64,000 bases of DNA from a virus (taxonomy: Duplodnaviria > Caudoviricetes): positions 64,950 through 128,949 of the IMG/VR virus record IMGVR_UViG_3300030376_006003; one strand, given 5' to 3'. This document shows, in pieces, positions 1-64,000 of this stretch (positions are counted from its first letter, which is position 1; each line of letters starts with the position of its first letter). The translations under genes and the position numbers were made by a program. The notes below the pieces were generated by a model, which saw nothing but the letters and a program-made list of their open reading frames with translations, was not told where the DNA came from and did no database searches.

Positions 1-167
1 CAAGATCCATCATCACAATTTGCTAAACTATTATAATTAGAAGCCAAAGGGTCTGTACAACCTAATACAATATCCTGTAAAGTCCCATCAGCATTCTCTA
101 TTGGAATACAGTTGCAGTCTTCTGCTGCTTTTCTTTTGTCACAATCTATACAATCATCTATACTCAT
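1..167 (-). CDS. Cys-rich GCTDP-repeat protein, runs off the left edge (not in ORF track)
   Basis: ATG at 167 just after the stop of the 1177-aa ORF; reads MSIDDCIDCDKRKAAEDCNCIPIENADGTLQDIVLGCTDPLASNYNSLANCDDGS..., open to the window edge. Confidence 0.8.
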   Translation of the reverse strand, partial: MSIDDCIDCDKRKAAEDCNCIPIENADGTLQDIVLGCTDPLASNYNSLANCDDGS

Positions 168-169
168 TA

Positions 170-3100
170 TTAAAACATTTTTATATTACCACAATCATCA
201 CAGTCTAAACCATCTACTGTTATTGTTATTTTTTGTGAATTACAATTTCCTGTTGTTGTAAAACAGTGACAAAGATTAATTTTATGTTCAGTATCTTCTG
301 CTGCATTAGGTATAGATAATCTTAATACTCCTAATGAATCTGTTTTACCAGCATATAAACCATCAAGTACTATTTCATAATCTGGTATTCTATCACCATC
401 TTTATTTTCAACTATTATAACTATACACTCTGACCCATCACATGTTCTTTTTGTGGTTCCACAATCAGTTGCGTCTACCCAATCAGGTTTTGGTGTAGCT
501 CCGTTTATATGTTTTATTTTAGTAAAAGTCTCTGCACCATAATCTGGTAATAATCTATCTACCCAATCAGATGAATATTTCTTAGAAGCACGTCCATCCA
601 TATTATATAAACATCCTGGATCTAAACCATATCTTTTATTCTTATAAAGATTATAGACATCAGTTGCAAAATTACATTCTGTATCAATTTTAAGTAACTC
701 ACATCTTGACATTGAATCTCTTGGATCTTCCTCAAGAGGGAACATGCAAGTACCATCATCTACTCCTGCTAACGGATTATAATTCCAAGATAAAGGATCA
801 GTACATCCTAATATACAGTTTAGTTGTGATGTAATTTGTGCTTCACTTATTGTTATTGTTATTAATGATTGTATACAGGAACCAGCAGCTGTAAATGTAT
901 AACAGTCGTTTATTACTGCTGTACCTGCAGCCGATAATGTATGACTCACTGTACCGTTGGCATTTGTATTCCCAATAGCTATTCCATCAACTTTTATAGG
1001 ATAATTCATTACAGGACTTCCATTAACATCTACAGCCTTTATTATAAGACATTGAGAACCATCACATATTGTTGTTGTTGATCCTGATCCTAAGAACACA
1101 GTAAGATCATTAACAAATGTCTGTGCTTGGAAAGGTACTTCAGCTATATTTACTCCCCAACCGTGTTGATCTAGACCTCCGTATGTAGGAACAGTACCTG
1201 TCCAATAAGGATTTGTAGTTTCTAAATCAGTAATAGTAACAAGAGAATTTGTAGGAATAGTTCCAACTTGCCAAGTACCATCAAGAGTACCAGTACCACC
1301 AGCTTCATCTTGATTACCGCTATGAATTGTTGCTAGAGCGTGCATAGGAAAAGCAGTATGGCTACTACCAGCACTTCCAGGTTTAGAAGGATAAAGAAAT
1401 GCTTTAAAACTTTTTCCATTTGCGTTAATAAATGCAGTTCTTTGTGCAATATATTCAGAATGATCAGCTTGCCAATGTACAGTAGGTTGTCCTGATTGTA
1501 TATTAGACCAATCTACACCACCCCCACTGTATGTTGAATCATTATCAAAAGAGTTACCCATACCATGGTATGAAAATGTTGCCTCATCTGCAAAACATAT
1601 AACTAAAACATCATCAGTTGTAGAAGCAGCTGGAGCGGAACCAATAAATAGTTGATTCCCATTATTATTTCCAGCATTATCACCATCAGGCATAGGAGCT
1701 CCTGTTCTTCCAAGACCTGTACCATTTGGATCTACTTCAGAAGTATCATAAAATGTATCTATAGTCCATGTATGACCACCTGCCGTCCATGTTGCTGTAT
1801 CATATGACCAGTTACATATTTTATGTGCTCTGGAAGCATGACTAGCAATCCCATAAGGACTAGGTCCATATAAATTTGTAGTTGGATCTCTTCTAGCGAA
1901 ACAACTACTACCAGGGTTACACCATTCTGATTGTACACTAAAAACAGTACCACTATTAGCACCACCTCCAGTCCACTTATGATCTAAAGTAACTTGAGCA
2001 TTATTATTATTAAACTTCCCTGTTATTGCAGATGTTGCCCAATCTAACCATCTTTCATTAGCAATAGCTGTATGAAATACATTTTGAGTGCTAGAACCAT
2101 GAACTGTATCTACAGTAAAGTCAGGAAGATCTAATAACCATACCATAACAGCCTCATAAGCAGCTTTAACTTCATCTACCCCTAAAGATGTTCCATCATA
2201 ATACAGGTATACTTTTGTTTCATTACCAACTAATTGTTCTGACTCACCACATACAGGAATTGCCCAGTTAGGTTCAGGTCCTTTATTTGCACGATCATAG
2301 TCCTCTTTTTGATAAGAGCATTCACCTACTACTTTTATTGTTTGACCTTCTGTTAATCCTGTTACAGGAATTGTTGCTGGAGGAGTAGCACATCCTGTTG
2401 ATGTTCCATAAGGTGCACCGTCTACTGTTGTTATTATATTACTTAAACCTGCTCCTGTACTTAAATCTATATCTATAGTTGAAGTTCCGTCAGGTTGACA
2501 GACTTCAGTCCCAAATAAAATATCACATCCTCCTGAATTTTGACTTACTACAATACAACTACCATCATCACATGTAGCATTTGGATCATAGTTACCAGCT
2601 AACGGATCTGTACAGCCGTATGTGCAATAAGTACATGAACCATCATCATAAGTAGCTGTTGGGCTATAATTTGTTGCAGCAGGGTCAGTACATCCATAGG
2701 TATAAGTACAAGAACCATCATCTACCGTAGCATTAGGATCATAATTTGTTGCACTTGGATCTGTACATCCATTTACTGGAGGAGTTAAGCAGTCTGTACA
2801 AGGAGATGAACTACCATTAGGATATGTTATATATGCACCTATAGTTATAACATCTGTTCCAGCTTCAGCTGTCGCACTGTCTCCCATATACTCATAACAC
2901 ATATCAGCATTAGTTCCTGATGGATCCATGTTTATTACATCACCTTGATTAGGGCTACCTACACTCTGATAGAAAGCTACACTACTTGGACTGTCATCTG
3001 GTACACCAGGTCCAACTATATTTAGTACTGTAGAATTTGTACATTTTTTCCACTTATGAAAAAGTGTGTTAGCATTTGCAGCTTGACAACCTGCACAAGT

Positions 3101-3703
3101 ACCATAAACTGCTGGGACAGCATCCCAAGGAACAGTGTTTGAATAAAAATACCATTGACCATAATCTAAAGCAGGGTCACCTATTGGATATTCACCCATA
3201 TATTCCCAACACTGAACATTATATGAAGTTACAGTTCCAATAACAGTTGGAGATCCTAGACCTACATATACTGCATTATTAGAAGCTGTTGTTAAAGTGC
3301 TATCTATATCTCCATCTATAACATGACGTACATTGTTACCTGGATCAAAACAACCTCTAAAAGCATGATAATTTACTGTTGCTGGTATTTGTGAAACACA
3401 TCCAGCACATGTAGTACCTGTAGGAGTTAATGATCCTGATGGTGAAGTTACACCCCATTCATATAATCCTGTATTTGATGGATCAGAACTATAGTCTATA
3501 AATTCCCAACATATACCGTTGTGTACTGTAAACTCTCCAGCACTAGGTTGCCCTAAATGACTCCAAAAATTCCAACTACCCTGTCTTTGATCAGAAATAG
3601 TATCACTTTGAGATGCTTCAGTTACTGATTTTTCAAACGGAGTTTGATCACAAGCTGTGTATTGTTTAAAGTGGTAAAAATGTTGATCGTTTAAATTTGG
3701 CAT
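170..3703 (-). CDS. Large Cys-rich modular putative virion/adhesin protein
   Basis: 4 GCTDPxAxNYxPxAxxDDGxC repeats, 3 N-terminal repeats with C(W/Y)E(F/Y)...CxxC, 2 CDGS(Q/E)C...DG...G.T...G Ig/PEGA-like repeats; lies in the structural operon. Confidence 0.65.
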   Translation of the reverse strand: MPNLNDQHFYHFKQYTACDQTPFEKSVTEASQSDTISDQRQGSWNFWSHLGQPSAGEFTVHNGICWEFIDYSSDPSNTGLYEWGVTSPSGSLTPTGTTCAGCVSQIPATVNYHAFRGCFDPGNNVRHVIDGDIDSTLTTASNNAVYVGLGSPTVIGTVTSYNVQCWEYMGEYPIGDPALDYGQWYFYSNTVPWDAVPAVYGTCAGCQAANANTLFHKWKKCTNSTVLNIVGPGVPDDSPSSVAFYQSVGSPNQGDVINMDPSGTNADMCYEYMGDSATAEAGTDVITIGAYITYPNGSSSPCTDCLTPPVNGCTDPSATNYDPNATVDDGSCTYTYGCTDPAATNYSPTATYDDGSCTYCTYGCTDPLAGNYDPNATCDDGSCIVVSQNSGGCDILFGTEVCQPDGTSTIDIDLSTGAGLSNIITTVDGAPYGTSTGCATPPATIPVTGLTEGQTIKVVGECSYQKEDYDRANKGPEPNWAIPVCGESEQLVGNETKVYLYYDGTSLGVDEVKAAYEAVMVWLLDLPDFTVDTVHGSSTQNVFHTAIANERWLDWATSAITGKFNNNNAQVTLDHKWTGGGANSGTVFSVQSEWCNPGSSCFARRDPTTNLYGPSPYGIASHASRAHKICNWSYDTATWTAGGHTWTIDTFYDTSEVDPNGTGLGRTGAPMPDGDNAGNNNGNQLFIGSAPAASTTDDVLVICFADEATFSYHGMGNSFDNDSTYSGGGVDWSNIQSGQPTVHWQADHSEYIAQRTAFINANGKSFKAFLYPSKPGSAGSSHTAFPMHALATIHSGNQDEAGGTGTLDGTWQVGTIPTNSLVTITDLETTNPYWTGTVPTYGGLDQHGWGVNIAEVPFQAQTFVNDLTVFLGSGSTTTICDGSQCLIIKAVDVNGSPVMNYPIKVDGIAIGNTNANGTVSHTLSAAGTAVINDCYTFTAAGSCIQSLITITISEAQITSQLNCILGCTDPLSWNYNPLAGVDDGTCMFPLEEDPRDSMSRCELLKIDTECNFATDVYNLYKNKRYGLDPGCLYNMDGRASKKYSSDWVDRLLPDYGAETFTKIKHINGATPKPDWVDATDCGTTKRTCDGSECIVIIVENKDGDRIPDYEIVLDGLYAGKTDSLGVLRLSIPNAAEDTEHKINLCHCFTTTGNCNSQKITITVDGLDCDDCGNIKMF

Positions 3704-3706
3704 TAT

Positions 3707-3868
3707 CTATACGTTTTGTTCTCTTGCTTTTCTATCTCTAATTATTGTATTGGCTTTATTAACACAGCTTTTATGTACTGTATTTCCATCATCATCTTTA
3801 GTTTTTTGACATCCACAAGAAAATCTCCCTTTGCAGTATGCGCAGTTTACTCCGTTTATTACTCCCAT
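3707..3868 (-). CDS. Small Cys/His-rich (Zn-finger-like) protein, 53 aa (not in ORF track)
   Basis: MGVINGVNCAYCKGRFSCGCQKTKDDDGNTVHKSCVNKANTIIRDRKAREQNV; fills the gap between flanking genes; AACCAAAA leader. Confidence 0.7.
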   Translation of the reverse strand: MGVINGVNCAYCKGRFSCGCQKTKDDDGNTVHKSCVNKANTIIRDRKAREQNV

Positions 3869-3891
3869 TTTTTTGGTTTTTAATTATTGGT

Positions 3892-4476
3892 TTATCTATT
3901 TATCTTAGTTAATCCGTCACATTGTTGACAAACTATTCTTTCTAATTTTTTCTTTGCATAGTTGAATAACTCCATACCTGCATCTGGTTGAGAGCAGTAT
4001 TCAACTTTTGATTTAGCTCCATCTATTAACATTTTAATAGTATTCATTTCCATCAATAACTTCTTTCTAACAGAATCAGGCTCACATGCAGCCATATCTA
4101 AAGCACATAACTTCTCATAATACATTTTCATTAAACCTGTGGTTCTTAAGAAGTTATATTCTACATATGTTTTATCATGAGGAGATAATTGGTATCTTAT
4201 AGTATATACTCCATCTGGTATATCTACTCTAATGCTATTACAGCTCATTAACTGAATGTTTAATGCGCAAGCTGTTATGTTTAAATCAAAGCCAGGTTTA
4301 ACTTCAATTATAGATGTTTTTTTTGTGTTAGTTCCAGCTGGAGCTGGTGGAGTTATTAATAGTTCAGCACAATCTGTACCTAAACCATCTGCGTATTTGC
4401 TTGTATCTTTTATGGATAAGTATTTTGTATTAGAAACATTAAGAACTTCTAAACTTAGTATGTGTTTGGCAGCCAT
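3892..4476 (-). CDS. Putative tail/ring structural protein
   Basis: Position downstream of the capsid genes in crAss-like gene order; beta-rich N-terminus with helical C-terminus. Confidence 0.5.
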   Translation of the reverse strand: MAAKHILSLEVLNVSNTKYLSIKDTSKYADGLGTDCAELLITPPAPAGTNTKKTSIIEVKPGFDLNITACALNIQLMSCNSIRVDIPDGVYTIRYQLSPHDKTYVEYNFLRTTGLMKMYYEKLCALDMAACEPDSVRKKLLMEMNTIKMLIDGAKSKVEYCSQPDAGMELFNYAKKKLERIVCQQCDGLTKINR

Positions 4477-4514
4477 TTATGTAAGATTATATTTAAAATA
4501 TTTAGTATCTATTA

Positions 4515-4522
4515 ATAATATA
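4515..4522 (-). promoter_or_regulatory. Candidate late promoter element TATATTAT
   Basis: Same octamer found in three intergenic gaps upstream of structural genes (4515, 5843, 10872). Confidence 0.4.
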
Positions 4523-4546
4523 CAAAAAATCATAGAGATATAAAAC

Positions 4547-4579
4547 AAAAAAGGGTGAGAACTTAATCCCACCCTTCTT
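4547..4579 (-). terminator. Rho-independent terminator
   Basis: Minus strand AAGGGTGGGA-ttaagt-TCTCACCCTT followed by a T run, directly after the 377-aa gene. Confidence 0.8.
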
Positions 4580-4600
4580 AATAATTATTACTATCTATTA

Positions 4601-5734
4601 CTAGAAAGTTTCTACACTAAGACCTGTTGCAGTTGATATAGCAGTAAGTATAGCAAGTGCAGCAGTATTATCAGCAGCTACATCTGACTTAGCAGCTAAA
4701 CATATAACATATTGATCATTGTCAAATACTCCAGTTGGATTATTATAACGTGGAACACTATGTTGTATATAATACATAGAATATAAAGCAGATCTATCTA
4801 CAGCAGCTAATAACTTGTCAGTTTTCTGAATCTCTCTGAATCTTGAAGAATCTCTATTTCCTTGATTCCATCCACCGTCTTGTCTGTATCTACCGTCCAT
4901 AATAAGATCTCTAAGTACTGTCTCACCACTAGTATGACTTTGTACGTCAACAATTGTTATACCTTCAACAGGCATAGTATCAGTAGTATCAGCACCTAAC
5001 AGTACACAACCAGTAGCACAAGCATCACCTTCAGAATCAACTTCAGTAATAGTCATTGTTAATGGTTGAGTGTTGTACCAGTCTCTTGTATCTAGTGAAC
5101 AGTCACCAAACTCAGTCTCATTATCAGCTAACATCGTAATAGTAAGTTGTGCAGCACCAGCTTGAGAAGCTACAATAAATTGACTTAAGATAGGGTGCTC
5201 ATTAATTGCTAGCATCCAAGCATCAGCAACTTCATCATTAGTAAGAGCTGTATTATCTGTACAACATTTGTTAGCATCAACTACATGATAGAAGTTTCTG
5301 TTTAAAGCTCTCATTACTCTTTCACCTTTTAGGTCAATACGTAATTGAGCGTGGTTATTACAAGTAAAACAAGAAGCTTTAATGTTAATTGTAGTAGATG
5401 GTGGAGTTTGTGCAACCGCAACATCTTTCCATAATCTTGTAACATAATTTTTCTTGATTAACTTTGATTTAACTGATGCAGCATAACCACCATGTAATTT
5501 ATTACCACCAATGGTATCCATAGCGCTTGTTACTGAAGCTGCAGTTTTGTTGTAGTTTCCTTGAATAACAAGAAAATTACCATCAGATGGAACTGTTGCT
5601 GTACCTGTATAGCTATCTGCTGAAAAGATACCAATTTCACCTGCTGTCAATGCTGAAGCGTTACCGCTGGTAACTACAGTACCACCGCCACTCACAAGCA
5701 TTGTTTTTTTGTAAGCATGATTAAAATAACTCAT
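4601..5734 (-). CDS. Putative auxiliary capsid/structural protein (crAss-like)
   Basis: 377 aa, Ala/Thr-rich, with its own candidate promoter and terminator (suggests a high-copy protein); third large gene downstream of MCP, as in Crassvirales. Confidence 0.6.
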   Translation of the reverse strand: MSYFNHAYKKTMLVSGGGTVVTSGNASALTAGEIGIFSADSYTGTATVPSDGNFLVIQGNYNKTAASVTSAMDTIGGNKLHGGYAASVKSKLIKKNYVTRLWKDVAVAQTPPSTTINIKASCFTCNNHAQLRIDLKGERVMRALNRNFYHVVDANKCCTDNTALTNDEVADAWMLAINEHPILSQFIVASQAGAAQLTITMLADNETEFGDCSLDTRDWYNTQPLTMTITEVDSEGDACATGCVLLGADTTDTMPVEGITIVDVQSHTSGETVLRDLIMDGRYRQDGGWNQGNRDSSRFREIQKTDKLLAAVDRSALYSMYYIQHSVPRYNNPTGVFDNDQYVICLAAKSDVAADNTAALAILTAISTATGLSVETF

Positions 5735-5842
5735 TTTTTTAGTGCCTAGTTTTGGCTAGGTCTTTTATTTATTAATAACACGAATGGCTTTACATCACCA
5801 GAATAAAGGAAGCCAAACCTGAACCCTTATCCTTGTATATCT

Positions 5843-5850
5843 ATAATATA
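5843..5850 (-). promoter_or_regulatory. Candidate late promoter element TATATTAT
   Basis: Repeat of the octamer upstream of the 377-aa gene. Confidence 0.4.
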
Positions 5851-5857
5851 ATAAATA

Positions 5858-5968
5858 TTATCTTCTTTTAACAGCTTTTCTTCCTTTTTTTTTAACAGAA
5901 CCACCTTTTTTATAGGTAGTTGTGTTTTTTGTCTTTTTTAAGGTTGCTTGTTTTTTCTTTGCGGGCAT
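5858..5968 (-). CDS. 36-aa highly basic peptide with YKKGG motif (not in ORF track)
   Basis: MPAKKKQATLKKTKNTTTYKKGGSVKKKGRKAVKRR; A-rich leader; inside the capsid operon. Confidence 0.65.
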   Translation of the reverse strand: MPAKKKQATLKKTKNTTTYKKGGSVKKKGRKAVKRR

Positions 5969-5985
5969 GATTTATAATTTTTATA

Positions 5986-6693
5986 TTAGTTATTTTTTTC
6001 TGCAGACTGTGTACCTCTCATAGCTTGACTTACAGCTTCAATATCTCCTGCAATAATTGAAACAGCTTCATCTATAATTAATTCTACAACATCATCTTTA
6101 AACTCACATGTTACATCTGATCCAGATGTTTGCTGAGTATAAGGATCAACACAGTTTGCTATTTCTATCATCCTAGGTCTTCTATAATATGTAAGTGTTG
6201 GGCTAACAATATTAAAATCCCTATGATATACTCTAATTGTATTTTGTTGCATTGTACAAAAAGTTTCTCCCCATTCAAAATCAGGTCTCTTTAGAGGATC
6301 TCTCATTATCAAGTCTACATTAGCTTCTTCAGCTAAGTAAACTGTCATTGATCTTTCAGTTGTACAACAATCATTTGTAGCATTTATACTAACTCTCTTA
6401 TATTCAAGATAGTCAACAGGAAAATTATTACCTTCAAAATGATCTGCATTATTTACTCCTGTTAATATCTGTCTTACTAGTAAAGGTTGGAGGTCATCTA
6501 TTCTACGCTTAGATGCCTCATCCCCTTCCTTAAATACATTACTTCCATGCAATTGTCTTCTACACCATTCAATCTGAGCTTTATTAAAGGCTTCTATAAT
6601 CTGCCAACATTCTATATTATCATAGTCATTGCTAGCTAGTTTATTTAACCTTTGCTTAAACTTTATCTGTAATGTAGTATTATTAATTGCCAT
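5986..6693 (-). CDS. Putative tail ring/head-tail adaptor protein
   Basis: N-terminal helix with FNKAQ; C-terminal LTYYRRP...CEF.DD..ELIIDEAV pattern typical of tubular/ring proteins; crAss-like synteny. Confidence 0.6.
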   Translation of the reverse strand: MAINNTTLQIKFKQRLNKLASNDYDNIECWQIIEAFNKAQIEWCRRQLHGSNVFKEGDEASKRRIDDLQPLLVRQILTGVNNADHFEGNNFPVDYLEYKRVSINATNDCCTTERSMTVYLAEEANVDLIMRDPLKRPDFEWGETFCTMQQNTIRVYHRDFNIVSPTLTYYRRPRMIEIANCVDPYTQQTSGSDVTCEFKDDVVELIIDEAVSIIAGDIEAVSQAMRGTQSAEKNN

Positions 6694-6699
6694 TTTTTA

Positions 6700-7713
6700 T
6701 TATGCATTATTCCATAATTCTTCCATCTCCTCTATATAACGTTGTAGTAACTCATCATTTTTAGGATCTTTTAAATGCTCTAAAACTTCTATAGGTCTAA
6801 CGCCTAACTTAGCTCCAGAAAATTTATCATATATATAACCATCTGATTTAGTGGTCATTATGTTATATGTCATAGCATCTTTTATCATTGCTCTTATTTT
6901 AAGATCTTCCATTGATTCATTAGCTGCTTCTATAAACGCCTTAGCAGATTTCTTTATGTTTGTATCTAATCCTTTTCCATTTATATAAATATCCATGTTT
7001 TCATATAATACATCTACAGGTGTTGCTTTTGTATATTGAGTACTATTAGCGTCTACAATTTTACATACATAAAGTAGCTTTGTTGTATCTCCATCATACA
7101 GATTTTGTAATTGAGATAAAGCTTTATTTTTAATTTTAGATACATTAGTTCTTGTACTTGCTGTTTCTCTCACTTTATCTAAATAAAATTTAGCTTTAGT
7201 TGCTTTACAAGTCTCTAGACTGCTTGCCACCATTGAAAAACCTCCAGCTTCAATAGCATAGAGCTTTATAAGATCATAAGGATCTACGGCAGGATCTAAA
7301 TATATAGGTTCATTACCTACTTTTAAATTTATTTTTTCCCAGAAATTATGATTATCTGGTCTCAAAACCTGAACTTTATTCCAGAAATCTTTATCTTCTG
7401 GATCAATAACATTAGCTGCTAATTCTTTTTCAAGTTGAACTACTGCTGTTCTAATTTCTTTTACTTTTGCTTTTCTTGCTTTTGGATCTAGTTGCTTTAC
7501 CTCTGGAGCAAACTCATTTAATCCAGTAATATATCTAACTATTCCATTTCTTTCCATACATGCTATAGTTTCAGAATGATATACATTATCAAACAATGTC
7601 ATGTTATATTTTTCTAGTCCCATATTCTCCTTACTATTATCAAAATAAGGTTTTATAGATATAGTTCTATTTTTAGTTTGTTGATACTTTTCAATAATTG
7701 TTATATTGTCCAT
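6700..7713 (-). CDS. Conserved crAss-like capsid-module protein (gene after MCP)
   Basis: 337 aa; syntenic position immediately downstream of MCP. Confidence 0.55.
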   Translation of the reverse strand: MDNITIIEKYQQTKNRTISIKPYFDNSKENMGLEKYNMTLFDNVYHSETIACMERNGIVRYITGLNEFAPEVKQLDPKARKAKVKEIRTAVVQLEKELAANVIDPEDKDFWNKVQVLRPDNHNFWEKINLKVGNEPIYLDPAVDPYDLIKLYAIEAGGFSMVASSLETCKATKAKFYLDKVRETASTRTNVSKIKNKALSQLQNLYDGDTTKLLYVCKIVDANSTQYTKATPVDVLYENMDIYINGKGLDTNIKKSAKAFIEAANESMEDLKIRAMIKDAMTYNIMTTKSDGYIYDKFSGAKLGVRPIEVLEHLKDPKNDELLQRYIEEMEELWNNA

Positions 7714-7756
7714 TTTCAGTTTTTTTTTGGTTAATTTTTGTTTTTATTGGTTTAAG

Positions 7757-7790
7757 AAAATGGGAGGAGCTATTAACTCCTCCCTTCTTC
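7757..7790 (-). terminator. Terminator after the major capsid gene
   Basis: GGGAGGAG/CTCCTCCC stem followed by ATTTTCTT on the minus strand. Confidence 0.75.
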
Positions 7791-7805
7791 CATGTTAATT
7801 AAATA

Positions 7806-9440
7806 TTAGAATGATCCTAAAGTAATAGGATTCTTCATTACAATCTTAAGAACTTTAGTTGGATCTTCAACCCAAATAGCAGGCATTGTTTGAGTCATCA
7901 TAACTCTATACCCGTTAAAGTGTCCTGAAGAAGCAAACCCTTGAGTTCTTCCCATATAATCCATAGTACCATTTTGGTAGAACCATTTTAATTGGTTATC
8001 CCAAGATAGTTTTAATAAATGGATGTTATCACTTCCTGAATCAGTTACATCAAAAATGATGAAGCTGAAAGAAGATAATGGATGACCATCTATTAATGGG
8101 TTCTCAATGTCATTAGTATGTAAGTTATCAAACGCTGGGTTTAATACAAACTTAACATTAGCTAAGAAAGGAATGATGAAACTAGTGTACGCAAATCCGT
8201 ATCCTAAGTCCATTCCTTTTCCAGTAATTGCACCAATGTCAGAAAGACTAGTCTGTACACCTGCACCAGTAGCACCTCCTGCTTCATTAGCAATTGCTTT
8301 GTTGATCATTTGCATACCACCAATACCAGTTTGTACAACTAGTTGACGTTTTGGATCTGGACCATCAAACTCAACTTTACCAGCATAGAAGTTGTATAGT
8401 TCATTTTTGAACATATCCAAGTTAAATCCTGATTTGTTGTATACTCTTTTGAAAGAGTTGTCTAATTGCTTCCAAAGACCTACAGATAATCTTAAGTCAT
8501 CCGGACCGTCTTGCTTAATTCTACCTCCATTACCCCACATTAAGTAAGTTTCAATGTCATTAGCAATTTTTGATAGGTGAGCTGCTTCCATAGAAGTTAA
8601 GAACGTTCTAGAAAGAGTTCCGTTATCAAATGCTTTTTTAACATATCCTTTACCCATTGCAGCAGCAATATCCTCAATAGAAGATAATGATGGATCAACT
8701 GACTTATCAAAGTTTCTCCAAATTTCAGTTACAGGTACAGAACCATCAGCATTCATACCACCTTTGATCATAAGATCAGCACGTGATGAAATAGAATAGT
8801 GTACGTGTGCCTCAGCTCCTCCAACAAAGTTGTAGAATTCTCTGAAGCCTGCTCCTGTAGTGATGTCAGAGAATCTTTCTCCGTATTCACCTCTTGCAGA
8901 ACCTTTTCTGAAGTATTTAGTTCCAGCTGCTAAATATTTATCTGCTAAACCTTCTGCAGAATTTTTATTTACTAGTTCAACTGTATAAATCCATCCATCA
9001 CCTACTTGTATAATATCATCAGCAGTGATGTAAAGTTCAAGACCATTATACTTGTCATAAGTAATAATGTCTCCGTGTCCAAACTCTCTTTTTGAAAGTT
9101 TAATTTTAAATGCCTGTCCGTCAATACCTCTTGCAGTACCAGCTGTATCTGAAGCGTCAATGTGACCTAAAGATACTGGTAATTCTTGAGCTACTGGCGT
9201 TTGCCATTTATACTCTCCCCTAGCGTTGTCCACCATAATTGTATTCTTTCCACCGAATGAAGCCATTTGGTATAAAGGCATTTCTACCTTCTGAGTCATA
9301 GCCCATAAGTCCACAGGACCCATGTCAGTTGGCTCAGCATTACCTAACATAGCAGTTAAGTGATAAGAATCAATATGAGAACTAGCTTTGTAATTAGTGT
9401 CTCTTAAAAAGAGACCGTTGTTTAAAACTGTTGTTGCCAT
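7806..9440 (-). CDS. Major capsid protein (crAss-like)
   Basis: 544 aa in the order TerL-portal-acidic scaffold-this gene; IETYLMWG...GLWKQL HK97-like spine segment; followed by a terminator. Confidence 0.85.
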   Translation of the reverse strand: MATTVLNNGLFLRDTNYKASSHIDSYHLTAMLGNAEPTDMGPVDLWAMTQKVEMPLYQMASFGGKNTIMVDNARGEYKWQTPVAQELPVSLGHIDASDTAGTARGIDGQAFKIKLSKREFGHGDIITYDKYNGLELYITADDIIQVGDGWIYTVELVNKNSAEGLADKYLAAGTKYFRKGSARGEYGERFSDITTGAGFREFYNFVGGAEAHVHYSISSRADLMIKGGMNADGSVPVTEIWRNFDKSVDPSLSSIEDIAAAMGKGYVKKAFDNGTLSRTFLTSMEAAHLSKIANDIETYLMWGNGGRIKQDGPDDLRLSVGLWKQLDNSFKRVYNKSGFNLDMFKNELYNFYAGKVEFDGPDPKRQLVVQTGIGGMQMINKAIANEAGGATGAGVQTSLSDIGAITGKGMDLGYGFAYTSFIIPFLANVKFVLNPAFDNLHTNDIENPLIDGHPLSSFSFIIFDVTDSGSDNIHLLKLSWDNQLKWFYQNGTMDYMGRTQGFASSGHFNGYRVMMTQTMPAIWVEDPTKVLKIVMKNPITLGSF

Positions 9441-9493
9441 AATTTCTGTTGTTGTTTTTGTTAATTAATAATTATTGTTGTTGTTCTATTTTT

Positions 9494-10819
9494 TTAAAAT
9501 CTTTTAAATATATTGTTATCTCTTGATAAAGTTTTTCTTGGACTTCTCTTTTTACTAGTTGTATCTGATAATGAATTACTAGATGCATTTTTACTTGCTT
9601 GAGCTGTCTTTAGTTTTCTAACTGTTTGTTCTACTGCAGCATTAGTACCTTGATTTTTTAACTGATTTTTATATCCTGTTGGATCAGCCAATAACCATAA
9701 TGCTTCTGATACTAAAGAATAATTTGGTTCAACAAATTGATACTTCTCTAGTAAGTGTCCTAACAAATTAGTATTTTCTCCAGATATAGAAGGATATGAA
9801 GGAGACACTAATCCGTTATATAACATTGATTGTGTTTTTTTATTAACCTTCATTTCTCCTAATTTACCATCTTTTAGAGTATGATATACATTTGCCATAT
9901 AGTTTTCAGATGCTTTTTGTTGTTGTGCCTTCTTCATTTCTTGTTCTTTCAACTTCTTTGCAACAACTGCTTCTGACATTTTATCTAACTTTGGTTTAAA
10001 CTTATTTGCTTGTTTTTCTAACTTGCCTAAGTCTTTCCAAATTTCTATTTCTTCATTTACTTCTTCTACAGTACCATATCCTGTAGCTGTTAAATATTCT
10101 CTTACAATGTGCTCCTGTCCTTTTTCACTAGACATATCTAAGTCTCTTGTCTCTTCAACTTGAGCTAGAGTTCCAAATAAACCTTTTAGGTCTTGTCCTC
10201 CATCTGCAACATACTTTGCTGCAATCTGTAATTCTTGAGGTAAACTATCAAAGAACTGTTTAGGTGTTTCTCTTCTTACTTTGTTTCCTCTTTCATCCAT
10301 GTTAGCTTGGATAAGCTCTTTCCAATCTTTTGCAGTATAATCATCTAACTCTTTATCATCATCAAAAGGAATTATTTGCTCATCTGCAATCATCTTTTTA
10401 AATACATCAGCCATTCCTTCAATTCTTCTTCTCCCTTTAGCTGTAGATTTTTCTTCTTCTCCTTCTGCTACTTCTAATCCTTCATTAAGTATCTCGTCTA
10501 TTTCATCTTTAGATACTTCAGATTCAACTTCCTTCTTTACTTCTTCTTTTACAGGTTCTTCTATTACAGTCTCTTTTTTAGCTTCTGTAGTTTCTTCTGT
10601 TTTAACTTCCTCTTTAGTTTCTTCAACTTCAGGAGTTGGTTCAGCATCTAAAAATGTTAAATCTACATTATCAGCTCTTGAAAACATATTTGGTTTTTTA
10701 GGAGTATCTTCCTCCTTTGGTAAAGTTATAGAGCTTGCACCTGGAGCTCCATTAAAGATCTCATCTAGGTTAACATCTACTTCCTCTACATTTGTTGTCT
10801 CATTCATTTTTTCTGACAT
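9494..10819 (-). CDS. Acidic coiled-coil scaffold-like protein
   Basis: Very Glu-rich N-terminus and helical; lies between portal and MCP. Confidence 0.65.
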   Translation of the reverse strand: MSEKMNETTNVEEVDVNLDEIFNGAPGASSITLPKEEDTPKKPNMFSRADNVDLTFLDAEPTPEVEETKEEVKTEETTEAKKETVIEEPVKEEVKKEVESEVSKDEIDEILNEGLEVAEGEEEKSTAKGRRRIEGMADVFKKMIADEQIIPFDDDKELDDYTAKDWKELIQANMDERGNKVRRETPKQFFDSLPQELQIAAKYVADGGQDLKGLFGTLAQVEETRDLDMSSEKGQEHIVREYLTATGYGTVEEVNEEIEIWKDLGKLEKQANKFKPKLDKMSEAVVAKKLKEQEMKKAQQQKASENYMANVYHTLKDGKLGEMKVNKKTQSMLYNGLVSPSYPSISGENTNLLGHLLEKYQFVEPNYSLVSEALWLLADPTGYKNQLKNQGTNAAVEQTVRKLKTAQASKNASSNSLSDTTSKKRSPRKTLSRDNNIFKRF

Positions 10820-10871
10820 AATATTTTGGTTTTTTGGTTAATTAAGTTATTGGTTTCTACTATTTACATAT

Positions 10872-10879
10872 ATAATATA
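10872..10879 (-). promoter_or_regulatory. Candidate late promoter element TATATTAT
   Basis: Intergenic, about 53 nt upstream of the scaffold/MCP unit. Confidence 0.45.
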
Positions 10880-10960
10880 AGAAATGTTTTAAGATCTTTT
10901 TAGAAATAAACCTAAAAAGTTATATAAGATTATGTTTTTTTTTGCAGTATATAGCTATAG

Positions 10961-13717
10961 TTACTTTTTCTTATCCTTTTTACTTGCTTTTACATCATAT
11001 TTGTTTTTGTTTTCACGTGCTATTTGAAGATTTTTATTAGCAATTTCTCTTTGTGTTGATAATTTTTCTCTTTCAATATCCATTTTAGCACGCTTATTAG
11101 AGTTATCTAAAGAAGCCTGTTCCTTTTTAAAGTTCATTTGCTCTCTATATTCATCTCTTTTACGCATATCTTGCATAGCATCTTGGAAATCACTTTGCTG
11201 ATTTTGATCAATATCAGTTTGTGCACCATAACCAGCAGCTCTAATTTCTGCAACAGTAATATCTTTTTGTCTTTCAGCTTCAGCTTGTGATGCTTCAAAC
11301 TGCTGCTGAGCTTGTTGCTGTTCTTGCTGAGCTTGTATTTGTTGTTCTTGCATTTTTTGCTGTTGTTGCATTTCTTGCTCTTTTTGCTGTTGTGTTTTTG
11401 TTTCAGCTTCTTTAAGTATATTAGAAACTTCAGCAATAGAGTTAGATTTAATAACATTACCTAGATCATAAATAGATGCTCCGGTTGTATTATTTTGAAG
11501 AGCCATTTGTTTAAGTTGCTCTAAAGTCTCTCTATGATTTGTTTTTGTTGTTGCAAATACATTAAAATCTCTTAACAATAATTTCTTACCATTAATTGTA
11601 AAGTTAACATTTTCAGCTTCTGTTGTAATATAAGAAAGTCTAACTGAAGGTTTAGTACTATGATAATATTGTGCAAGGTCTGTTCTCATTTGATGTACTC
11701 TAGGCATAAGATGATCTGAATGCTGTGTAAAGTATTGTTCTGTTTGAGAATGTGATTGATTCATAGCTTGAGTGACTCCTGTAGCAGTTTGTTGTGCAAT
11801 AGGTGTACCCATTCTTTGTTGATTAATACCTATAGACTCAAAAGCTTGTTGTTTAAAATGATTAGCTAATTGAATTCTAGACATTAATCTATTAGTTTGT
11901 TCTAGGTTTAATGTTTGATAATGATTAAAGTTTACAGCATTCTCAGTATTAGTAATAGATGTATCTAAAGGCATCATACCAAAATCCTTCATTGCTACAT
12001 AAGCTTTTTCTAAATTGTTTTTACCCCAGTCTTCTCCCATTGAGTGACGTGGTAATGCATTTTGATCAAACATTATAACAGTACCTAGTTCATCTACTAG
12101 TATATCTGCTATTTGATTATTTACCATATTATATCCAATCTGATATGGTTTCATTAAATCAATTAATGAAGTTGATTTAGTATTTCTATCAGAGAATATT
12201 CTTCCCTCTATTGGAAGTTTACAATTGTATAAGGTATCTTCACCTTTAAATTGATATTTTAGTTTACCTGGCTTTTTACAATTAATACCTAAATACATTG
12301 GATCAACATCATTATCTTCTGTTCTCCAGTGTTGAGGTGCATTAGGTCCTATTTTAACTCCACCCCATACTTCATTAATCCAAAACCAATCAATATGTTC
12401 ACCTTCAATAAGATTATCTCTTGTTTTATCTTTAAATAATCTGGTATTATAAACAGGTTTATCATTAACGTTATAACTCTCATCTATTATTTCTTGAACT
12501 AGTTCTCCTGTATGATCAATTCTTGTTAGATGTCCTATCTTTCTTTGAGTCTTCCAATATACTGTTGTAACACGCATCATATCAGCATCACCCCATTGAG
12601 CTATGTCATTACCTTCATTTAATATCCAATTTACAACATCATTTTCTGCTGCAGGGTTTGCACCATAATTACTCATTAACCTTCTGTAATCAATACCAGG
12701 AGGAGTTTCAGTATTCCATTTATGAGATCTACTTGCATCATAATAAGATCCATCATTCTGCATTCCGTTTAATAAATACTTTGAGTTTGTTGCAGGATGT
12801 ATATTCTGCATTGATCTTAACTGATCTTCGTCCATAAGATAACCATATTTATCAATAACATCTGCAACAGTCATCATATCACATTTTCCTGCAAAATTAG
12901 AATCTGATATATATCTTGAATCAGGAGATTTTTGATAGAATGTTAATACAGGATTCCAAAGTTCAACATCATAGTCATCCTCATTCATCTTAAAGTGCCA
13001 GAATTCTCTATCACATATAAGCATATCTCTAAATGCTCTCTCTTCTAATTCGGCCATCTTAAATCTTTCCTCATCTACATTTAATTGATGACCTGCCCAT
13101 TCTTCAATTAAACTCCTATAACTTTTACTAAAGAAGTTTTCTATTTCAGGAAGAGATTTTAAATTTTCAGTTGATAATTGTTGCTGAACTTCTTCTGATT
13201 CTGGATCAGCGCCTTGTTCAATCATCTTTATCATAAGTTTATTATGAGCGTCAGTTAAAAGATTTTCTTCTATCATTGCTCTTTTTTGTTCTAACATCTC
13301 ATTATAAGATGTATCATCAACAGCTCTAAATTGTACTTTTGTATATCTTTTACTGAACTCACCAACTAAAACGTTAACTACATTTGGGATTATTGGATAA
13401 AATTTAAGTTCTAATGCAGACTCATCTTCTTTTGTAAGAACATCCATAAGGTCTGCATAATCATTATCTTCTTCAACAATGTAATCCGTTTTATCAATTA
13501 TACCTTTTGCAAGTTTATAATTTTTAAGTAATCTTCTAGAGTTTTTTTTAAGTTGATCTAAACCTCTTAATTCTAACCAATCTAAGTTCCATGCCGCCCA
13601 ATCATGATCTTTTTCTTTTGATGGTATAAATTGTAAAGGTTGTGTTAATGATGCATTAACAGGTCCCTTATCAACTTTTGCTCCTTTTTTTAGTTGTAAT
13701 GCGTTATATACTTTCAT
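10961..13717 (-). CDS. Portal protein
   Basis: 918 aa after TerL; YPIIPNVVNVLVGE motif, SLIDLMKPYQ segment and Gln-rich C-terminal coiled coil typical of P22/crAss-like portals. Confidence 0.85.
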   Translation of the reverse strand: MKVYNALQLKKGAKVDKGPVNASLTQPLQFIPSKEKDHDWAAWNLDWLELRGLDQLKKNSRRLLKNYKLAKGIIDKTDYIVEEDNDYADLMDVLTKEDESALELKFYPIIPNVVNVLVGEFSKRYTKVQFRAVDDTSYNEMLEQKRAMIEENLLTDAHNKLMIKMIEQGADPESEEVQQQLSTENLKSLPEIENFFSKSYRSLIEEWAGHQLNVDEERFKMAELEERAFRDMLICDREFWHFKMNEDDYDVELWNPVLTFYQKSPDSRYISDSNFAGKCDMMTVADVIDKYGYLMDEDQLRSMQNIHPATNSKYLLNGMQNDGSYYDASRSHKWNTETPPGIDYRRLMSNYGANPAAENDVVNWILNEGNDIAQWGDADMMRVTTVYWKTQRKIGHLTRIDHTGELVQEIIDESYNVNDKPVYNTRLFKDKTRDNLIEGEHIDWFWINEVWGGVKIGPNAPQHWRTEDNDVDPMYLGINCKKPGKLKYQFKGEDTLYNCKLPIEGRIFSDRNTKSTSLIDLMKPYQIGYNMVNNQIADILVDELGTVIMFDQNALPRHSMGEDWGKNNLEKAYVAMKDFGMMPLDTSITNTENAVNFNHYQTLNLEQTNRLMSRIQLANHFKQQAFESIGINQQRMGTPIAQQTATGVTQAMNQSHSQTEQYFTQHSDHLMPRVHQMRTDLAQYYHSTKPSVRLSYITTEAENVNFTINGKKLLLRDFNVFATTKTNHRETLEQLKQMALQNNTTGASIYDLGNVIKSNSIAEVSNILKEAETKTQQQKEQEMQQQQKMQEQQIQAQQEQQQAQQQFEASQAEAERQKDITVAEIRAAGYGAQTDIDQNQQSDFQDAMQDMRKRDEYREQMNFKKEQASLDNSNKRAKMDIEREKLSTQREIANKNLQIARENKNKYDVKASKKDKKK

Positions 13718-13814
13718 AGTATTCTATATGTGTTATTTCTTTGCAGTCCTCTGTATAGATATATACAACATTAATAATACTAGGATCTGAGCATGTGAGT
13801 GTGTATTCAAACAT
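13704..13814 (-). CDS. 36-aa mini-ORF bridging terL and portal (not in ORF track)
   Basis: Starts in a TAATG overlap with the terL stop; MFEYTLTCSDPSIINVVYIYTEDCKEITHIEYYESI; its stop lies just inside the portal start. Confidence 0.45.
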   Translation of the reverse strand: MFEYTLTCSDPSIINVVYIYTEDCKEITHIEYYESI

Positions 13815-16009
13815 TATCTTATATTTTTAAAAGGGTTTTTTCTTATTTTATTTACACCTATCTTTTTATTCCTTCCTATATTCCTAAAAGGGTTCTTATT
13901 TAATTTACCAAAATTCTGTGAAATATCCAAAGGTTCTAGTGATTTATCTCTTTCTTTACGTTTTACATAACCCCTATTTGCTTGCTGCATTTTAGCAAAG
14001 GCAACAAGAGCTGAAAATGCAACTAATCTATCCACGTTTAATCCAGGAAAATATTGTAACATCTCTGTTATTAACATTTTATCAGGTATTCTCTCTACCC
14101 CATGTGTTCTTTTATACACATTTCCTTCTTCATCAGTTTCCTCATCTATAACTTCTCTTATAAATTCAATTGCATATGATACCAAATGACTTTTGAATAA
14201 TGTTCCTGTATTTTTCCAACCATATTCTTGAAAGACATTCCTATTAGATCCTAGGTCCTTTAAGAATACAATCTGTGACTTTGGAACTAAATACTTTTGT
14301 TTTCTTTCTGCAATCATATATTGAATAAACAAAGATATGTTATTTTCCACTAATGTCCACGCATTATACCATTCTATAATTAACTTTAAATGTTCATGGG
14401 TATCATTAATATCATCATATCTACCACACCAAGAAGCAACAATCTTATCTCCTTCAACAAAAGTTTCTAGACCTTCAGGAGTTTCTTTTGTAACTTCAAC
14501 AGGATTTTTATAAACAAATATGCTGCACAATGAATCTGACGTAGTTGTTTTACCTTCTGACACAGGGTCAATAGATGCATAATAAGTTCCAAACGCAGGA
14601 TCTTTAATTGGTCTCTCCCAAACAACTAACACTCCAGTTTTATCTTCTGCTTTCTTACTTAAAGGAAATGTACTTATTGGTAATTTTTTAGTTCTGCTTG
14701 CTTTTATCTTATTACCATCATATTCTAATTTCATTAGTTCATATGAATATTCTTTATCTTCTATCCTCTTCATTTGTTTAGATAAAAATCCTTGTGGAAA
14801 TATTGACTCTTGCCTATATGCAAATGCCTCAGCAATATCAATAGGTTTCTGTGATACTCTTAACTGAAAAGCTTCTGCCTCAAGATCCCTTTTCCATTCT
14901 TCTCTTTCAGTTCTAATTGATATAAGAGCACCTTCAATATTAGAATTACCATATTGATCTATAAAAGGAGGCATTGACCATTGTTCTGGTATAAATAAAC
15001 CAGCTATACCAATAGTACCTTTATCATCCATTAAGTCTGTTTGAACACCTTGGATACCATTAGCTTCAGGATTAAGTATAAATGTCTTTAATGGTTTACA
15101 GTGATCAAGATCACCAACAGATCCAGCAGCAATGAATTGACCTGTTGTCATCATTCCTGAAGACATTGCAGGACGTAAGTATTCATACGTTTGATCCATT
15201 TTAGGAGCAATACCTGCCTCCTCATGAAAGAAGTAAGTACATGGGCCCCCTACCCCTGCAGTAGCGTTTTTCTCAAAGGAGGCCCCTTGTATTTTAGATC
15301 TGAGACCTTTTTGTGTCTTTCTATTGTTTATTCTTACCTCAATCTTCTGTTCCCACAAAAGGACCTTGCCAGGATTAGATGGTCTGTACCATGCTGTATG
15401 CTCATTTAAAAAAGTTTGATATTCATCTAAAAACTTCCATGAACCTTTATCATTAATATAGTCTTTTAGTGCTGCACCTATTTTTAATACTGCTCCTTCT
15501 TCAAACCAGTACATGTTTATAAGTTTACCCATATGAAAATAAGAAGATGCTATCTGTCTTTTTTTAAGTATTGCAACATGCTTATAATTAATCTCAGCCA
15601 TTATCTCATATAGAGCCATGTGATATTGAGCATCTCTTACTTTTGCAAAACCATACTTCTTTTCTTCTTTATCAAAGATTGGTAAAAAGTTTAACCACAT
15701 ATAATAATCTCTAGTGAGATACCAAGTTTTACCTTTATTTTTGTATATTACACCCTGTCTGCATTTATTCTTTTGATCTTCCCAATAAGTCATAAAGTCT
15801 TTTGACCTCATTGGTTTGTCACAATAAAAACCTTGGGTGTTAAATTTTGTAGCCTCCTCATTAAATATAAATGCTGTTTCATCAAATTCATATTTACCAG
15901 GCTCTATAAATATTTCATCTATAAATACTCTGAAGTCATCTATGGTTTGGAATTCTGTTTCTTCCCAAACGCCTTCATTCCATGTGGGTATTGTTTTATA
16001 GTTGGTCAT
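13814..16009 (-). CDS. terL: Terminase large subunit
   Basis: ILKKRQIASSY Walker A variant, FFHEEAG Walker B, RNase H-like SIDPV...LVENN...DRL nuclease motifs. Confidence 0.9.
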   Translation of the reverse strand: MTNYKTIPTWNEGVWEETEFQTIDDFRVFIDEIFIEPGKYEFDETAFIFNEEATKFNTQGFYCDKPMRSKDFMTYWEDQKNKCRQGVIYKNKGKTWYLTRDYYMWLNFLPIFDKEEKKYGFAKVRDAQYHMALYEIMAEINYKHVAILKKRQIASSYFHMGKLINMYWFEEGAVLKIGAALKDYINDKGSWKFLDEYQTFLNEHTAWYRPSNPGKVLLWEQKIEVRINNRKTQKGLRSKIQGASFEKNATAGVGGPCTYFFHEEAGIAPKMDQTYEYLRPAMSSGMMTTGQFIAAGSVGDLDHCKPLKTFILNPEANGIQGVQTDLMDDKGTIGIAGLFIPEQWSMPPFIDQYGNSNIEGALISIRTEREEWKRDLEAEAFQLRVSQKPIDIAEAFAYRQESIFPQGFLSKQMKRIEDKEYSYELMKLEYDGNKIKASRTKKLPISTFPLSKKAEDKTGVLVVWERPIKDPAFGTYYASIDPVSEGKTTTSDSLCSIFVYKNPVEVTKETPEGLETFVEGDKIVASWCGRYDDINDTHEHLKLIIEWYNAWTLVENNISLFIQYMIAERKQKYLVPKSQIVFLKDLGSNRNVFQEYGWKNTGTLFKSHLVSYAIEFIREVIDEETDEEGNVYKRTHGVERIPDKMLITEMLQYFPGLNVDRLVAFSALVAFAKMQQANRGYVKRKERDKSLEPLDISQNFGKLNKNPFRNIGRNKKIGVNKIRKNPFKNIR

Positions 16010-16514
16010 AAGCTAATCCTTGACCTCCACGTACTGAACTTTTTTGTTCTTCCTTCATATCATTATATGCTCCTTTAAATGATTGTCTTATTGCGTCAAA
16101 GTTTTTAGCTGCACTAACTAATGAGTTTATGTTACCGTCTCTACCATGTTCAATTGATGTACTTTCCATATAATTTGCTAACTTATCAATCATAGACTTA
16201 ATACCTTTATAAGCTCTAAACGTAGGGGTTTCATATAGTTCAGCACATTTATCTAGAGCATATCTTATTTTAGAACATTCTAAAGATTCTTCCATGTTTA
16301 TTTCATCTAATATTATTTCTTCTTTATCTACTTCAGGTACATTAAAGAAAGGGTTTAGATCTGGATCAGGGCATGTCATATAAAATAAATACATGTAGAC
16401 ATCTAAATGTGTGTCAGGATATTTATCCATAATTGCCTTTAAAAATTTTAAAGTGTAACAGTGTTCTGTAGGAACTACTTTTCCGTTTGATATGTCAAAT
16501 AATTTTACTAACAT
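15996..16514 (-). CDS. Putative terminase small subunit
   Basis: 172-aa helical protein overlapping the terL start; positional inference only. Confidence 0.45.
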   Translation of the reverse strand: MLVKLFDISNGKVVPTEHCYTLKFLKAIMDKYPDTHLDVYMYLFYMTCPDPDLNPFFNVPEVDKEEIILDEINMEESLECSKIRYALDKCAELYETPTFRAYKGIKSMIDKLANYMESTSIEHGRDGNINSLVSAAKNFDAIRQSFKGAYNDMKEEQKSSVRGGQGLAYDQL

Positions 16515-16515
16515 A

Positions 16516-16947
16516 TTATTCTGGTACTTCTACTGCCATTATACCCATAAAGTCTTCTAAACTTTTTTGAATAGTATATGAACCTTTCTCTGTTACAACG
16601 TGAGTATATCCGCTCAAAACAGTTCCTGTAAGTTTATCAAATTGCGCTTCAAACTTCATTACTTTTTCTAAATCTATATGTACTACTTCACTTATTGAGA
16701 AGTCATTGTATCTATTACCAATCCAACTATATATTGTTGTAGGAGTACCTGATGTATTTAAAGCAACGCATGTAGCTTTATTATAGGTTGTCCATGTACC
16801 ACCAGCTGCTGTACATGTGGATGAATCTTGATAAGCGGTACCTAATGAACAACCAACCTTCATTCCATCATCATCATAACAATTACCTAGTGTTGAGCTA
16901 GACTTAGATCTTACTTTTACTTGTGTAAACTGTTTAAACTTAGGCAT
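16516..16947 (-). CDS. Hypothetical protein with Cys-rich insert (CTAAGGTW)
   Basis: Tightly packed ORF in the operon. Confidence 0.6.
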   Translation of the reverse strand: MPKFKQFTQVKVRSKSSSTLGNCYDDDGMKVGCSLGTAYQDSSTCTAAGGTWTTYNKATCVALNTSGTPTTIYSWIGNRYNDFSISEVVHIDLEKVMKFEAQFDKLTGTVLSGYTHVVTEKGSYTIQKSLEDFMGIMAVEVPE

Positions 16948-16950
16948 AAT

Positions 16951-17775
16951 TTATTTATTTTTTAACCACATTATTAATGATCTAACTTCTTCTTTCATAT
17001 AAGATAGATCATACATTTTAATATCTTTTATTATAGGTTCTCCTTGATCATCATATTTTGTTATAGGATAACCGTGAGCATTTTCACCTTCCTTTTCAAA
17101 GGAAACATGTTGAATTATAAGTTTCCCAGGTTTTAATTTAGGGTTATGCTTCAATATAATATACATATAAATACTCAATTGTAAGTTATAATGATTAAGA
17201 TTACAGTCATCTAAGTGTGATAAAGGTTTATACATCTTTGATGTTATACCTTCCCAATTAGTAAAACCTTTTGACTTTATTTCTTTATTAGTCTTATAAT
17301 CTGTAATATTAACCTTACCATTAACAATAGTAACTAAATCAGCCTGACCACATATTGCAGCTGATTTTAAATATGCAAAATGTTCTGGATATACTCCATC
17401 TTGTAATTTTTGTTCTGGTGCTATCTTAATACCGTTAGCATCTACAATAGGTTTTATAATAGGTACTTCTACACCTTCACGTTCTATAGTATTACAATCA
17501 AGTATACGTTCTTCTATTTGATTATGATACCAATTACCTAACTTGATTGCTCTTTGTGTTTCTGAATCCCAGGCATCTAATATTTCTTTTTGAGTCATAC
17601 CATACCATTTGGATCTTTTGTTCTTACAGGATTTCTTAGCCTGAGCCTTTGCATCAAACTTAGGTTTAAACTTTCCTATAAATGATGTAACGCTAGTCCA
17701 AGTAATATTATCTTTTTCTAGGTTCTCATCTATACTCTCATAGATATGGTCTTTTTCTTTAAATATAATTGCCAT
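16951..17775 (-). CDS. PD-(D/E)XK nuclease
   Basis: SVTSF...G..YH...E...ICGQADL...ITDYKT...YNLQLSIY RecB/Cas4-like motifs. Confidence 0.85.
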   Translation of the reverse strand: MAIIFKEKDHIYESIDENLEKDNITWTSVTSFIGKFKPKFDAKAQAKKSCKNKRSKWYGMTQKEILDAWDSETQRAIKLGNWYHNQIEERILDCNTIEREGVEVPIIKPIVDANGIKIAPEQKLQDGVYPEHFAYLKSAAICGQADLVTIVNGKVNITDYKTNKEIKSKGFTNWEGITSKMYKPLSHLDDCNLNHYNLQLSIYMYIILKHNPKLKPGKLIIQHVSFEKEGENAHGYPITKYDDQGEPIIKDIKMYDLSYMKEEVRSLIMWLKNK

Positions 17776-17778
17776 AAT

Positions 17779-18162
17779 TTATATATTTGGTGGAGGATTA
17801 TTTTCATCATGTAAACTCTGGTCACTTATTCCTCTAGCTTTTTCCTCATTTTTAACTATTTGTTCATGAAGCATGTCTTCTTCTTTTGCGCTCATTAATT
17901 CTTCCCATTTACCTTTAGGGCAAGATGAAGATAATGCTCTTGTTTTAAATGCTAAACTGCAACCACAATCAGCGCAACATGGTTGAGTTCCTGGTGCAGC
18001 ACATTTATGACCTTTTGTATCAAGATGTTCACATTCTTTACATATTCTCCATCTATGATCTGCTATCTTCTCAACATATTCTCTTTTAAACATACTGTTT
18101 TTAACACCTTCATATACTTCACTGATATTTTTTACTCCGTTTAATAGTTTACTTATGTTCAT
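17779..18162 (-). CDS. Cys-rich Zn-binding protein
   Basis: R..ICKECEH...CCADCGC...K......CPKGKW. Confidence 0.65.
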   Translation of the reverse strand: MNISKLLNGVKNISEVYEGVKNSMFKREYVEKIADHRWRICKECEHLDTKGHKCAAPGTQPCCADCGCSLAFKTRALSSSCPKGKWEELMSAKEEDMLHEQIVKNEEKARGISDQSLHDENNPPPNI

Positions 18163-18535
18163 TTTTCCAATCTTTTTTTATTTTTACTTCTTTACTTATT
18201 CTTTCAGCAGCCTTTTCCATTAATTGTAATTTTTCTTTTATAGGTAAGTGTTTATTATAACCTTTAAAGGTTCTCTTCTCAAGATTACCTAACATATCCT
18301 TATGTCTTTTAATTGCTCTGTCTAGTCTACCTTTTCTTGTTATAAACATTCCTAGATTTGGAAGTCTTATTCTTGTATGATCAAGATCTTCCATATGCTT
18401 TCTAATTTCACTATAGAAGAATCTAACAAACGTGTCTACAAGATTAGGGTGAACTTCACATTCTTCTGCAACTTCTTCAAAAAACTCTTTATAGCTTTTA
18501 GGATTTAAATGTATATCTTTAGTTTCTATATTCAT
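18149..18535 (-). CDS. IHF/HU-like DNA-binding protein
   Basis: EVAEEC...VDTFVRFF...IRLPNLGMF HU-fold signature; crAss-like phages carry such genes near terL. Confidence 0.7.
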   Translation of the reverse strand: MNIETKDIHLNPKSYKEFFEEVAEECEVHPNLVDTFVRFFYSEIRKHMEDLDHTRIRLPNLGMFITRKGRLDRAIKRHKDMLGNLEKRTFKGYNKHLPIKEKLQLMEKAAERISKEVKIKKDWKNEHK

Positions 18536-18885
18536 TAATCTACTCCTAATATTTTAAAGTCTAGAAATATATCACCTGAAGTTTGCACTTTCATATCAGG
18601 ATTTAGCTGTATAATCTTATTATTTTTTACTACTAGATTTTTTCTTTTTGCTTTTTGTATTGCATTTCTACACGATTGAGGACTTTTGAAAATCTTCATT
18701 TCAGATATACTTGAACAAAAAGCAGTTAAATCTATAGAACCTGCTTTAGCTAACTCCGTAAGACAATTTAAATCAGAAGGACTGATCTGAGTATTATTCA
18801 TAAAACAATGAGTAATAATTTGATATTTTATTACATCATTTTTATTTACTTTAACTCTCTTTTCTACTTTATTTACTATAGCCAT
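18535..18885 (-). CDS. Hypothetical winged-HTH-like protein
   Basis: SPQSCRNAIQKAKRKNLV...IQLNP pattern. Confidence 0.45.
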   Translation of the reverse strand: MAIVNKVEKRVKVNKNDVIKYQIITHCFMNNTQISPSDLNCLTELAKAGSIDLTAFCSSISEMKIFKSPQSCRNAIQKAKRKNLVVKNNKIIQLNPDMKVQTSGDIFLDFKILGVD

Positions 18886-18955
18886 TGTATTTTTTTTAAT
18901 AATTGTATAATCTCCTAGTGTATTTCTACACTAGAAGACTATATTAATTATATTA

Positions 18956-19294
18956 TTACTCAACTGACTTTAGTTGACGTACTGGAGGTGCATTATCACT
19001 GCTTGCGTCCCAGTCAGATCCTGCTTTAGATGCAGGAGCTTTTGGAGCTGCTTTTGCTGTCTCATTTGCTTCTTGTTGCTGAGCCATTGCATTAGCTATA
19101 AACGACTGAGCTTGAATTCTTTCAGCTCTTGCAGCTTCAATATCCTTTAAAAGTACCTCATAATCTAATTGAACTTTAAGATGTTTAATGCTATCTTTGT
19201 AATAAGCTGTAATTTCAGCTCTTTTTGCTTCCATTTCAGTCTTAGAATTTTCTGCAGCAAGTTCTTCTGCAGTTTTAACGGTTTTCTTTGCCAT
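18956..19294 (-). CDS. Hypothetical coiled-coil protein
   Basis: 112-aa ORF with an upstream TATCTTTG promoter. Confidence 0.7.
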   Translation of the reverse strand: MAKKTVKTAEELAAENSKTEMEAKRAEITAYYKDSIKHLKVQLDYEVLLKDIEAARAERIQAQSFIANAMAQQQEANETAKAAPKAPASKAGSDWDASSDNAPPVRQLKSVE

Positions 19295-19324
19295 TACATA
19301 TTGGTTTTAATGATTAATATAATA

Positions 19325-19332
19325 CAAAGATA
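19325..19332 (-). promoter_or_regulatory. Bacteroidota-type -7 promoter element TATCTTTG
   Basis: Matches TAnnTTTG; intergenic and correctly oriented. Confidence 0.7.
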
Positions 19333-19370
19333 CAAAAAAAGTTTAAATAAAAAAAGTTTATAAGGTTTTT

Positions 19371-20030
19371 TTAATATCCTGTCAATAATTTAAGGACATC
19401 AGCTATAGCCTTATGTCTATGATTATCTTTCAGTACTATCTTACAGACATAGTTTGATTCTTTAATCTTTGCTACTTCATGAATAGCAGAATAATTCTCA
19501 TCTTTTATGTCAATTTGTTGGTAGTCTCCACAAAATATCATCATAGATCCTTTACCTAAACGTCCTAAAGCCATGCTAAATTGAGACTTAGTGAGGTTTT
19601 GGAACTCATCTATGATAATTATGCTGTCATCAAAGGTACGCCCTCTAAAATGCGCCAGAGATACTAATTCTATCTCTTCTTCATCCTCCATCTTTTGTAA
19701 TTTATCAGGTTTGTTGTAAACTTTTCTCATATTTGACTTAATAGGAACTAACCACGGTTCTAACTTTTCTTTTTCAGATCCCGGTAGAAACCCATTATCT
19801 TCCGTAGAAACAGTTGGTCTTGTAATAATGATTTTATTAAACTGACGTTTAAAAAATTGATCAAGAGCTACTTGAACTGCAAGTAAAGTCTTTCCAGATC
19901 CGGCTTTGCCAACCAAAAAAGTAAAAGGATGATCAAGAATCTTTGTTTTTGCTTGTTTTTGTTCCTCTGACAGACTTATTGAAAATTGCACTGAGTTCTT
20001 TGGCGGGGTCTTTCTTTTGTTTTCTTGCAT
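19371..20030 (-). CDS. phoH: PhoH-family ATPase
   Basis: GKAGSGKT, IIITRP, GFLPG, RGRTF, DEFQN, GDYQQID, HRH motifs. Confidence 0.95.
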   Translation of the reverse strand: MQENKRKTPPKNSVQFSISLSEEQKQAKTKILDHPFTFLVGKAGSGKTLLAVQVALDQFFKRQFNKIIITRPTVSTEDNGFLPGSEKEKLEPWLVPIKSNMRKVYNKPDKLQKMEDEEEIELVSLAHFRGRTFDDSIIIIDEFQNLTKSQFSMALGRLGKGSMMIFCGDYQQIDIKDENYSAIHEVAKIKESNYVCKIVLKDNHRHKAIADVLKLLTGY

Positions 20031-20316
20031 TTTTGGCTTTTATTTTCTTTACTAAATCTCTAACTTCTGCACACTTCTCATAATCCTCTATTTCTATGAA
20101 ATAATCCATCATATTTACTAGATCTTTTGGTGTAAGATCTTTATATGGATCATGAGACAAAAGTAATCCTCCACTTTCTTTAACTATATCTCTCATTGTC
20201 TTTCTTTTTGTAAGAATCTCAAATGAATTAAGAAATGCTCTGTTTAACAGTTCATATTCTAGTAGAGATTGTTGATGTTCACTTAGATCATCATAGTTTT
20301 CTAAAGGATCAGTCAT
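19933..20316 (-). CDS. Small protein with UVR-like motif
   Basis: YFIEIEDYEKCAEVRD resembles the UvrB/C (UVR) hairpin. Confidence 0.6.
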   Translation of the reverse strand: MTDPLENYDDLSEHQQSLLEYELLNRAFLNSFEILTKRKTMRDIVKESGGLLLSHDPYKDLTPKDLVNMMDYFIEIEDYEKCAEVRDLVKKIKAKNARKQKKDPAKELSAIFNKSVRGTKTSKNKDS

Positions 20317-20334
20317 ATACTATCTTTTTGGTTA

Positions 20335-20342
20335 CAAAGTTA
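20335..20342 (-). promoter_or_regulatory. Bacteroidota-type -7 element TAACTTTG
   Basis: TAnnTTTG match 19 nt upstream of the ATG at 20316. Confidence 0.65.
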
Positions 20343-20367
20343 TAAACTTTTTTATTTAAGTTCCAAA

Positions 20368-22752
20368 TTATTTTGGATTATATTTTAATAAAGTTTGTTC
20401 CATGCCTGTTTTTTTATTTAAGTCATGGTACTTTAATGTTGCTTTACTGAAGTCATCCATCCACTGTGCTTGAGTATAGTCATGAGGTTTAAATATTTTT
20501 GGGAATCTTTTACTTAAACCTGTTTTTGCATAAAGAGGATTTGTAATAAAAGAATGTGGTAAATTTCTAGCTTGGTTAAATAAATCTGCAGCACCAGGCT
20601 TAAATGGTATATAACCACCTGCAGTATTTATTCCTGTAGCACCTGTAAAATCCGGTACAGCTTTATAATTTGATTTAAATCTCATATAAGGAGCATAAGC
20701 ATTCATTAATGTGAATCCTGTATTAAGTCCTCCCCATAAGTACTCCCCGTCTTGAAAATTCTTTACAGCAGCATCTCCTGATTCATAAGTAAAGTATGCA
20801 TTAGCTATTGTATTTCCACTTGCTAAACCATATGTGCCAGGTATTGCTGGACTCATTATGTTTTTATTTATCCAAGATTTTTGATATGCGTTACTACCAG
20901 CTTTAAATGGTTGATAAGCTGTTGCACCTAAATTCTTAGTAAATTGCCATGCACCATCTTTAAATGTTCTAAAACCTCCAGCCGTTTTAAATGGATGACG
21001 AGCACCTGTCCAAAGATTTTTAACTGCGTTTCCTCCTCTAATGGCAGAACTACCTAAATAACCTTTAAGAGCTTTACCTCCCCAACCTATTAGCTTAGTA
21101 CCAGTAACACTTGTAAAAACATTTTCTAAACTAATTATTGATTGTAAACCTTTTTGGGTAGGTAAAGAAGAGCTATAAAATGGATTTGTTACTTTTTTTC
21201 CATCTATTTTATACGTAGGTTGTCCTGTTCCATAGCTTCTACCTGGTGTATCATATCCATCTTGATGATAAGAACCAACAAATCCATCCTCAGCATGAGT
21301 CTTTACAGCGTCTTCAAAGTTACTTGAAGTTACTTTTTGATAATTTGGTTGATATGATGAATGATCTAAATTATTACGCCATTTTGTTTCTGCTTCTTCA
21401 CTATTCCCATCAACCATAGGTAAGAACTCTACATATTTACCTCCTGTACCGGTATAACTAGTTTTCCAATTATACAGTTTACCGTTTGGATCAACTCTAT
21501 TTAACCAACTTACAGCATCTTGATAATCCATCATCACTGGTCCAGTTCCATTTCCTCTAAGTTGAGAAAGATCTCCACCAATTGATGCTGTTTTGTTATG
21601 TAACTCTTGACTAGCATCTAAAGTAGAAGCTCTATGCCAGTTATTCTCCAACAGTTGTCCGTAAGCTGCCAAATTAGCATCAAAATAAGTCCCAGAAAGA
21701 TCATTTGATTGATACCTTCCTTCAATAGAACCGGGATAATTATTAAAGTCCTGCATTAAGATGTTTTTACCATTTACTGTAACAAATCCACCTATATGAT
21801 GAGCACCTTTATTATTTAAAAATTCTAAAGCATCTTCTTCATTATCAAAGTTAGCATCAACATACTTTAACATTTTAGGATTATTACGCTGTACATACGC
21901 TATAGTCTCATCACTAAGTTCAGATATATCCATACGATCATAGGCATACATATCATCATGATCATCATATCTATTTTCATTTAAATGTTGACTTTTAGAC
22001 CATTTATTATATTGTTCTGAAGGATTAGTACTATGATAATCATACCACTTTTCTTGTGCTATTCTATCAGCTTCCTCTTGCTCCTCGTCCATTTTGGTCA
22101 GTTGGTCAGGGGTAAATCCGTGATAAGGTTCTCCGTCATAAAAGAAAAAAGGCATATCCATATCATGAGCTAAAGCAAATGCGTCTTTCATACTAGTAGG
22201 ATACCACGAAGCATCAGAATCACCATTTTTAGATTTTTGAATCCACTCATTATGATCATCTTCATTATACTCATGATAAATTGGATAACCATCTATATCT
22301 AACATAGGAGCACCATCATCTTCAAATTTTACTCTTCTAAACTTCCCATAGTTTTGTCCTTGCCAAGTACTACCATCTGCATGGTTACTATGAGCTATTT
22401 GAGGAACTGCTAACTGAGTACTTATATACCATTGTATAATTTCTCGTGTTGATAAACCACGATGCTTACTTCTCCATTTATCTACTTCTGGATCAAGTTT
22501 TCCATTTTTTACCCATTCTGGTCTAAATTCTAACTTAGGAGAACCATCTTCATTTACAAATTGAAAAAAGTGATGTATAGTTAAATCTTTTAAAGGACCA
22601 TCGTATACTTCCTTTTCCCCGTTAGAATCCGTTTCACCACCACGCTTATATTTATTCATATTTTTAGAATAACGCTTCTTATCAAATAAAGATAAGTCAT
22701 AATTTGCAGCAGGATGATGATTACCCCCGTGTTTGTACTTTTCTGATCTCAT
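20368..22752 (-). CDS. Large hypothetical protein, possibly internal virion cargo; probable start 22752 (MRSEKYKHGG)
   Basis: Two N-terminal YKxGG motifs and a Gly-rich amphipathic C-terminal part; the track's upstream extension runs into the structured non-coding region. Confidence 0.6.
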   Translation of the reverse strand: MRSEKYKHGGNHHPAANYDLSLFDKKRYSKNMNKYKRGGETDSNGEKEVYDGPLKDLTIHHFFQFVNEDGSPKLEFRPEWVKNGKLDPEVDKWRSKHRGLSTREIIQWYISTQLAVPQIAHSNHADGSTWQGQNYGKFRRVKFEDDGAPMLDIDGYPIYHEYNEDDHNEWIQKSKNGDSDASWYPTSMKDAFALAHDMDMPFFFYDGEPYHGFTPDQLTKMDEEQEEADRIAQEKWYDYHSTNPSEQYNKWSKSQHLNENRYDDHDDMYAYDRMDISELSDETIAYVQRNNPKMLKYVDANFDNEEDALEFLNNKGAHHIGGFVTVNGKNILMQDFNNYPGSIEGRYQSNDLSGTYFDANLAAYGQLLENNWHRASTLDASQELHNKTASIGGDLSQLRGNGTGPVMMDYQDAVSWLNRVDPNGKLYNWKTSYTGTGGKYVEFLPMVDGNSEEAETKWRNNLDHSSYQPNYQKVTSSNFEDAVKTHAEDGFVGSYHQDGYDTPGRSYGTGQPTYKIDGKKVTNPFYSSSLPTQKGLQSIISLENVFTSVTGTKLIGWGGKALKGYLGSSAIRGGNAVKNLWTGARHPFKTAGGFRTFKDGAWQFTKNLGATAYQPFKAGSNAYQKSWINKNIMSPAIPGTYGLASGNTIANAYFTYESGDAAVKNFQDGEYLWGGLNTGFTLMNAYAPYMRFKSNYKAVPDFTGATGINTAGGYIPFKPGAADLFNQARNLPHSFITNPLYAKTGLSKRFPKIFKPHDYTQAQWMDDFSKATLKYHDLNKKTGMEQTLLKYNPK

Positions 22753-22756
22753 ATAA

Positions 22757-22764
22757 CAAATATA
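22757..22764 (-). promoter_or_regulatory. Bacteroidota-type -7 element TATATTTG, near-leaderless
   Basis: TAnnTTTG ends 4 nt before the ATG at 22752. Confidence 0.55.
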
Positions 22765-22800
22765 CGGAAAAACCAAAACATAGACAAGATAATTAATGTC

Positions 22801-22935
22801 TAATCCGGGGTACACCCTTTCATACATGGCCCCCACCCATGTCCGTAGGGGAAAAAGTTGTATGTATGGGGGTGTGGTTGGGTCCTACATTTAAACTCCC
22901 CAACAAAATTTTGGACTGGGGTTACCCCCCAAAGA
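22801..22935. other. GC-rich palindromic non-coding element at the strand-divergence point
   Basis: GGGGTACACCC, CATACAT/ATGTATG, CCCCCAC/GGGGGTG and GGGGTTACCCC within about 130 nt of an otherwise AT-rich genome. Confidence 0.65.
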
Positions 22936-22963
22936 AATGAATTATTAATTAAAAAGTAAAAAA

Positions 22964-23332
22964 ATGTTAAAAAAAGAAATGTTTTTTATGGAGACTTATA
23001 AATCTCCTAAGTCTGGTAAGACTATGTTAGTCTTTTCTGACAACCAAGTGTCTCAAGAAGAGGTAGAGAGTGTAAAACAACACAATGAAACTGTTAGAAA
23101 TGGTTCTATTGTAACCAAGTTTGGAGGTATTTCCGTGAACACTTACGGTTCATTCAAACAAGTTGAATCTGGTAATCAAGTTATTGTTCCACTAAACGGA
23201 GAATACAACTTCTCTCCTGAGAAACTAGACCAGATGAGACAAAGAACTCACAAGGTCATTCAGGGAGAACCTGTTACTTACTCAAGTGGTAACAAGTCAA
23301 CGTTCCGTTACCTTGGTAAACTTGATGTGTAA
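22964..23332 (+). CDS. First plus-strand (early) hypothetical protein
   Basis: A-rich leader; followed by a hairpin. Confidence 0.75.
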   Translation: MLKKEMFFMETYKSPKSGKTMLVFSDNQVSQEEVESVKQHNETVRNGSIVTKFGGISVNTYGSFKQVESGNQVIVPLNGEYNFSPEKLDQMRQRTHKVIQGEPVTYSSGNKSTFRYLGKLDV

Positions 23333-23340
23333 GTCTTAAA

Positions 23341-23375
23341 TGTGATAAGATTGGGTCTCTGACCCTTTCTTTCAC
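23341..23375 (+). terminator. Hairpin/terminator after the first early gene
   Basis: GGGTC-tct-GACCC core followed by TTTCTTT. Confidence 0.55.
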
Positions 23376-23463
23376 TTTAATTCACTATCATCACGTATAG
23401 TTACCTATAATCACGGTAAAGTTTTGTTAATTGTGTGTGTTGAAGTGTGTGTAGGTGGTAACA

Positions 23464-23509
23464 TCTACCACATTTCTCCACATATTACCACATGTAAGTT
23501 ATTGTGGTA
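23464..23509. repeat. Three CCACAT direct repeats at 10-bp period plus an inverted TGTGGTA
   Basis: CCACAT at 23468, 23478 and 23488 in a non-coding gap. Confidence 0.7.
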
Positions 23510-23664
23510 TATATAAAGGATATAGCTATCATAAGAGTATCTGTGGCAGTTTCATGGTAGATCTGTCTCTATGGTACTCTTATGTATAGTCTATAGTGTA
23601 ATTAGTATACTCTCTCTATGTAGAATGAGAGTATTAGTAACCCAAATCTTAAAAATAATCAGTT

Positions 23665-24078
23665 ATGGCAAATGTATTAGAAGAAATCAAATCAGTATTA
23701 AATAACAATGGTCTACAGTTAGATGACATCAAGTGTTTCACCATTAGTTTTTGGGTTGGCACTGAGTTAGTTGATTATGGTCCATATTCTCATGAAGAGC
23801 CAAAGTATGAGACTATTAATCTTCCTACTTATGAAGGTGATGATAAGCCAGCTATGTATGATGAGTATCGTGAAGCTAAGCTTGAGGATATTGCAGAGAT
23901 TGGTAGCATAGAAGGTTTTGGCACTGTTTGGTTAAACAATGGTGATTGGTTATATAGACCACAACCACAATTGGAAGAAGTTTATCCTTCTGGTTGGGGA
24001 TATGAAACAGTTCCTGTAATTCCTAAGAGTTTAATCTTGGATAAGTTTGGTAATAAAATAGCAAAGTTAAATGGATAG
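23665..24078 (+). CDS. Hypothetical protein
   Basis: 137-aa ORF with GTVWLNNGDWL motif. Confidence 0.75.
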   Translation: MANVLEEIKSVLNNNGLQLDDIKCFTISFWVGTELVDYGPYSHEEPKYETINLPTYEGDDKPAMYDEYREAKLEDIAEIGSIEGFGTVWLNNGDWLYRPQPQLEEVYPSGWGYETVPVIPKSLILDKFGNKIAKLNG

Positions 24079-24096
24079 GAACGTAACCTCATCCAG

Positions 24097-24127
24097 GCGG
24101 GTAGGGTTGATCTCCTACCTGTTCTTT
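24097..24127 (+). terminator. Hairpin terminator
   Basis: GCGGGTAGG...CCTACCTGT followed by TCTTT. Confidence 0.55.
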
Positions 24128-24192
24128 GCATACTTAATAATAATAATCAGCAGCATAAATAAAATCCTGTGGATAATACAGGTACACACAGT

Positions 24193-24807
24193 ATGGCAAG
24201 AAATATAAATCAGAATTATAAGTACAAGGATGTAATGAAACAGGATACATTTAGTTATTCTATTCAACCAAAGCATTCACAGTTCAGAGGTAACATGTCT
24301 GAGTTAGGACACAGAAGAGATGAGAAGGGTAATGAGTCTATCTATCTATTTAATAGTTATTACACAGGTTTCTCTCGTCAAGAATATAATATGCTTAATC
24401 ATACTACTGAGACTACTCTCTACTATGGTATATTGTTACCAAAGTATCTTCAGTTGAAGATGGAAGAGATGGAGAAGTATATGTTAGAGAGAACAAGACA
24501 AAGAAAGAATAGAATAGATCAGTTTTATATAAAGTATAATGATCTAATGATAACTATGAATGGTCATGCATTTAATATTGAATCGTCATCTAAACGTTAT
24601 GGTTTTAGATGGATGAACAATCAACATAGTATTCAAGAAATCAAAGGACTTCAAGAGTTAATGAAACAAGTAAAGAAAGTATTTAAGTATAATAGTTGTA
24701 AAGATATATTCAGAGCTTATGATAAGTCAGAGTATATGCATGAACACAATGAGAATAAAGTATACTTAGACTTTAAACAATTTTTTAAACTAAAACAAGA
24801 GAAATGA
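24193..24807 (+). CDS. Hypothetical protein (ATG 24193 preferred over GTG 24169)
   Basis: ORF with ATGA coupling to the next gene. Confidence 0.7.
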   Translation: MARNINQNYKYKDVMKQDTFSYSIQPKHSQFRGNMSELGHRRDEKGNESIYLFNSYYTGFSRQEYNMLNHTTETTLYYGILLPKYLQLKMEEMEKYMLERTRQRKNRIDQFYIKYNDLMITMNGHAFNIESSSKRYGFRWMNNQHSIQEIKGLQELMKQVKKVFKYNSCKDIFRAYDKSEYMHEHNENKVYLDFKQFFKLKQEK

Positions 24808-25190
24808 CAGATTATAATGAAGACTTTCCTTTAATTGATGATCCTAAAACACCAAAGGTTATTAAACCTATGACTGTTTTACATGATAAATTAGTTAAAG
24901 GATACAGAGATGAGAGAGATCTCAGAGTAGATAAACTTATTGTTAATATGCAGAAAAGTATATCTAAACAAATATCAGAATTAGTAGAAATAGAAGACGT
25001 ACATCGTCATAGCATGTTAGTTCTAGTTCAATGTTTACAGCATCTTCGTGATGTTGTTGATCATAAGAAGAGCACAAATGATACGCTTGAGTTTATTAAT
25101 AAGCAGTGTGATGAACTAGTTAAACTATCAGGTAAGCAAACAAATGACGGTGGTATTGATTGGGATAACATAACCTTGGCAAGATCATGA
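24804..25190 (+). CDS. Hypothetical protein
   Basis: ATGA overlaps on both sides. Confidence 0.75.
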   Translation: MTDYNEDFPLIDDPKTPKVIKPMTVLHDKLVKGYRDERDLRVDKLIVNMQKSISKQISELVEIEDVHRHSMLVLVQCLQHLRDVVDHKKSTNDTLEFINKQCDELVKLSGKQTNDGGIDWDNITLARS

Positions 25191-25642
25191 GTGTCAAGGT
25201 TAGCATGAAGGTAGTTAGATCTATTATAGGTGGGCATATTAATGAATCAATTAATAAGCCTGCAATAATAGATTGTCTTGTTAAAACTTTTGATTCACAT
25301 GCATTAGAGATGTTAGTAGACATATGTGTATCAGAAGAAGAGTATCAGCCATTTAATATCAATGATGTAGTTATGTTTCAGCATGTATGGAATATAAATC
25401 ATCTTGATCATGGTTTGACTGATGGTATTGACAGCAGGTATGGTATTATTATAGGATCAGATAACTATGGTGATGAATTTAATCCTTATTATTATAAAAT
25501 GAACATGCAAATGTTTGATTTGAATGAAGATAATGAGCTTATAATTACTCCAATAGACAAGTATTCTAATGAGATTACACGTGTTATACCTGAAAAAGCA
25601 AAGGATTTACTTCAAATGTATACATCTATAAAGCAAGCATAG
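25187..25642 (+). CDS. Hypothetical protein
   Basis: Translationally coupled ORF. Confidence 0.75.
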   Translation: MSVKVSMKVVRSIIGGHINESINKPAIIDCLVKTFDSHALEMLVDICVSEEEYQPFNINDVVMFQHVWNINHLDHGLTDGIDSRYGIIIGSDNYGDEFNPYYYKMNMQMFDLNEDNELIITPIDKYSNEITRVIPEKAKDLLQMYTSIKQA

Positions 25643-25718
25643 CTATATATCTGCTATTTATTTTGACTCAGTTCAATTAATATTAAGAAATTAGCTATTA
25701 AATAAATATAATATTATT

Positions 25719-25726
25719 TAATTTTG
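25719..25726 (+). promoter_or_regulatory. Bacteroidota-type -7 element TAATTTTG
   Basis: TAnnTTTG match 23 nt upstream of the ATG at 25749. Confidence 0.6.
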
Positions 25727-25748
25727 TGGTTTAAACACACAGAATAAT

Positions 25749-26006
25749 ATGTTATATCAATTAGCTAGCGGAAGAACAATAGAAATATCTATGGAGCAGT
25801 ATTTAGATATGACTGATGAAGAACTACAGGACTTAGAATGTCTTGGTAATGCTAACACAATGGAGATTAATAATCCATGGCATGGTAAGTATAGTAAAGG
25901 AGATCGTGTTCATTATAAAGAATTAAATGATGAACATAATCTAATAGATTTACCTACTGAAGTCAAGTTAGCAGACAAATACTTCCAGAATAATGATGAT
26001 GAGTAG
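25749..26006 (+). CDS. Small acidic hypothetical protein
   Basis: 85-aa ORF after a promoter. Confidence 0.75.
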   Translation: MLYQLASGRTIEISMEQYLDMTDEELQDLECLGNANTMEINNPWHGKYSKGDRVHYKELNDEHNLIDLPTEVKLADKYFQNNDDE

Positions 26007-26030
26007 ATAACTACTCACAATTTACTTAAG

Positions 26031-26093
26031 ATAAGACTTACTTATAGAGATTAGGTTGTTATATACCTTTGCCACTCTATAGGTAGGTCTTAT
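26031..26093 (+). other. Long RNA hairpin (19-bp arms)
   Basis: ATAAGACTTACTTATAGAG / CTCTATAGGTAGGTCTTAT; both mismatches are G-U pairs on plus-strand RNA. Confidence 0.75.
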
Positions 26094-26122
26094 TATTTTA
26101 TTAACCCTTTATTAAATAAGAA

Positions 26123-26881
26123 ATGAATAAAGAAAACACTAAAGTTACAATTGTACCTAATAAGATGGGTGCTAAGATTAGAGTCTCAGCTAATAATGCT
26201 GAATATGCTCATGTGCTATTAAAGCAAGAAAAAACTATTATAAGTACAACAGGTTGGGTAAAGCCATCAAGAGTACATGCATTATTACATGGTAAACTAG
26301 AAGATATACAGAATATAGGCATTGCTGACACAGATACATTACCTGGACAAATAGTTGTTAAAGAATCATTAACTCCATTTAATACTAATAATCCTGAAAG
26401 AGATTATAAATATGCAGGTACTACTGGTATAGTATGTTGTAAGCATGGTGAACCAATATATAGACAATGCTTTTATGATCCTACAATGCTTGAGACAGAT
26501 GAATTAATATCTCATACTAATGGTGATGATATTAGAATAGCTAATACATCTGATGAGGATACTAAGATGGCATTGAAAGCAGAGCAATCATTCCTTAAAG
26601 AATATTTTCCTGGTGATCAAGTAGACTTAGAAGATTCTATTGCTGAGGTTGAAGCTGAGGCTGAAGCTGAAGAGGATACTGTTGAGGATAATATAGATGC
26701 TTTACAAGATGCTCAAGATAAACAGCTTGAGGATTTAGATAATACTGAGGAAGAGGAAGATGAAACACCAAGAGAGTATGAGGAAGAGAATACTATAGGT
26801 GCTAGCAATCCTTTTGATGAAGTAGAGGATGAAGAGTTAGTTGAAGTAGAAGAAGAAGATGATACTACATTTGATTTATAA
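26123..26881 (+). CDS. Putative ssDNA-binding (OB-like) protein with very acidic tail
   Basis: Beta-rich N-domain and about 90-aa Asp/Glu tail ending ..DDTTFDL. Confidence 0.45.
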   Translation: MNKENTKVTIVPNKMGAKIRVSANNAEYAHVLLKQEKTIISTTGWVKPSRVHALLHGKLEDIQNIGIADTDTLPGQIVVKESLTPFNTNNPERDYKYAGTTGIVCCKHGEPIYRQCFYDPTMLETDELISHTNGDDIRIANTSDEDTKMALKAEQSFLKEYFPGDQVDLEDSIAEVEAEAEAEEDTVEDNIDALQDAQDKQLEDLDNTEEEEDETPREYEEENTIGASNPFDEVEDEELVEVEEEDDTTFDL

Positions 26882-26893
26882 TTAGATGTATAT

Positions 26894-26938
26894 AAGTGGA
26901 GAGTGGTTGGCCGTCATAACCTGACCACTCTCCCACTT
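26894..26938 (+). terminator. Long hairpin after the acidic-tail gene
   Basis: AAGTGGAGAGTGGT / ACCACTCTCCCACTT arms; no clear U tract. Confidence 0.55.
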
Positions 26939-26986
26939 GTCGTTAAGAGTAATTAATTAAGTAATAAATAAATTAAAATTAAAAAG

Positions 26987-27490
26987 ATGGAAATTACACA
27001 CACACAGTTAAAGAAGTTAAAACAACAAAGAGAAATAAATAGATATAAATACTTAGGTATGTTATCTGATTATCAAACAGTTAAGAATAAACTAGTACAA
27101 GATATAGTTTATACACAATTAAACACACAACAAATATTCTTATTTAAAAGAGTATTACATGGATTAAATGCTTATAAATCTGATGAACTAGTAGGTATGC
27201 ATTGGGATAAGAAGAGAAGAGTGAAGAAAGTATGGAGAAAAGCCCAAAGAGTTATAAATAGATTCAAGCAGACTATAGCTAACAAAAGATCTAATGAGAT
27301 CTTATCAATGTTTGATCATAGTCCATTAGCAAAGAACATCATGAGTGTTCCTGTTGAGGAGGTAGATGATCAATTCATTAACAAAATGACTCTTAAAGAG
27401 TTAGGTATTAAGTATGAGGATCTAATCATAAAGTTTTATAGTGAAGGATTGTTGCCTAGAAATTATTTTCAATTAAAAGAAAATGTTTAA
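26987..27490 (+). CDS. Basic hypothetical protein
   Basis: 167-aa ORF with A-rich leader. Confidence 0.75.
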   Translation: MEITHTQLKKLKQQREINRYKYLGMLSDYQTVKNKLVQDIVYTQLNTQQIFLFKRVLHGLNAYKSDELVGMHWDKKRRVKKVWRKAQRVINRFKQTIANKRSNEILSMFDHSPLAKNIMSVPVEEVDDQFINKMTLKELGIKYEDLIIKFYSEGLLPRNYFQLKENV

Positions 27491-27557
27491 TTTAGCAATT
27501 ATAATACTATGGATCTTAGTGTTAGTAACATTAGGATGGTATAGATCAAAACAATAA
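27483..27557 (+). CDS. 24-aa single-TM peptide (not in ORF track)
   Basis: MFNLAIIILWILVLVTLGWYRSKQ fills the gap between flanking genes. Confidence 0.5.
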   Translation: MFNLAIIILWILVLVTLGWYRSKQ

Positions 27558-27560
27558 CAT

Positions 27561-27977
27561 ATGAAAGCTAAACGCAAACTGTGTGTTGGCTGTGGTAAAG
27601 AGCAGTTCATCTGGAAGAGTGAAGGTAGGTATAAGTATTGTAAGTCTTGTTGGCTAACTAAGGTCCCAACAAAACCACTCAAACGTACACCAATCAAACC
27701 ATCTCAAAAACCAATGAAGAAGAAGTCATCTAAGATGTCTGCTCTTGACACAGTTTATACAGCACTAAGAAAAGTATACTTAGAGAAGTATCCATTGTGT
27801 AATGCTAAACTACCAGGTTGTTCACTATCATCAGCCGACATACACCATAAGAAAGGTCGTGGTAAATACCATAATGATCCAACTACATGGTTATCAGTAT
27901 GCAGAACATGTCATACATGGATAGAAGAACATCCAAAAGAAGCTATAGAACTAGGATTTTCAGAAAAAAGAGATTAA
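27561..27977 (+). CDS. Zn-finger/HNH-like nuclease
   Basis: CxxC, CxxC, then C...GC...DIHHKKGRG...CRTCH. Confidence 0.7.
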   Translation: MKAKRKLCVGCGKEQFIWKSEGRYKYCKSCWLTKVPTKPLKRTPIKPSQKPMKKKSSKMSALDTVYTALRKVYLEKYPLCNAKLPGCSLSSADIHHKKGRGKYHNDPTTWLSVCRTCHTWIEEHPKEAIELGFSEKRD

Positions 27978-27978
27978 T

Positions 27979-28830
27979 ATGAATAAAATAGTAAATACAG
28001 GTAAAGTATATAAGTTTGATGAAGAGGGTTATATAATAAATCAAGCTAAAGTGTCAAAAATACAAGATAAATGGTTAGACGCATTAAATAGTATAATTGA
28101 TATATACAATAACCATGATTTCTTTACAGATAATATTCATAGTATATATGTTAGAGGTTCAGCAGCTGTTGGTCAAGCTTATGATAATATATCTGATTTA
28201 GATATAATAATTATTCTTAAAGGTCGTGTTAAAAGATCTAAAGGTCAATTAGATATACTATTACAAGCAAAAGCAATGGATTTTTTTGATTCATTAGAGA
28301 AGTATAGGAAGGATAATTATCCTTTTATAACTAAAATAGATAATGGACCTGCTATATATCTTAATAAACTTTTAAGTAGTGATGATCATTTATATGTTTT
28401 ATATAGATTTTATATTAAATATACAGCTACACATGTTTATGGTGAAAATATACATGACTCTTTACCAGCAGTACCTAAACATAAAGTACCTATGTATCAT
28501 CCTGCATTACCTTTACATTTAGGTCATATTGATGCTCAACCTGTTGATATAAGAATACATGGTAATCTTATGCAGTATACAGCAAGGAGAATAATAAGAT
28601 CTTCATTTGAGTTAACATATAATAGATCAAATGTATGGACTAGATGTTTAGTTCCTTGTTATGATATATTTAGTGAATATTATCCTGATAAAAAAGAGGA
28701 AATGAGAAATGTATTAGAAATAGCAATCTTTGGTATGAAAGATAAGACTAGAGATGATTATAATAAAATGATGGAAGTGGGTAAATGGTTAATAAAACAA
28801 ATAGAACAAGACTATGACAGAAAAGAATAA
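27979..28830 (+). CDS. Nucleotidyltransferase (Pol-beta superfamily)
   Basis: SIYVRGS...SDLDIIII GS-x-DxD motif with a helical C-domain. Confidence 0.8.
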   Translation: MNKIVNTGKVYKFDEEGYIINQAKVSKIQDKWLDALNSIIDIYNNHDFFTDNIHSIYVRGSAAVGQAYDNISDLDIIIILKGRVKRSKGQLDILLQAKAMDFFDSLEKYRKDNYPFITKIDNGPAIYLNKLLSSDDHLYVLYRFYIKYTATHVYGENIHDSLPAVPKHKVPMYHPALPLHLGHIDAQPVDIRIHGNLMQYTARRIIRSSFELTYNRSNVWTRCLVPCYDIFSEYYPDKKEEMRNVLEIAIFGMKDKTRDDYNKMMEVGKWLIKQIEQDYDRKE

Positions 28831-29014
28831 AGCATTAGAAATAGCTAGAAATTTAAATAGAACACTTAGTAATTTAATAGAAACAGTTGGTAGAGGAGAC
28901 AGCGCATTAAGAGATAATGCTATATGGGCTCAAACTAAACCATCAAAAGCAATATTAAAAGAAAAGTTAAATAAAATATGTAAGAAGCATAATATTAAAG
29001 AAGAAGAATTATAA
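28814..29014 (+). CDS. Hypothetical protein
   Basis: Translationally coupled ORF. Confidence 0.65.
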   Translation: MTEKNKALEIARNLNRTLSNLIETVGRGDSALRDNAIWAQTKPSKAILKEKLNKICKKHNIKEEEL

Positions 29015-29331
29015 TGGAAATACCTAAACACATATTAGATAAATTAAAGCTCCGTAAGGAGGAAGATATACAGACAGAAGCTGAAGAGTTAGAACAACTC
29101 AGAGCTGAAGAGAATACCAAGAAGTTCGTAACATCACTAGAAGTAGTAGATAAGATTGGTAAAGAGATAGGAGAAATGAGAAAATGGGAATCATATTGTA
29201 GTGATCCTAAGTTTTACAATCCTTTCCCTATAGATATATTGTCATGTAATAAAGAGCAGCTGTTACAATTGCTTATACATGCATATGGTACTGCTAAACA
29301 TCTAAAAGATAAGTTAGATGGGAAGAAATGA
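29014..29331 (+). CDS. Hypothetical protein
   Basis: TAATG coupling. Confidence 0.7.
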   Translation: MEIPKHILDKLKLRKEEDIQTEAEELEQLRAEENTKKFVTSLEVVDKIGKEIGEMRKWESYCSDPKFYNPFPIDILSCNKEQLLQLLIHAYGTAKHLKDKLDGKK

Positions 29332-30415
29332 AGTACAAGAGAAAGCATTAGAGATTGCTATTAGTAATAATAGATGTGGATTAGGTATATCAATGGGTGT
29401 TGGTAAAACCAGAGTAGGTTTACAACATATGATAAAGAACTATAATCCATTATCTAGTTACTTAGTAGTAGCACCTAAGAAATCTATATTTAATTCATGG
29501 AATCAGGAGATGGTTAAGACTGAGACTGAGGATATGCGTAAACATATTACGTATACTACCTATCTCAGCCTTAATAAGCATAATCCTAATGACTATGATA
29601 TAGTATACTTAGATGAATGCCATAGTTTATTATTAAGTCATGAAGAATTCTTGGCTCCTTTTAAAGGTAAGATCCTTGGTTTAACAGGGACACCACCTAA
29701 AAGAAGAGGGTCAGATAAATACTTTATGGTTAATAAGTATTGTCCTATGAAATATAAGTTCAGTGTAGATGATGCCTCTGATAATAAGATACTTAATCAG
29801 TATCAGATTATTATACATCATTTACAGCTGTCTAAAGTATCCAATTTAAAGAAGAGTACTAAAGATGGTAGGACATGGTATACTAGTGAACAGAAAGATT
29901 ATGAATATACATGTGGTAGAGTCAATGAGTCTGCTACACATAAACAAAGACAGTTCAATAGTATAATGAGAATGAGATCTATGATGGATTACACCACTAA
30001 AGAAGCCTATGCTAAAGGAATGCTTAAGCATATGGGTGAAAAGTGTATTATATTTGCTAACACACAGAAACAAGCAGATAGAATATGTAGTCATAGTTAT
30101 CATTCAGGTAATAAAAACTCAGAAGATAACCTAGAGTTATTTAGTGATGGTAGAATTGATAAATTATCATGTGTATTACAATTGAGCGAAGGTGTTAGTA
30201 TACCTGGACTTAAGCAAGGTATTATCTTGCATGCATATGGTAACAATAGAAAATCATCACAACGTATAGGTAGACTGCTACGCCTTAATCCAACAGAGAC
30301 TGCAACATGTCATATCTTATGTTATAAAGATACTGTTGATGAAGGATGGGTCAAGTCAGCATTACAAGAGTTTGATCAAAATAAAATTAAATATTATAAC
30401 CCTTTAGATAATTAA
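29318..30415 (+). CDS. Superfamily 2 (DExH) helicase
   Basis: MGVGKT, DECH, LTGT, EGVSIP, QRIGRLLR motifs. Confidence 0.9.
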   Translation: MGRNEVQEKALEIAISNNRCGLGISMGVGKTRVGLQHMIKNYNPLSSYLVVAPKKSIFNSWNQEMVKTETEDMRKHITYTTYLSLNKHNPNDYDIVYLDECHSLLLSHEEFLAPFKGKILGLTGTPPKRRGSDKYFMVNKYCPMKYKFSVDDASDNKILNQYQIIIHHLQLSKVSNLKKSTKDGRTWYTSEQKDYEYTCGRVNESATHKQRQFNSIMRMRSMMDYTTKEAYAKGMLKHMGEKCIIFANTQKQADRICSHSYHSGNKNSEDNLELFSDGRIDKLSCVLQLSEGVSIPGLKQGIILHAYGNNRKSSQRIGRLLRLNPTETATCHILCYKDTVDEGWVKSALQEFDQNKIKYYNPLDN

Positions 30416-30417
30416 AT

Positions 30418-30600
30418 ATGGAAAATAAAAAGAAAATATTTTTTACAATAATATGTATATATCTTCTTGCTGTAACAACAGCAGTTGCATTCCTTGTATT
30501 CTTAGTTACAGGAGAATTCATGAGAGCAGCTGTAGTATTACTTATTGAGTTAGCTTTATTATATATAGGTAAAACATTAAGAAGACAATGGTTTTTATAA
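30418..30600 (+). CDS. Small 2-TM membrane protein
   Basis: Two hydrophobic stretches. Confidence 0.6.
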   Translation: MENKKKIFFTIICIYLLAVTTAVAFLVFLVTGEFMRAAVVLLIELALLYIGKTLRRQWFL

Positions 30601-30672
30601 CAATAATAACAGGAATATTAGCATGCTGGGCATCTATATATTCACATTCATATTCAAAAATAAAATATAATT

Positions 30673-30891
30673 ATGGGAAAGATGAAAGAAATATACATGG
30701 AAATGTTACAAAAAGAAATGGACAATGTTCAACTTCACGTACCTCTTCAAAAAGAGCCTACGCAGATAGACATACTGTGTCCAAACTGCATGAAGAAAAA
30801 GCTAATGTTTCATACTATAACTGATATAAACTGCACTAATTGTGGACATGATTTTGTTCTTGTTGATGCTCAAACAGTTAGATTCAAATGA
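30673..30891 (+). CDS. Zn-ribbon protein
   Basis: CPNC...CTNCG. Confidence 0.7.
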   Translation: MGKMKEIYMEMLQKEMDNVQLHVPLQKEPTQIDILCPNCMKKKLMFHTITDINCTNCGHDFVLVDAQTVRFK

Positions 30892-30998
30892 GCATAATAG
30901 CAAACATAGCAGTGCATGCTGCAGGATTAATTATATCAATTATTATTATATGTATAATACATGATGTATTTTATATAATAAAAAATAAAGATAAATGA
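30888..30998 (+). CDS. 36-aa single-TM peptide (not in ORF track)
   Basis: MSIIANIAVHAAGLIISIIIICIIHDVFYIIKNKDK with ATGA overlaps at both ends. Confidence 0.55.
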   Translation: MSIIANIAVHAAGLIISIIIICIIHDVFYIIKNKDK

Positions 30999-32074
30999 AA
31001 AGGATTGCAATAGTTGGTGCTGGTAATGCTGGTTGTATAACCGCATTAGAATTATTACAGAAAGAAAAGTCTGAGATAATTATATATCATGATCCTAAAG
31101 AGCATCCTATAGAGAAGGTAGGACAGGGGACTTTTCCTCAGTTCCTACTAACTCTATTTAATACTCTTGATGTTAATTGGTATAATAATCCTATTGATAT
31201 GACTGTAAAGGCTGGTATATTATATAAAGGTTGGGGTAAAAAAACAAATGAAACTTTTCATCCTTTTGATGGTAATATTGTAGCTGCTCATTTTGTTCCT
31301 CAAAAGTTATCAGATTTATTTTTAAACTCTGGATTTACACAAGTAATAGAAAAGAATATTAAGGACCCTGAAAAGGAGATAGATGCTGATTATATATTTG
31401 ATTGTAGAGGTAGACATAATAGGAATAAAGATAACTATGATGAAATCATTAGTCCTATAAATGCTGTACTTCTTGCTAGCAATTTTAAATCTAGTAATAA
31501 TGATGCAACATATACACAAGCAGTAGCTACACCAAATGGTTGGACATTTATTATACCTAATAAAAATACTATATCATATGGTTATCTTTATAACAGTGAA
31601 GTAACATCTGCTCAGCAGGCGGGAGAAGACTTTATAAAAAGATTTGATATATCTGAAATCACTGATGCAATTTCTTTTGACAATTATGTTGCTAAGGATA
31701 TGTTTGTAGGAGAGAGAACTATACTACAAGGAAATGCATATGGATTTGTAGAACCATTAGAAGCAACAGCAATTGGTCTCTATCAGAACCTTGCTAATCA
31801 AGCTAGTAAAACTATATTTAATAATAAGGATAAGGTTAAGGTTAATAAAAAAATAAGAAAACTCATGAGTAATATTGAGACATTCTTACTTTGGCATTAT
31901 CAATTTGGATCAAAGTATAATACACCTTTCTGGGAATATGCTAAGAGTTTACCATTTAATCCGGATCCTTTCTTTAAAGAATATGTAGCTAATGTAGATA
32001 CTAACTCAAGAGGTTTAATCTATAGTCCCTGGACCAATGTAGGATTTAAGGTTTGGAAAGACTATGTAATATAA
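30995..32074 (+). CDS. Flavin-dependent (tryptophan) halogenase-like protein
   Basis: GAGNAG FAD motif, VGQGT, TVKAGI (catalytic Lys position), WTFIIP (WxWxIP variant), FVEPLEAT. Confidence 0.85.
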   Translation: MKRIAIVGAGNAGCITALELLQKEKSEIIIYHDPKEHPIEKVGQGTFPQFLLTLFNTLDVNWYNNPIDMTVKAGILYKGWGKKTNETFHPFDGNIVAAHFVPQKLSDLFLNSGFTQVIEKNIKDPEKEIDADYIFDCRGRHNRNKDNYDEIISPINAVLLASNFKSSNNDATYTQAVATPNGWTFIIPNKNTISYGYLYNSEVTSAQQAGEDFIKRFDISEITDAISFDNYVAKDMFVGERTILQGNAYGFVEPLEATAIGLYQNLANQASKTIFNNKDKVKVNKKIRKLMSNIETFLLWHYQFGSKYNTPFWEYAKSLPFNPDPFFKEYVANVDTNSRGLIYSPWTNVGFKVWKDYVI

Positions 32075-32079
32075 ATAAT

Positions 32080-32274
32080 ATGAATAAAGAATATATAGGA
32101 GCTATAACATTTATAAGTATGACTATACTGTGGATTATTGTAATGGATCATTGTATGGAACCATTACCTCAACCTACTGAGGGCATACCACATAACTACT
32201 GGGTGCCTGATGCTGATACATCAGATGAATACAGAATGTGGATAGGTGGTGATGGAGACACAATATGGGAATGA
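32080..32274 (+). CDS. Small membrane-anchored protein
   Basis: ATG at 32080; N-terminal TM segment. Confidence 0.55.
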   Translation: MNKEYIGAITFISMTILWIIVMDHCMEPLPQPTEGIPHNYWVPDADTSDEYRMWIGGDGDTIWE

Positions 32275-32304
32275 TCACTATCATCACGGCACTCACATAA
32301 ACAC

Positions 32305-32991
32305 ATGACTATGGAATTTATAAAAAAATATGACAATTACTTATCACATGAAAATTGTGACTATATAGTTAATATGCTTAATACAAGAAAAGATTTACTA
32401 TATGAAGGGATAACAACAGGTGGTAAAAGGAAAGACCTTAAAGTATCTAAAGATCTTAACCTTATAGATATAAAAGATGACCTTATTCTATCTAATAAAG
32501 TGTTACCGGCAATGAGAGCTGGTATAACAAAAGCATTATTGCTTTATAATAGACAGCATTCTTTTGTACCAAATCACATGAAACTCGTTGATATTGATGA
32601 TTCTACATTAATGAAAGTATTACAACATCATACAATCATAGATGGTAACAGCGCTTTATGTCATGTTTGGGAAAAAGGAGAAGGATTTTATAATTGGCAC
32701 ATGGATCTTGGCCCTAGTGTAAGAGCATCAGCTAGAATATTAGTCTGTATGTTTTACTTAAATGATGTTGAAGAAGGTGGAGAAACCGCATTCTATCATC
32801 AAAATATGGAGAGTAAACCTACTAAAGGAAGCTTAGTAATATTTCCAGCAGATTGGACTCATTTGCATAGAGGTAATATGCCTATTAGTAATACTAAATA
32901 CATATGTAACTTTTGGTTACTAAGAAAGAATCCATTAATAGAAAAATTAAGTATAAAAGAAAATTGGAAACAATATGAAGCAAACATATAA
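32305..32991 (+). CDS. 2OG-Fe(II) oxygenase
   Basis: WHMD...YLNDVEEGGET.F...FPADWTHLHRG...KY. Confidence 0.9.
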   Translation: MTMEFIKKYDNYLSHENCDYIVNMLNTRKDLLYEGITTGGKRKDLKVSKDLNLIDIKDDLILSNKVLPAMRAGITKALLLYNRQHSFVPNHMKLVDIDDSTLMKVLQHHTIIDGNSALCHVWEKGEGFYNWHMDLGPSVRASARILVCMFYLNDVEEGGETAFYHQNMESKPTKGSLVIFPADWTHLHRGNMPISNTKYICNFWLLRKNPLIEKLSIKENWKQYEANI

Positions 32992-33334
32992 TACAGTATT
33001 AGTAAAACGTAATGGTAAGTTAGAACATACAATACAAGCTAAGGAAGATATACTTAATCAAATAATTAAAGATCTTCCTGAAGGTACCAAGATAGAGGTA
33101 TTTGCTAACACTGCAGGCAGTAAAGGTAGTAATGCTCAGCTTGCAAAGATTCATGCTATGATTAGACAGTTATCTGAAGATACAGGTAATGATGTAGTAG
33201 ATATGAAGAAATATGTAAAACAACACGCAATGATTGATAAGTCATTTGCTGATTGTGACACAGGAGAATTAAGTAGTGTAATACAAGTAATATATAACTT
33301 AGGAGATAAAGTTGGATCTAATCTTAGAGATTAA
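32975..33334 (+). CDS. NinB-like protein
   Basis: S.AQLAKIHAMI..LS..TG...MK..VK...SFADC...ELS..I pattern. Confidence 0.5.
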   Translation: MKQTYNTVLVKRNGKLEHTIQAKEDILNQIIKDLPEGTKIEVFANTAGSKGSNAQLAKIHAMIRQLSEDTGNDVVDMKKYVKQHAMIDKSFADCDTGELSSVIQVIYNLGDKVGSNLRD

Positions 33335-34008
33335 TCCTCACCTTTCTCTCTTTTTTGTTGTCTTAAAATTTTAGCTATCCTTCTTTCTTCTAATTCTTCA
33401 GCAGTTCTATTAACTTTATGTTTTGCACTAGTTTTCCTTACATTTCTTTGTTTTCTTCTATGACTTTTAGTACCAGGTATAGTAGTTTCATCATGATTTA
33501 TGATTTTATCAGCACGTGGTGTTACTGGTTTATCATCATTAACTTTTGTTAAAGCTTCTTTATGATTAATTTGTCTTTCCTCTAATTCTTCTTGAGTTAA
33601 AGGAGTTAATGGTTCACTACCAGTAACGCCACCAAATATATGTGACATTATTTTGTCTCTATCATATATTTTAGTTTTATTTTGTACACCTGCATTTAAA
33701 CTAAAGTTAGCTAGAAGATTACTAACTGCCCATAAAGCAAGTGCATGTTGACTTATATCTGCTGGTTTTAAACCATCAAAATTATTTGCAATCAGATTAG
33801 CTGATTTAATAACTTCAGCTTCTGGTTCACATTGATATAGATATTCTAAAACTTTATTAAGTACACGACTAAATTGTCCTGATACTTCTATTGTTACAAT
33901 ATCCTCATCAGGTACTGCAGCAAAAGTATTAAGAGGTAAAGCTTCTGATGCTTCTAATGCTGCTTTCATTTTTGCTGAATTTACTTCAGCTTCTGAATAT
34001 TCTGACAT
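33331..34008 (-). CDS. Lone minus-strand hypothetical protein with basic C-terminus
   Basis: 225-aa ORF with its own TATCTTTG element. Confidence 0.75.
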   Translation of the reverse strand: MSEYSEAEVNSAKMKAALEASEALPLNTFAAVPDEDIVTIEVSGQFSRVLNKVLEYLYQCEPEAEVIKSANLIANNFDGLKPADISQHALALWAVSNLLANFSLNAGVQNKTKIYDRDKIMSHIFGGVTGSEPLTPLTQEELEERQINHKEALTKVNDDKPVTPRADKIINHDETTIPGTKSHRRKQRNVRKTSAKHKVNRTAEELEERRIAKILRQQKREKGED

Positions 34009-34028
34009 AGTATTAATTTTTTATACTA

Positions 34029-34087
34029 CAAAGATATATATTATCAGAGAAATATACAAGTTATTAGTAGGGAATTTATTATATTTG
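34029..34087. promoter_or_regulatory. Divergent pair of Bacteroidota-type promoters
   Basis: TATCTTTG on the minus strand (34029-34036) and TATATTTG on the plus strand (34080-34087). Confidence 0.7.
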
Positions 34088-34107
34088 TAAAACCAAAAAC
34101 AAGAATT

Positions 34108-34569
34108 ATGACACTAGCAAAAGACGGGTTAACCGTTGATACTCAAGACTTTGTGAAAAAAGTTAAAGAGACATACAACCTAGATGTAAACGTTATACTA
34201 GGTGGTACAATTTTAGACCAAAAAACCGGTAATAAGATTGCATTAGATATACTTAGAGATGAAGCATTCCAAGCAATGTGCATGTATGATCCAAGTTTAT
34301 CTAAATATTTATCAATGAAAAGTAAAGGAAGAAAGAGAGAATTTATAGTATGGTCTCAATGCTTTCAATACTTAGCATGGATGCATGGATATTCTAAACT
34401 TGATATAGCCAAAAATCTTATGAAGAATCATGCTACTGTTATAAGTAGTATTAAAAAAGTAAGTGATGCTATAGACGGTTACAACCCGGATCTTAAAGAG
34501 ATCTATGATTATTTAAAAAATTATTATTTAACACATGTGGGAGATATTACAAAAAATATTAAAAGATAA
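34108..34569 (+). CDS. DnaA domain-IV-like HTH protein
   Basis: SKGRKRE...YLA...S..DIAK.L.KNHATVISSIKKV matches the DnaA C-terminal (DHTTV) signature. Confidence 0.75.
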   Translation: MTLAKDGLTVDTQDFVKKVKETYNLDVNVILGGTILDQKTGNKIALDILRDEAFQAMCMYDPSLSKYLSMKSKGRKREFIVWSQCFQYLAWMHGYSKLDIAKNLMKNHATVISSIKKVSDAIDGYNPDLKEIYDYLKNYYLTHVGDITKNIKR

Positions 34570-35128
34570 CATAACACCTAATCAACTCATGTTGTTATAT
34601 GCATTTGACAAGAGTATAGGTGTACCTCACATTAATCCTGATTTAGAACTTAAAGGATTAATTAAGGCAGAATATATAACAAAGATAGATAATAGTTATG
34701 CTATAACATTAGCTGGTAAAAAGATAATGGTAAAGTATAATAATTATTTTGTGAAAGCAAAAACAAAGACTAGTATATCATTAATGGGTAAGAACTATAC
34801 TGTAGCAGTACAGCAGTATAGAGAGATGTTTCCTAAGATGAAATTACCTAGTGGTAAGCCTGCAAGGGTTAACATTAAAACATTAATAGATTGTTTCAGA
34901 TGGTTCTTTGAAAATTATAATTATACTTGGAATGAGATATATGCAGCAACACGTAAATATCTTAATGAGTATGAAGATAATGGTTACATGTATATGAAGA
35001 CTAGTCAATACTTTATAGTTAAGACATTGCCTAATAAGAATAAATCATCTGACCTTGCTGATTATTGTGATATGATTAAAGAAGGAACTGATGATGACAC
35101 TAACCATTTTAAAGAGAAAGTAGTATGA
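34535..35128 (+). CDS. Putative replication initiator/helicase-loader-like protein
   Basis: wHTH-like N-terminus (GLIKAEYI...ITLAGK); coupled to DnaB. Confidence 0.45.
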   Translation: MWEILQKILKDNITPNQLMLLYAFDKSIGVPHINPDLELKGLIKAEYITKIDNSYAITLAGKKIMVKYNNYFVKAKTKTSISLMGKNYTVAVQQYREMFPKMKLPSGKPARVNIKTLIDCFRWFFENYNYTWNEIYAATRKYLNEYEDNGYMYMKTSQYFIVKTLPNKNKSSDLADYCDMIKEGTDDDTNHFKEKVV

Positions 35129-36075
35129 GTAAAAATGCATGGGGTGGACAATACACAGCCTTTAATGAGGCACTTAAATATATGTTAGATAGACAGGCCG
35201 GTAGAGAGAAATCTATACAAACACCATGGCCTAAGTTTAATGATGCTATTACTGACGGATTAGAATGGAATACTCTTACAGTTATAGGAGGTAGACCAGG
35301 TTCAGGTAAGACATTAATAAAAGATCAAATTATTAGAGAATCTTTTGTACATAATCCTACTGATAACTTCCGTGTTCTTGAATTTCAATTTGAAATGGTG
35401 GGCAGAACTTCAGCAATAAGAGAGTTTAGTTCTATTACAGGTAAGACATACAAAGAGTTATGTAGTGCAGGTACTGTTCTTGATCAATTGACCTTTGATA
35501 AATGTCATAACTATGCTAAGTCTAGGGTTAAGAATCCGGTGGATATTATATCTACACCTATGACTGTTAATCAAATGCGTGAGCAAGTTGATATGTATAT
35601 GAATGAACACCAAGGTCAGAAGACTATTATAACTTTAGATCATACTATTCTTGTAAAGAGAGCACCATATCAGAACAATAGATTGGATATGTTATTTGAA
35701 CTAGGGGAATTCTTTACGCAAGTTAAGCGTGAGTATCCCGTGATGTTTATAGCGCTGTCTCAATTGAATAGGAATATAGATAATCCTGAAAGAGCAGTAG
35801 ATGGTAAGTATGGTAATTATGTACTTGAGTCAGATATATTTGGTTCAGATGCAATGTTACAACATGCTGATACTTTAATTGGTATTAACCGGCCAGCTAA
35901 GCAGAAGATTAGATTGTATGGTCCTGATAGATATATCATACAAGATGATAAAACACTAGTATTACATTTTCTTAAGGCAAGAAACGGGGATGCCCGTATG
36001 AGTTTCTTTAAAGCTGCCTTTGAGAGAATGGAAATCATGGAGATGGACACACCTCCTCAACAAGAAAGAAGATGA
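35125..36075 (+). CDS. dnaB: DnaB-like replicative helicase (C-terminal ATPase domain only)
   Basis: GGRPGSGKT, FQFEM, LDH, LSQLNR, SDIFGSDAMLQHAD, KARNG; only 316 aa. Confidence 0.9.
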   Translation: MSKNAWGGQYTAFNEALKYMLDRQAGREKSIQTPWPKFNDAITDGLEWNTLTVIGGRPGSGKTLIKDQIIRESFVHNPTDNFRVLEFQFEMVGRTSAIREFSSITGKTYKELCSAGTVLDQLTFDKCHNYAKSRVKNPVDIISTPMTVNQMREQVDMYMNEHQGQKTIITLDHTILVKRAPYQNNRLDMLFELGEFFTQVKREYPVMFIALSQLNRNIDNPERAVDGKYGNYVLESDIFGSDAMLQHADTLIGINRPAKQKIRLYGPDRYIIQDDKTLVLHFLKARNGDARMSFFKAAFERMEIMEMDTPPQQERR

Positions 36076-36575
36076 CGCCACAAGAACGTAAAGCAAAAGT
36101 TAAAAAATTATTGGAAGAACACGCAGACTATTTCTCTAGTAATAATATAGAGAAGCCTGCATATATACCTAAGATGGCTTATAGGCCTACTGGTAAGGAT
36201 GAATTACATGTTACATTCTTTCCAAGTGAATTAGAAAATAACATGGATATATATACAGAATTTGTTAGCATTGAATATGACTCTGAAGATCCTAAGAGAA
36301 CACTATACTTACTTAAGTATAATCCTCATTGGAAAGAAGAGTATGAATTGATTACAAGTAACTCAGGATTCCAAAGACATATGGTACCTGTAGGTGAATT
36401 GAAAGCAATTAATGATGTTACACATAGGGGTCAAAGTAAAATAGAAAAGGAAGATCTAGCTGTAGCATCAGGTAAGTTTGATGCATTACCTAACCCAGAG
36501 ACTGAAAGGGATATAGTTGATGTGCTCAAGGGAATAGAAAAAGCATTACTAAGTATTAATCAAAAATTGAAATAG
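36072..36575 (+). CDS. Hypothetical replication-module protein
   Basis: Translationally coupled ORF. Confidence 0.75.
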   Translation: MTPQERKAKVKKLLEEHADYFSSNNIEKPAYIPKMAYRPTGKDELHVTFFPSELENNMDIYTEFVSIEYDSEDPKRTLYLLKYNPHWKEEYELITSNSGFQRHMVPVGELKAINDVTHRGQSKIEKEDLAVASGKFDALPNPETERDIVDVLKGIEKALLSINQKLK

Positions 36576-36576
36576 A

Positions 36577-37260
36577 ATGGCACAAAGCGTATTAGTCATA
36601 GCTGACTCAGGGACAGGTAAGTCCACATCAATTAGAACATTAAGTTCTAAAGAAACATTTATTATAAACATTGCAAATAAACCTCTACCTTTCAAGGGAT
36701 GGAAAAAAGATTATGTAAATATATCTAAAGATAATCCTAAAGGTAACATGACATCAGCCGCTTCAGCTGCTGGTATTATAAAGGCAATGAAGCATGTTAA
36801 TGATAAGATGCCACATATTAAAACGTTAGTCATAGATGACTGGCAGTATATGTCCAGCTTTGAATACTTTGATAGAGCTAATGAAAAAGGATATGATAAG
36901 TTTACTCAGATTGCAGCTAACTTGGCGCAGGTTGCTAAGATGCCTAAAGATATGAGAGAAGATTTAACTATATTCTTCTTAACTCACTCAGAAGATTCAA
37001 CAGATATTAATGGACACCGTAGGGTTAAGGCAAAAACAATTGGTAAAATGATTGACAACACCTTGACACTAGAAGGGTTATTTTCTATAGTATTATTTGG
37101 TCGTGTAAAGAGAGATGAAGACGGCACATTACACTATGGATTTGACACTGTAACTAATGGAGAAAATACTTGTAAATCTCCAATAGATATGTTTGAAGAA
37201 ACATTTATAAATAATGATCTACAGTTAGTTAAAGACTGTATAACAGAGTATGAACAATAA
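36577..37260 (+). CDS. Sak4-like/AAA_24 ATPase (single-strand annealing)
   Basis: ADSGTGKST, LVIDD, FLTHSE, CKSP motifs; followed by an SSB-like gene. Confidence 0.8.
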   Translation: MAQSVLVIADSGTGKSTSIRTLSSKETFIINIANKPLPFKGWKKDYVNISKDNPKGNMTSAASAAGIIKAMKHVNDKMPHIKTLVIDDWQYMSSFEYFDRANEKGYDKFTQIAANLAQVAKMPKDMREDLTIFFLTHSEDSTDINGHRRVKAKTIGKMIDNTLTLEGLFSIVLFGRVKRDEDGTLHYGFDTVTNGENTCKSPIDMFEETFINNDLQLVKDCITEYEQ

Positions 37261-37285
37261 TTAATTAATCAAAAAAAAAGAAAGT

Positions 37286-37972
37286 ATGTTAAGTACAAAA
37301 GACATGTCCGTTGGGAGCGGCAAAGCAAGACCTTTAATGGGTCCAGGAAACACAGTAGTTAGAATAAATAGTATAAGCATGGACAAGACTCCATGGGATG
37401 CACAAGCATTTCAAGTATATTTACATATGGAAACTCAGCCTGTTGGAGGAGAGTTTGAAGGATTCCTACGTGATCAGAACAATGAATCATTAGGAAGATA
37501 TGATGGTCAGATAGGTAGAGTTAGAATGTCCCCATTCCCATATAAAGATACTACGTTAGATAATGGTAGAGAGATTAGCAAAGATCAAGAGATTTTGAAA
37601 GCTATGATATTTGTTAGTGAAGTATTAGGTAAGAGAGATGCTTTAGATAACATTGAGGCAGCTACAATTGAAGACTTCATTGGTAAATGTAATGATTTAT
37701 TTTCTACCAGCGGCTTCTTTAACGTATGCTTAGCTAGCAGAGAGTGGGAGAATAAAGATGGTTATATTAATAATGATCTATATTTACCTAAGCTATCTAA
37801 GGATGGTATACCTATGGAAGCATTAGATACAGAGAACAGTAGATTAATTAAATTTGATAAGTCTACACATGTTAGAGCTGTAAACAATGGTTCTACCAAT
37901 GGTACTACAAGTGCTGCTAGCTTTGAGCCAGCTGCTGCTAATGGTGCTGGTACTTCTGACTTTGAGTTGTAA
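37286..37972 (+). CDS. Putative ssDNA-binding protein
   Basis: Follows the Sak4-like ATPase; beta-rich with a flexible tail ending SDFEL. Confidence 0.6.
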   Translation: MLSTKDMSVGSGKARPLMGPGNTVVRINSISMDKTPWDAQAFQVYLHMETQPVGGEFEGFLRDQNNESLGRYDGQIGRVRMSPFPYKDTTLDNGREISKDQEILKAMIFVSEVLGKRDALDNIEAATIEDFIGKCNDLFSTSGFFNVCLASREWENKDGYINNDLYLPKLSKDGIPMEALDTENSRLIKFDKSTHVRAVNNGSTNGTTSAASFEPAAANGAGTSDFEL

Positions 37973-37978
37973 TATTAA

Positions 37979-38010
37979 ATAGAGGGGGTGGGAAACCATC
38001 CCCTTATTTA
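37979..38010 (+). terminator. Terminator
   Basis: GGGGGTGG-GAAA-CCATCCCC followed by a T-rich tail. Confidence 0.75.
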
Positions 38011-38012
38011 TT

Positions 38013-38990
38013 ATGATTAGTACAAAGAATTTTATCAGTGAACACAATGAGATCAAGAGTGGTTGGGTATTCCAATACTATCTGAGTCTTCCTGAACGGT
38101 TGATGGGACAAGATATACAAATCAAATCCATATTCAATCCTTCAGAGAGAACTCCTAGTATGTATATATACTTAGACCCTTCTTGTATGGAATATAAATT
38201 TAAGGATTTCTCTACGGGGAAACAAGGTAGTAAGATTGATATAGTTCAACATCTATTTAATTTGACATATAGTCAAGCTTTATTTAAAATCACAGAGGAT
38301 TACAATTCATGGATCATGGATGGTGGTTTCCTTGAGGAGGACCCGGAGTATAAGCCTGTGTCCAGATATAAAGTTGATTATATTTCTAAAAGAGAATGGA
38401 GCACACAGGATGCTAAGTATTGGTTACAATACAATATAGGTACATCTATGCTTAAAGAGTATAATGTTTTTCCTATTGAGTATTATAACATGGTCAAAGA
38501 TTCTGAGGAAGGAATAGATAAGTTAGTAATACGCAATCAGTTAATGTATGGTTATTATACTGCGGCTGGTAAGTGTTACAAGATATATCAACCCAAACAA
38601 AAGAGTTATAAATTTATAAAGATAGATAGTCACCTACAAGGGCTTGAACAGCTTAAGTATGATAAAGACTACCTAGTAATATGTTCCTCACTTAAGGATG
38701 CAATGTGTCTAAAGTCATTTAACTTTGGCGTAGATGTCATAGCACCAGACAGCGAGAACACTATCATCAAACCTTATATTATAAGTAATCTTAAGTCTAA
38801 ATATAAAAAATTGTTATCTTTGTTGGATAATGATGAAGCAGGTCATGCTGGTATGGAGAAGTATAAAAAGACATATAACATAGATGGTATCTATCTCAAA
38901 TCAGAGAAAGATATATCTGATGCTGTGGCTAAATACGGATTCAGTACAGTGCAACCTAAATTGTTTAGTTTAATTAAGAATTCTATATAA
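38013..38990 (+). CDS. DNA primase (crAss-like TOPRIM)
   Basis: ERTPS...FKDFSTG N-domain; KIYQP, SSLKDAMCL, SE, DNDEAG, KDISD. Confidence 0.85.
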   Translation: MISTKNFISEHNEIKSGWVFQYYLSLPERLMGQDIQIKSIFNPSERTPSMYIYLDPSCMEYKFKDFSTGKQGSKIDIVQHLFNLTYSQALFKITEDYNSWIMDGGFLEEDPEYKPVSRYKVDYISKREWSTQDAKYWLQYNIGTSMLKEYNVFPIEYYNMVKDSEEGIDKLVIRNQLMYGYYTAAGKCYKIYQPKQKSYKFIKIDSHLQGLEQLKYDKDYLVICSSLKDAMCLKSFNFGVDVIAPDSENTIIKPYIISNLKSKYKKLLSLLDNDEAGHAGMEKYKKTYNIDGIYLKSEKDISDAVAKYGFSTVQPKLFSLIKNSI

Positions 38991-39397
38991 TGGAAATAGG
39001 GACCTTTGATAGCTGGTTTATACCGGGTAACGTACCAAGCTCTAAAAATAGCAGGCAGTGGACAGGTAAATACTTTATAGTCAGTAAGACTGTAACTAAG
39101 TATAGACAGGCTACTAATGCTATATATATAGAGAAGAAAGATTCTTTTATTAAGAGTTTTGAAGAATTGGAGTTACCCGTGTATGTAACCTTTAAGTTTT
39201 TTAGGAATAGTAGACGTAAGTTTGATTATGTTAATCCTTTACAAACAGTACAGGATGATATGGTTAAACATGGTTGGATTCCTGATGATAACTGTGATTA
39301 TATAATCCCGGTGTTTGAAGAATATGAATATAATAAAAACGGTTCAGGAGTTTTAATTAAATTAGATGACAAAAGAAACAAAAAAATCAGAATGTAA
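38990..39397 (+). CDS. RusA-like Holliday junction resolvase
   Basis: VPSSKNS...DYVN...QD.M...IPDDN. Confidence 0.75.
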   Translation: MEIGTFDSWFIPGNVPSSKNSRQWTGKYFIVSKTVTKYRQATNAIYIEKKDSFIKSFEELELPVYVTFKFFRNSRRKFDYVNPLQTVQDDMVKHGWIPDDNCDYIIPVFEEYEYNKNGSGVLIKLDDKRNKKIRM

Positions 39398-39812
39398 AAC
39401 TTGCTTAACTATAAGTTTAAAAGTTTTTAATAATATAAAAGCAATGATTAAGTCCTCCAATGAAGAGGACTTTTTTATTGGCATGAAGATGTGGTTTGCA
39501 ATGAATCCGCCTGATATGCTTACAGCTATACTTAGGAAACACGCATGGAAAGGTAGAGGTCATGACTTTGATGAATTTCAAAAATCAGAAAAGAAATGGT
39601 CCCTTGAATTTCAATCTCACAGGTTATCTTGGCCTGCTATCTTAGCACGTATTATGCATCTCTCTGATCCTACAGTAGTAGGACCGGATTATAAACAGTG
39701 GGAAGATATAATAAATCAAGAAGCTAATGCCTATATAAATCAGAAATTATATAATGAAGGAATAGGTGAACACATTGAACCAATTAAATTTAAATTAAAA
39801 TGGCATATTTAG
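39366..39812 (+). CDS. Hypothetical protein with shared 'AM(I/L)...NxED' helical motif
   Basis: IKAMIKSSNEEDFFIGMKM; motif shared with the 42500 and 43539 ORFs. Confidence 0.7.
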   Translation: MTKETKKSECKTCLTISLKVFNNIKAMIKSSNEEDFFIGMKMWFAMNPPDMLTAILRKHAWKGRGHDFDEFQKSEKKWSLEFQSHRLSWPAILARIMHLSDPTVVGPDYKQWEDIINQEANAYINQKLYNEGIGEHIEPIKFKLKWHI

Positions 39813-40000
39813 TGAGCCCTTGCTGTGGCTATGATTACAGCGACAAAGTAGATGAAGAAGGTTATGAAGTATATGTATGTGACCATCCAAAGTGTGGTGA
39901 AGAGTTTGATGAACCACTAGAAGATTATGAATATGAAGCCCGTGTGCGTGAAAGTCACGCAGAAATGATGGCTGATGAACGTAGAGATTTAGGATTATGA
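39800..40000 (+). CDS. Small acidic Zn-ribbon protein
   Basis: SPCCG...CDHPKCGE. Confidence 0.65.
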   Translation: MAYLVSPCCGYDYSDKVDEEGYEVYVCDHPKCGEEFDEPLEDYEYEARVRESHAEMMADERRDLGL

Positions 40001-41157
40001 ATACACAAGATCAAATAGCAAGGGCTGCAAAGACCCTTATGTTAATGGAGCCGTTCTATGGCTATTTTCTTATTGGACTAAATAAGAAGATTATAAAGAC
40101 TATACCAACTGCTGGTGTTAGTAAGAAGGGTATAAACGTAGATCTATCAGTTAACCCTGAATTTTTTGATAAGTTACCTGAGAAGCATCGTATAGGTTTA
40201 CTTAAGCATGAGTTATTACACATATCATTTGGACATTTAATAATGAGAGATCGTTATGAGGACCATAGATTGTTTAATATAGCTGCTGATCTAGAGATCA
40301 ACCAGTATATTGATGATGACTACCTTCCTGAAGGTGGTATAAATATGGAAATGTTTGAGGATCTTAATCTAGATGCTAGAGCAGGTACTGATTATTACTA
40401 TAAAAAGCTTGATGAAGCTAGAAAAGAAGGTAACTGCAGCGTTCTTGATGGTATACTTGCACAAATGGATGGTAACAGTATATATGATCATCCAACTTGG
40501 GAAGACTTTAATGAGTTATCAGAAGCTGATAAGAAGTTAGTTCAAAAACAAATTGAGCATCAACTTAAGGAGACTACTGATACTATACGTAAGAGACAGG
40601 GTACTATCCCTGGTGAATTAGCTGAAGTATTAGATAGATTATTCAAAGTAGAACCTCCAAGTTTTAATTGGAAAGCATACTTAAGAAGATTTGTTGGTAA
40701 CTCATCTATTTCTTATACAAAGAAGCTTAGACGTAAATACAATAAAAGGTATACGGTTAATCCGGGCCTTAAGATTAAGTTTAAAAATCATATTCTTGTG
40801 GGTGTAGATACATCTGGCTCAGTATCAACTAGTGAGCTTAAGGAATTCATGAATGAACTTGTACATATGCATAAGACTGGGCATCAAATCACTGTAGCGC
40901 AATGTGATACTCAGATCAATAGCATAGAAGTATTCAACCCAAAGAAAGATTGGGACATAAAAGGAAGAGGTGGTACTGACTTTCAACCAGTTGTAGATCA
41001 TTATAATGAAAAGAAAGATAGGTATACAGCTCTTATATATTTAACGGATGGAGAGGCATATACTCCAGAAAATTGTCCAAAGAATGCATTATGGGTACAC
41101 AGCACACGGTGTAGCATCAATGAAGATTTACCAGGACAGAAAATTCAAATTAATTAA
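39997..41157 (+). CDS. Metallopeptidase-vWA protein (DUF2201-like)
   Basis: HELLH (HExxH), FNIAADLEIN, VDTSGS MIDAS, GRGGTDF, LTDG. Confidence 0.9.
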   Translation: MNTQDQIARAAKTLMLMEPFYGYFLIGLNKKIIKTIPTAGVSKKGINVDLSVNPEFFDKLPEKHRIGLLKHELLHISFGHLIMRDRYEDHRLFNIAADLEINQYIDDDYLPEGGINMEMFEDLNLDARAGTDYYYKKLDEARKEGNCSVLDGILAQMDGNSIYDHPTWEDFNELSEADKKLVQKQIEHQLKETTDTIRKRQGTIPGELAEVLDRLFKVEPPSFNWKAYLRRFVGNSSISYTKKLRRKYNKRYTVNPGLKIKFKNHILVGVDTSGSVSTSELKEFMNELVHMHKTGHQITVAQCDTQINSIEVFNPKKDWDIKGRGGTDFQPVVDHYNEKKDRYTALIYLTDGEAYTPENCPKNALWVHSTRCSINEDLPGQKIQIN

Positions 41158-41176
41158 CCAAATAAAAAAAAAAGAA

Positions 41177-42442
41177 ATGGCAGAAGTAAATTTAAACATT
41201 GAGGAATTAGACTCATTTGTAGGTCACATTATTGAAAACAACAGATTTTTACAGAAAGATGGCAAGAAGCCAGTAGCAATTGAAGTAGTAGGTGAGTCAG
41301 GTATTGGTAAGACTACCTCTATTATGGATATGGCTAAGAAACATGAGTTAGATTTTGTTAAGTTAAACTTAGCACAGATAGAAGAGTTAGGTGATCTAGT
41401 AGGATTCCCTGTAAGACAGTTCCAAATGTTCAAGGAAAAAACAGTTAAGATGACTGAGAAAGAGATGTTAAATTACAACTCTAGAGCAGCTGCATCTGAA
41501 GATTTAGCTAAAATGCCTCAAACTATAACTAAGAAGATTGGTCAATGGGTTGATGAGTTAGCTGTATCTGACTATTTAAAGAGTGGTTACAAGATGACCG
41601 GTAAGAATAGAATGTCTTATTGTGCACCTGAATGGATTGCTGATAAAAAGAAAGGTGGTATACTATTATTAGATGACTGGAACCGTGCAGATGTTAGGTT
41701 TATCCAGGCATGTATGGAGTTGGTTGACCGTCAGACTTATATCTCATGGACATTACCTGAAGATTGGCATATTATACTAACAGCTAACCCGGATAATGGA
41801 GATTACATGGTAAACTCTGTTGATGCTGCTCAGAAGACTCGTTATATCACAGCAAATCTTAAGTTTGATATTGATGTATGGGCAAAATGGGCTGAGGCAG
41901 AAGGAATTGATACAAGATGTATTAACTTCTTACTGTTAAATCCAGAACTAGTTAGTCAAGAGACTAATGCTAGATCTATATCTACGTTCTTTAATGCTAT
42001 CTCTGGTATAGAGAAGTTTGAAGAGCAACTACCATTAATCCAAATGATTGGTGAAGGTTCAGTAGGAGATGAATTCTCTTCTATGTTTACTATGTTTATT
42101 AACAACAAGTTAGACAAATTACCTACACCAAAGGACCTGTTAACTCACGACAATGAAGCACATGTTATTGGATTATTAACAGGAGCAATTGGTAAAGATG
42201 ATGACTATCGTGCAGATATTGCATCAACATTAGCTACAAGATTAGCTAACTATTCAGTAGTATACTCAACTGAGAATACTATTAATCAGAAGATAACAGA
42301 CAGATTGATAACATTATGTACTAAGAATCATTTTGCTAATGACCTTAAGTATTTAATTGTTAGAACTATCTTTAACGGTAATAAGAAGAAGTTTAATAAA
42401 CTTATGCTTAACCCGGAGATAATCAAGATGACTGTTAAGTAA
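41177..42442 (+). CDS. MoxR-like AAA+ ATPase (probable start 41177)
   Basis: GESGIGKT, DLVGFP, LLLDDWNRA, LTANP, VDAAQKTR, NARS; A-rich leader before ATG 41177. Confidence 0.9.
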   Translation: MAEVNLNIEELDSFVGHIIENNRFLQKDGKKPVAIEVVGESGIGKTTSIMDMAKKHELDFVKLNLAQIEELGDLVGFPVRQFQMFKEKTVKMTEKEMLNYNSRAAASEDLAKMPQTITKKIGQWVDELAVSDYLKSGYKMTGKNRMSYCAPEWIADKKKGGILLLDDWNRADVRFIQACMELVDRQTYISWTLPEDWHIILTANPDNGDYMVNSVDAAQKTRYITANLKFDIDVWAKWAEAEGIDTRCINFLLLNPELVSQETNARSISTFFNAISGIEKFEEQLPLIQMIGEGSVGDEFSSMFTMFINNKLDKLPTPKDLLTHDNEAHVIGLLTGAIGKDDDYRADIASTLATRLANYSVVYSTENTINQKITDRLITLCTKNHFANDLKYLIVRTIFNGNKKKFNKLMLNPEIIKMTVK

Positions 42443-42455
42443 TATTAATTTAAAC

Positions 42456-42480
42456 CAGGGGAGCCCAGCGCTCCTCTGTG
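42456..42480 (+). terminator. Hairpin
   Basis: GGGGAGC-ccagc-GCTCCTC; similar in sequence to the hairpin at 46790. Confidence 0.55.
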
Positions 42481-42499
42481 TTTATTAAAGAAATAAGAA

Positions 42500-43573
42500 A
42501 TGGCAAAGAAAACAGTTTTTCAACCAATAGACATACAGAAATATGATGACATGGGTTATGATACCAGTGTTACTACACATATGGGTATACCTACTAATGC
42601 TTCATGTGATAATATAGAGACTATATTAGTTACTGAATCTAATTCAGATTACCATGAATTAGTTGGTACACTAGAAAATGAAACACCACGTACTCAGCAG
42701 GGATTAACAGGATTGACTAAAGCATTCCTTTTACCAGGTATATCAATTAGTGCGGATAGATTAAAGGCAGCTTTAAAAGAGCACAGTATAACGGTTACTA
42801 ATGATTATACAAAAGCAGACTTTATAGTTACTGATGAAATGGTATCTGATGAACATGATTCTACTTTTAGATCTAATAAATTAATGCATCATAAAACTAA
42901 TATGTATATGGTTTATGACGGGCCAGCTGATACTTACTATAATAGAACAGGTAATTTTATGATATGGTGTGATAAGGTATCTAAAGATTATAGATTGCAT
43001 AATTGTAATTATGATTCTGCAGCCTATGATGTATATGGGATAACAGGATTAGCAATTGAGCTTGGATCTAAGATAAAGGCCGGAGAACTTCAAGTGGTAA
43101 ATCAGGATACTGTGATAAATGCTTCTGCATCTATTCAAGATTTAACAGAGGAGTTAAAGGATCAGCTTATAGCAATGCTTAATGGTAATGAAGATGACAA
43201 GAATATGGCAGCGGGAATCCTTCCTACTATAAATTATACTAGTCAACCAGCTTTATTATACTTATTATTCAAAGCAGTAGGTAGTAGAATAAGTTGGGAT
43301 TTTAGTAGAAATAAAGATTTAGATTGGTGGAAGGATAAAGCTAAGTTAGATACATTAGAACGTAAGAATGCTGAGCAGGCTATTCAATACTTTGAGCATC
43401 ACGGGGTACTAGACTCTAGAAACTTTAAGATGTTAGAACCTTTATGCAGAGAAGAGATTAGTATATCTAACAGAGAGCTGTATTCATTTACAGTACAAGT
43501 TAAACCAGAATGGAGAAAATATTTAAAAAAACAAAAAAATGAAAGAAAAGGAAGCACTACAGATAAGAATTAA
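42500..43573 (+). CDS. Hypothetical protein, BRCT-like plus helical domain (paralog A)
   Basis: FLLPGISISADRLK...TNDYTKADFIV and LIAMLNGNEDD. Confidence 0.7.
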   Translation: MAKKTVFQPIDIQKYDDMGYDTSVTTHMGIPTNASCDNIETILVTESNSDYHELVGTLENETPRTQQGLTGLTKAFLLPGISISADRLKAALKEHSITVTNDYTKADFIVTDEMVSDEHDSTFRSNKLMHHKTNMYMVYDGPADTYYNRTGNFMIWCDKVSKDYRLHNCNYDSAAYDVYGITGLAIELGSKIKAGELQVVNQDTVINASASIQDLTEELKDQLIAMLNGNEDDKNMAAGILPTINYTSQPALLYLLFKAVGSRISWDFSRNKDLDWWKDKAKLDTLERKNAEQAIQYFEHHGVLDSRNFKMLEPLCREEISISNRELYSFTVQVKPEWRKYLKKQKNERKGSTTDKN

Positions 43574-44729
43574 TACATATGGGTTAGATGAAGACAGCCC
43601 AAACATAGACTTAAGTATAGTTAATATTAAACCTTGTATAATATTAGATTATGAAAACAATAGTTATCATCAGAACAGTCAATTTTTAAATAATTTATTT
43701 AGTAGAGTAACACATGACCAGAATTTTGATATTACAAAGTATGAGAAATTTTATAGGTATCCTAACCTAGATTTATCTAGAGATAAAATGGATGCTGTTA
43801 AAACTAAATATAATGTAAGAAAGGTTCTTGATATTGATAAAGCTGATTTTAGAATTATCAGTCAAACTACTGTTAAAAAATTAACATCATATACTTGGCG
43901 TAATTCACTATCATCAGCACAATGGTTCAAAGCCGCATTAGATAAATATCCAAATGCATTTAATGATGAAACAAAAGCAATGTTTATTACAGCAACAGAC
44001 CATCTAGATGATGAACATGTAGTATTATTTGATACTGACCGTAGATATGGTTCAAAATATAAAAATAAGGATTTAGCAGGATTCTTAGATGCACTTGATA
44101 AAATGCAGCATACTGCTGTAACTATGGTTGAAGGTCAAAAAAATATGGATGTATTCAAAAGTCTATATGACCCTAATATCATATATGTTACAGACACCTA
44201 TATGAATGAGCTATCTGGTGAGGATTCTATTACTCTAGACGCTGAGTCTTATAAAAGTATCCGTGCTATGTTAAAAACTGGAAATAAAGAGGATTTAACT
44301 GTAGGTATGACTATGATGGCTAATTGTAACGTAGCAAAGTCTAAAACATACCTAGGATTACTGTTCTTTCACTTTAGTGACACTCTGAGAGGAGGGCCCG
44401 TATGGAACCAAGTAGCTTTTAAGACACTTAAAAAGCAATTTGATAAATATGTACTGGAGAATAACCATTATCATTCTAATAGATATTCAGAATGCATTAA
44501 GTTATTAGCGGAAGATGATGCTTTAACACTTGAAGCAACTGAGCACCTTATTAACTTAGTATTTAAACATGTCATCAATGGTAACAGTGGTATCAATGAA
44601 AAACGTAGTGTATTCAGATTGAATAAAACGTCTATCAAACTGAGTGAAGAAGTTAGAGAGAAGATCAATAATGGGTCTTCTATGTCTAAAGAATATTTAA
44701 TGCATCATACTGATGATTTACCATTTTAA
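43539..44729 (+). CDS. Hypothetical protein, BRCT-like plus helical domain (paralog B), ends DDLPF
   Basis: FYRYPNLDLSRDKMD...VLDIDKADFRII and IRAMLKTGNKED. Confidence 0.7.
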   Translation: MKEKEALQIRINTYGLDEDSPNIDLSIVNIKPCIILDYENNSYHQNSQFLNNLFSRVTHDQNFDITKYEKFYRYPNLDLSRDKMDAVKTKYNVRKVLDIDKADFRIISQTTVKKLTSYTWRNSLSSAQWFKAALDKYPNAFNDETKAMFITATDHLDDEHVVLFDTDRRYGSKYKNKDLAGFLDALDKMQHTAVTMVEGQKNMDVFKSLYDPNIIYVTDTYMNELSGEDSITLDAESYKSIRAMLKTGNKEDLTVGMTMMANCNVAKSKTYLGLLFFHFSDTLRGGPVWNQVAFKTLKKQFDKYVLENNHYHSNRYSECIKLLAEDDALTLEATEHLINLVFKHVINGNSGINEKRSVFRLNKTSIKLSEEVREKINNGSSMSKEYLMHHTDDLPF

Positions 44730-44731
44730 TT

Positions 44732-45733
44732 ATGAGAAAAGATAAAAGTAAAGAACAACAATTTATTAAACAAGTAGACAAGGGGGAGTTTCAATTTAGT
44801 TACTCCTCCTTGAACAAGCTTATGTTCTCACCGTCTTTATTCTATAAGGATTATATTCTTAAGGATAGAGAAGTGAGGACTGATAAGCATTTGATTCAAG
44901 GTAAACTTGTCCACTTATTATTATTACAACCAGAAGAGTTTGACAATCAATTTGTATTGATGCCGTCTAAGCTTCCTTCTGATTCTTTAAGAAAAGTTCT
45001 AAATCAAATCAGTTTAAACACTGAAATGAAAGAATTAAGTCTAGTTGATGATGCAGCTATACTTAAGGCGCTTAAAGAAATTGGATTATATCAATCTCTG
45101 AAAGATGAGGCTAAGCGTGTAGCTAAGGTCCGTACCACGGAGTGTGAAGATTACTACGCATTCTCTCATCATAAGAATGTAGATGTTATTGATCAAGAGA
45201 CCTTAACTAAATGTACTGAGTCAGTTCAATTAATAAAGGAAAATAAGTCTGTTATGTCATTGTTATCTGATGAACCAACAGACTTTGAGATGGACGGTCT
45301 TGAAGTATATAATGAAGCCCCTTTAAGTTGTGAACTAGATAAACATAAGTTTGGATTAAAAGGTATCATAGATAGATATGTAGTAGATCATGATAAAAAA
45401 GAGATCAAAATTATAGATGTTAAAACTACAGGAAAGACTATTGCAGACTTCCCTGAAACGGTAGAATTCTATAATTATTGGCTTCAAGCAGCTGTTTATG
45501 TCACTTTAGTATCAAAAAACATTACTAAAAAGGAGGAAAATTACAAAATTAACTTTACCTTTATAGTAATAGATAAGTATAACCAAATTTATGATTTCCC
45601 CGTATCTATTAATACTATGAATACTTGGGGAGATGGTTTTATGAATATTCTAGAAATGGCAGAGTTTCACATTAAAGAGAATAATTATGATCTACCTTAT
45701 CAATTCTTACAGAAAAAGAAAGTTATATTATAA
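44732..45733 (+). CDS. PD-(D/E)XK exonuclease (RecE/Cas4-like)
   Basis: FSYSSL...GKLVH...E...KGIIDR...IDVKTT...YWLQAAVY. Confidence 0.85.
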   Translation: MRKDKSKEQQFIKQVDKGEFQFSYSSLNKLMFSPSLFYKDYILKDREVRTDKHLIQGKLVHLLLLQPEEFDNQFVLMPSKLPSDSLRKVLNQISLNTEMKELSLVDDAAILKALKEIGLYQSLKDEAKRVAKVRTTECEDYYAFSHHKNVDVIDQETLTKCTESVQLIKENKSVMSLLSDEPTDFEMDGLEVYNEAPLSCELDKHKFGLKGIIDRYVVDHDKKEIKIIDVKTTGKTIADFPETVEFYNYWLQAAVYVTLVSKNITKKEENYKINFTFIVIDKYNQIYDFPVSINTMNTWGDGFMNILEMAEFHIKENNYDLPYQFLQKKKVIL

Positions 45734-46311
45734 TGGTCAAACTTTTTAAAACTTATTTTCAAAAAAGCAAAGTATTTTTATATCCTTTACTTGGCATAAG
45801 CAAAGGCACAAGTTTCGTACCTGAAGAAACTTATATGGCCTGGAAAGATGTTTATGACGTTAGGGATATGAAATTATTTTGTTTATATCATCATGAGTCT
45901 ACTGAAAAGTATTTAAAATTTGAGAGAACTAAGTTATTAAAGCATGTTGATTTTTATGATTATAATAAGATAGGTAAAGATAGGCATCTATATATATTTG
46001 ATCTAAGTAATTATCCTCAGACTTGGCTAGCTGTTGTAAGCGGATTATACTCTAAAACAAATGAAAGAGAAAAGAAAAGAATTTTGGATTTCTTTGGAGA
46101 AAAGGGTGTAATTGGAGAAACAGTAGAAAGCTACTTGTATCCTGAATATTATCATGAAGACTATGCACAACATTTAAATGTAGGAATAGATTTAATAAAA
46201 AATGTATGGGAAGTATGTGACAAACCTGATCTAGGAAAAGAAACTTTAAAAGAAAAAGGTAAACAACTATCCATTATTAAAAATAAATCTATATCTTTGT
46301 ACAAACAATAA
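45733..46311 (+). CDS. Hypothetical protein
   Basis: TAATG coupling; FLYPLL...GLYSK pattern. Confidence 0.75.
   Translation: MVKLFKTYFQKSKVFLYPLLGISKGTSFVPEETYMAWKDVYDVRDMKLFCLYHHESTEKYLKFERTKLLKHVDFYDYNKIGKDRHLYIFDLSNYPQTWLAVVSGLYSKTNEREKKRILDFFGEKGVIGETVESYLYPEYYHEDYAQHLNVGIDLIKNVWEVCDKPDLGKETLKEKGKQLSIIKNKSISLYKQ
46292..46299 (+). promoter_or_regulatory. Bacteroidota-type -7 element TATCTTTG
   Basis: About 30 nt upstream of the ATG at 46330, followed by an AACCAATAAAA leader. Confidence 0.6.
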
Positions 46312-46329
46312 ACCAATAAAAAACAAGAA

Positions 46330-46767
46330 ATGGAAAAAAATATGATGTTGGTCTCTGGAAACTGGGGACCTTATGAAACTTTCAAACTAATACCTGTAAA
46401 CACAGACTGCCCTTATGTAGAGGCTATATTTGATCCAAGTGGTAAAATACTTGCTGTTATATCAAAAAATATTAAAGCTGCTTATCACATGGTACCTAAA
46501 CTAGATGATAACGGAGATCAGATGCCAATGAAAATGGGCAAAAGATCTAATGGTAAAAACTTTAAAGAACAAAGAATAATGATGGATACTTATCAGGAGT
46601 ACTATGTTACTAAAGCTGATGAGATAACAGAATTAATTAAAGCATTTGCCATAAATGCAGATACATATGATTATAAAAAAATCATGGATACAGAAGTGCA
46701 AAGCTTAGAACCTGCAGCTAGTCCTTTGCCTGCTGAAAAAGCTACCAATCTTCAGATTGTAGAATAA
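46330..46767 (+). CDS. Hypothetical protein
   Basis: Has its own candidate promoter and terminator. Confidence 0.75.
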   Translation: MEKNMMLVSGNWGPYETFKLIPVNTDCPYVEAIFDPSGKILAVISKNIKAAYHMVPKLDDNGDQMPMKMGKRSNGKNFKEQRIMMDTYQEYYVTKADEITELIKAFAINADTYDYKKIMDTEVQSLEPAASPLPAEKATNLQIVE

Positions 46768-46786
46768 ATATGTTCATTTCTTCCAA

Positions 46787-46815
46787 GAGAGGGGAGCCTA
46801 GTGCTCCCTTTTTTT
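46787..46815 (+). terminator. Rho-independent terminator
   Basis: GGGAGC-ctagt-GCTCCC followed by a T run. Confidence 0.85.
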
Positions 46816-46833
46816 GGGTCCAATTTCTAATTT

Positions 46834-47688
46834 ATGGTAACAAAAGTAAAAAGAAAAACATTTACTATAAGACCATCTGGGAGAAGTACTGATTTTATTT
46901 CTCCTAGCTTTGGTCACGGTTGTTTATACAATTGTAGTTATTGTTATATGAAGCGTCACAAACCTAAAGGTTTAAGTGTAGCTACAAATACTGGTGACAT
47001 ACTAACTGCTATAAATAACCATGCATATTTTACTCCTGTAGATAAACCTAATCAAACACATCCTGAGTTTACTACATATGATATAAGTTGTAATGAAGAT
47101 TTTGCATTGCATGCTAAGTATCATGATTGGGAAAGGATATTTGAATTCTTTAAAGATCACCCTATTGCTATGGGTAGTTTTGCTACTAAGTATGTAAATC
47201 CGGATCTTACTACATTTGACCCTGAAGGAAAGATACGTGTAAGATTTAGTTTAATGCCACAACATATGGCAGACATTCATGAGCCAAAGACATCTAAAAT
47301 TATAGATAGAATAAAAGCAATTGATGCATTTATAGATGCTGGTTATGATGTACATGTTAATTATAGTCCTGTTATAGTTTATGATGGATGGTTAGAAGAT
47401 TATGAATTCTTATTTAACATGATGAATGATTATGTAGATTATAAGAAACAAGTATTAGCGGAAGTTATATTTCTTACACATAATTTTAAAAGACATGTTG
47501 TTAATTTAGAAAATCATCCTGAGACAGAGTTAACATTATGGACACCTGGTATACAAGAAACTAAAATTTCACAGTATGGCGGTAGTAATCTTAGGTATAA
47601 GCATACACTTAAGAGAGAATATATACAGCAGTTTAAAGAGCTGCACAATAGAAAGATACCTTGGAATAAGATAAGGTATATTTTTTAA
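46834..47688 (+). CDS. Spore photoproduct lyase-family radical SAM enzyme
   Basis: GCLYNCSYCY (CxxxCxxC); ISCNED, FATKY, RVRFSL, EPKTS...RI.A...AGY...P, YGG.NLRY follow the SplB motif order. Confidence 0.85.
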   Translation: MVTKVKRKTFTIRPSGRSTDFISPSFGHGCLYNCSYCYMKRHKPKGLSVATNTGDILTAINNHAYFTPVDKPNQTHPEFTTYDISCNEDFALHAKYHDWERIFEFFKDHPIAMGSFATKYVNPDLTTFDPEGKIRVRFSLMPQHMADIHEPKTSKIIDRIKAIDAFIDAGYDVHVNYSPVIVYDGWLEDYEFLFNMMNDYVDYKKQVLAEVIFLTHNFKRHVVNLENHPETELTLWTPGIQETKISQYGGSNLRYKHTLKREYIQQFKELHNRKIPWNKIRYIF

Positions 47689-47704
47689 CTTTAAATAATA
47701 TAAT

Positions 47705-49609
47705 ATGAATCACTGGGTTATGGATTATGAGACCCTTAAGAATTGTTTTGTTGGTGTATTTAAACATTATAAAAACAATACTTACAAGACTTTCGTAATT
47801 CACAAATTAAGAGATGACTCAGAAGAGTTCATCAAATTTCTAAAAAATAATATAGATAATAAAGAATGGCATATATCTTTTAATGGTCTGGGATTTGACG
47901 CACAAGTAACACATAAAATACTTAAGTATCATAAAGACTGGGAAGGTATGGATGCTGAGGGAAAGACAGAAGAGATATACGCCTTTGCACAAGATGCAAT
48001 AAAGAGATCTAATAATAGAGAGTTTCAAGAATTTCCTGAATGGAATATGTCTATTAAACAAATAGATGTGTTTAAACTTAATCACTGGGATAATATGGCT
48101 AAGCGGTCTAGTCTTAAATGGATAGAGTATACTATGGATTGGGATAATATCCTTGATATGCCTATACATCATGAAGCTGATATAAACACACAAGAAGAAT
48201 TAGATATTATTATTGAATACTGTGTTAATGATGTTGATGCTACTCATGAAATATATAACCGGTCAAAAGATTTAATAGCTTTAAGGTTAGATCTTACTGA
48301 ACAGTATAATATTAACTTATTAAATGCATCTGAGCCACGTATATCTAAAGAATTATTTAGTTACTATTTAAGTAAAGAACTGAATATGGATAAAAGAACT
48401 CTTAAGGGCCTTAGAACATTTAGAAAAAGTATTAAGCTTGAAAAGATTATATTACCATATATAGACTTTGTTACTCCTGAATTTAATACTCTACTAGAGA
48501 GGTTTCAAAGCGTTGAACTAGATCCACAAAATATTAAAGGTTCTTTTAAACACTCTGTAGTTTATAATGGAGTAAAGACACACTTTGGTTTAGGCGGTGC
48601 ACATGGCGCTAACCAACCAGGTGTATATGAATCAGATGAAGATAATATAATAATGTCTTCTGATGTTACTAGTTTTTATCCTAATTTAGCTATTAAGAAT
48701 GGATGGTCTCCTGCACATCTTCCAAGTAAACAATTTTGTACGCTATATGAATGGTTCTTTACGGAGAGAAGAAAGATACCTAAGAGTAATCCTATGAACT
48801 ATGTATATAAAATTATACTAAATAGTACATATGGTTTATCTAATGACAAGAATTCTTTTCTATATGATCCGGAGTTTACAATGAGGATTACTATTAATGG
48901 GCAGCTTACATTGATGATGCTATATGAAATGATTATGGAAGCTATACCTAATGCTATACCTTTATTACAGAATACAGATGGTATTGAGACAATCATACCT
49001 AGAGAATATAAAGATAAGTATATGGAAGTATGTAAGAAGTGGGAAGATATAACTAATTTTAATCTTGAACATGATGAATATAAGAAGCTTATACTAGCAG
49101 ACGTTAACAATTACATTGCTATTAATAATGATGGCAAAGCTAAATGTAAAGGTCGTTTTGAATTTAAGAACTTAGCTCTTCATAAAAATAAATCTAAATT
49201 AGTTATACCTAAAGCTATCTATGAGTATTTCGTTAATGATGTACTACCTGAAGATTATATAGAGACTAATAAAAATATATTAGACTATTGTATTGGTTCT
49301 AAGACTAATAGCGGCTGGCAAGTTGTTGCAGATAGTCTTGAAGAAGGTGTTCTTAAGCAAGAAAATCTACAAAAAATCAATAGGTATTATATCTCAGACA
49401 GTGGTGTTAAGCTTATAAAAAGAAATAAGAATGACGGCAGAGAGATACAATTAGAAGCAGGAAAATGGATACAAACTGTATTCAATAAGATAAATGAACA
49501 AGATGATTGGGAAAATTATAATATTAATAAGAAGTATTATTTACAAGCTATAGAAAAAGAAATAAATAATATTTTAAATGTAAATTCTAATCAATTATCT
49601 TTGTTCTAG
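47705..49609 (+). CDS. polB: DNA polymerase family B
   Basis: Exonuclease motifs DYE, FNG..FD, YCVND; polymerase motifs DVTSFYPN, KIILNSTYG, NTDG; C-terminal QLSLF. Confidence 0.92.
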   Translation: MNHWVMDYETLKNCFVGVFKHYKNNTYKTFVIHKLRDDSEEFIKFLKNNIDNKEWHISFNGLGFDAQVTHKILKYHKDWEGMDAEGKTEEIYAFAQDAIKRSNNREFQEFPEWNMSIKQIDVFKLNHWDNMAKRSSLKWIEYTMDWDNILDMPIHHEADINTQEELDIIIEYCVNDVDATHEIYNRSKDLIALRLDLTEQYNINLLNASEPRISKELFSYYLSKELNMDKRTLKGLRTFRKSIKLEKIILPYIDFVTPEFNTLLERFQSVELDPQNIKGSFKHSVVYNGVKTHFGLGGAHGANQPGVYESDEDNIIMSSDVTSFYPNLAIKNGWSPAHLPSKQFCTLYEWFFTERRKIPKSNPMNYVYKIILNSTYGLSNDKNSFLYDPEFTMRITINGQLTLMMLYEMIMEAIPNAIPLLQNTDGIETIIPREYKDKYMEVCKKWEDITNFNLEHDEYKKLILADVNNYIAINNDGKAKCKGRFEFKNLALHKNKSKLVIPKAIYEYFVNDVLPEDYIETNKNILDYCIGSKTNSGWQVVADSLEEGVLKQENLQKINRYYISDSGVKLIKRNKNDGREIQLEAGKWIQTVFNKINEQDDWENYNINKKYYLQAIEKEINNILNVNSNQLSLF

Positions 49610-49623
49610 TTAATAATTTTTAA

Positions 49624-49631
49624 TAAATTTG
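49624..49631 (+). promoter_or_regulatory. Possible -7 element TAAATTTG
   Basis: Intergenic TAnnTTTG 11 nt before the ATG at 49642. Confidence 0.45.
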
Positions 49632-49641
49632 ACAAAAAAAT

Positions 49642-50520
49642 ATGGGACACCCAAAAGCAAAAGAAACAACAAGAGCTTGGCTTGAGTCAGCTCCATTACC
49701 TAACCATGGTAAAACATATACTGTAGTATCACATAAAGAAGTGATAGATGGTTCTATAAAGAACTTGAATAAACTAGGATTTACTGTAACTAGAGAAATA
49801 TATAGAGCTAATATGAATGCAAAAGTTGCGCAAGGTATTTATCACCTTGCACATTCATCAGCCCCATCAGATACAGAGATGGGTATGATGTTTGCTTGGA
49901 CAAATTCATATGATAAAAGTATAAGATTCCAATGTGGTATAGGTGCACATGTATTTGTTTGTGCAAATGGTCTTATACACGGAGATCTATCATCATATAG
50001 CAGGAAACATACAGGTACTGCTAATGCAGACATAGCTTTATCTATAGCTACACAAATAGGCTTAGCTAATAATAAGTTTACTCAATTGGTAAAGGATAAA
50101 AATGATATGAAAGATTTCAAATTATCTATAACTGAACAATCAGAATTATTAGGCAGATTATTTATAGAAGAAAAACTCCTTGATTCACAACAACTTAGTA
50201 TAGTTAAGAGTGAAATAGAAGATCCATCATTTAATTATGGTGTTGATCCTGATACTGCTTGGATGTTTTATAATAATGTAACACATGCTTTTAAGAAGAC
50301 ACATCCTCGTAATTGGATGGATCATCAAAGCAAGTTTCATTCTTTTATGTCAGGTGTGATGGTCAGTGCACATGCACCACAACCAAAGGATTCTGCTAAC
50401 ACAACACCTTCAGATGATATAGAAATGGTTGATGAAAATCAAGTATCTATGGATTCATTTGAAGGATTTATGGCAGACTTAGAAGCTCAAGATGAAGTGT
50501 TTGGAGAATTTAAAATATAA
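49642..50520 (+). CDS. DUF932/DUF945-like protein
   Basis: NSYDKS...G..VFVCANG...RKHT...W.FYN.VT. Confidence 0.75.
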   Translation: MGHPKAKETTRAWLESAPLPNHGKTYTVVSHKEVIDGSIKNLNKLGFTVTREIYRANMNAKVAQGIYHLAHSSAPSDTEMGMMFAWTNSYDKSIRFQCGIGAHVFVCANGLIHGDLSSYSRKHTGTANADIALSIATQIGLANNKFTQLVKDKNDMKDFKLSITEQSELLGRLFIEEKLLDSQQLSIVKSEIEDPSFNYGVDPDTAWMFYNNVTHAFKKTHPRNWMDHQSKFHSFMSGVMVSAHAPQPKDSANTTPSDDIEMVDENQVSMDSFEGFMADLEAQDEVFGEFKI

Positions 50521-50523
50521 AAA

Positions 50524-50940
50524 ATGAGTGAAGATCCAAAGAAAAAGCATAGTAAATATTATTATGATACTACACGTAATATGAGTCATACGGGTACACA
50601 GAGTGTAATGATGTCAGTGCCAGAGGGTATGGAATTTAATAAACCATACTCTCTTGATGACCTTAAACCTAATAGAAAGAATTTTCCTATATATACAGGA
50701 GTTGTTAAGTATTTCCCTGATGCACTAATGGAAGTATCTAACATCTCACGTATAGGTAATGAGCAACACCATCCAGGGGAGCCTTTACATTGGGATAAGA
50801 GTAAGAGCACTGATCATTTAGATGCTTTGATGAGACATCTGTTAGAAGCAGATGAGTATGATGATGATGGAGCTTTACATCTTGCCAAGGTTGCGTGGAG
50901 AGCCTTAGCCGCTTTACAATTTAAATTAGAAAATGGATAA
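50524..50940 (+). CDS. dATP/dGTP diphosphohydrolase-domain protein (DUF5664-like)
   Basis: FPDAL.EV...S..G...H...W......DALMRHL...D.DG.LHLA..AWRAL. Confidence 0.75.
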   Translation: MSEDPKKKHSKYYYDTTRNMSHTGTQSVMMSVPEGMEFNKPYSLDDLKPNRKNFPIYTGVVKYFPDALMEVSNISRIGNEQHHPGEPLHWDKSKSTDHLDALMRHLLEADEYDDDGALHLAKVAWRALAALQFKLENG

Positions 50941-51496
50941 GCATTGTTTTTTACATATTCCTAAGACAGCAGGTATATCAATTAAAAGATTCATTGAAAA
51001 TAATAATCTTCCTATTCGTTATATGGGTCATACATATCCAGTAATAACAGATAATGAAATTGTTGTAATAAGGAATCCATATACTAGATTTATATCTGCT
51101 TATTATTATAATATTAAAAAACATAAAAGATATATTCATGAATCAGATTTAAAACGTTTTTCAACACCTAATAAATTAGCAGAATCATTAGAAAGTGAAA
51201 CAGCTATAAAAATGATTACTTCACAAGGGCTTAGAAACCAACATATTACAGGTAAAGAGTGTAAATATAGACATATTTTTATGCCACAATCATCTTGGAT
51301 AAATACTCCAAAATATATAATTAAGTATGAAAATCTAAATAAAGATTTTACAAACGTTCTTAAAGATATTGGTATTAATATAACAAAAACTCTTGGATAT
51401 TATAATAAGGGTAATATTATTGATAATTATTTATCTATTGAAGCAAAAAAAAATATTAACAAATTTTACAAAAAAGATTTTGAACTATATGAATAA
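50933..51496 (+). CDS. Sulfotransferase (Sulfotransfer_2-like)
   Basis: FLHIPKTAG 5'-PSB motif, RNPYTRFISAY 3'-PB motif, PQ..W, KYENL..DF, YKKDFEL. Confidence 0.85.
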   Translation: MDKHCFLHIPKTAGISIKRFIENNNLPIRYMGHTYPVITDNEIVVIRNPYTRFISAYYYNIKKHKRYIHESDLKRFSTPNKLAESLESETAIKMITSQGLRNQHITGKECKYRHIFMPQSSWINTPKYIIKYENLNKDFTNVLKDIGINITKTLGYYNKGNIIDNYLSIEAKKNINKFYKKDFELYE

Positions 51497-51689
51497 AGAT
51501 ATAAGACATATAATAGACCAGATGGTCAAAGAAAAAGAATATAAAAAGAATAATGGCCCTATAGAAGTAACTGCTGATCAGTTATGGAAGTATAGTGGAG
51601 AGGTTGAACCAACTAACCCTAACATTATAAAATATGAAAATGAAATTAAAAATATAAAAAGATTTAAAAATGGTAGAAACAACATTTAA
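51489..51689 (+). CDS. Hypothetical protein (probable start 51489)
   Basis: Overlap-coupled between the sulfotransferase and groEL. Confidence 0.55.
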   Translation: MNKDIRHIIDQMVKEKEYKKNNGPIEVTADQLWKYSGEVEPTNPNIIKYENEIKNIKRFKNGRNNI

Positions 51690-53283
51690 TATTGAAGCTA
51701 GAGAAGCTTTAAAGAAAGGTCTAGACATCTTAGCTGATGCAGTTAAAGTAACATTAGGACCTAAAGGAAGAAACGTAGTTATAAGAAATACATACGGTTA
51801 TCCTCATATGACTAAAGATGGTGTAACAGTAGCAAAAGAAATCATACTAAAAGACCCTTTACAAAACATGGGAGCTCAAATGGTGAAAGAAGTTGCTAAT
51901 AATACAGCAGAGACTGCTGGTGACGGGACAACTACTGCAACAGTACTTGCTCAAGCTATAGCAACACTTGGACTTAAGAACGTTGCTGCAGGCGCTAATC
52001 CAATAGACTTAAAGAAAGGTATAGATATTGCTGTATCAGCTTTAATTGATGAGCTAAAGAAAACATCCATCCCGGTTAATGAATCACTTGAACAAATAAA
52101 AAACGTTGCTGCTATCTCAGCTAACAATGATGATGAGATGGGTCAACTTATAGCAGATGCAATTGAGAAAGTAACTACTAAAGGTATAATTACTGTTGAA
52201 GAAGCTAGAGGTATAGATACTAAAATTGAAATTACTGAAGGCATGCAGCTTGATAGAGGATATATGTCTCCATATTTTACAACTAATGATAAAATGGAAG
52301 CTATATTAGAAGATTGTTTAATATGTATATCTAATGAAAGAGTGTTGAATGTACAACAAATCATACCTCTTCTTGAAAAGGTTGCTCAAGCAAATAAACC
52401 TTTATTAATTATAGTTGATAGCATGGATGACGCTGCATTAAATGGTTTATGTTTAAATAAACTTAAAGGAGTTCTTAAAGTATGTGCTATTAAGGGTCCA
52501 GGTTTTGGTGAAAGACGTAAAGAACTATTAGAAGACATTGCTATACTTACAGGCGGTACTGTTATTGATGCTGCTAATGATCTTACTATAGCTACTGCAG
52601 AACTAGATCATTTAGGTAAAGTAAAGAAAGCAACTATAACTAAAGAGGCTACTATGTTACTTCACGGTAATGGTGATAAAGAAGCTATTGCTTCTAGATT
52701 AAAAGTAATAAAGGACCTAGCTGATAATGCTGAGACTGATTTTCTTAAGCAAGGATTTCAAGAACGTTTTGGTAAATTAGGTGGGGGTATTGCTGTATTA
52801 TATGTAGGCGCTCCTACTGAAGTTGAAATGAAACAGAAAAGAGATAGAGTAGATGACGCTCTTGCTGCAACTAAAGCTGCTATTGAAGAAGGTATATCTA
52901 TTGGTGGCGGGTGTGCTATAATTAAATCTAGATATGTACTTAACCGTCTGTTAGAAGATACTTCAGGTGATACTAGAACAGGTGTTCAAATCATTTATGA
53001 TGCAATTGAAGCTCCTATTAAACAGATTGTTTATAACGGTGGTGGTGAAGGGTCCGTAATAGTTAAGGAATTAACTAATGCTGATAATAACATTGGTTAT
53101 AATGCTAAGACTGAGCAATGGGAAGACTTAGTAAAAGCCGGTATTATTGATCCAACTAAAGTTGTAGTTACAGCACTAACTAATGCTGCTTCAGTTGCAA
53201 GTATGCTTCTTACAACAGAATGTGTAATATCAGATGATGTTGATGCTCTTAAAGAGTTAATGCAAAAACCACCTATAGTATGA
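51670..53283 (+). CDS. groEL: Group I chaperonin
   Basis: AVKVTLGPKGRNV, TKDGVTVAKEI, AGDGTTTAT, DRGYMSPYF, GIIDPTKV; no GGM tail. Confidence 0.97.
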   Translation: MVETTFNIEAREALKKGLDILADAVKVTLGPKGRNVVIRNTYGYPHMTKDGVTVAKEIILKDPLQNMGAQMVKEVANNTAETAGDGTTTATVLAQAIATLGLKNVAAGANPIDLKKGIDIAVSALIDELKKTSIPVNESLEQIKNVAAISANNDDEMGQLIADAIEKVTTKGIITVEEARGIDTKIEITEGMQLDRGYMSPYFTTNDKMEAILEDCLICISNERVLNVQQIIPLLEKVAQANKPLLIIVDSMDDAALNGLCLNKLKGVLKVCAIKGPGFGERRKELLEDIAILTGGTVIDAANDLTIATAELDHLGKVKKATITKEATMLLHGNGDKEAIASRLKVIKDLADNAETDFLKQGFQERFGKLGGGIAVLYVGAPTEVEMKQKRDRVDDALAATKAAIEEGISIGGGCAIIKSRYVLNRLLEDTSGDTRTGVQIIYDAIEAPIKQIVYNGGGEGSVIVKELTNADNNIGYNAKTEQWEDLVKAGIIDPTKVVVTALTNAASVASMLLTTECVISDDVDALKELMQKPPIV

Positions 53284-53495
53284 CAGAATCAGAATTTGTA
53301 AATGAGTTTGATCAACTTATCAAACATGGCTGGTGGTTTAGTGTTACCCCTAAGAATAATAAATGGACTTGTGTAATATTCAAATTAAAACCTAGTGGTC
53401 GTTGGGAAGCACAAGAAAGTAAACAATTCAAAAGTATTCTTAAAGGAATGGTTTGGGTTGAGAATTATTTAACAAATAAAATAGAGAATGATTAA
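53280..53495 (+). CDS. Hypothetical protein
   Basis: ATGA coupling to groEL. Confidence 0.65.
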   Translation: MTESEFVNEFDQLIKHGWWFSVTPKNNKWTCVIFKLKPSGRWEAQESKQFKSILKGMVWVENYLTNKIEND

Positions 53496-53571
53496 AGCTG
53501 CTTTAGTTATTGTTGGAGCTCTTTTATTTTTAAAATTCTATGGTAGACAAGATAATAGTGGGGGAAATTAA
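53488..53571 (+). CDS. 27-aa single-TM peptide (not in ORF track)
   Basis: MIKAALVIVGALLFLKFYGRQDNSGGN. Confidence 0.4.
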   Translation: MIKAALVIVGALLFLKFYGRQDNSGGN

Positions 53572-53582
53572 TCCCTCACTAT
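53555..53582. terminator. Hairpin at the convergence of plus and minus modules (possibly bidirectional terminator)
   Basis: ATAGTGGGGGA...TCCCTCACTAT. Confidence 0.65.
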
Positions 53583-53857
53583 TTATATCTTAACTTGTTT
53601 ATTCTACGTCTTCTTGGTCCATTATTACCATCCATCCATTTTCTTCTACTAGTAGTATCTAACTTTTCATTATTCTGATACTTATCTTTAAATGAAGTTC
53701 TGTTTGCTTTTAAACCATGACTACTTAAAGACTCATCATTAAATGGATCTTTCCAAGGGTATCTTTGATTAATAGTTCTAACCTTACCTTGCCTTGGTCC
53801 ACATTTACATACCATCTTATAACAACCTCTACATACTTTACCGTCTAATTTTCCCAT
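53579..53857 (-). CDS. Small basic Cys-containing protein
   Basis: CRGC...CKC; Arg/Lys-rich. Confidence 0.6.
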   Translation of the reverse strand: MGKLDGKVCRGCYKMVCKCGPRQGKVRTINQRYPWKDPFNDESLSSHGLKANRTSFKDKYQNNEKLDTTSRRKWMDGNNGPRRRRINKLRYK

Positions 53858-53858
53858 G

Positions 53859-54116
53859 TTATGATCTTTTTTTTCTAGTTGAACCTTTTACCCTTGACTT
53901 TTCTTTCTTACCTCTATTAGCGGATCTAGATAATACAATTGTCCTTTGGGAATTAAGACCGTTAGGATGATGCAAATCCTTCCCATCTCCTTTCTTAACC
54001 CTGCCAGACTTAGTAGCTTTCCTACGAGCCTTATTACGTTTAGCTCTATCCTGCTTCTGTTTTTTAGAAGCTTGGAACTTAGCATACTCTTTTTTATAAT
54101 CTCTTTTCTTAGCCAC
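53859..54116 (-). CDS. Small very basic HNH-like protein
   Basis: RDYKKEY...RAKRNKARR...KGDGKDLHH...N...S.SANR; GTG start just after TATCTTTA. Confidence 0.65.
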   Translation of the reverse strand: MAKKRDYKKEYAKFQASKKQKQDRAKRNKARRKATKSGRVKKGDGKDLHHPNGLNSQRTIVLSRSANRGKKEKSRVKGSTRKKRS

Positions 54117-54132
54117 AGTATAAAGATACGGA

Positions 54133-54525
54133 TTATTTTTTAGTTTTCTCTAATGAACGGCCACCAAAATATGCACCTATTACTGTTATTAGTACTAATT
54201 GTAGTAAACTTTTCCATTCATCGTCTACAACAAACTTAATTGTACCAGCATCTATGAATATCATAAGTACTGTACATACTACTAAGAATGCTAATACTAA
54301 TGGTCTAATGTTTTTAGATAACCATGAGTCAGAATTCATATCTGCACTCCATCTTGCAGTTATTTCTTTCTCCATTTGTGTTTCATAACTAGCTACCAGC
54401 TCTTTAATTTTTTGTTCAGCGGCAAGTCTTTCCTCATCAGATGTATGTAAATTATCTACAACTCCCCCTATACCTTTTACAAGTTCTGTTGCTCCACCTG
54501 AAAATATTTTTCCTATTATGCTCAT
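54133..54525 (-). CDS. Holin (GTA-type '3TM' holin-like)
   Basis: TSDEER...RW.ADM.SDSWLSKNIRPL plus two TM segments plus AYFGGRSLEK. Confidence 0.8.
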   Translation of the reverse strand: MSIIGKIFSGGATELVKGIGGVVDNLHTSDEERLAAEQKIKELVASYETQMEKEITARWSADMNSDSWLSKNIRPLVLAFLVVCTVLMIFIDAGTIKFVVDDEWKSLLQLVLITVIGAYFGGRSLEKTKK

Positions 54526-54536
54526 AATTTTAATTT

Positions 54537-55103
54537 TTAATTTAAATATTTATTTTTATTTATAATTTCTTCATCAATCAAATAACCAAATGATAAAAGA
54601 ATTCTAGGTGTCTCACCTTTAGTTTCTACTGTAGAATGTTCATACTTACCAGCAACACATATCCACGGTTCATTTTCTTCTCTTTTAATTACATGTCCTG
54701 CAATTATTGGTTCACCGCCTTCTTCTGGTTTACTGATCATTACATTTAATCTTGTATGAATCATATCACCTACATTCTTATCTTTATGTGGTCTACATAT
54801 GTATCCTTCTTTTGAATACATAAGTATCCACCCCATTCTAGAAGTATTAGAACCTTTAGGTATATTATAAATATCCCTAAGTTCTTTATCTATACTAATC
54901 AGATTGTTATAAGGGAAGTTATAAGCTTTTAATTCTTCCTGAACCTTTTCAGAATCTAGATTTAATATACCAAAAGACTCACCAGAATGTCCATTAGGTC
55001 GTCCTACATATCTACCTCTTTCATCCTTACGGTTATTCATAAAGTCTGCATTATTAATTGCCCAGTCTACAATTGGTTTTGTATTTAGTTTATTTATTTT
55101 CAT
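54537..55103 (-). CDS. 2OG-Fe(II) oxygenase-like protein (probable start 55103)
   Basis: PHKD...R.NVMISKPEEGG...HST...R..LSFG; TAATG coupling at 55103. Confidence 0.75.
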   Translation of the reverse strand: MKINKLNTKPIVDWAINNADFMNNRKDERGRYVGRPNGHSGESFGILNLDSEKVQEELKAYNFPYNNLISIDKELRDIYNIPKGSNTSRMGWILMYSKEGYICRPHKDKNVGDMIHTRLNVMISKPEEGGEPIIAGHVIKREENEPWICVAGKYEHSTVETKGETPRILLSFGYLIDEEIINKNKYLN

Positions 55104-55360
55104 TATTCTAATTCTTCTATATATATCATATCGTTTATGTCTTCTTCCGTAACACCTGTTCCATCTCCTGTCCAACTAGAGTGATTTGTAAATGTATAGT
55201 TTGAACATGTTGTTATACTCTGAAATTTTCTTATTCTATCAGTTACTTCATCTGTTGTTGCTATTAATATTTGTGTTTGATCTATACTCTTAAGCATAAA
55301 AGATACATTGCTTTTATTAAGCGTGTCAAATACTTCATTAGTTACTATGTAATAATTCAT
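55103..55360 (-). CDS. Small acidic protein following the LamG gene
   Basis: TAATG coupling on both sides. Confidence 0.65.
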   Translation of the reverse strand: MNYYIVTNEVFDTLNKSNVSFMLKSIDQTQILIATTDEVTDRIRKFQSITTCSNYTFTNHSSWTGDGTGVTEEDINDMIYIEELE

Positions 55361-56244
55361 TATAATAATACGTAATTAGAGTTACCATTAACAGTAAATG
55401 CAGGTGCTGAATTACCACTGCTATCATTACCATTATTTTCAAATTTATAATACCCTTTTAAATTACTAACAGCACTATGATTTGCAAGATTCATTCTGGA
55501 ACCGCTATTATATATTTCATTAACCTCAGTTGCAGTTAGCTTTTTATCCCATATAGATAGATCATTAAACCTAGTCTCATTATTATTACCAGACTTAGAA
55601 AACCCGGTCCAAGATGTAGAACCTAGAGCTACTACTTTATCATTTGTATTAGTCAAATTAGCAGTACCACTATTACGTCCATTAGAATAATAACCATTTC
55701 CGCAACTAGTACCATTCCAATATAAGTTTACATTAGAATTAGCAGCTGAGTTAGTAGATCCCTTAGTAAATGTTATTAAAGAATAACCATTACTATCTGT
55801 ATTAAAGGTGCTTAGCTGATCTTCTCTCCAATAACCACCACCAGAAGCTGAATAAGCTGCAGCGTAGTTACCATAATTAGCATGGAATAACCAAAAATTT
55901 TGCTTGTAATAACCATTAGAATCTCTCCATTCAATCCATATCCTATTGTGAGGCTCATAGTACCACATTCTAATAGTATTATTATTTGCATTTCCTGCCC
56001 CAACATCTGACATACTAAACAAATCTATTCTAGTATTTAAAGAAGAATTCCAACCAGGCCTTATCCAAACAGAATAAGAAAAAGCATCATCATCAGTGAA
56101 TTTAAAATGTCCATCAGAATCTGAAATATATACTGTTTGTCCAGACCCTGTAGTTATACTCTTTGATACACCATAATCATCACTAAAACTAGGAGCAATT
56201 CCAGATGCAGGAAAACTTATGTATGGATTAATTATTATCCCCAT
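55360..56244 (-). CDS. LamG/ConA-like lectin domain protein (putative receptor binding)
   Basis: FSYSVWIR...LYWNG...NDLSIWDKKLTATEVNEIYNSG...LKGYYKFEN. Confidence 0.85.
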   Translation of the reverse strand: MGIIINPYISFPASGIAPSFSDDYGVSKSITTGSGQTVYISDSDGHFKFTDDDAFSYSVWIRPGWNSSLNTRIDLFSMSDVGAGNANNNTIRMWYYEPHNRIWIEWRDSNGYYKQNFWLFHANYGNYAAAYSASGGGYWREDQLSTFNTDSNGYSLITFTKGSTNSAANSNVNLYWNGTSCGNGYYSNGRNSGTANLTNTNDKVVALGSTSWTGFSKSGNNNETRFNDLSIWDKKLTATEVNEIYNSGSRMNLANHSAVSNLKGYYKFENNGNDSSGNSAPAFTVNGNSNYVLL

Positions 56245-57071
56245 TACAACTGGTATCCTATTAATGTTACCTTTAAACCTGTACCTGCCGTAGTACTTCC
56301 TATCTGATCTATATCAATCTCTATCTTTGCGTCATCTTGCATATCTATATATTGTACAGCACCACCACTTGATGCATCAGCAAATGTATAGTCTGTATTT
56401 GCTGTAGTACTAGTGGCCTCATTAGGATCTATTGTTAGTAAATTTCCTTCTTCTTCACCATTAGCAAAAATACTAGTACCAGCATAATTAATGTCAACAT
56501 CTAATGTGGATCCTGCAGGAGCAGTATTTACACTAGCTCTTACATCTGTAAGCCTAAAACCATAAGGTAGTCTAAATGAAATTTTAGTACCGGTAGTTAA
56601 AGTTGAAGTTTCATCACTACATGCTAATATAAAATTTTCTTTTTTTTGTTGTAGACTTATTAAATTATTTTTTAAAGTCTGATTATCTGTTATAGTACTA
56701 AGGGTATAAGCTCCCATATTCTCATCAGTATCTGCTGATGCTCCTATTAGAGTAAACAAATGATCTAAATCAAAATCTGATTTAGTATATGTTGTGTCAG
56801 TCCATGGTACATTTACCATTAGATTACCACTAGCCATATTCTGTATATCGTAATTTCTACCTACAGTGGTTGTTATAGACTGCATTGCAGCACTTGCAGC
56901 AAGAGTACCACTAATATCTGCAAATCCAGCTGTACCTAGCTGTCTTTTCTCAAACGTACCATCAGATTTCACCATAACAGCATTAGTCTGAGTACCGGAT
57001 GATAAGGAGGTCATTTTGGCGCCAGTAGCAGTGACTGAGCCGTCAATATCTATATTGGTTTTAAACTGCAT
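56244..57071 (-). CDS. Tail-fibre-associated protein
   Basis: VNVPWTDT fibre motif; C-terminal FRLPY...VRAS...AP.G...VDIN...IDIDQIGST.AG.GLKV domain. Confidence 0.65.
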   Translation of the reverse strand: MQFKTNIDIDGSVTATGAKMTSLSSGTQTNAVMVKSDGTFEKRQLGTAGFADISGTLAASAAMQSITTTVGRNYDIQNMASGNLMVNVPWTDTTYTKSDFDLDHLFTLIGASADTDENMGAYTLSTITDNQTLKNNLISLQQKKENFILACSDETSTLTTGTKISFRLPYGFRLTDVRASVNTAPAGSTLDVDINYAGTSIFANGEEEGNLLTIDPNEATSTTANTDYTFADASSGGAVQYIDMQDDAKIEIDIDQIGSTTAGTGLKVTLIGYQL

Positions 57072-57080
57072 AGCAATCTA

Positions 57081-58817
57081 TTAATCTATTCTTTGTACTA
57101 ATACTTTAATATCGTTAGTAGCTGGTGCACTATTAAATGTAACTTCAACGTTATCTGCATCTGTTCTAACAACTTGAGCTACAACAGTATCATAACTACT
57201 TACGTCATATAACTGAACTATAACATCTCTTGTATCTAAAGCATGGTTTACAGTATAAGAAGTGGCACTACCATCTCCAATTGCCACACTATAACTTCTC
57301 ATTGATACTTGACTAGCCTGTATAATTACTCCTGTTGCAACTCCTGCTAGTGCTTGAGCATCAGTAGCATAACGAACACCTAAAGCTGTTCTAGCGTCTG
57401 CTGCGTTTGAAGAATTTGTACCACCATTAGATACAGCTAGTACACCTGTAACACCTATATCAAGTGCATCGGCAGTCCCATCAAGCCCAGCAGCACCACT
57501 TTCTGCTAAGTCAACTAGTAAATCTCTTTGTGTTGCCCACTTAGTAGCTGTAGCAGAATTTCCTGAACAAGCTTCTGCTGAAGCTGCTGTTCCTGTTGTG
57601 TCTTGATTTAACGTTGCTACTCTAGCAGCGGCAACAGTACCTGATGTTATCTCACTACCGTTTAAAGCAGTTAATGATGCTCCTGATCCATCAGTAAGTA
57701 ATACTGTTCCTGTTGCATCAGGTAATGTTATTGTTCTATCAGCTGATACCGTACCAGCTTTTAGCATTATCTCATTGCTATTAGCAGCACTACCTTCAAA
57801 CTGTACACCATTTGATGTTGATACAGTGTTTACATTATTTGTTGTTGTAGTACCGGTTACAGTTAAATCACCATCTAATGTTAAGTCATTAAAGGTGACA
57901 TCATCACTTGTAGATAACCCTTGATTAATAGCTTTAACTGCAGCTAAATTTGTTAACTCTGTATCCATTAAAGCTCCGGCTGATGTAACATTAGCTGTAT
58001 CAGTAACGTCTGCATTATTTTCTACTCCTGTTGCTGTTGAATAAGTTCCAAGGTCAGATATTTGTGACTCAGTAATACTTAAAGCTGCTTGATGACCTGT
58101 TACATCACTTTCAGTTACAGTATAACCTGTTATATATGTGTTTGTATCAACTGTATATTGGCCAGCGCCTGTTCTTTTCATGAGACCGTTGGAAGTAAAG
58201 TCACCGTCCATAACAGCTCCTGCAGATGCTACGTTTGAAGCGTCTGTCACATCAGCACTATTCTCTACATTTGTTGCAGTTGAGTATGTGCTTGTATCTA
58301 AAGTATAGTTTCCATCACTAGTTTTTTTGAGTAATCCACTAGTACCAGTGAAGTCACCATCCATTATGGCCCCTGCTGCAGCAACATTAGTAGCATCAGT
58401 TACATCAGCTTCTGCTTCTATGTCAGCTAATTTACTATTTAAAGTAGCAGTAAAGTTTACATCAGATGGTTTAGTGTTTGTAATAGTAACAGTTCCATCT
58501 GCCGTTGTTTCTGCAGTAATTCCTGTACCTGCTGCAAAAAATAAATCATCACCTTGTGTTATAGTAGTTGGAGTAGTATCAGTAGTTGCAGATACTGTGA
58601 ACCCACTACCCATTGTATTAGTATTTTGCTGCATAATATCCACCCAACCGTCTGTTGAGTCTACATAAACATAAGCTACTTTAGCAGTAGTGTTATAATA
58701 CGTTTGACCTGACACCGGTGTAGGTGTTGTAGGGTGAGCTGGAAGTTGTTGTAATCTTATATTCTCTAATTCATTTTGAAGTAGATCAATATTTACTAAG
58801 TATTTTAATGATGCCAT
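57081..58817 (-). CDS. Tail fibre protein with internal repeats
   Basis: 3x (I/V)E..ADVTD..NV..AGA.MD; VSNGGT fibre motif; C-terminal IGDG...VNHAL.TRDV.VQ.YD module. Confidence 0.75.
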   Translation of the reverse strand: MASLKYLVNIDLLQNELENIRLQQLPAHPTTPTPVSGQTYYNTTAKVAYVYVDSTDGWVDIMQQNTNTMGSGFTVSATTDTTPTTITQGDDLFFAAGTGITAETTADGTVTITNTKPSDVNFTATLNSKLADIEAEADVTDATNVAAAGAIMDGDFTGTSGLLKKTSDGNYTLDTSTYSTATNVENSADVTDASNVASAGAVMDGDFTSNGLMKRTGAGQYTVDTNTYITGYTVTESDVTGHQAALSITESQISDLGTYSTATGVENNADVTDTANVTSAGALMDTELTNLAAVKAINQGLSTSDDVTFNDLTLDGDLTVTGTTTTNNVNTVSTSNGVQFEGSAANSNEIMLKAGTVSADRTITLPDATGTVLLTDGSGASLTALNGSEITSGTVAAARVATLNQDTTGTAASAEACSGNSATATKWATQRDLLVDLAESGAAGLDGTADALDIGVTGVLAVSNGGTNSSNAADARTALGVRYATDAQALAGVATGVIIQASQVSMRSYSVAIGDGSATSYTVNHALDTRDVIVQLYDVSSYDTVVAQVVRTDADNVEVTFNSAPATNDIKVLVQRID

Positions 58818-58832
58818 CTTTTTTCTCTTTGT

Positions 58833-59078
58833 TTAGTTTAAATAAGCTTTTCCACCAAATGGGGCAGAAAATACTATTGTTAAATTATTCTTATCAACAT
58901 ATGTTACTTGTCCTATAACTACTGTACCACCAGTGTCAACTACCTCAACAGCGGGGTGTTTATTTAAGTTATGTTGTATGTTCCATGTAGCTGAAGACGT
59001 GCCCTGATCATGAATAAAGTGTTTATCTGCATCCGGCTTAGTTAGCGAAAGAGCATAATTTCCAAGATCTAAACCCAT
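58833..59078 (-). CDS. Small fibre-associated protein (HNL module)
   Basis: Q..SSATWNIQHNL.K.P.V.VVD...F..PF.GKAYLN; resembles the C-terminal module of the fibre. Confidence 0.65.
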   Translation of the reverse strand: MGLDLGNYALSLTKPDADKHFIHDQGTSSATWNIQHNLNKHPAVEVVDTGGTVVIGQVTYVDKNNLTIVFSAPFGGKAYLN

Positions 59079-59084
59079 ATGCCA

Positions 59085-59237
59085 TTATATTTCAAATCCA
59101 AAGTTTAATACAATACACCTATGTTCTACCCCAGGATTACAATATAACTCTAATAAAGTTAATCTTCCTAACCTAATAGATATGTCATATATACTGTCCT
59201 TTTTGTTTCCTTGTCTCCAACTGTTGATCCAATTCAT
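59085..59237 (-). CDS. Small hypothetical protein (probable start 59237)
   Basis: MNWINSW... begins 2 nt after the nuclease stop. Confidence 0.55.
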   Translation of the reverse strand: MNWINSWRQGNKKDSIYDISIRLGRLTLLELYCNPGVEHRCIVLNFGFEI

Positions 59238-59238
59238 T

Positions 59239-59583
59239 TTATTTTTTCTTTTTACCACCCCAGTACTCAACGGCAAAGCCTTCTTGTACTAAGGTTTCAT
59301 TAACATTTAAGTCTTCAACATGTAAAGTCCCAAGTACTCTTCCATATTTTCCAACTTCTTTACTTTCTAAAATAAATTCACCGCCCTCTAAGAGTTCAGC
59401 TAATCTATCCTTAGATGCAAGGCCCCGTGCCTTTTCTTCTAAATCTCTTGTTCTTGACTCAGGTGTATCTATACCTGCTAGTCTTATTCTTTTATGGATA
59501 GTTATATCAAACCCTAAGTTTATATGAGCATCTACTGTATCCCCATCTACTATCCTATCTAATTTTGCTTTATATGTATACAT
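59239..59583 (-). CDS. Thermonuclease (SNase-like)
   Basis: VDGDT...IRLAGIDTPE...GKYGRVL...N..LV.EG.A. Confidence 0.9.
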   Translation of the reverse strand: MYTYKAKLDRIVDGDTVDAHINLGFDITIHKRIRLAGIDTPESRTRDLEEKARGLASKDRLAELLEGGEFILESKEVGKYGRVLGTLHVEDLNVNETLVQEGFAVEYWGGKKKK

Positions 59584-60659
59584 TAAAATATCACGTAATT
59601 AATTCCTACTTTAAAATCATACCACTCTTTATTCCAATACTTATTATAAATACCCTCTAAGAACATACCAAAATGCCTGTCAAATTTATAACCAACTATC
59701 AGGCCTCCTGAATAATCATACCATTGTTCACCTTCATTAAAATTGAAGTAAGAGTATTCACCTCCATCATTATAATGGTATGGCATAACATTTCCCCAAC
59801 TGTGTAACCAAAAGCTTTTACTATAGTGATAATAATCATATCCTAAAACTAATGAATGATTCCATTGTGCGGGTAACTCATTTCTCTTCTTTTCCGTATA
59901 GTCTGCTAAGACCCCCGGTATTACTACTGCTTCCCATACTTCAGTGCTTGTGGCAACAACAGCACCTGACGGGTCATAGTATTCTCCTTTATATACATCT
60001 ACATTATACCCTTCTTCTATGGCAAGGTAGGTATAATGCAAATTCCCATTACTCAATTTCCATTCATCTAAAGGATCATATCCATACGGCTCTGCAATCC
60101 TTTGTACTGCTCCTATATTAATTGACAGCTTTCTACTTATCTCGTGTCTATATCTCTGTGATAATTCAAAATACTTTATGTCAGCAAATCCATCTTCTAA
60201 GTATTCACCTTTGAATGAAAAATGTTTAGCACATAAAATTTTACCACAATTATCATGAGCAGCGTATCGTATGAAATGATGTTGATCTAAATACTCCATA
60301 CCCTCTTGACGCTTTATATCAAATTGGAATTTGTATTCTAAACCTCTGATCTTACCTACTGTTGCTGCATCACTATAATTAGACTCTGTTCCATCGTAAA
60401 AGGTGTTAGCTTTATTCTCGTATCCAAATCTAGCTATCTTCCTTACACCAAATGAAACTGAATAGTCATAAGGAGTCTCTATCGTTGTAGTTTCTAAACC
60501 GTTATTAACGGAATATATATCCACATCTGATATAGACGTACCTCCATTTACTGCCCCATAGAACGTAGAAAATTTAAATACTTTTTTTAAATCTATGTCC
60601 TGTGAAAAAGTAAATAATGGTAGAAATAATAATAAATATATTATTAATTTCTTGTTCAC
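59583..60659 (-). CDS. Signal-peptide-bearing putative outer-membrane beta-barrel protein
   Basis: MNKKLIIYLLLFLPLFTFSQ (cleavage before Gln, Bacteroidota style); aromatic/Gly alternating strands; C-terminal KVGINYVIF beta-signal-like end. Confidence 0.7.
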   Translation of the reverse strand: MNKKLIIYLLLFLPLFTFSQDIDLKKVFKFSTFYGAVNGGTSISDVDIYSVNNGLETTTIETPYDYSVSFGVRKIARFGYENKANTFYDGTESNYSDAATVGKIRGLEYKFQFDIKRQEGMEYLDQHHFIRYAAHDNCGKILCAKHFSFKGEYLEDGFADIKYFELSQRYRHEISRKLSINIGAVQRIAEPYGYDPLDEWKLSNGNLHYTYLAIEEGYNVDVYKGEYYDPSGAVVATSTEVWEAVVIPGVLADYTEKKRNELPAQWNHSLVLGYDYYHYSKSFWLHSWGNVMPYHYNDGGEYSYFNFNEGEQWYDYSGGLIVGYKFDRHFGMFLEGIYNKYWNKEWYDFKVGINYVIF

Positions 60660-61381
60660 TACTCTGTTGCTTTAGTCCAATATGCATATTCACACATAAC
60701 ACCTTCTGCTGTAGACGCACCTTGAGCAACTGCTTGTAAACCTTCACCTGCTTTTACAGGAAGCCAAGTAAACTCTCCAGGACGTAACATTACTGTGCTA
60801 GAACCGGATGCTGCTGTAACATTAGTAACAGTTGCATTTGCGGCAGCACTACCAGATGGAGTACATGTAGCAGCTATAGTATATGAATCACCAGGATTAG
60901 CTCCTACAACTGTGTACGTATGACTGGATCCTCCTGTTACTAAATCAACTGATAAAATAGATGGGTGATTTAATATTGCAGTTTTAACTAAGTCTGCTGT
61001 AGTTCCTTCATTTGTAGTAAAGACTATAGATTCTTGTGCTACACCATCAATGGTTAAATTAATTGTATCACCAGTTATAAACAGTAAGTTAAATGTTACT
61101 GTATCTTTTTGTGCTACCGGTGCTGCAGTAATCGTTGATAATGTTATGGTATTAGCGGAGGTTGTTACACCATCTGCTTTTGTACCTGTGTGTGATACAA
61201 AACAGTACTTAGTTCCAGCTGTTGCTGGTACTAGTGATACTGGAGTTATCACGCTTGCCACTGATCTAGATATACCTAGACTAGGGGAGCCTACAGTTAA
61301 AGTGTCTGATAAGGATAAGCTTATAGGACTACTAGAGACTGTTGAGCTACTAATTGATAAAGCTGTTGTAATTGTTGCCAT
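60659..61381 (-). CDS. Thr/Ala/Ser-rich putative structural protein (paralog of 61421-61819 with an insert)
   Basis: Shared MAT.T..L..SS...S...SLS.S start and L..(G/D)(E/D)F...P...EY end. Confidence 0.65.
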   Translation of the reverse strand: MATITTALSISSSTVSSSPISLSLSDTLTVGSPSLGISRSVASVITPVSLVPATAGTKYCFVSHTGTKADGVTTSANTITLSTITAAPVAQKDTVTFNLLFITGDTINLTIDGVAQESIVFTTNEGTTADLVKTAILNHPSILSVDLVTGGSSHTYTVVGANPGDSYTIAATCTPSGSAAANATVTNVTAASGSSTVMLRPGEFTWLPVKAGEGLQAVAQGASTAEGVMCEYAYWTKATE

Positions 61382-61420
61382 AGTTTCTAATTTGTTATTT
61401 ATTGTTGTTATTAATTATTA

Positions 61421-61819
61421 TTATGCTGTTCCAAATATCATATATTCTGCTACATAGTTTGCTGCATGACCATATACTTTTAATGTACTAGCTCCTGTGA
61501 TTGGCATAAATGCAAAATCATCTCCTGATAATTTTAATATTACGGTATCACCAGATGATGTATCATCATATAAATAGATGTACTCACCTTCTGTAGGTTG
61601 CATGTTTTTTATATATAAATATGCAGGTGTTGTAGCATATTGGTTTGCAGTAAATATAGTCTCACAACTTGCTCCTGCTGCGTTTTGACTTACTTTTACT
61701 TTTGCCATACCTGATGTTTGTTCTGCTGTTATGTCTTCTGATATACTAAGTGATACAGCTTGAGAAGATAATGCTCCTGCTGCACTTGATAAAGTAAGAC
61801 CTGCTGTTACTGTTGCCAT
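61421..61819 (-). CDS. Small putative structural/decoration protein
   Basis: Beta-rich; YLYIKN...LSGDDFAFMP. Confidence 0.65.
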   Translation of the reverse strand: MATVTAGLTLSSAAGALSSQAVSLSISEDITAEQTSGMAKVKVSQNAAGASCETIFTANQYATTPAYLYIKNMQPTEGEYIYLYDDTSSGDTVILKLSGDDFAFMPITGASTLKVYGHAANYVAEYMIFGTA

Positions 61820-61823
61820 AGTT

Positions 61824-64000
61824 TTATTTTTTAATTATTTGTTTTATTATTACTTTATTTATTATAATAGTATACATTCCAGAGTTTAATTCTCCTATAC
61901 TTAATATACTAATATTTTCTCTATTAATCAACCTTTCTCCCAGCATATTGTAGATTTCTACATCAACTTCTTTACTAAAGTTTAAAATACCATCAGTTGG
62001 ATTTGGATATATATTTATTTCTTCTGTTATCATTCTTGCTGGTGGTGATGGTCCCGACCAACTATCTTGACAATAGTCATATGTTGCTTGGCATATTGTG
62101 TCCCATTCATTCTCACAACAATAATCATCTACTGAAATTACCCAAGCATAACACTGATCATTCAAAAAGAAAGGATTACCAGATCCATTTATACACCATT
62201 CTGCTGCATATAAACAACCTAAAGAATCATGCCCATGATTTACATTTGCTAGAGGATTGTAGTTCCACGCATTTTGGTCCATACACCCTTGAACCACAGG
62301 TATACACGAACCGTTGTCAGTATTAGCCAACGTATCAAAATTAAGGGCAGTACTGTCAGTACAACCATAAATGTAAGGAATACAGCTGAAATCCTCGGTG
62401 TTGGCTTGAGGATTGAAATTAATAGCAGAAGGGTCAGTACACCCAAAAATAAAAGGAACGCAAGAGTTATTATCAACATTGGCTAAAGGATTATAATTAA
62501 ACATTGTACTATCTGTACATCCATATATAGGTAATATACAACTGAAGTCGTCAGTATTACAGGAATCACAGTAGTTAAGAGCTGTAGGGTTTGTACAACC
62601 AAGTATAACTGGTATACAACTCCCATTATCTACATTTGCATTTGGATCAAAATTAAAGGCTGTACTGTCCATGCACCCGTAGATAGGTAGAATACAGGAA
62701 AAATCATCCGTATTTGCAAGAGGATCATAATTCAACGCACTAGGATCAGTACAGCCGTAAATAAATGGAACACATGTTCCGTTATCAGTATTAGCAGTTG
62801 GATCATAATTAAATTGTGTTGAGTCAGTACATCCATACATAAACGGAATACATGAACCATTGTCTGTATTAGCTAATGGGTCATAATTATACATAGTTAT
62901 ATCAGTACATCCATATACAACACCTATACATGTAGAGTCATCTGTGTTTGCTAGCGGATCATAGTTTAGTGCAACCGGGTTTGTACAACCATAAACAAAT
63001 GGTACACATGAACCGTTATTTGTATTTGCTGTAGAATCATAGTTGAATGCCAAAGCATCAGTACAACCAAAGACTACTGGTATACATGATCCGTCTGAAG
63101 TGTTGGCTGCAGCATTATAGTTAAACATGGTATCATCCATACAACCATAGATCACAGGTATGCATGATGATGAATCATTTGTATTAGCAGACGGATTAAA
63201 GTTAAATGCTGTTGTATCCATACACCCAATGATAATAGATACACAACTTGAATCATCAACGTTAGCTAAAGGATTATAGTTAAAGGCTAATGAGTTTGTA
63301 CAACCAAGCACCACTTGTATACACGGCCCTGGCATATTTGCAGAGTCTGAATAGTTTAGTGCTGTAGAATCCATACAACCTACTATACCTGGTGTACATA
63401 TATTACCACAGTAAGGTATGTTGCTGTATCTATAAGGGAATTGCAACATAGGATCTGTCCAAGGATTAGTTCCTCCTGATAAAGTAGTATCACCTTCTGG
63501 TCCTATTAAGAAGAATCCGCATTGACTTGCTGTTGTTGATGAGTTACCTGGAGCAAAGAACATTAACTCAACAGGGCTAAATGAATTTAAACTAATAGTA
63601 AATTCTTCAAAGTAACCGTCATTAGGGCCCATCATAAACGGTCCTAATATTGTACTGTCTTGAAGTATACCTACCCATGCTCCATACCATCCATCTTCAG
63701 CCTCATCAGTAATTACTAATGTATATTGGCATTGAGGAACTACTTGCATCGTATTTGCTATAGGATCATAGTCAGGTGATGTTGAATCAGTACAACCTAA
63801 TATAACAGGTGTTGCACAAGATGAATCATCTACTGTAGCTTGAGGATTATATTCTGTAAATCCTGGTGTTGTACATCCATATATAACATTAGGCACACAT
63901 GGAGCTACTGTATATACAATAGAAGTATCATCTCCAAAATTAGCATTTCCTGGTAATATAGCCATTATAGTATCACCACATAACGTTTGCACTACTGCCC
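61824..64000 (-). CDS. Cys-repeat protein with T9SS type-A C-terminal sorting domain; 5' end outside the window
   Basis: About 17 copies of a ~26-aa GC(T/M)D..A.N(Y/F).P.AN.D..SC repeat; C-terminal IYPNP...VEIYNMLG...LNSGMY.I....KQIIKK; frame open to 64000. Confidence 0.88.
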   Translation of the reverse strand, partial: AVVQTLCGDTIMAILPGNANFGDDTSIVYTVAPCVPNVIYGCTTPGFTEYNPQATVDDSSCATPVILGCTDSTSPDYDPIANTMQVVPQCQYTLVITDEAEDGWYGAWVGILQDSTILGPFMMGPNDGYFEEFTISLNSFSPVELMFFAPGNSSTTASQCGFFLIGPEGDTTLSGGTNPWTDPMLQFPYRYSNIPYCGNICTPGIVGCMDSTALNYSDSANMPGPCIQVVLGCTNSLAFNYNPLANVDDSSCVSIIIGCMDTTAFNFNPSANTNDSSSCIPVIYGCMDDTMFNYNAAANTSDGSCIPVVFGCTDALAFNYDSTANTNNGSCVPFVYGCTNPVALNYDPLANTDDSTCIGVVYGCTDITMYNYDPLANTDNGSCIPFMYGCTDSTQFNYDPTANTDNGTCVPFIYGCTDPSALNYDPLANTDDFSCILPIYGCMDSTAFNFDPNANVDNGSCIPVILGCTNPTALNYCDSCNTDDFSCILPIYGCTDSTMFNYNPLANVDNNSCVPFIFGCTDPSAINFNPQANTEDFSCIPYIYGCTDSTALNFDTLANTDNGSCIPVVQGCMDQNAWNYNPLANVNHGHDSLGCLYAAEWCINGSGNPFFLNDQCYAWVISVDDYCCENEWDTICQATYDYCQDSWSGPSPPARMITEEINIYPNPTDGILNFSKEVDVEIYNMLGERLINRENISILSIGELNSGMYTIIINKVIIKQIIKK

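Follow-up and report, generated by a model that had tools for sequence, protein, structure and literature searches.

Genomic context and organisation of the locus

The window analysed here, a stretch of 64,000 nucleotides, belongs to the complete genome of a marine crAss-like phage of ~128.8 kb (the 129-kb genome), for which CheckV estimates a completeness of 100%. The ends of the record share 100 nt, its opening 98 bases being identical to window positions 63901-63998, and because of this overlap the last gene of the window wraps round and is complete. The genome encodes a terminase, a portal protein, a major head protein and a DNA polymerase; the closest relatives of the terminase are found in crAss-like and Flavobacterium FpV4-type phages, and related loci carry crAss ring proteins. 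An earlier note, made from the letters of the window, had seen no integrase there, and this extends to the whole genome, in which no tyrosine integrase was found. The same note had described a type IX secretion system (T9SS) cargo and an outer-membrane barrel near the end of the window, and every element that it named is present on the minus strand, at the coordinates that it gave. The genes of the module sit in a late structural and lysis block on that strand, of which the segment forms the end. The features are listed below, the last three in coordinates of the complete record (G000:C1).

59239..59583, minus strand: gene for a 114-aa staphylococcal-nuclease-like protein (PF00565, 53.8 bits; phrog_452 endonuclease)
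59583..60659, minus strand: gene for a 358-aa outer-membrane beta-barrel protein, third gene downstream of the cargo gene (AF2 model, Foldseek)
60659..61381, minus strand: gene for a 240-aa Ser/Thr/Ala-rich protein (ORF listing)
61421..61819, minus strand: gene for a 132-aa protein (ORF listing)
61824..64000, minus strand: cargo gene, C-terminal 724 codons of 1083 aa (ORF listing; ORF 61824-63998 runs off the window)
61827..62012, minus strand: type-A T9SS C-terminal sorting domain (CTD), cargo residues 1022-1083 (PF18962 and TIGR04183)
62046..62213, minus strand: Cys-rich knot directly before the tail (invariant Cys/Trp columns in the orthologue alignment)
62214..63377, minus strand: 15 tandem 26-aa two-Cys repeats, cargo residues 567-954 (regex count on the translated protein)
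63381..63755, minus strand: conserved non-repeat domain, cargo residues 441-565 (BLASTP)
Record 99-1175, minus strand: N-terminal part of the cargo gene, with signal peptide (ORF 3-1175; closing of the record ends)
Record 1544-1909: gene for a 121-aa Cys-less thioredoxin-fold protein, predicted periplasmic (PF00085)
Record 2103-2387: gene for a 94-aa protein with a predicted N-terminal transmembrane segment and periplasmic coiled coil

The order of the genes leading to the cargo is M15 endolysin, coiled-coil gene, thioredoxin-fold gene, 2-TM gene and cargo, so that the coiled-coil and thioredoxin-fold genes both lie just upstream of it; a holin-like gene is found 5 kb away. On the downstream side, neither the 132-aa nor the 240-aa product has a signal peptide or a family match, and homologues of the 132-aa gene come after the cargo in 13 related loci. 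The barrel gene starts with a GTG that overlaps the TAG stop of the 240-aa gene, and the nuclease-like gene, whose product is without a signal peptide, overlaps the barrel stop by 1 nt. In 20 of the 80 related loci this nuclease-like gene is next to that of the barrel, and we treat it as a neighbour whose membership of the module is at most putative.

The cargo protein and its alternative tails

Joined in frame across the end-overlap of the record, the cargo ORF encodes 1083 residues. The protein begins with a Sec signal peptide, contains predicted beta-sandwich domains as well as 19 two-Cys repeats, and ends in a Cys-rich knot and a type-A T9SS CTD. The signal peptide, on which the proposal of a secreted protein depended, became visible once the record ends were closed (MKKLLLILLLLPALLFG/QNSW, with Gln at +1); here and throughout, signal peptides were called with a crude heuristic script of our own and not with SignalP. 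Gln18 is invariant among 27 cargo orthologues. Models of the N-terminal region predict fn3/Ig-like sandwiches and contain no enzyme fold, and the domain at residues 441-565 was found in nearly all orthologues by BLASTP against the ORFs of the 80 related loci. The repeats follow the motif C..(D/N)..A.N(Y/F)...AN.D.(G/S)SC; the window holds 17 of them (a tandem array of 15 with a 26-aa period, and two others), in line with the approximate count first given, and the full-length protein has 19, with 61 Cys in all. The knot, ...GNP(Y/F)(W/F)LND.CYAWVI.VD.YCC.N.WD..CQ.TY.YC..., is common to cargo orthologues of both of the tail types described below.

The C-terminus reads ...INIYPNPTDGILNF...VEIYNMLGE...LNSGMYTIII...KQIIKK, and its assignment as a type-A CTD is confirmed by matches to PF18962 (32.4 bits against a cut-off of 27) and TIGR04183 (32.3 bits against 23), both above the curated cut-offs and at the extreme C-terminus of the cargo (residues 663-724 of the 724 in the window). 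A six-frame search of the whole genome returned it as the only CTD (37.3 bits, E 4e-10). The C-terminal Lys, K129 of the CTD-family alignment, is nearly invariant. The CTDs of RemZ and NucA have been solved inside the F. johnsoniae SprA-PorV translocon (Lauber et al. 2024, PMC10994853; PDB 8GLJ, 8GLK), and the profile of the phage CTD family aligns with these chains over their whole 75 residues (8GLK_D, E 6.5e-8; 8GLJ_D, E 1.3e-5), including YPNP, the (I/V)(Y/F)..G strand, GiY and the terminal K.IIK. Unlike the phage cargo, RemZ and NucA are chromosomal host proteins whose secretion has been demonstrated, and the passenger part of the phage protein is unrelated to theirs.

The reading of the protein as T9SS cargo is well supported for the present phage but does not extend to the family at large. 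Among ~53 complete orthologues in related loci, 14 end in a CTD and 39 (about 74%), in which no CTD is recognisable, end in a short tail of ~40 aa (...TDLLGRP...LLFYIYDDGTVEKKLIK), and therefore T9SS routing is not conserved across the cargo family. The short tail has no match in Pfam or NCBIfam, and hhalign finds no significant resemblance between it and the CTD (probability <=2.4%). On a quick tree of the barrel, tail types are exchanged among close relatives a minimum of 4 and a maximum of 9 times.

Phage-encoded T9SS cargo as such is already known, both from the type-A cargo genes of ‘Cryophage’ (Bellas et al. 2020, PMC7468147) and from ORFs with a T9SS sorting domain in crAss-like cluster 2 (de Jonge et al. 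2019, PMC6949934). Those systems share with ours a Bacteroidota-type phage, type-A sorting domains and genes that vary among close phage variants, and in them, too, hijacking of the host T9SS is a proposal. They differ in that the cargo here is a Cys-repeat fibre without an enzyme domain, fixed beside an exported trio of proteins, and in that most of its orthologues carry the short tail instead of a CTD.

The Cys repeat also occurs in two large, non-secreted and probably virion proteins of the same phage and in a virion structural protein of Synechococcus phage S-CAM3, and the gene is located among tail-fibre-like genes. These observations would suit a cargo that itself acts as a fibre of the virion and whose signal peptide and CTD are vestiges of a host-captured gene. 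We consider this very unlikely, as the signal peptide and the Gln at +1 are kept in 57 of 58 orthologues, 61 Cys suit an oxidising compartment, and the CTD is intact and above the cut-off in at least 85 metagenomic clusters.

The predicted outer-membrane barrel and its partners

The trio consists of the barrel, the 94-aa bitopic coiled-coil protein and the Cys-less exported thioredoxin fold. The barrel protein has a signal peptide (60600-60659; N-terminus MNKKLIIYLLLFLPLFTFS/Q) and a C-terminal beta-signal (...FKVGINYVIF, 59586-59615). From an AF2 model (pLDDT 76, pTM 0.70), it is predicted to form a transmembrane beta-barrel of about 14 strands, carrying an alpha/beta insert exposed at the surface, which supports the outer-membrane protein that had been proposed from its signal peptide and terminal Phe. 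The closest structural matches are OmpG (Z 11.6; 201 residues aligned, rmsd 5.7) and the barrels of TamA (Z 10.8) and NanC (Z 10.7), and all significant Foldseek matches (E <= 0.001) are outer-membrane barrels, namely NanC, the COG4313 channel, PorB and OmpT. At the level of sequence it fits no known family, with no match in Pfam, NCBIfam or PHROG. Its homologues fall into 3,718 clusters, and among 81 of them the last residue is Phe in 67, Arg in nine, Leu in four and Asn in one. The most conserved stretch, G.RKIARF.YENK...FYDG.E, corresponds to a low-confidence periplasmic turn of the model. Other phages encode outer-membrane proteins: lambda Lom, an 8-strand barrel, and T5 Llp, a receptor-blocking lipoprotein, go to the host outer membrane and not into the virion, and in this the present barrel may be likened to them. 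It differs from both in having no sequence or family relation to them, in its larger size (the strands and the insert described above), in its origin from an integrase-less phage and in its ties to two periplasm-facing partners.

The thioredoxin fold of the 121-aa partner is recognised by PF00085 (26.8 bits against 23.5) and by PDB thioredoxins (E 7e-8). The CxxC active site is absent: the protein has WNAAN in its place, and WN..N is found in 67 of 67 homologues. In the whole 129-kb genome, only the cargo, barrel and thioredoxin-fold ORFs combine a signal peptide with a Gln after the cleavage region. The combination recurs in 78/81 barrel homologues, 57/58 cargo orthologues and 57/67 thioredoxin-fold homologues, as against 17/917 other ORFs.

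Conservation of the module in related phages

The pairing of cargo and barrel, first suggested from this single locus, recurs in 66 of 80 related loci, and the barrel, coiled-coil, thioredoxin-fold and cargo genes are all together in each of the 27 loci with full flanks. The position of the cargo gene at the very end of the record could suggest host DNA misassembled onto the phage. We give this virtually no credence: the record ends overlap and close the cargo gene in frame, the genes are arranged in the same way in 80 independent viral contigs, the GC content (34-37%) is like that of the rest of the window, and the barrel's 30 closest clusters in the ESM Atlas, which are without names, are all viral. 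The co-occurrence of cargo and barrel in related phage contigs rules out chimeric host DNA.

The trio is also kept, at 35-45% identity, in distant clades that have no cargo, some of these phages having signal peptides without the Gln, and the three-gene envelope set that contains the barrel is found in thousands of ocean phages. Since the trio occurs without the cargo, the barrel need not serve it. This bears on the possibility that anchoring or translocating the cargo is the dedicated task of the barrel, in the manner of PorP/SprF or of a two-partner secretion barrel, with the CTD and the short tail as interchangeable docking signals. The linkage in 27 of 27 loci, the repeated switching of tail type and the location of the most conserved stretch in a periplasmic turn, as expected of a partner-binding site, all agree with such a role. 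PorP/SprF, the partners of type-B T9SS cargo, are likewise outer-membrane barrels of similar size encoded beside a T9SS cargo gene. The cargo here, however, has a type-A and not a type-B tail, hmmscan gave no match of the barrel to PorP/SprF (PF11751), and the barrel profile aligned with the five PorP/SprF proteins of a Flavobacteriales MAG in the signal peptide only (hhalign probability 20%). With no Pfam match, a trio that persists without cargo and a count of tail switches that rests on a quick tree, we regard a dedicated anchor as unlikely.

A second possibility is a spanin-like function of the trio in rupturing or fusing the outer membrane during lysis, with the barrel as o-spanin and the T9SS cargo as an unrelated passenger in the same late operon. 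The M15 endolysin at the head of the gene order and the nearby holin-like gene speak for it, as do the i-spanin-like topology of the 94-aa protein (N-terminal TM segment, periplasmic coiled coil) and the persistence of the trio without cargo in distant clades. A crude regex found no ORF with a lipobox in the whole genome and thus gave no sign of a canonical o- or u-spanin. Bacteroides and Croceibacter phages are listed as spanin-less by Kongari et al. (2018, PMC6139136), who remarked that ‘an OMP could act as an o-spanin’. The trio may be likened to two-component spanins such as lambda Rz/Rz1 (PMC6139136) in pairing a bitopic inner-membrane coiled coil with an outer-membrane partner beside an endolysin. 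It departs from them in that the outer-membrane member is a 358-aa barrel and not a small lipobox lipoprotein, in having a third, thioredoxin-fold member of a kind not known from spanins, and in the short periplasmic part of the 94-aa protein, of only about 58 aa, to cross the periplasm. Nor are lysis genes consistently adjacent to the trio; of the 27 fully flanked loci, 10 have an M15 homologue no more than 10 kb away and 13 a holin-like gene, yet the cargo is present in all 27. We therefore hold the spanin-like reading to be possible but on balance doubtful.

Proposed model of envelope modification

From signals, predicted folds and synteny, all of them read from the sequence, we infer export, the host and a role for the module. 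What we propose is that, late in infection, the phage refits the envelope of a Bacteroidota host with four exported proteins, a fibre and a trio, and this is in our judgement the probable explanation of the locus as a whole. Routing of the cargo through Sec and T9SS, and of the barrel through Sec and BAM, is well supported by the sequence signals. The 1083-aa pre-protein would be exported by Sec, by virtue of its signal peptide with Gln at +1, and would fold in the periplasm into beta-sandwich domains and 19 disulfide-loop repeats; its type-A CTD would then direct it to the host T9SS translocon (SprA/PorV), which would place it at the surface of the infected cell or beyond. The 358-aa barrel would likewise be exported by Sec and be inserted by BAM into the outer membrane, with about 14 strands, while the 94-aa bitopic protein in the inner membrane and the Cys-less thioredoxin-fold protein in the periplasm would complete the trio. 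A slowly evolving trans-envelope trio would thus be combined with a fast-evolving, domain-shuffled surface fibre. We favour the view that the cargo is a binding fibre, located at the surface or extracellularly, and that the trio serves as an outer-membrane anchor or acts in lysis.

The display of both proteins on the envelope, as put forward in the earlier note, is therefore supported as regards the export routes indicated by the sequence signals, with the qualification that the barrel is no private partner of the cargo, as the trio persists without cargo in distant lineages. The outcomes that the note had named as refuting were checked directly or indirectly, and none was encountered. The module may serve surface display, for which superinfection exclusion, receptor masking, aggregation or a carrier state were put forward earlier as hypothetical roles, or it may serve the handling of the outer membrane at lysis. 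The block also holds the M15 endolysin and holin-like genes, a content that suits a lysis role at least as well as it does surface display. A bolder and fairly unlikely extension is that spanin-less marine phages possess a trans-envelope machine, not described before, that is built from three parts, the barrel, the coiled coil and the dead thioredoxin fold. It would be an OMP-type substitute for an o-spanin, serving either to breach the outer membrane during lysis or as the dock for the secreted fibre, with the CTD and the short tail as alternative signals. What the present locus adds is the conserved trio, its link to the cargo, its occurrence without cargo in distant phages and the replacement of the CTD by a short tail. 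As regards the presumed Bacteroidota host, the hints are the crAss-like kinship of the phage and a look-alike contig, carrying a near-identical module, that is binned with the Flavobacteriales MAG having the five PorP/SprF genes.

Export signals in a conserved gene block

The genome of this phage contains a tight and conserved linkage group in which, at the level of sequence, three proteins carry predicted export signals and a fourth a predicted membrane anchor. Two of the three are the Cys-repeat protein, here called the cargo, and a predicted outer-membrane protein, here called the barrel.

61824-63998, (-) strand: cargo gene, open-ended in the window and continuing across the ends of the record
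59583-60659, (-) strand: barrel gene, 358 aa, third gene downstream of the cargo; its GTG start overlaps the preceding TAG

With our own crude script, a signal peptide and a Gln directly behind it were called in 78 of 81 homologues of the barrel, 57 of 58 of the cargo and 57 of 67 of the thioredoxin-fold protein; the other ORFs gave 17 of 917. Across the whole phage genome, the same script found this combination in the cargo, barrel and thioredoxin-fold genes only. Signal peptidase I substrates of Bacteroidetes characteristically have Gln at +1, which fits the inferred host.

Genome and host

The window covers bases 64950-128949 of the record. Although IMG/VR classes this record (128,949 bp; CheckV completeness 100%) as linear, window 63901-64000 overlaps its first bases (G000:C1:1-100, in whole-record coordinates) by 100 nt with one mismatch: record bases 1-98 are identical to window 63901-63998, and one mismatch and one match follow. 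Judged by this overlap, the assembly is circular or terminally redundant, with the cargo gene spanning the junction; the closed sequence is ~128,849 bp after end joining. PHROG matches identified the major head protein, portal, large terminase, DNA polymerase and GroEL, the last a GroEL-like chaperonin at window 51670-53283 (phrog_5725, E 7e-151). Among 50,697 phage records, the terminase had as its only relatives crAss-like Bacteroides phages and FpV4-type Flavobacterium psychrophilum and Cellulophaga phages, at ~25-27% identity, and Pfam detected CrAss ring proteins in related loci. The earlier note saw no integrase in the window, and for the tyrosine type this absence extends to the entire genome. 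We read the whole record as a complete, marine, crAss-like and probably virulent phage, for which we infer a Bacteroidota host. A sigma-70 promoter scan, which is uninformative for Bacteroidota, returned 50 sites against 51.6 expected, that is, no enrichment.

The cargo protein

The terminal domain of the cargo ORF scores 32.4 bits with PF18962 and 32.3 bits with TIGR04183 (cut-offs 27 and 23 bits), in agreement with the type-A C-terminal sorting domain (CTD) of type IX secretion systems (T9SS) that had been read from its last residues. By these matches it is a bona fide type-A CTD, and a six-frame search found it to be the sole one of the genome (37.3 bits), with no type-B CTD anywhere in the genome. 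A profile of the last 130 residues of 14 orthologues matched the F. johnsoniae CTDs of NucA (8GLK chain D, E 6.5e-8) and RemZ (8GLJ chain D, E 1.3e-5) over their full length, terminal K.IIK included; both have been seen bound inside the SprA-PorV translocon (PMC10994853).

Closing the record ends gives a complete cargo of 1083 aa with 61 Cys and the N-terminus MKKLLLILLLLPALLFG/QNSW, and the signal peptide expected of the full gene is thus present. The two-Cys repeat occurs 19 times, and residues 567-954 form an uninterrupted tandem run of 15 copies with a 26-residue period; 17 of the 19 copies lie within the window, where about 17 had been claimed. The N-terminal 391 residues were modelled as a chain of beta-sandwich domains (pLDDT ~90 for residues 19-121 and 78-90 for 283-389). 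No enzyme fold was seen in this model, whose matches are generic fn3/Ig-like (best Z 7.4) with no nameable ligand; a weak PDB match (E 0.0025) to an adhesin, and leads from the ESM Atlas that stay below 0.9, add little.

Judged from the complete orthologues in related loci, 14 with a type-A CTD and 39 with a tail of ~40 residues, the CTD is not conserved. The short tail aligned with the last CTD strands in a MAFFT alignment, which looks suggestive; it had no Pfam or NCBIfam match, and its profile similarity to the CTD was not significant in hhalign. A quick maximum-likelihood tree of the barrel puts the number of switches in tail type at 9, of which well-supported branches require at least 4; close relatives have therefore exchanged tails. 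PF18962 is retained by at least 85 clusters in the wider database, and some of these have an N-terminal MAM domain. The domain shuffling of the fibre, together with tail swapping, would fit a binding protein, on the surface or extracellular, that is under pressure to diversify.

The outer-membrane barrel

The 358-aa gene is present with its signal peptide and in its position downstream of the cargo, as the earlier note described it, and the family has no assignment in Pfam, NCBIfam or PHROG. An AlphaFold2 model from a 26-sequence alignment (pLDDT 76, pTM 0.70) has ~14 strands; residues 196-260 form an alpha/beta insert, modelled with confidence, which should face outward by strand parity from the periplasmic C-terminus. 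The best structural matches were OmpG (Z 11.6 over 201 aligned residues), the TamA barrel (10.8) and NanC (10.7), along with autotransporter barrels and Tsx; these are all outer-membrane barrels and Foldseek was concordant. Model and matches are in line with the outer-membrane protein proposed earlier. The last residue is Phe in 67 of the 81 homologues, and a barrel fold with a beta-signal is evident from the sequence and the predicted model. An identity as PorP/SprF was rejected, as the hhalign probability was 20%, over the signal peptide region only, and there was no Pfam match. The most conserved stretch, G.RKIARF.YENK...FYDG.E, lies in a poorly modelled periplasmic turn and is a plausible partner site.

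At 90% identity the family falls into 3,718 clusters, most of them from marine metagenomes and Tara; at 50% there are 333 representatives. It appears virus-only as far as the ESM Atlas shows; a single-protein search of genome contigs matched one MAG contig. Two distant homologues (P0137, P0194) are on short contigs with no gene context. In some barrel homologues (P0022, P0111) the ...FSQ cleavage region is replaced by ...VGC/...MAC, then APKKCC, and these may be lipidated variants.

Conserved gene order and a possible role at lysis

This genome was compared with the ORFs of 80 IMG/VR loci retrieved with the barrel. A 94-aa protein with a conserved cytoplasmic N-terminus, a single TM segment and a periplasmic coiled coil accompanies the barrel in 71 loci, and a 121-aa signal-peptide protein with a thioredoxin fold in 67 (PF00085 26.8 bits; PDB thioredoxins E 7e-8; WN..N instead of CxxC throughout). 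The co-occurrence of cargo and barrel in related phages, raised in the earlier note, holds in 66 of the 80 loci, and the 27 loci with full 10-kb flanks have all three partners.

The transcription order here is M15 peptidase, 94-aa protein, thioredoxin-fold protein, 2-TM protein, cargo, two genes, barrel and a staphylococcal-nuclease-like protein. The two genes between cargo and barrel (window 60659-61381 and 61421-61819) share the N-terminus MAT(V/I)T..L..SS and are Ser/Thr/Ala-rich, with no signal peptide or family match. The nuclease-like gene (window 59239-59583, 114 aa, without signal peptide) is translationally coupled to the barrel gene, and its homologues adjoin the barrel in 20 of 80 loci. 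Upstream of the module is a 1780-aa protein with FG-GAP and SprB repeats (L092:3565-8907, part of G000:C1); repeats of the SprB type are a typical feature of gliding adhesins in Bacteroidota. Fifteen related phages have a soluble PAP2-type phosphatase ORF of ~175 aa downstream of the thioredoxin-fold gene, in 13 before the cargo; this genome lacks such an ORF. The phosphatase ORFs have no signal peptide or TM segment, and Pfam PAP2 matches 10 of 148 neighbour ORFs.

L010:12053-12586, L014:12089-12616, L024:12054-12581 and 12 more loci: PAP2-type phosphatase ORF, motifs RP..PSGH..SR.....H...D

The barrel, coiled-coil and thioredoxin-fold proteins (the trio) would suit an outer-membrane role at lysis, in the manner of spanins. 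The trio adjoins the endolysin in this genome, the 94-aa protein has an i-spanin-like topology, no lipobox ORF was found in the genome, and Kongari et al. expressly allow for an OMP serving as o-spanin (PMC6139136). However, among the 27 full-flank loci an M15 endolysin homologue occurs in just 10 and a holin-like gene in 13, against 27 of 27 for the trio partners and the cargo. The candidate holin of this phage (window 54133-54525, 130 aa) has a sub-threshold GTA_holin_3TM match (23 vs 24.8 bits), lies 5 kb from the module and has homologues in 20 of 80 loci.

The trio beyond the cargo

By its distribution, the trio predates the cargo and has a wider range. Where barrel homologues are at 35-45% identity, the three trio genes are still together, and no cargo-like gene was found in two distant trio groups within the up to 8 kb searched on each side (less on short contigs). 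In one distant group (contigs of 65-168 kb) the signal peptides are without Gln, and the coiled-coil protein, of 224-247 aa, has two 24-residue N-terminal MshEN-like motifs 5 residues apart, then a poly-Pro linker. The motifs suggest a cytoplasmic nucleotide-sensing input, and had no Pfam match at E 0.01.

L103:9092-9766, L105:9099-9776 and L107:10891-11634: MshEN-like coiled-coil members

Proposed model and significance

We propose that the cargo, barrel and thioredoxin-fold protein would be exported by Sec, the 61-Cys fibre folding oxidatively in the periplasm. The cargo CTD would then be passed to PorV/SprA, with release at the cell surface, while the barrel would be inserted into the outer membrane by BAM and the trio would form some trans-envelope assembly. 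That cargo and barrel are both exported in the way the earlier note described seems to us probable, if well short of sure, and we hold the signals themselves with greater confidence. Its export-and-display reading is partly supported: the routing signals on both proteins stood, and display is one possible role, qualified by a cargo CTD that is not conserved and a trio more widespread than the cargo.

The common view is that everything a phage builds is built in the cytoplasm. In this case, an abundant ocean phage group devotes a conserved block to products destined for each layer of the host envelope. Among their signals is a tag for T9SS, a secretion system found only in Bacteroidota, and the barrel family by itself comprises ~3,700 protein clusters. 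As in this phage, T9SS cargo is encoded elsewhere: a type-A cargo has been described for 'Cryophage' (PMC7468147) and crAss-like contigs have been found to contain sorting-domain ORFs (PMC6949934), in both cases with no experimental test. Phage T9SS cargo and envelope-addressed phage genes are thus already known; the trio, of which, as of its linkage to the cargo, we found no description in the full-text literature, is possibly a new system. If the cargo is exported, infected marine Flavobacteria would bear or shed a phage-made, fast-diversifying binding fibre, with possible effects on adsorption, aggregation and attachment to particles in the sea. Should the trio work at lysis, it would address the question raised by Kongari et al. 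(PMC6139136) of how spanin-less Bacteroidota phages open the outer membrane.

Distribution of the Cys repeat

Judged by its occurrence, the Cys repeat is not confined to secreted proteins: Synechococcus phage S-CAM3 has it in a virion structural protein, and the present phage in two large proteins without signal peptides.

Window 170-3703: Cys-repeat protein, 1177 aa
G000:C1:62459-65116: Cys-repeat protein, 885 aa

A 48-bp megablast match to Pelagibacter phage Mosig was rejected as host evidence, being merely the shared Cys repeat; it lies at window 7698-7745, in a gene other than these two.
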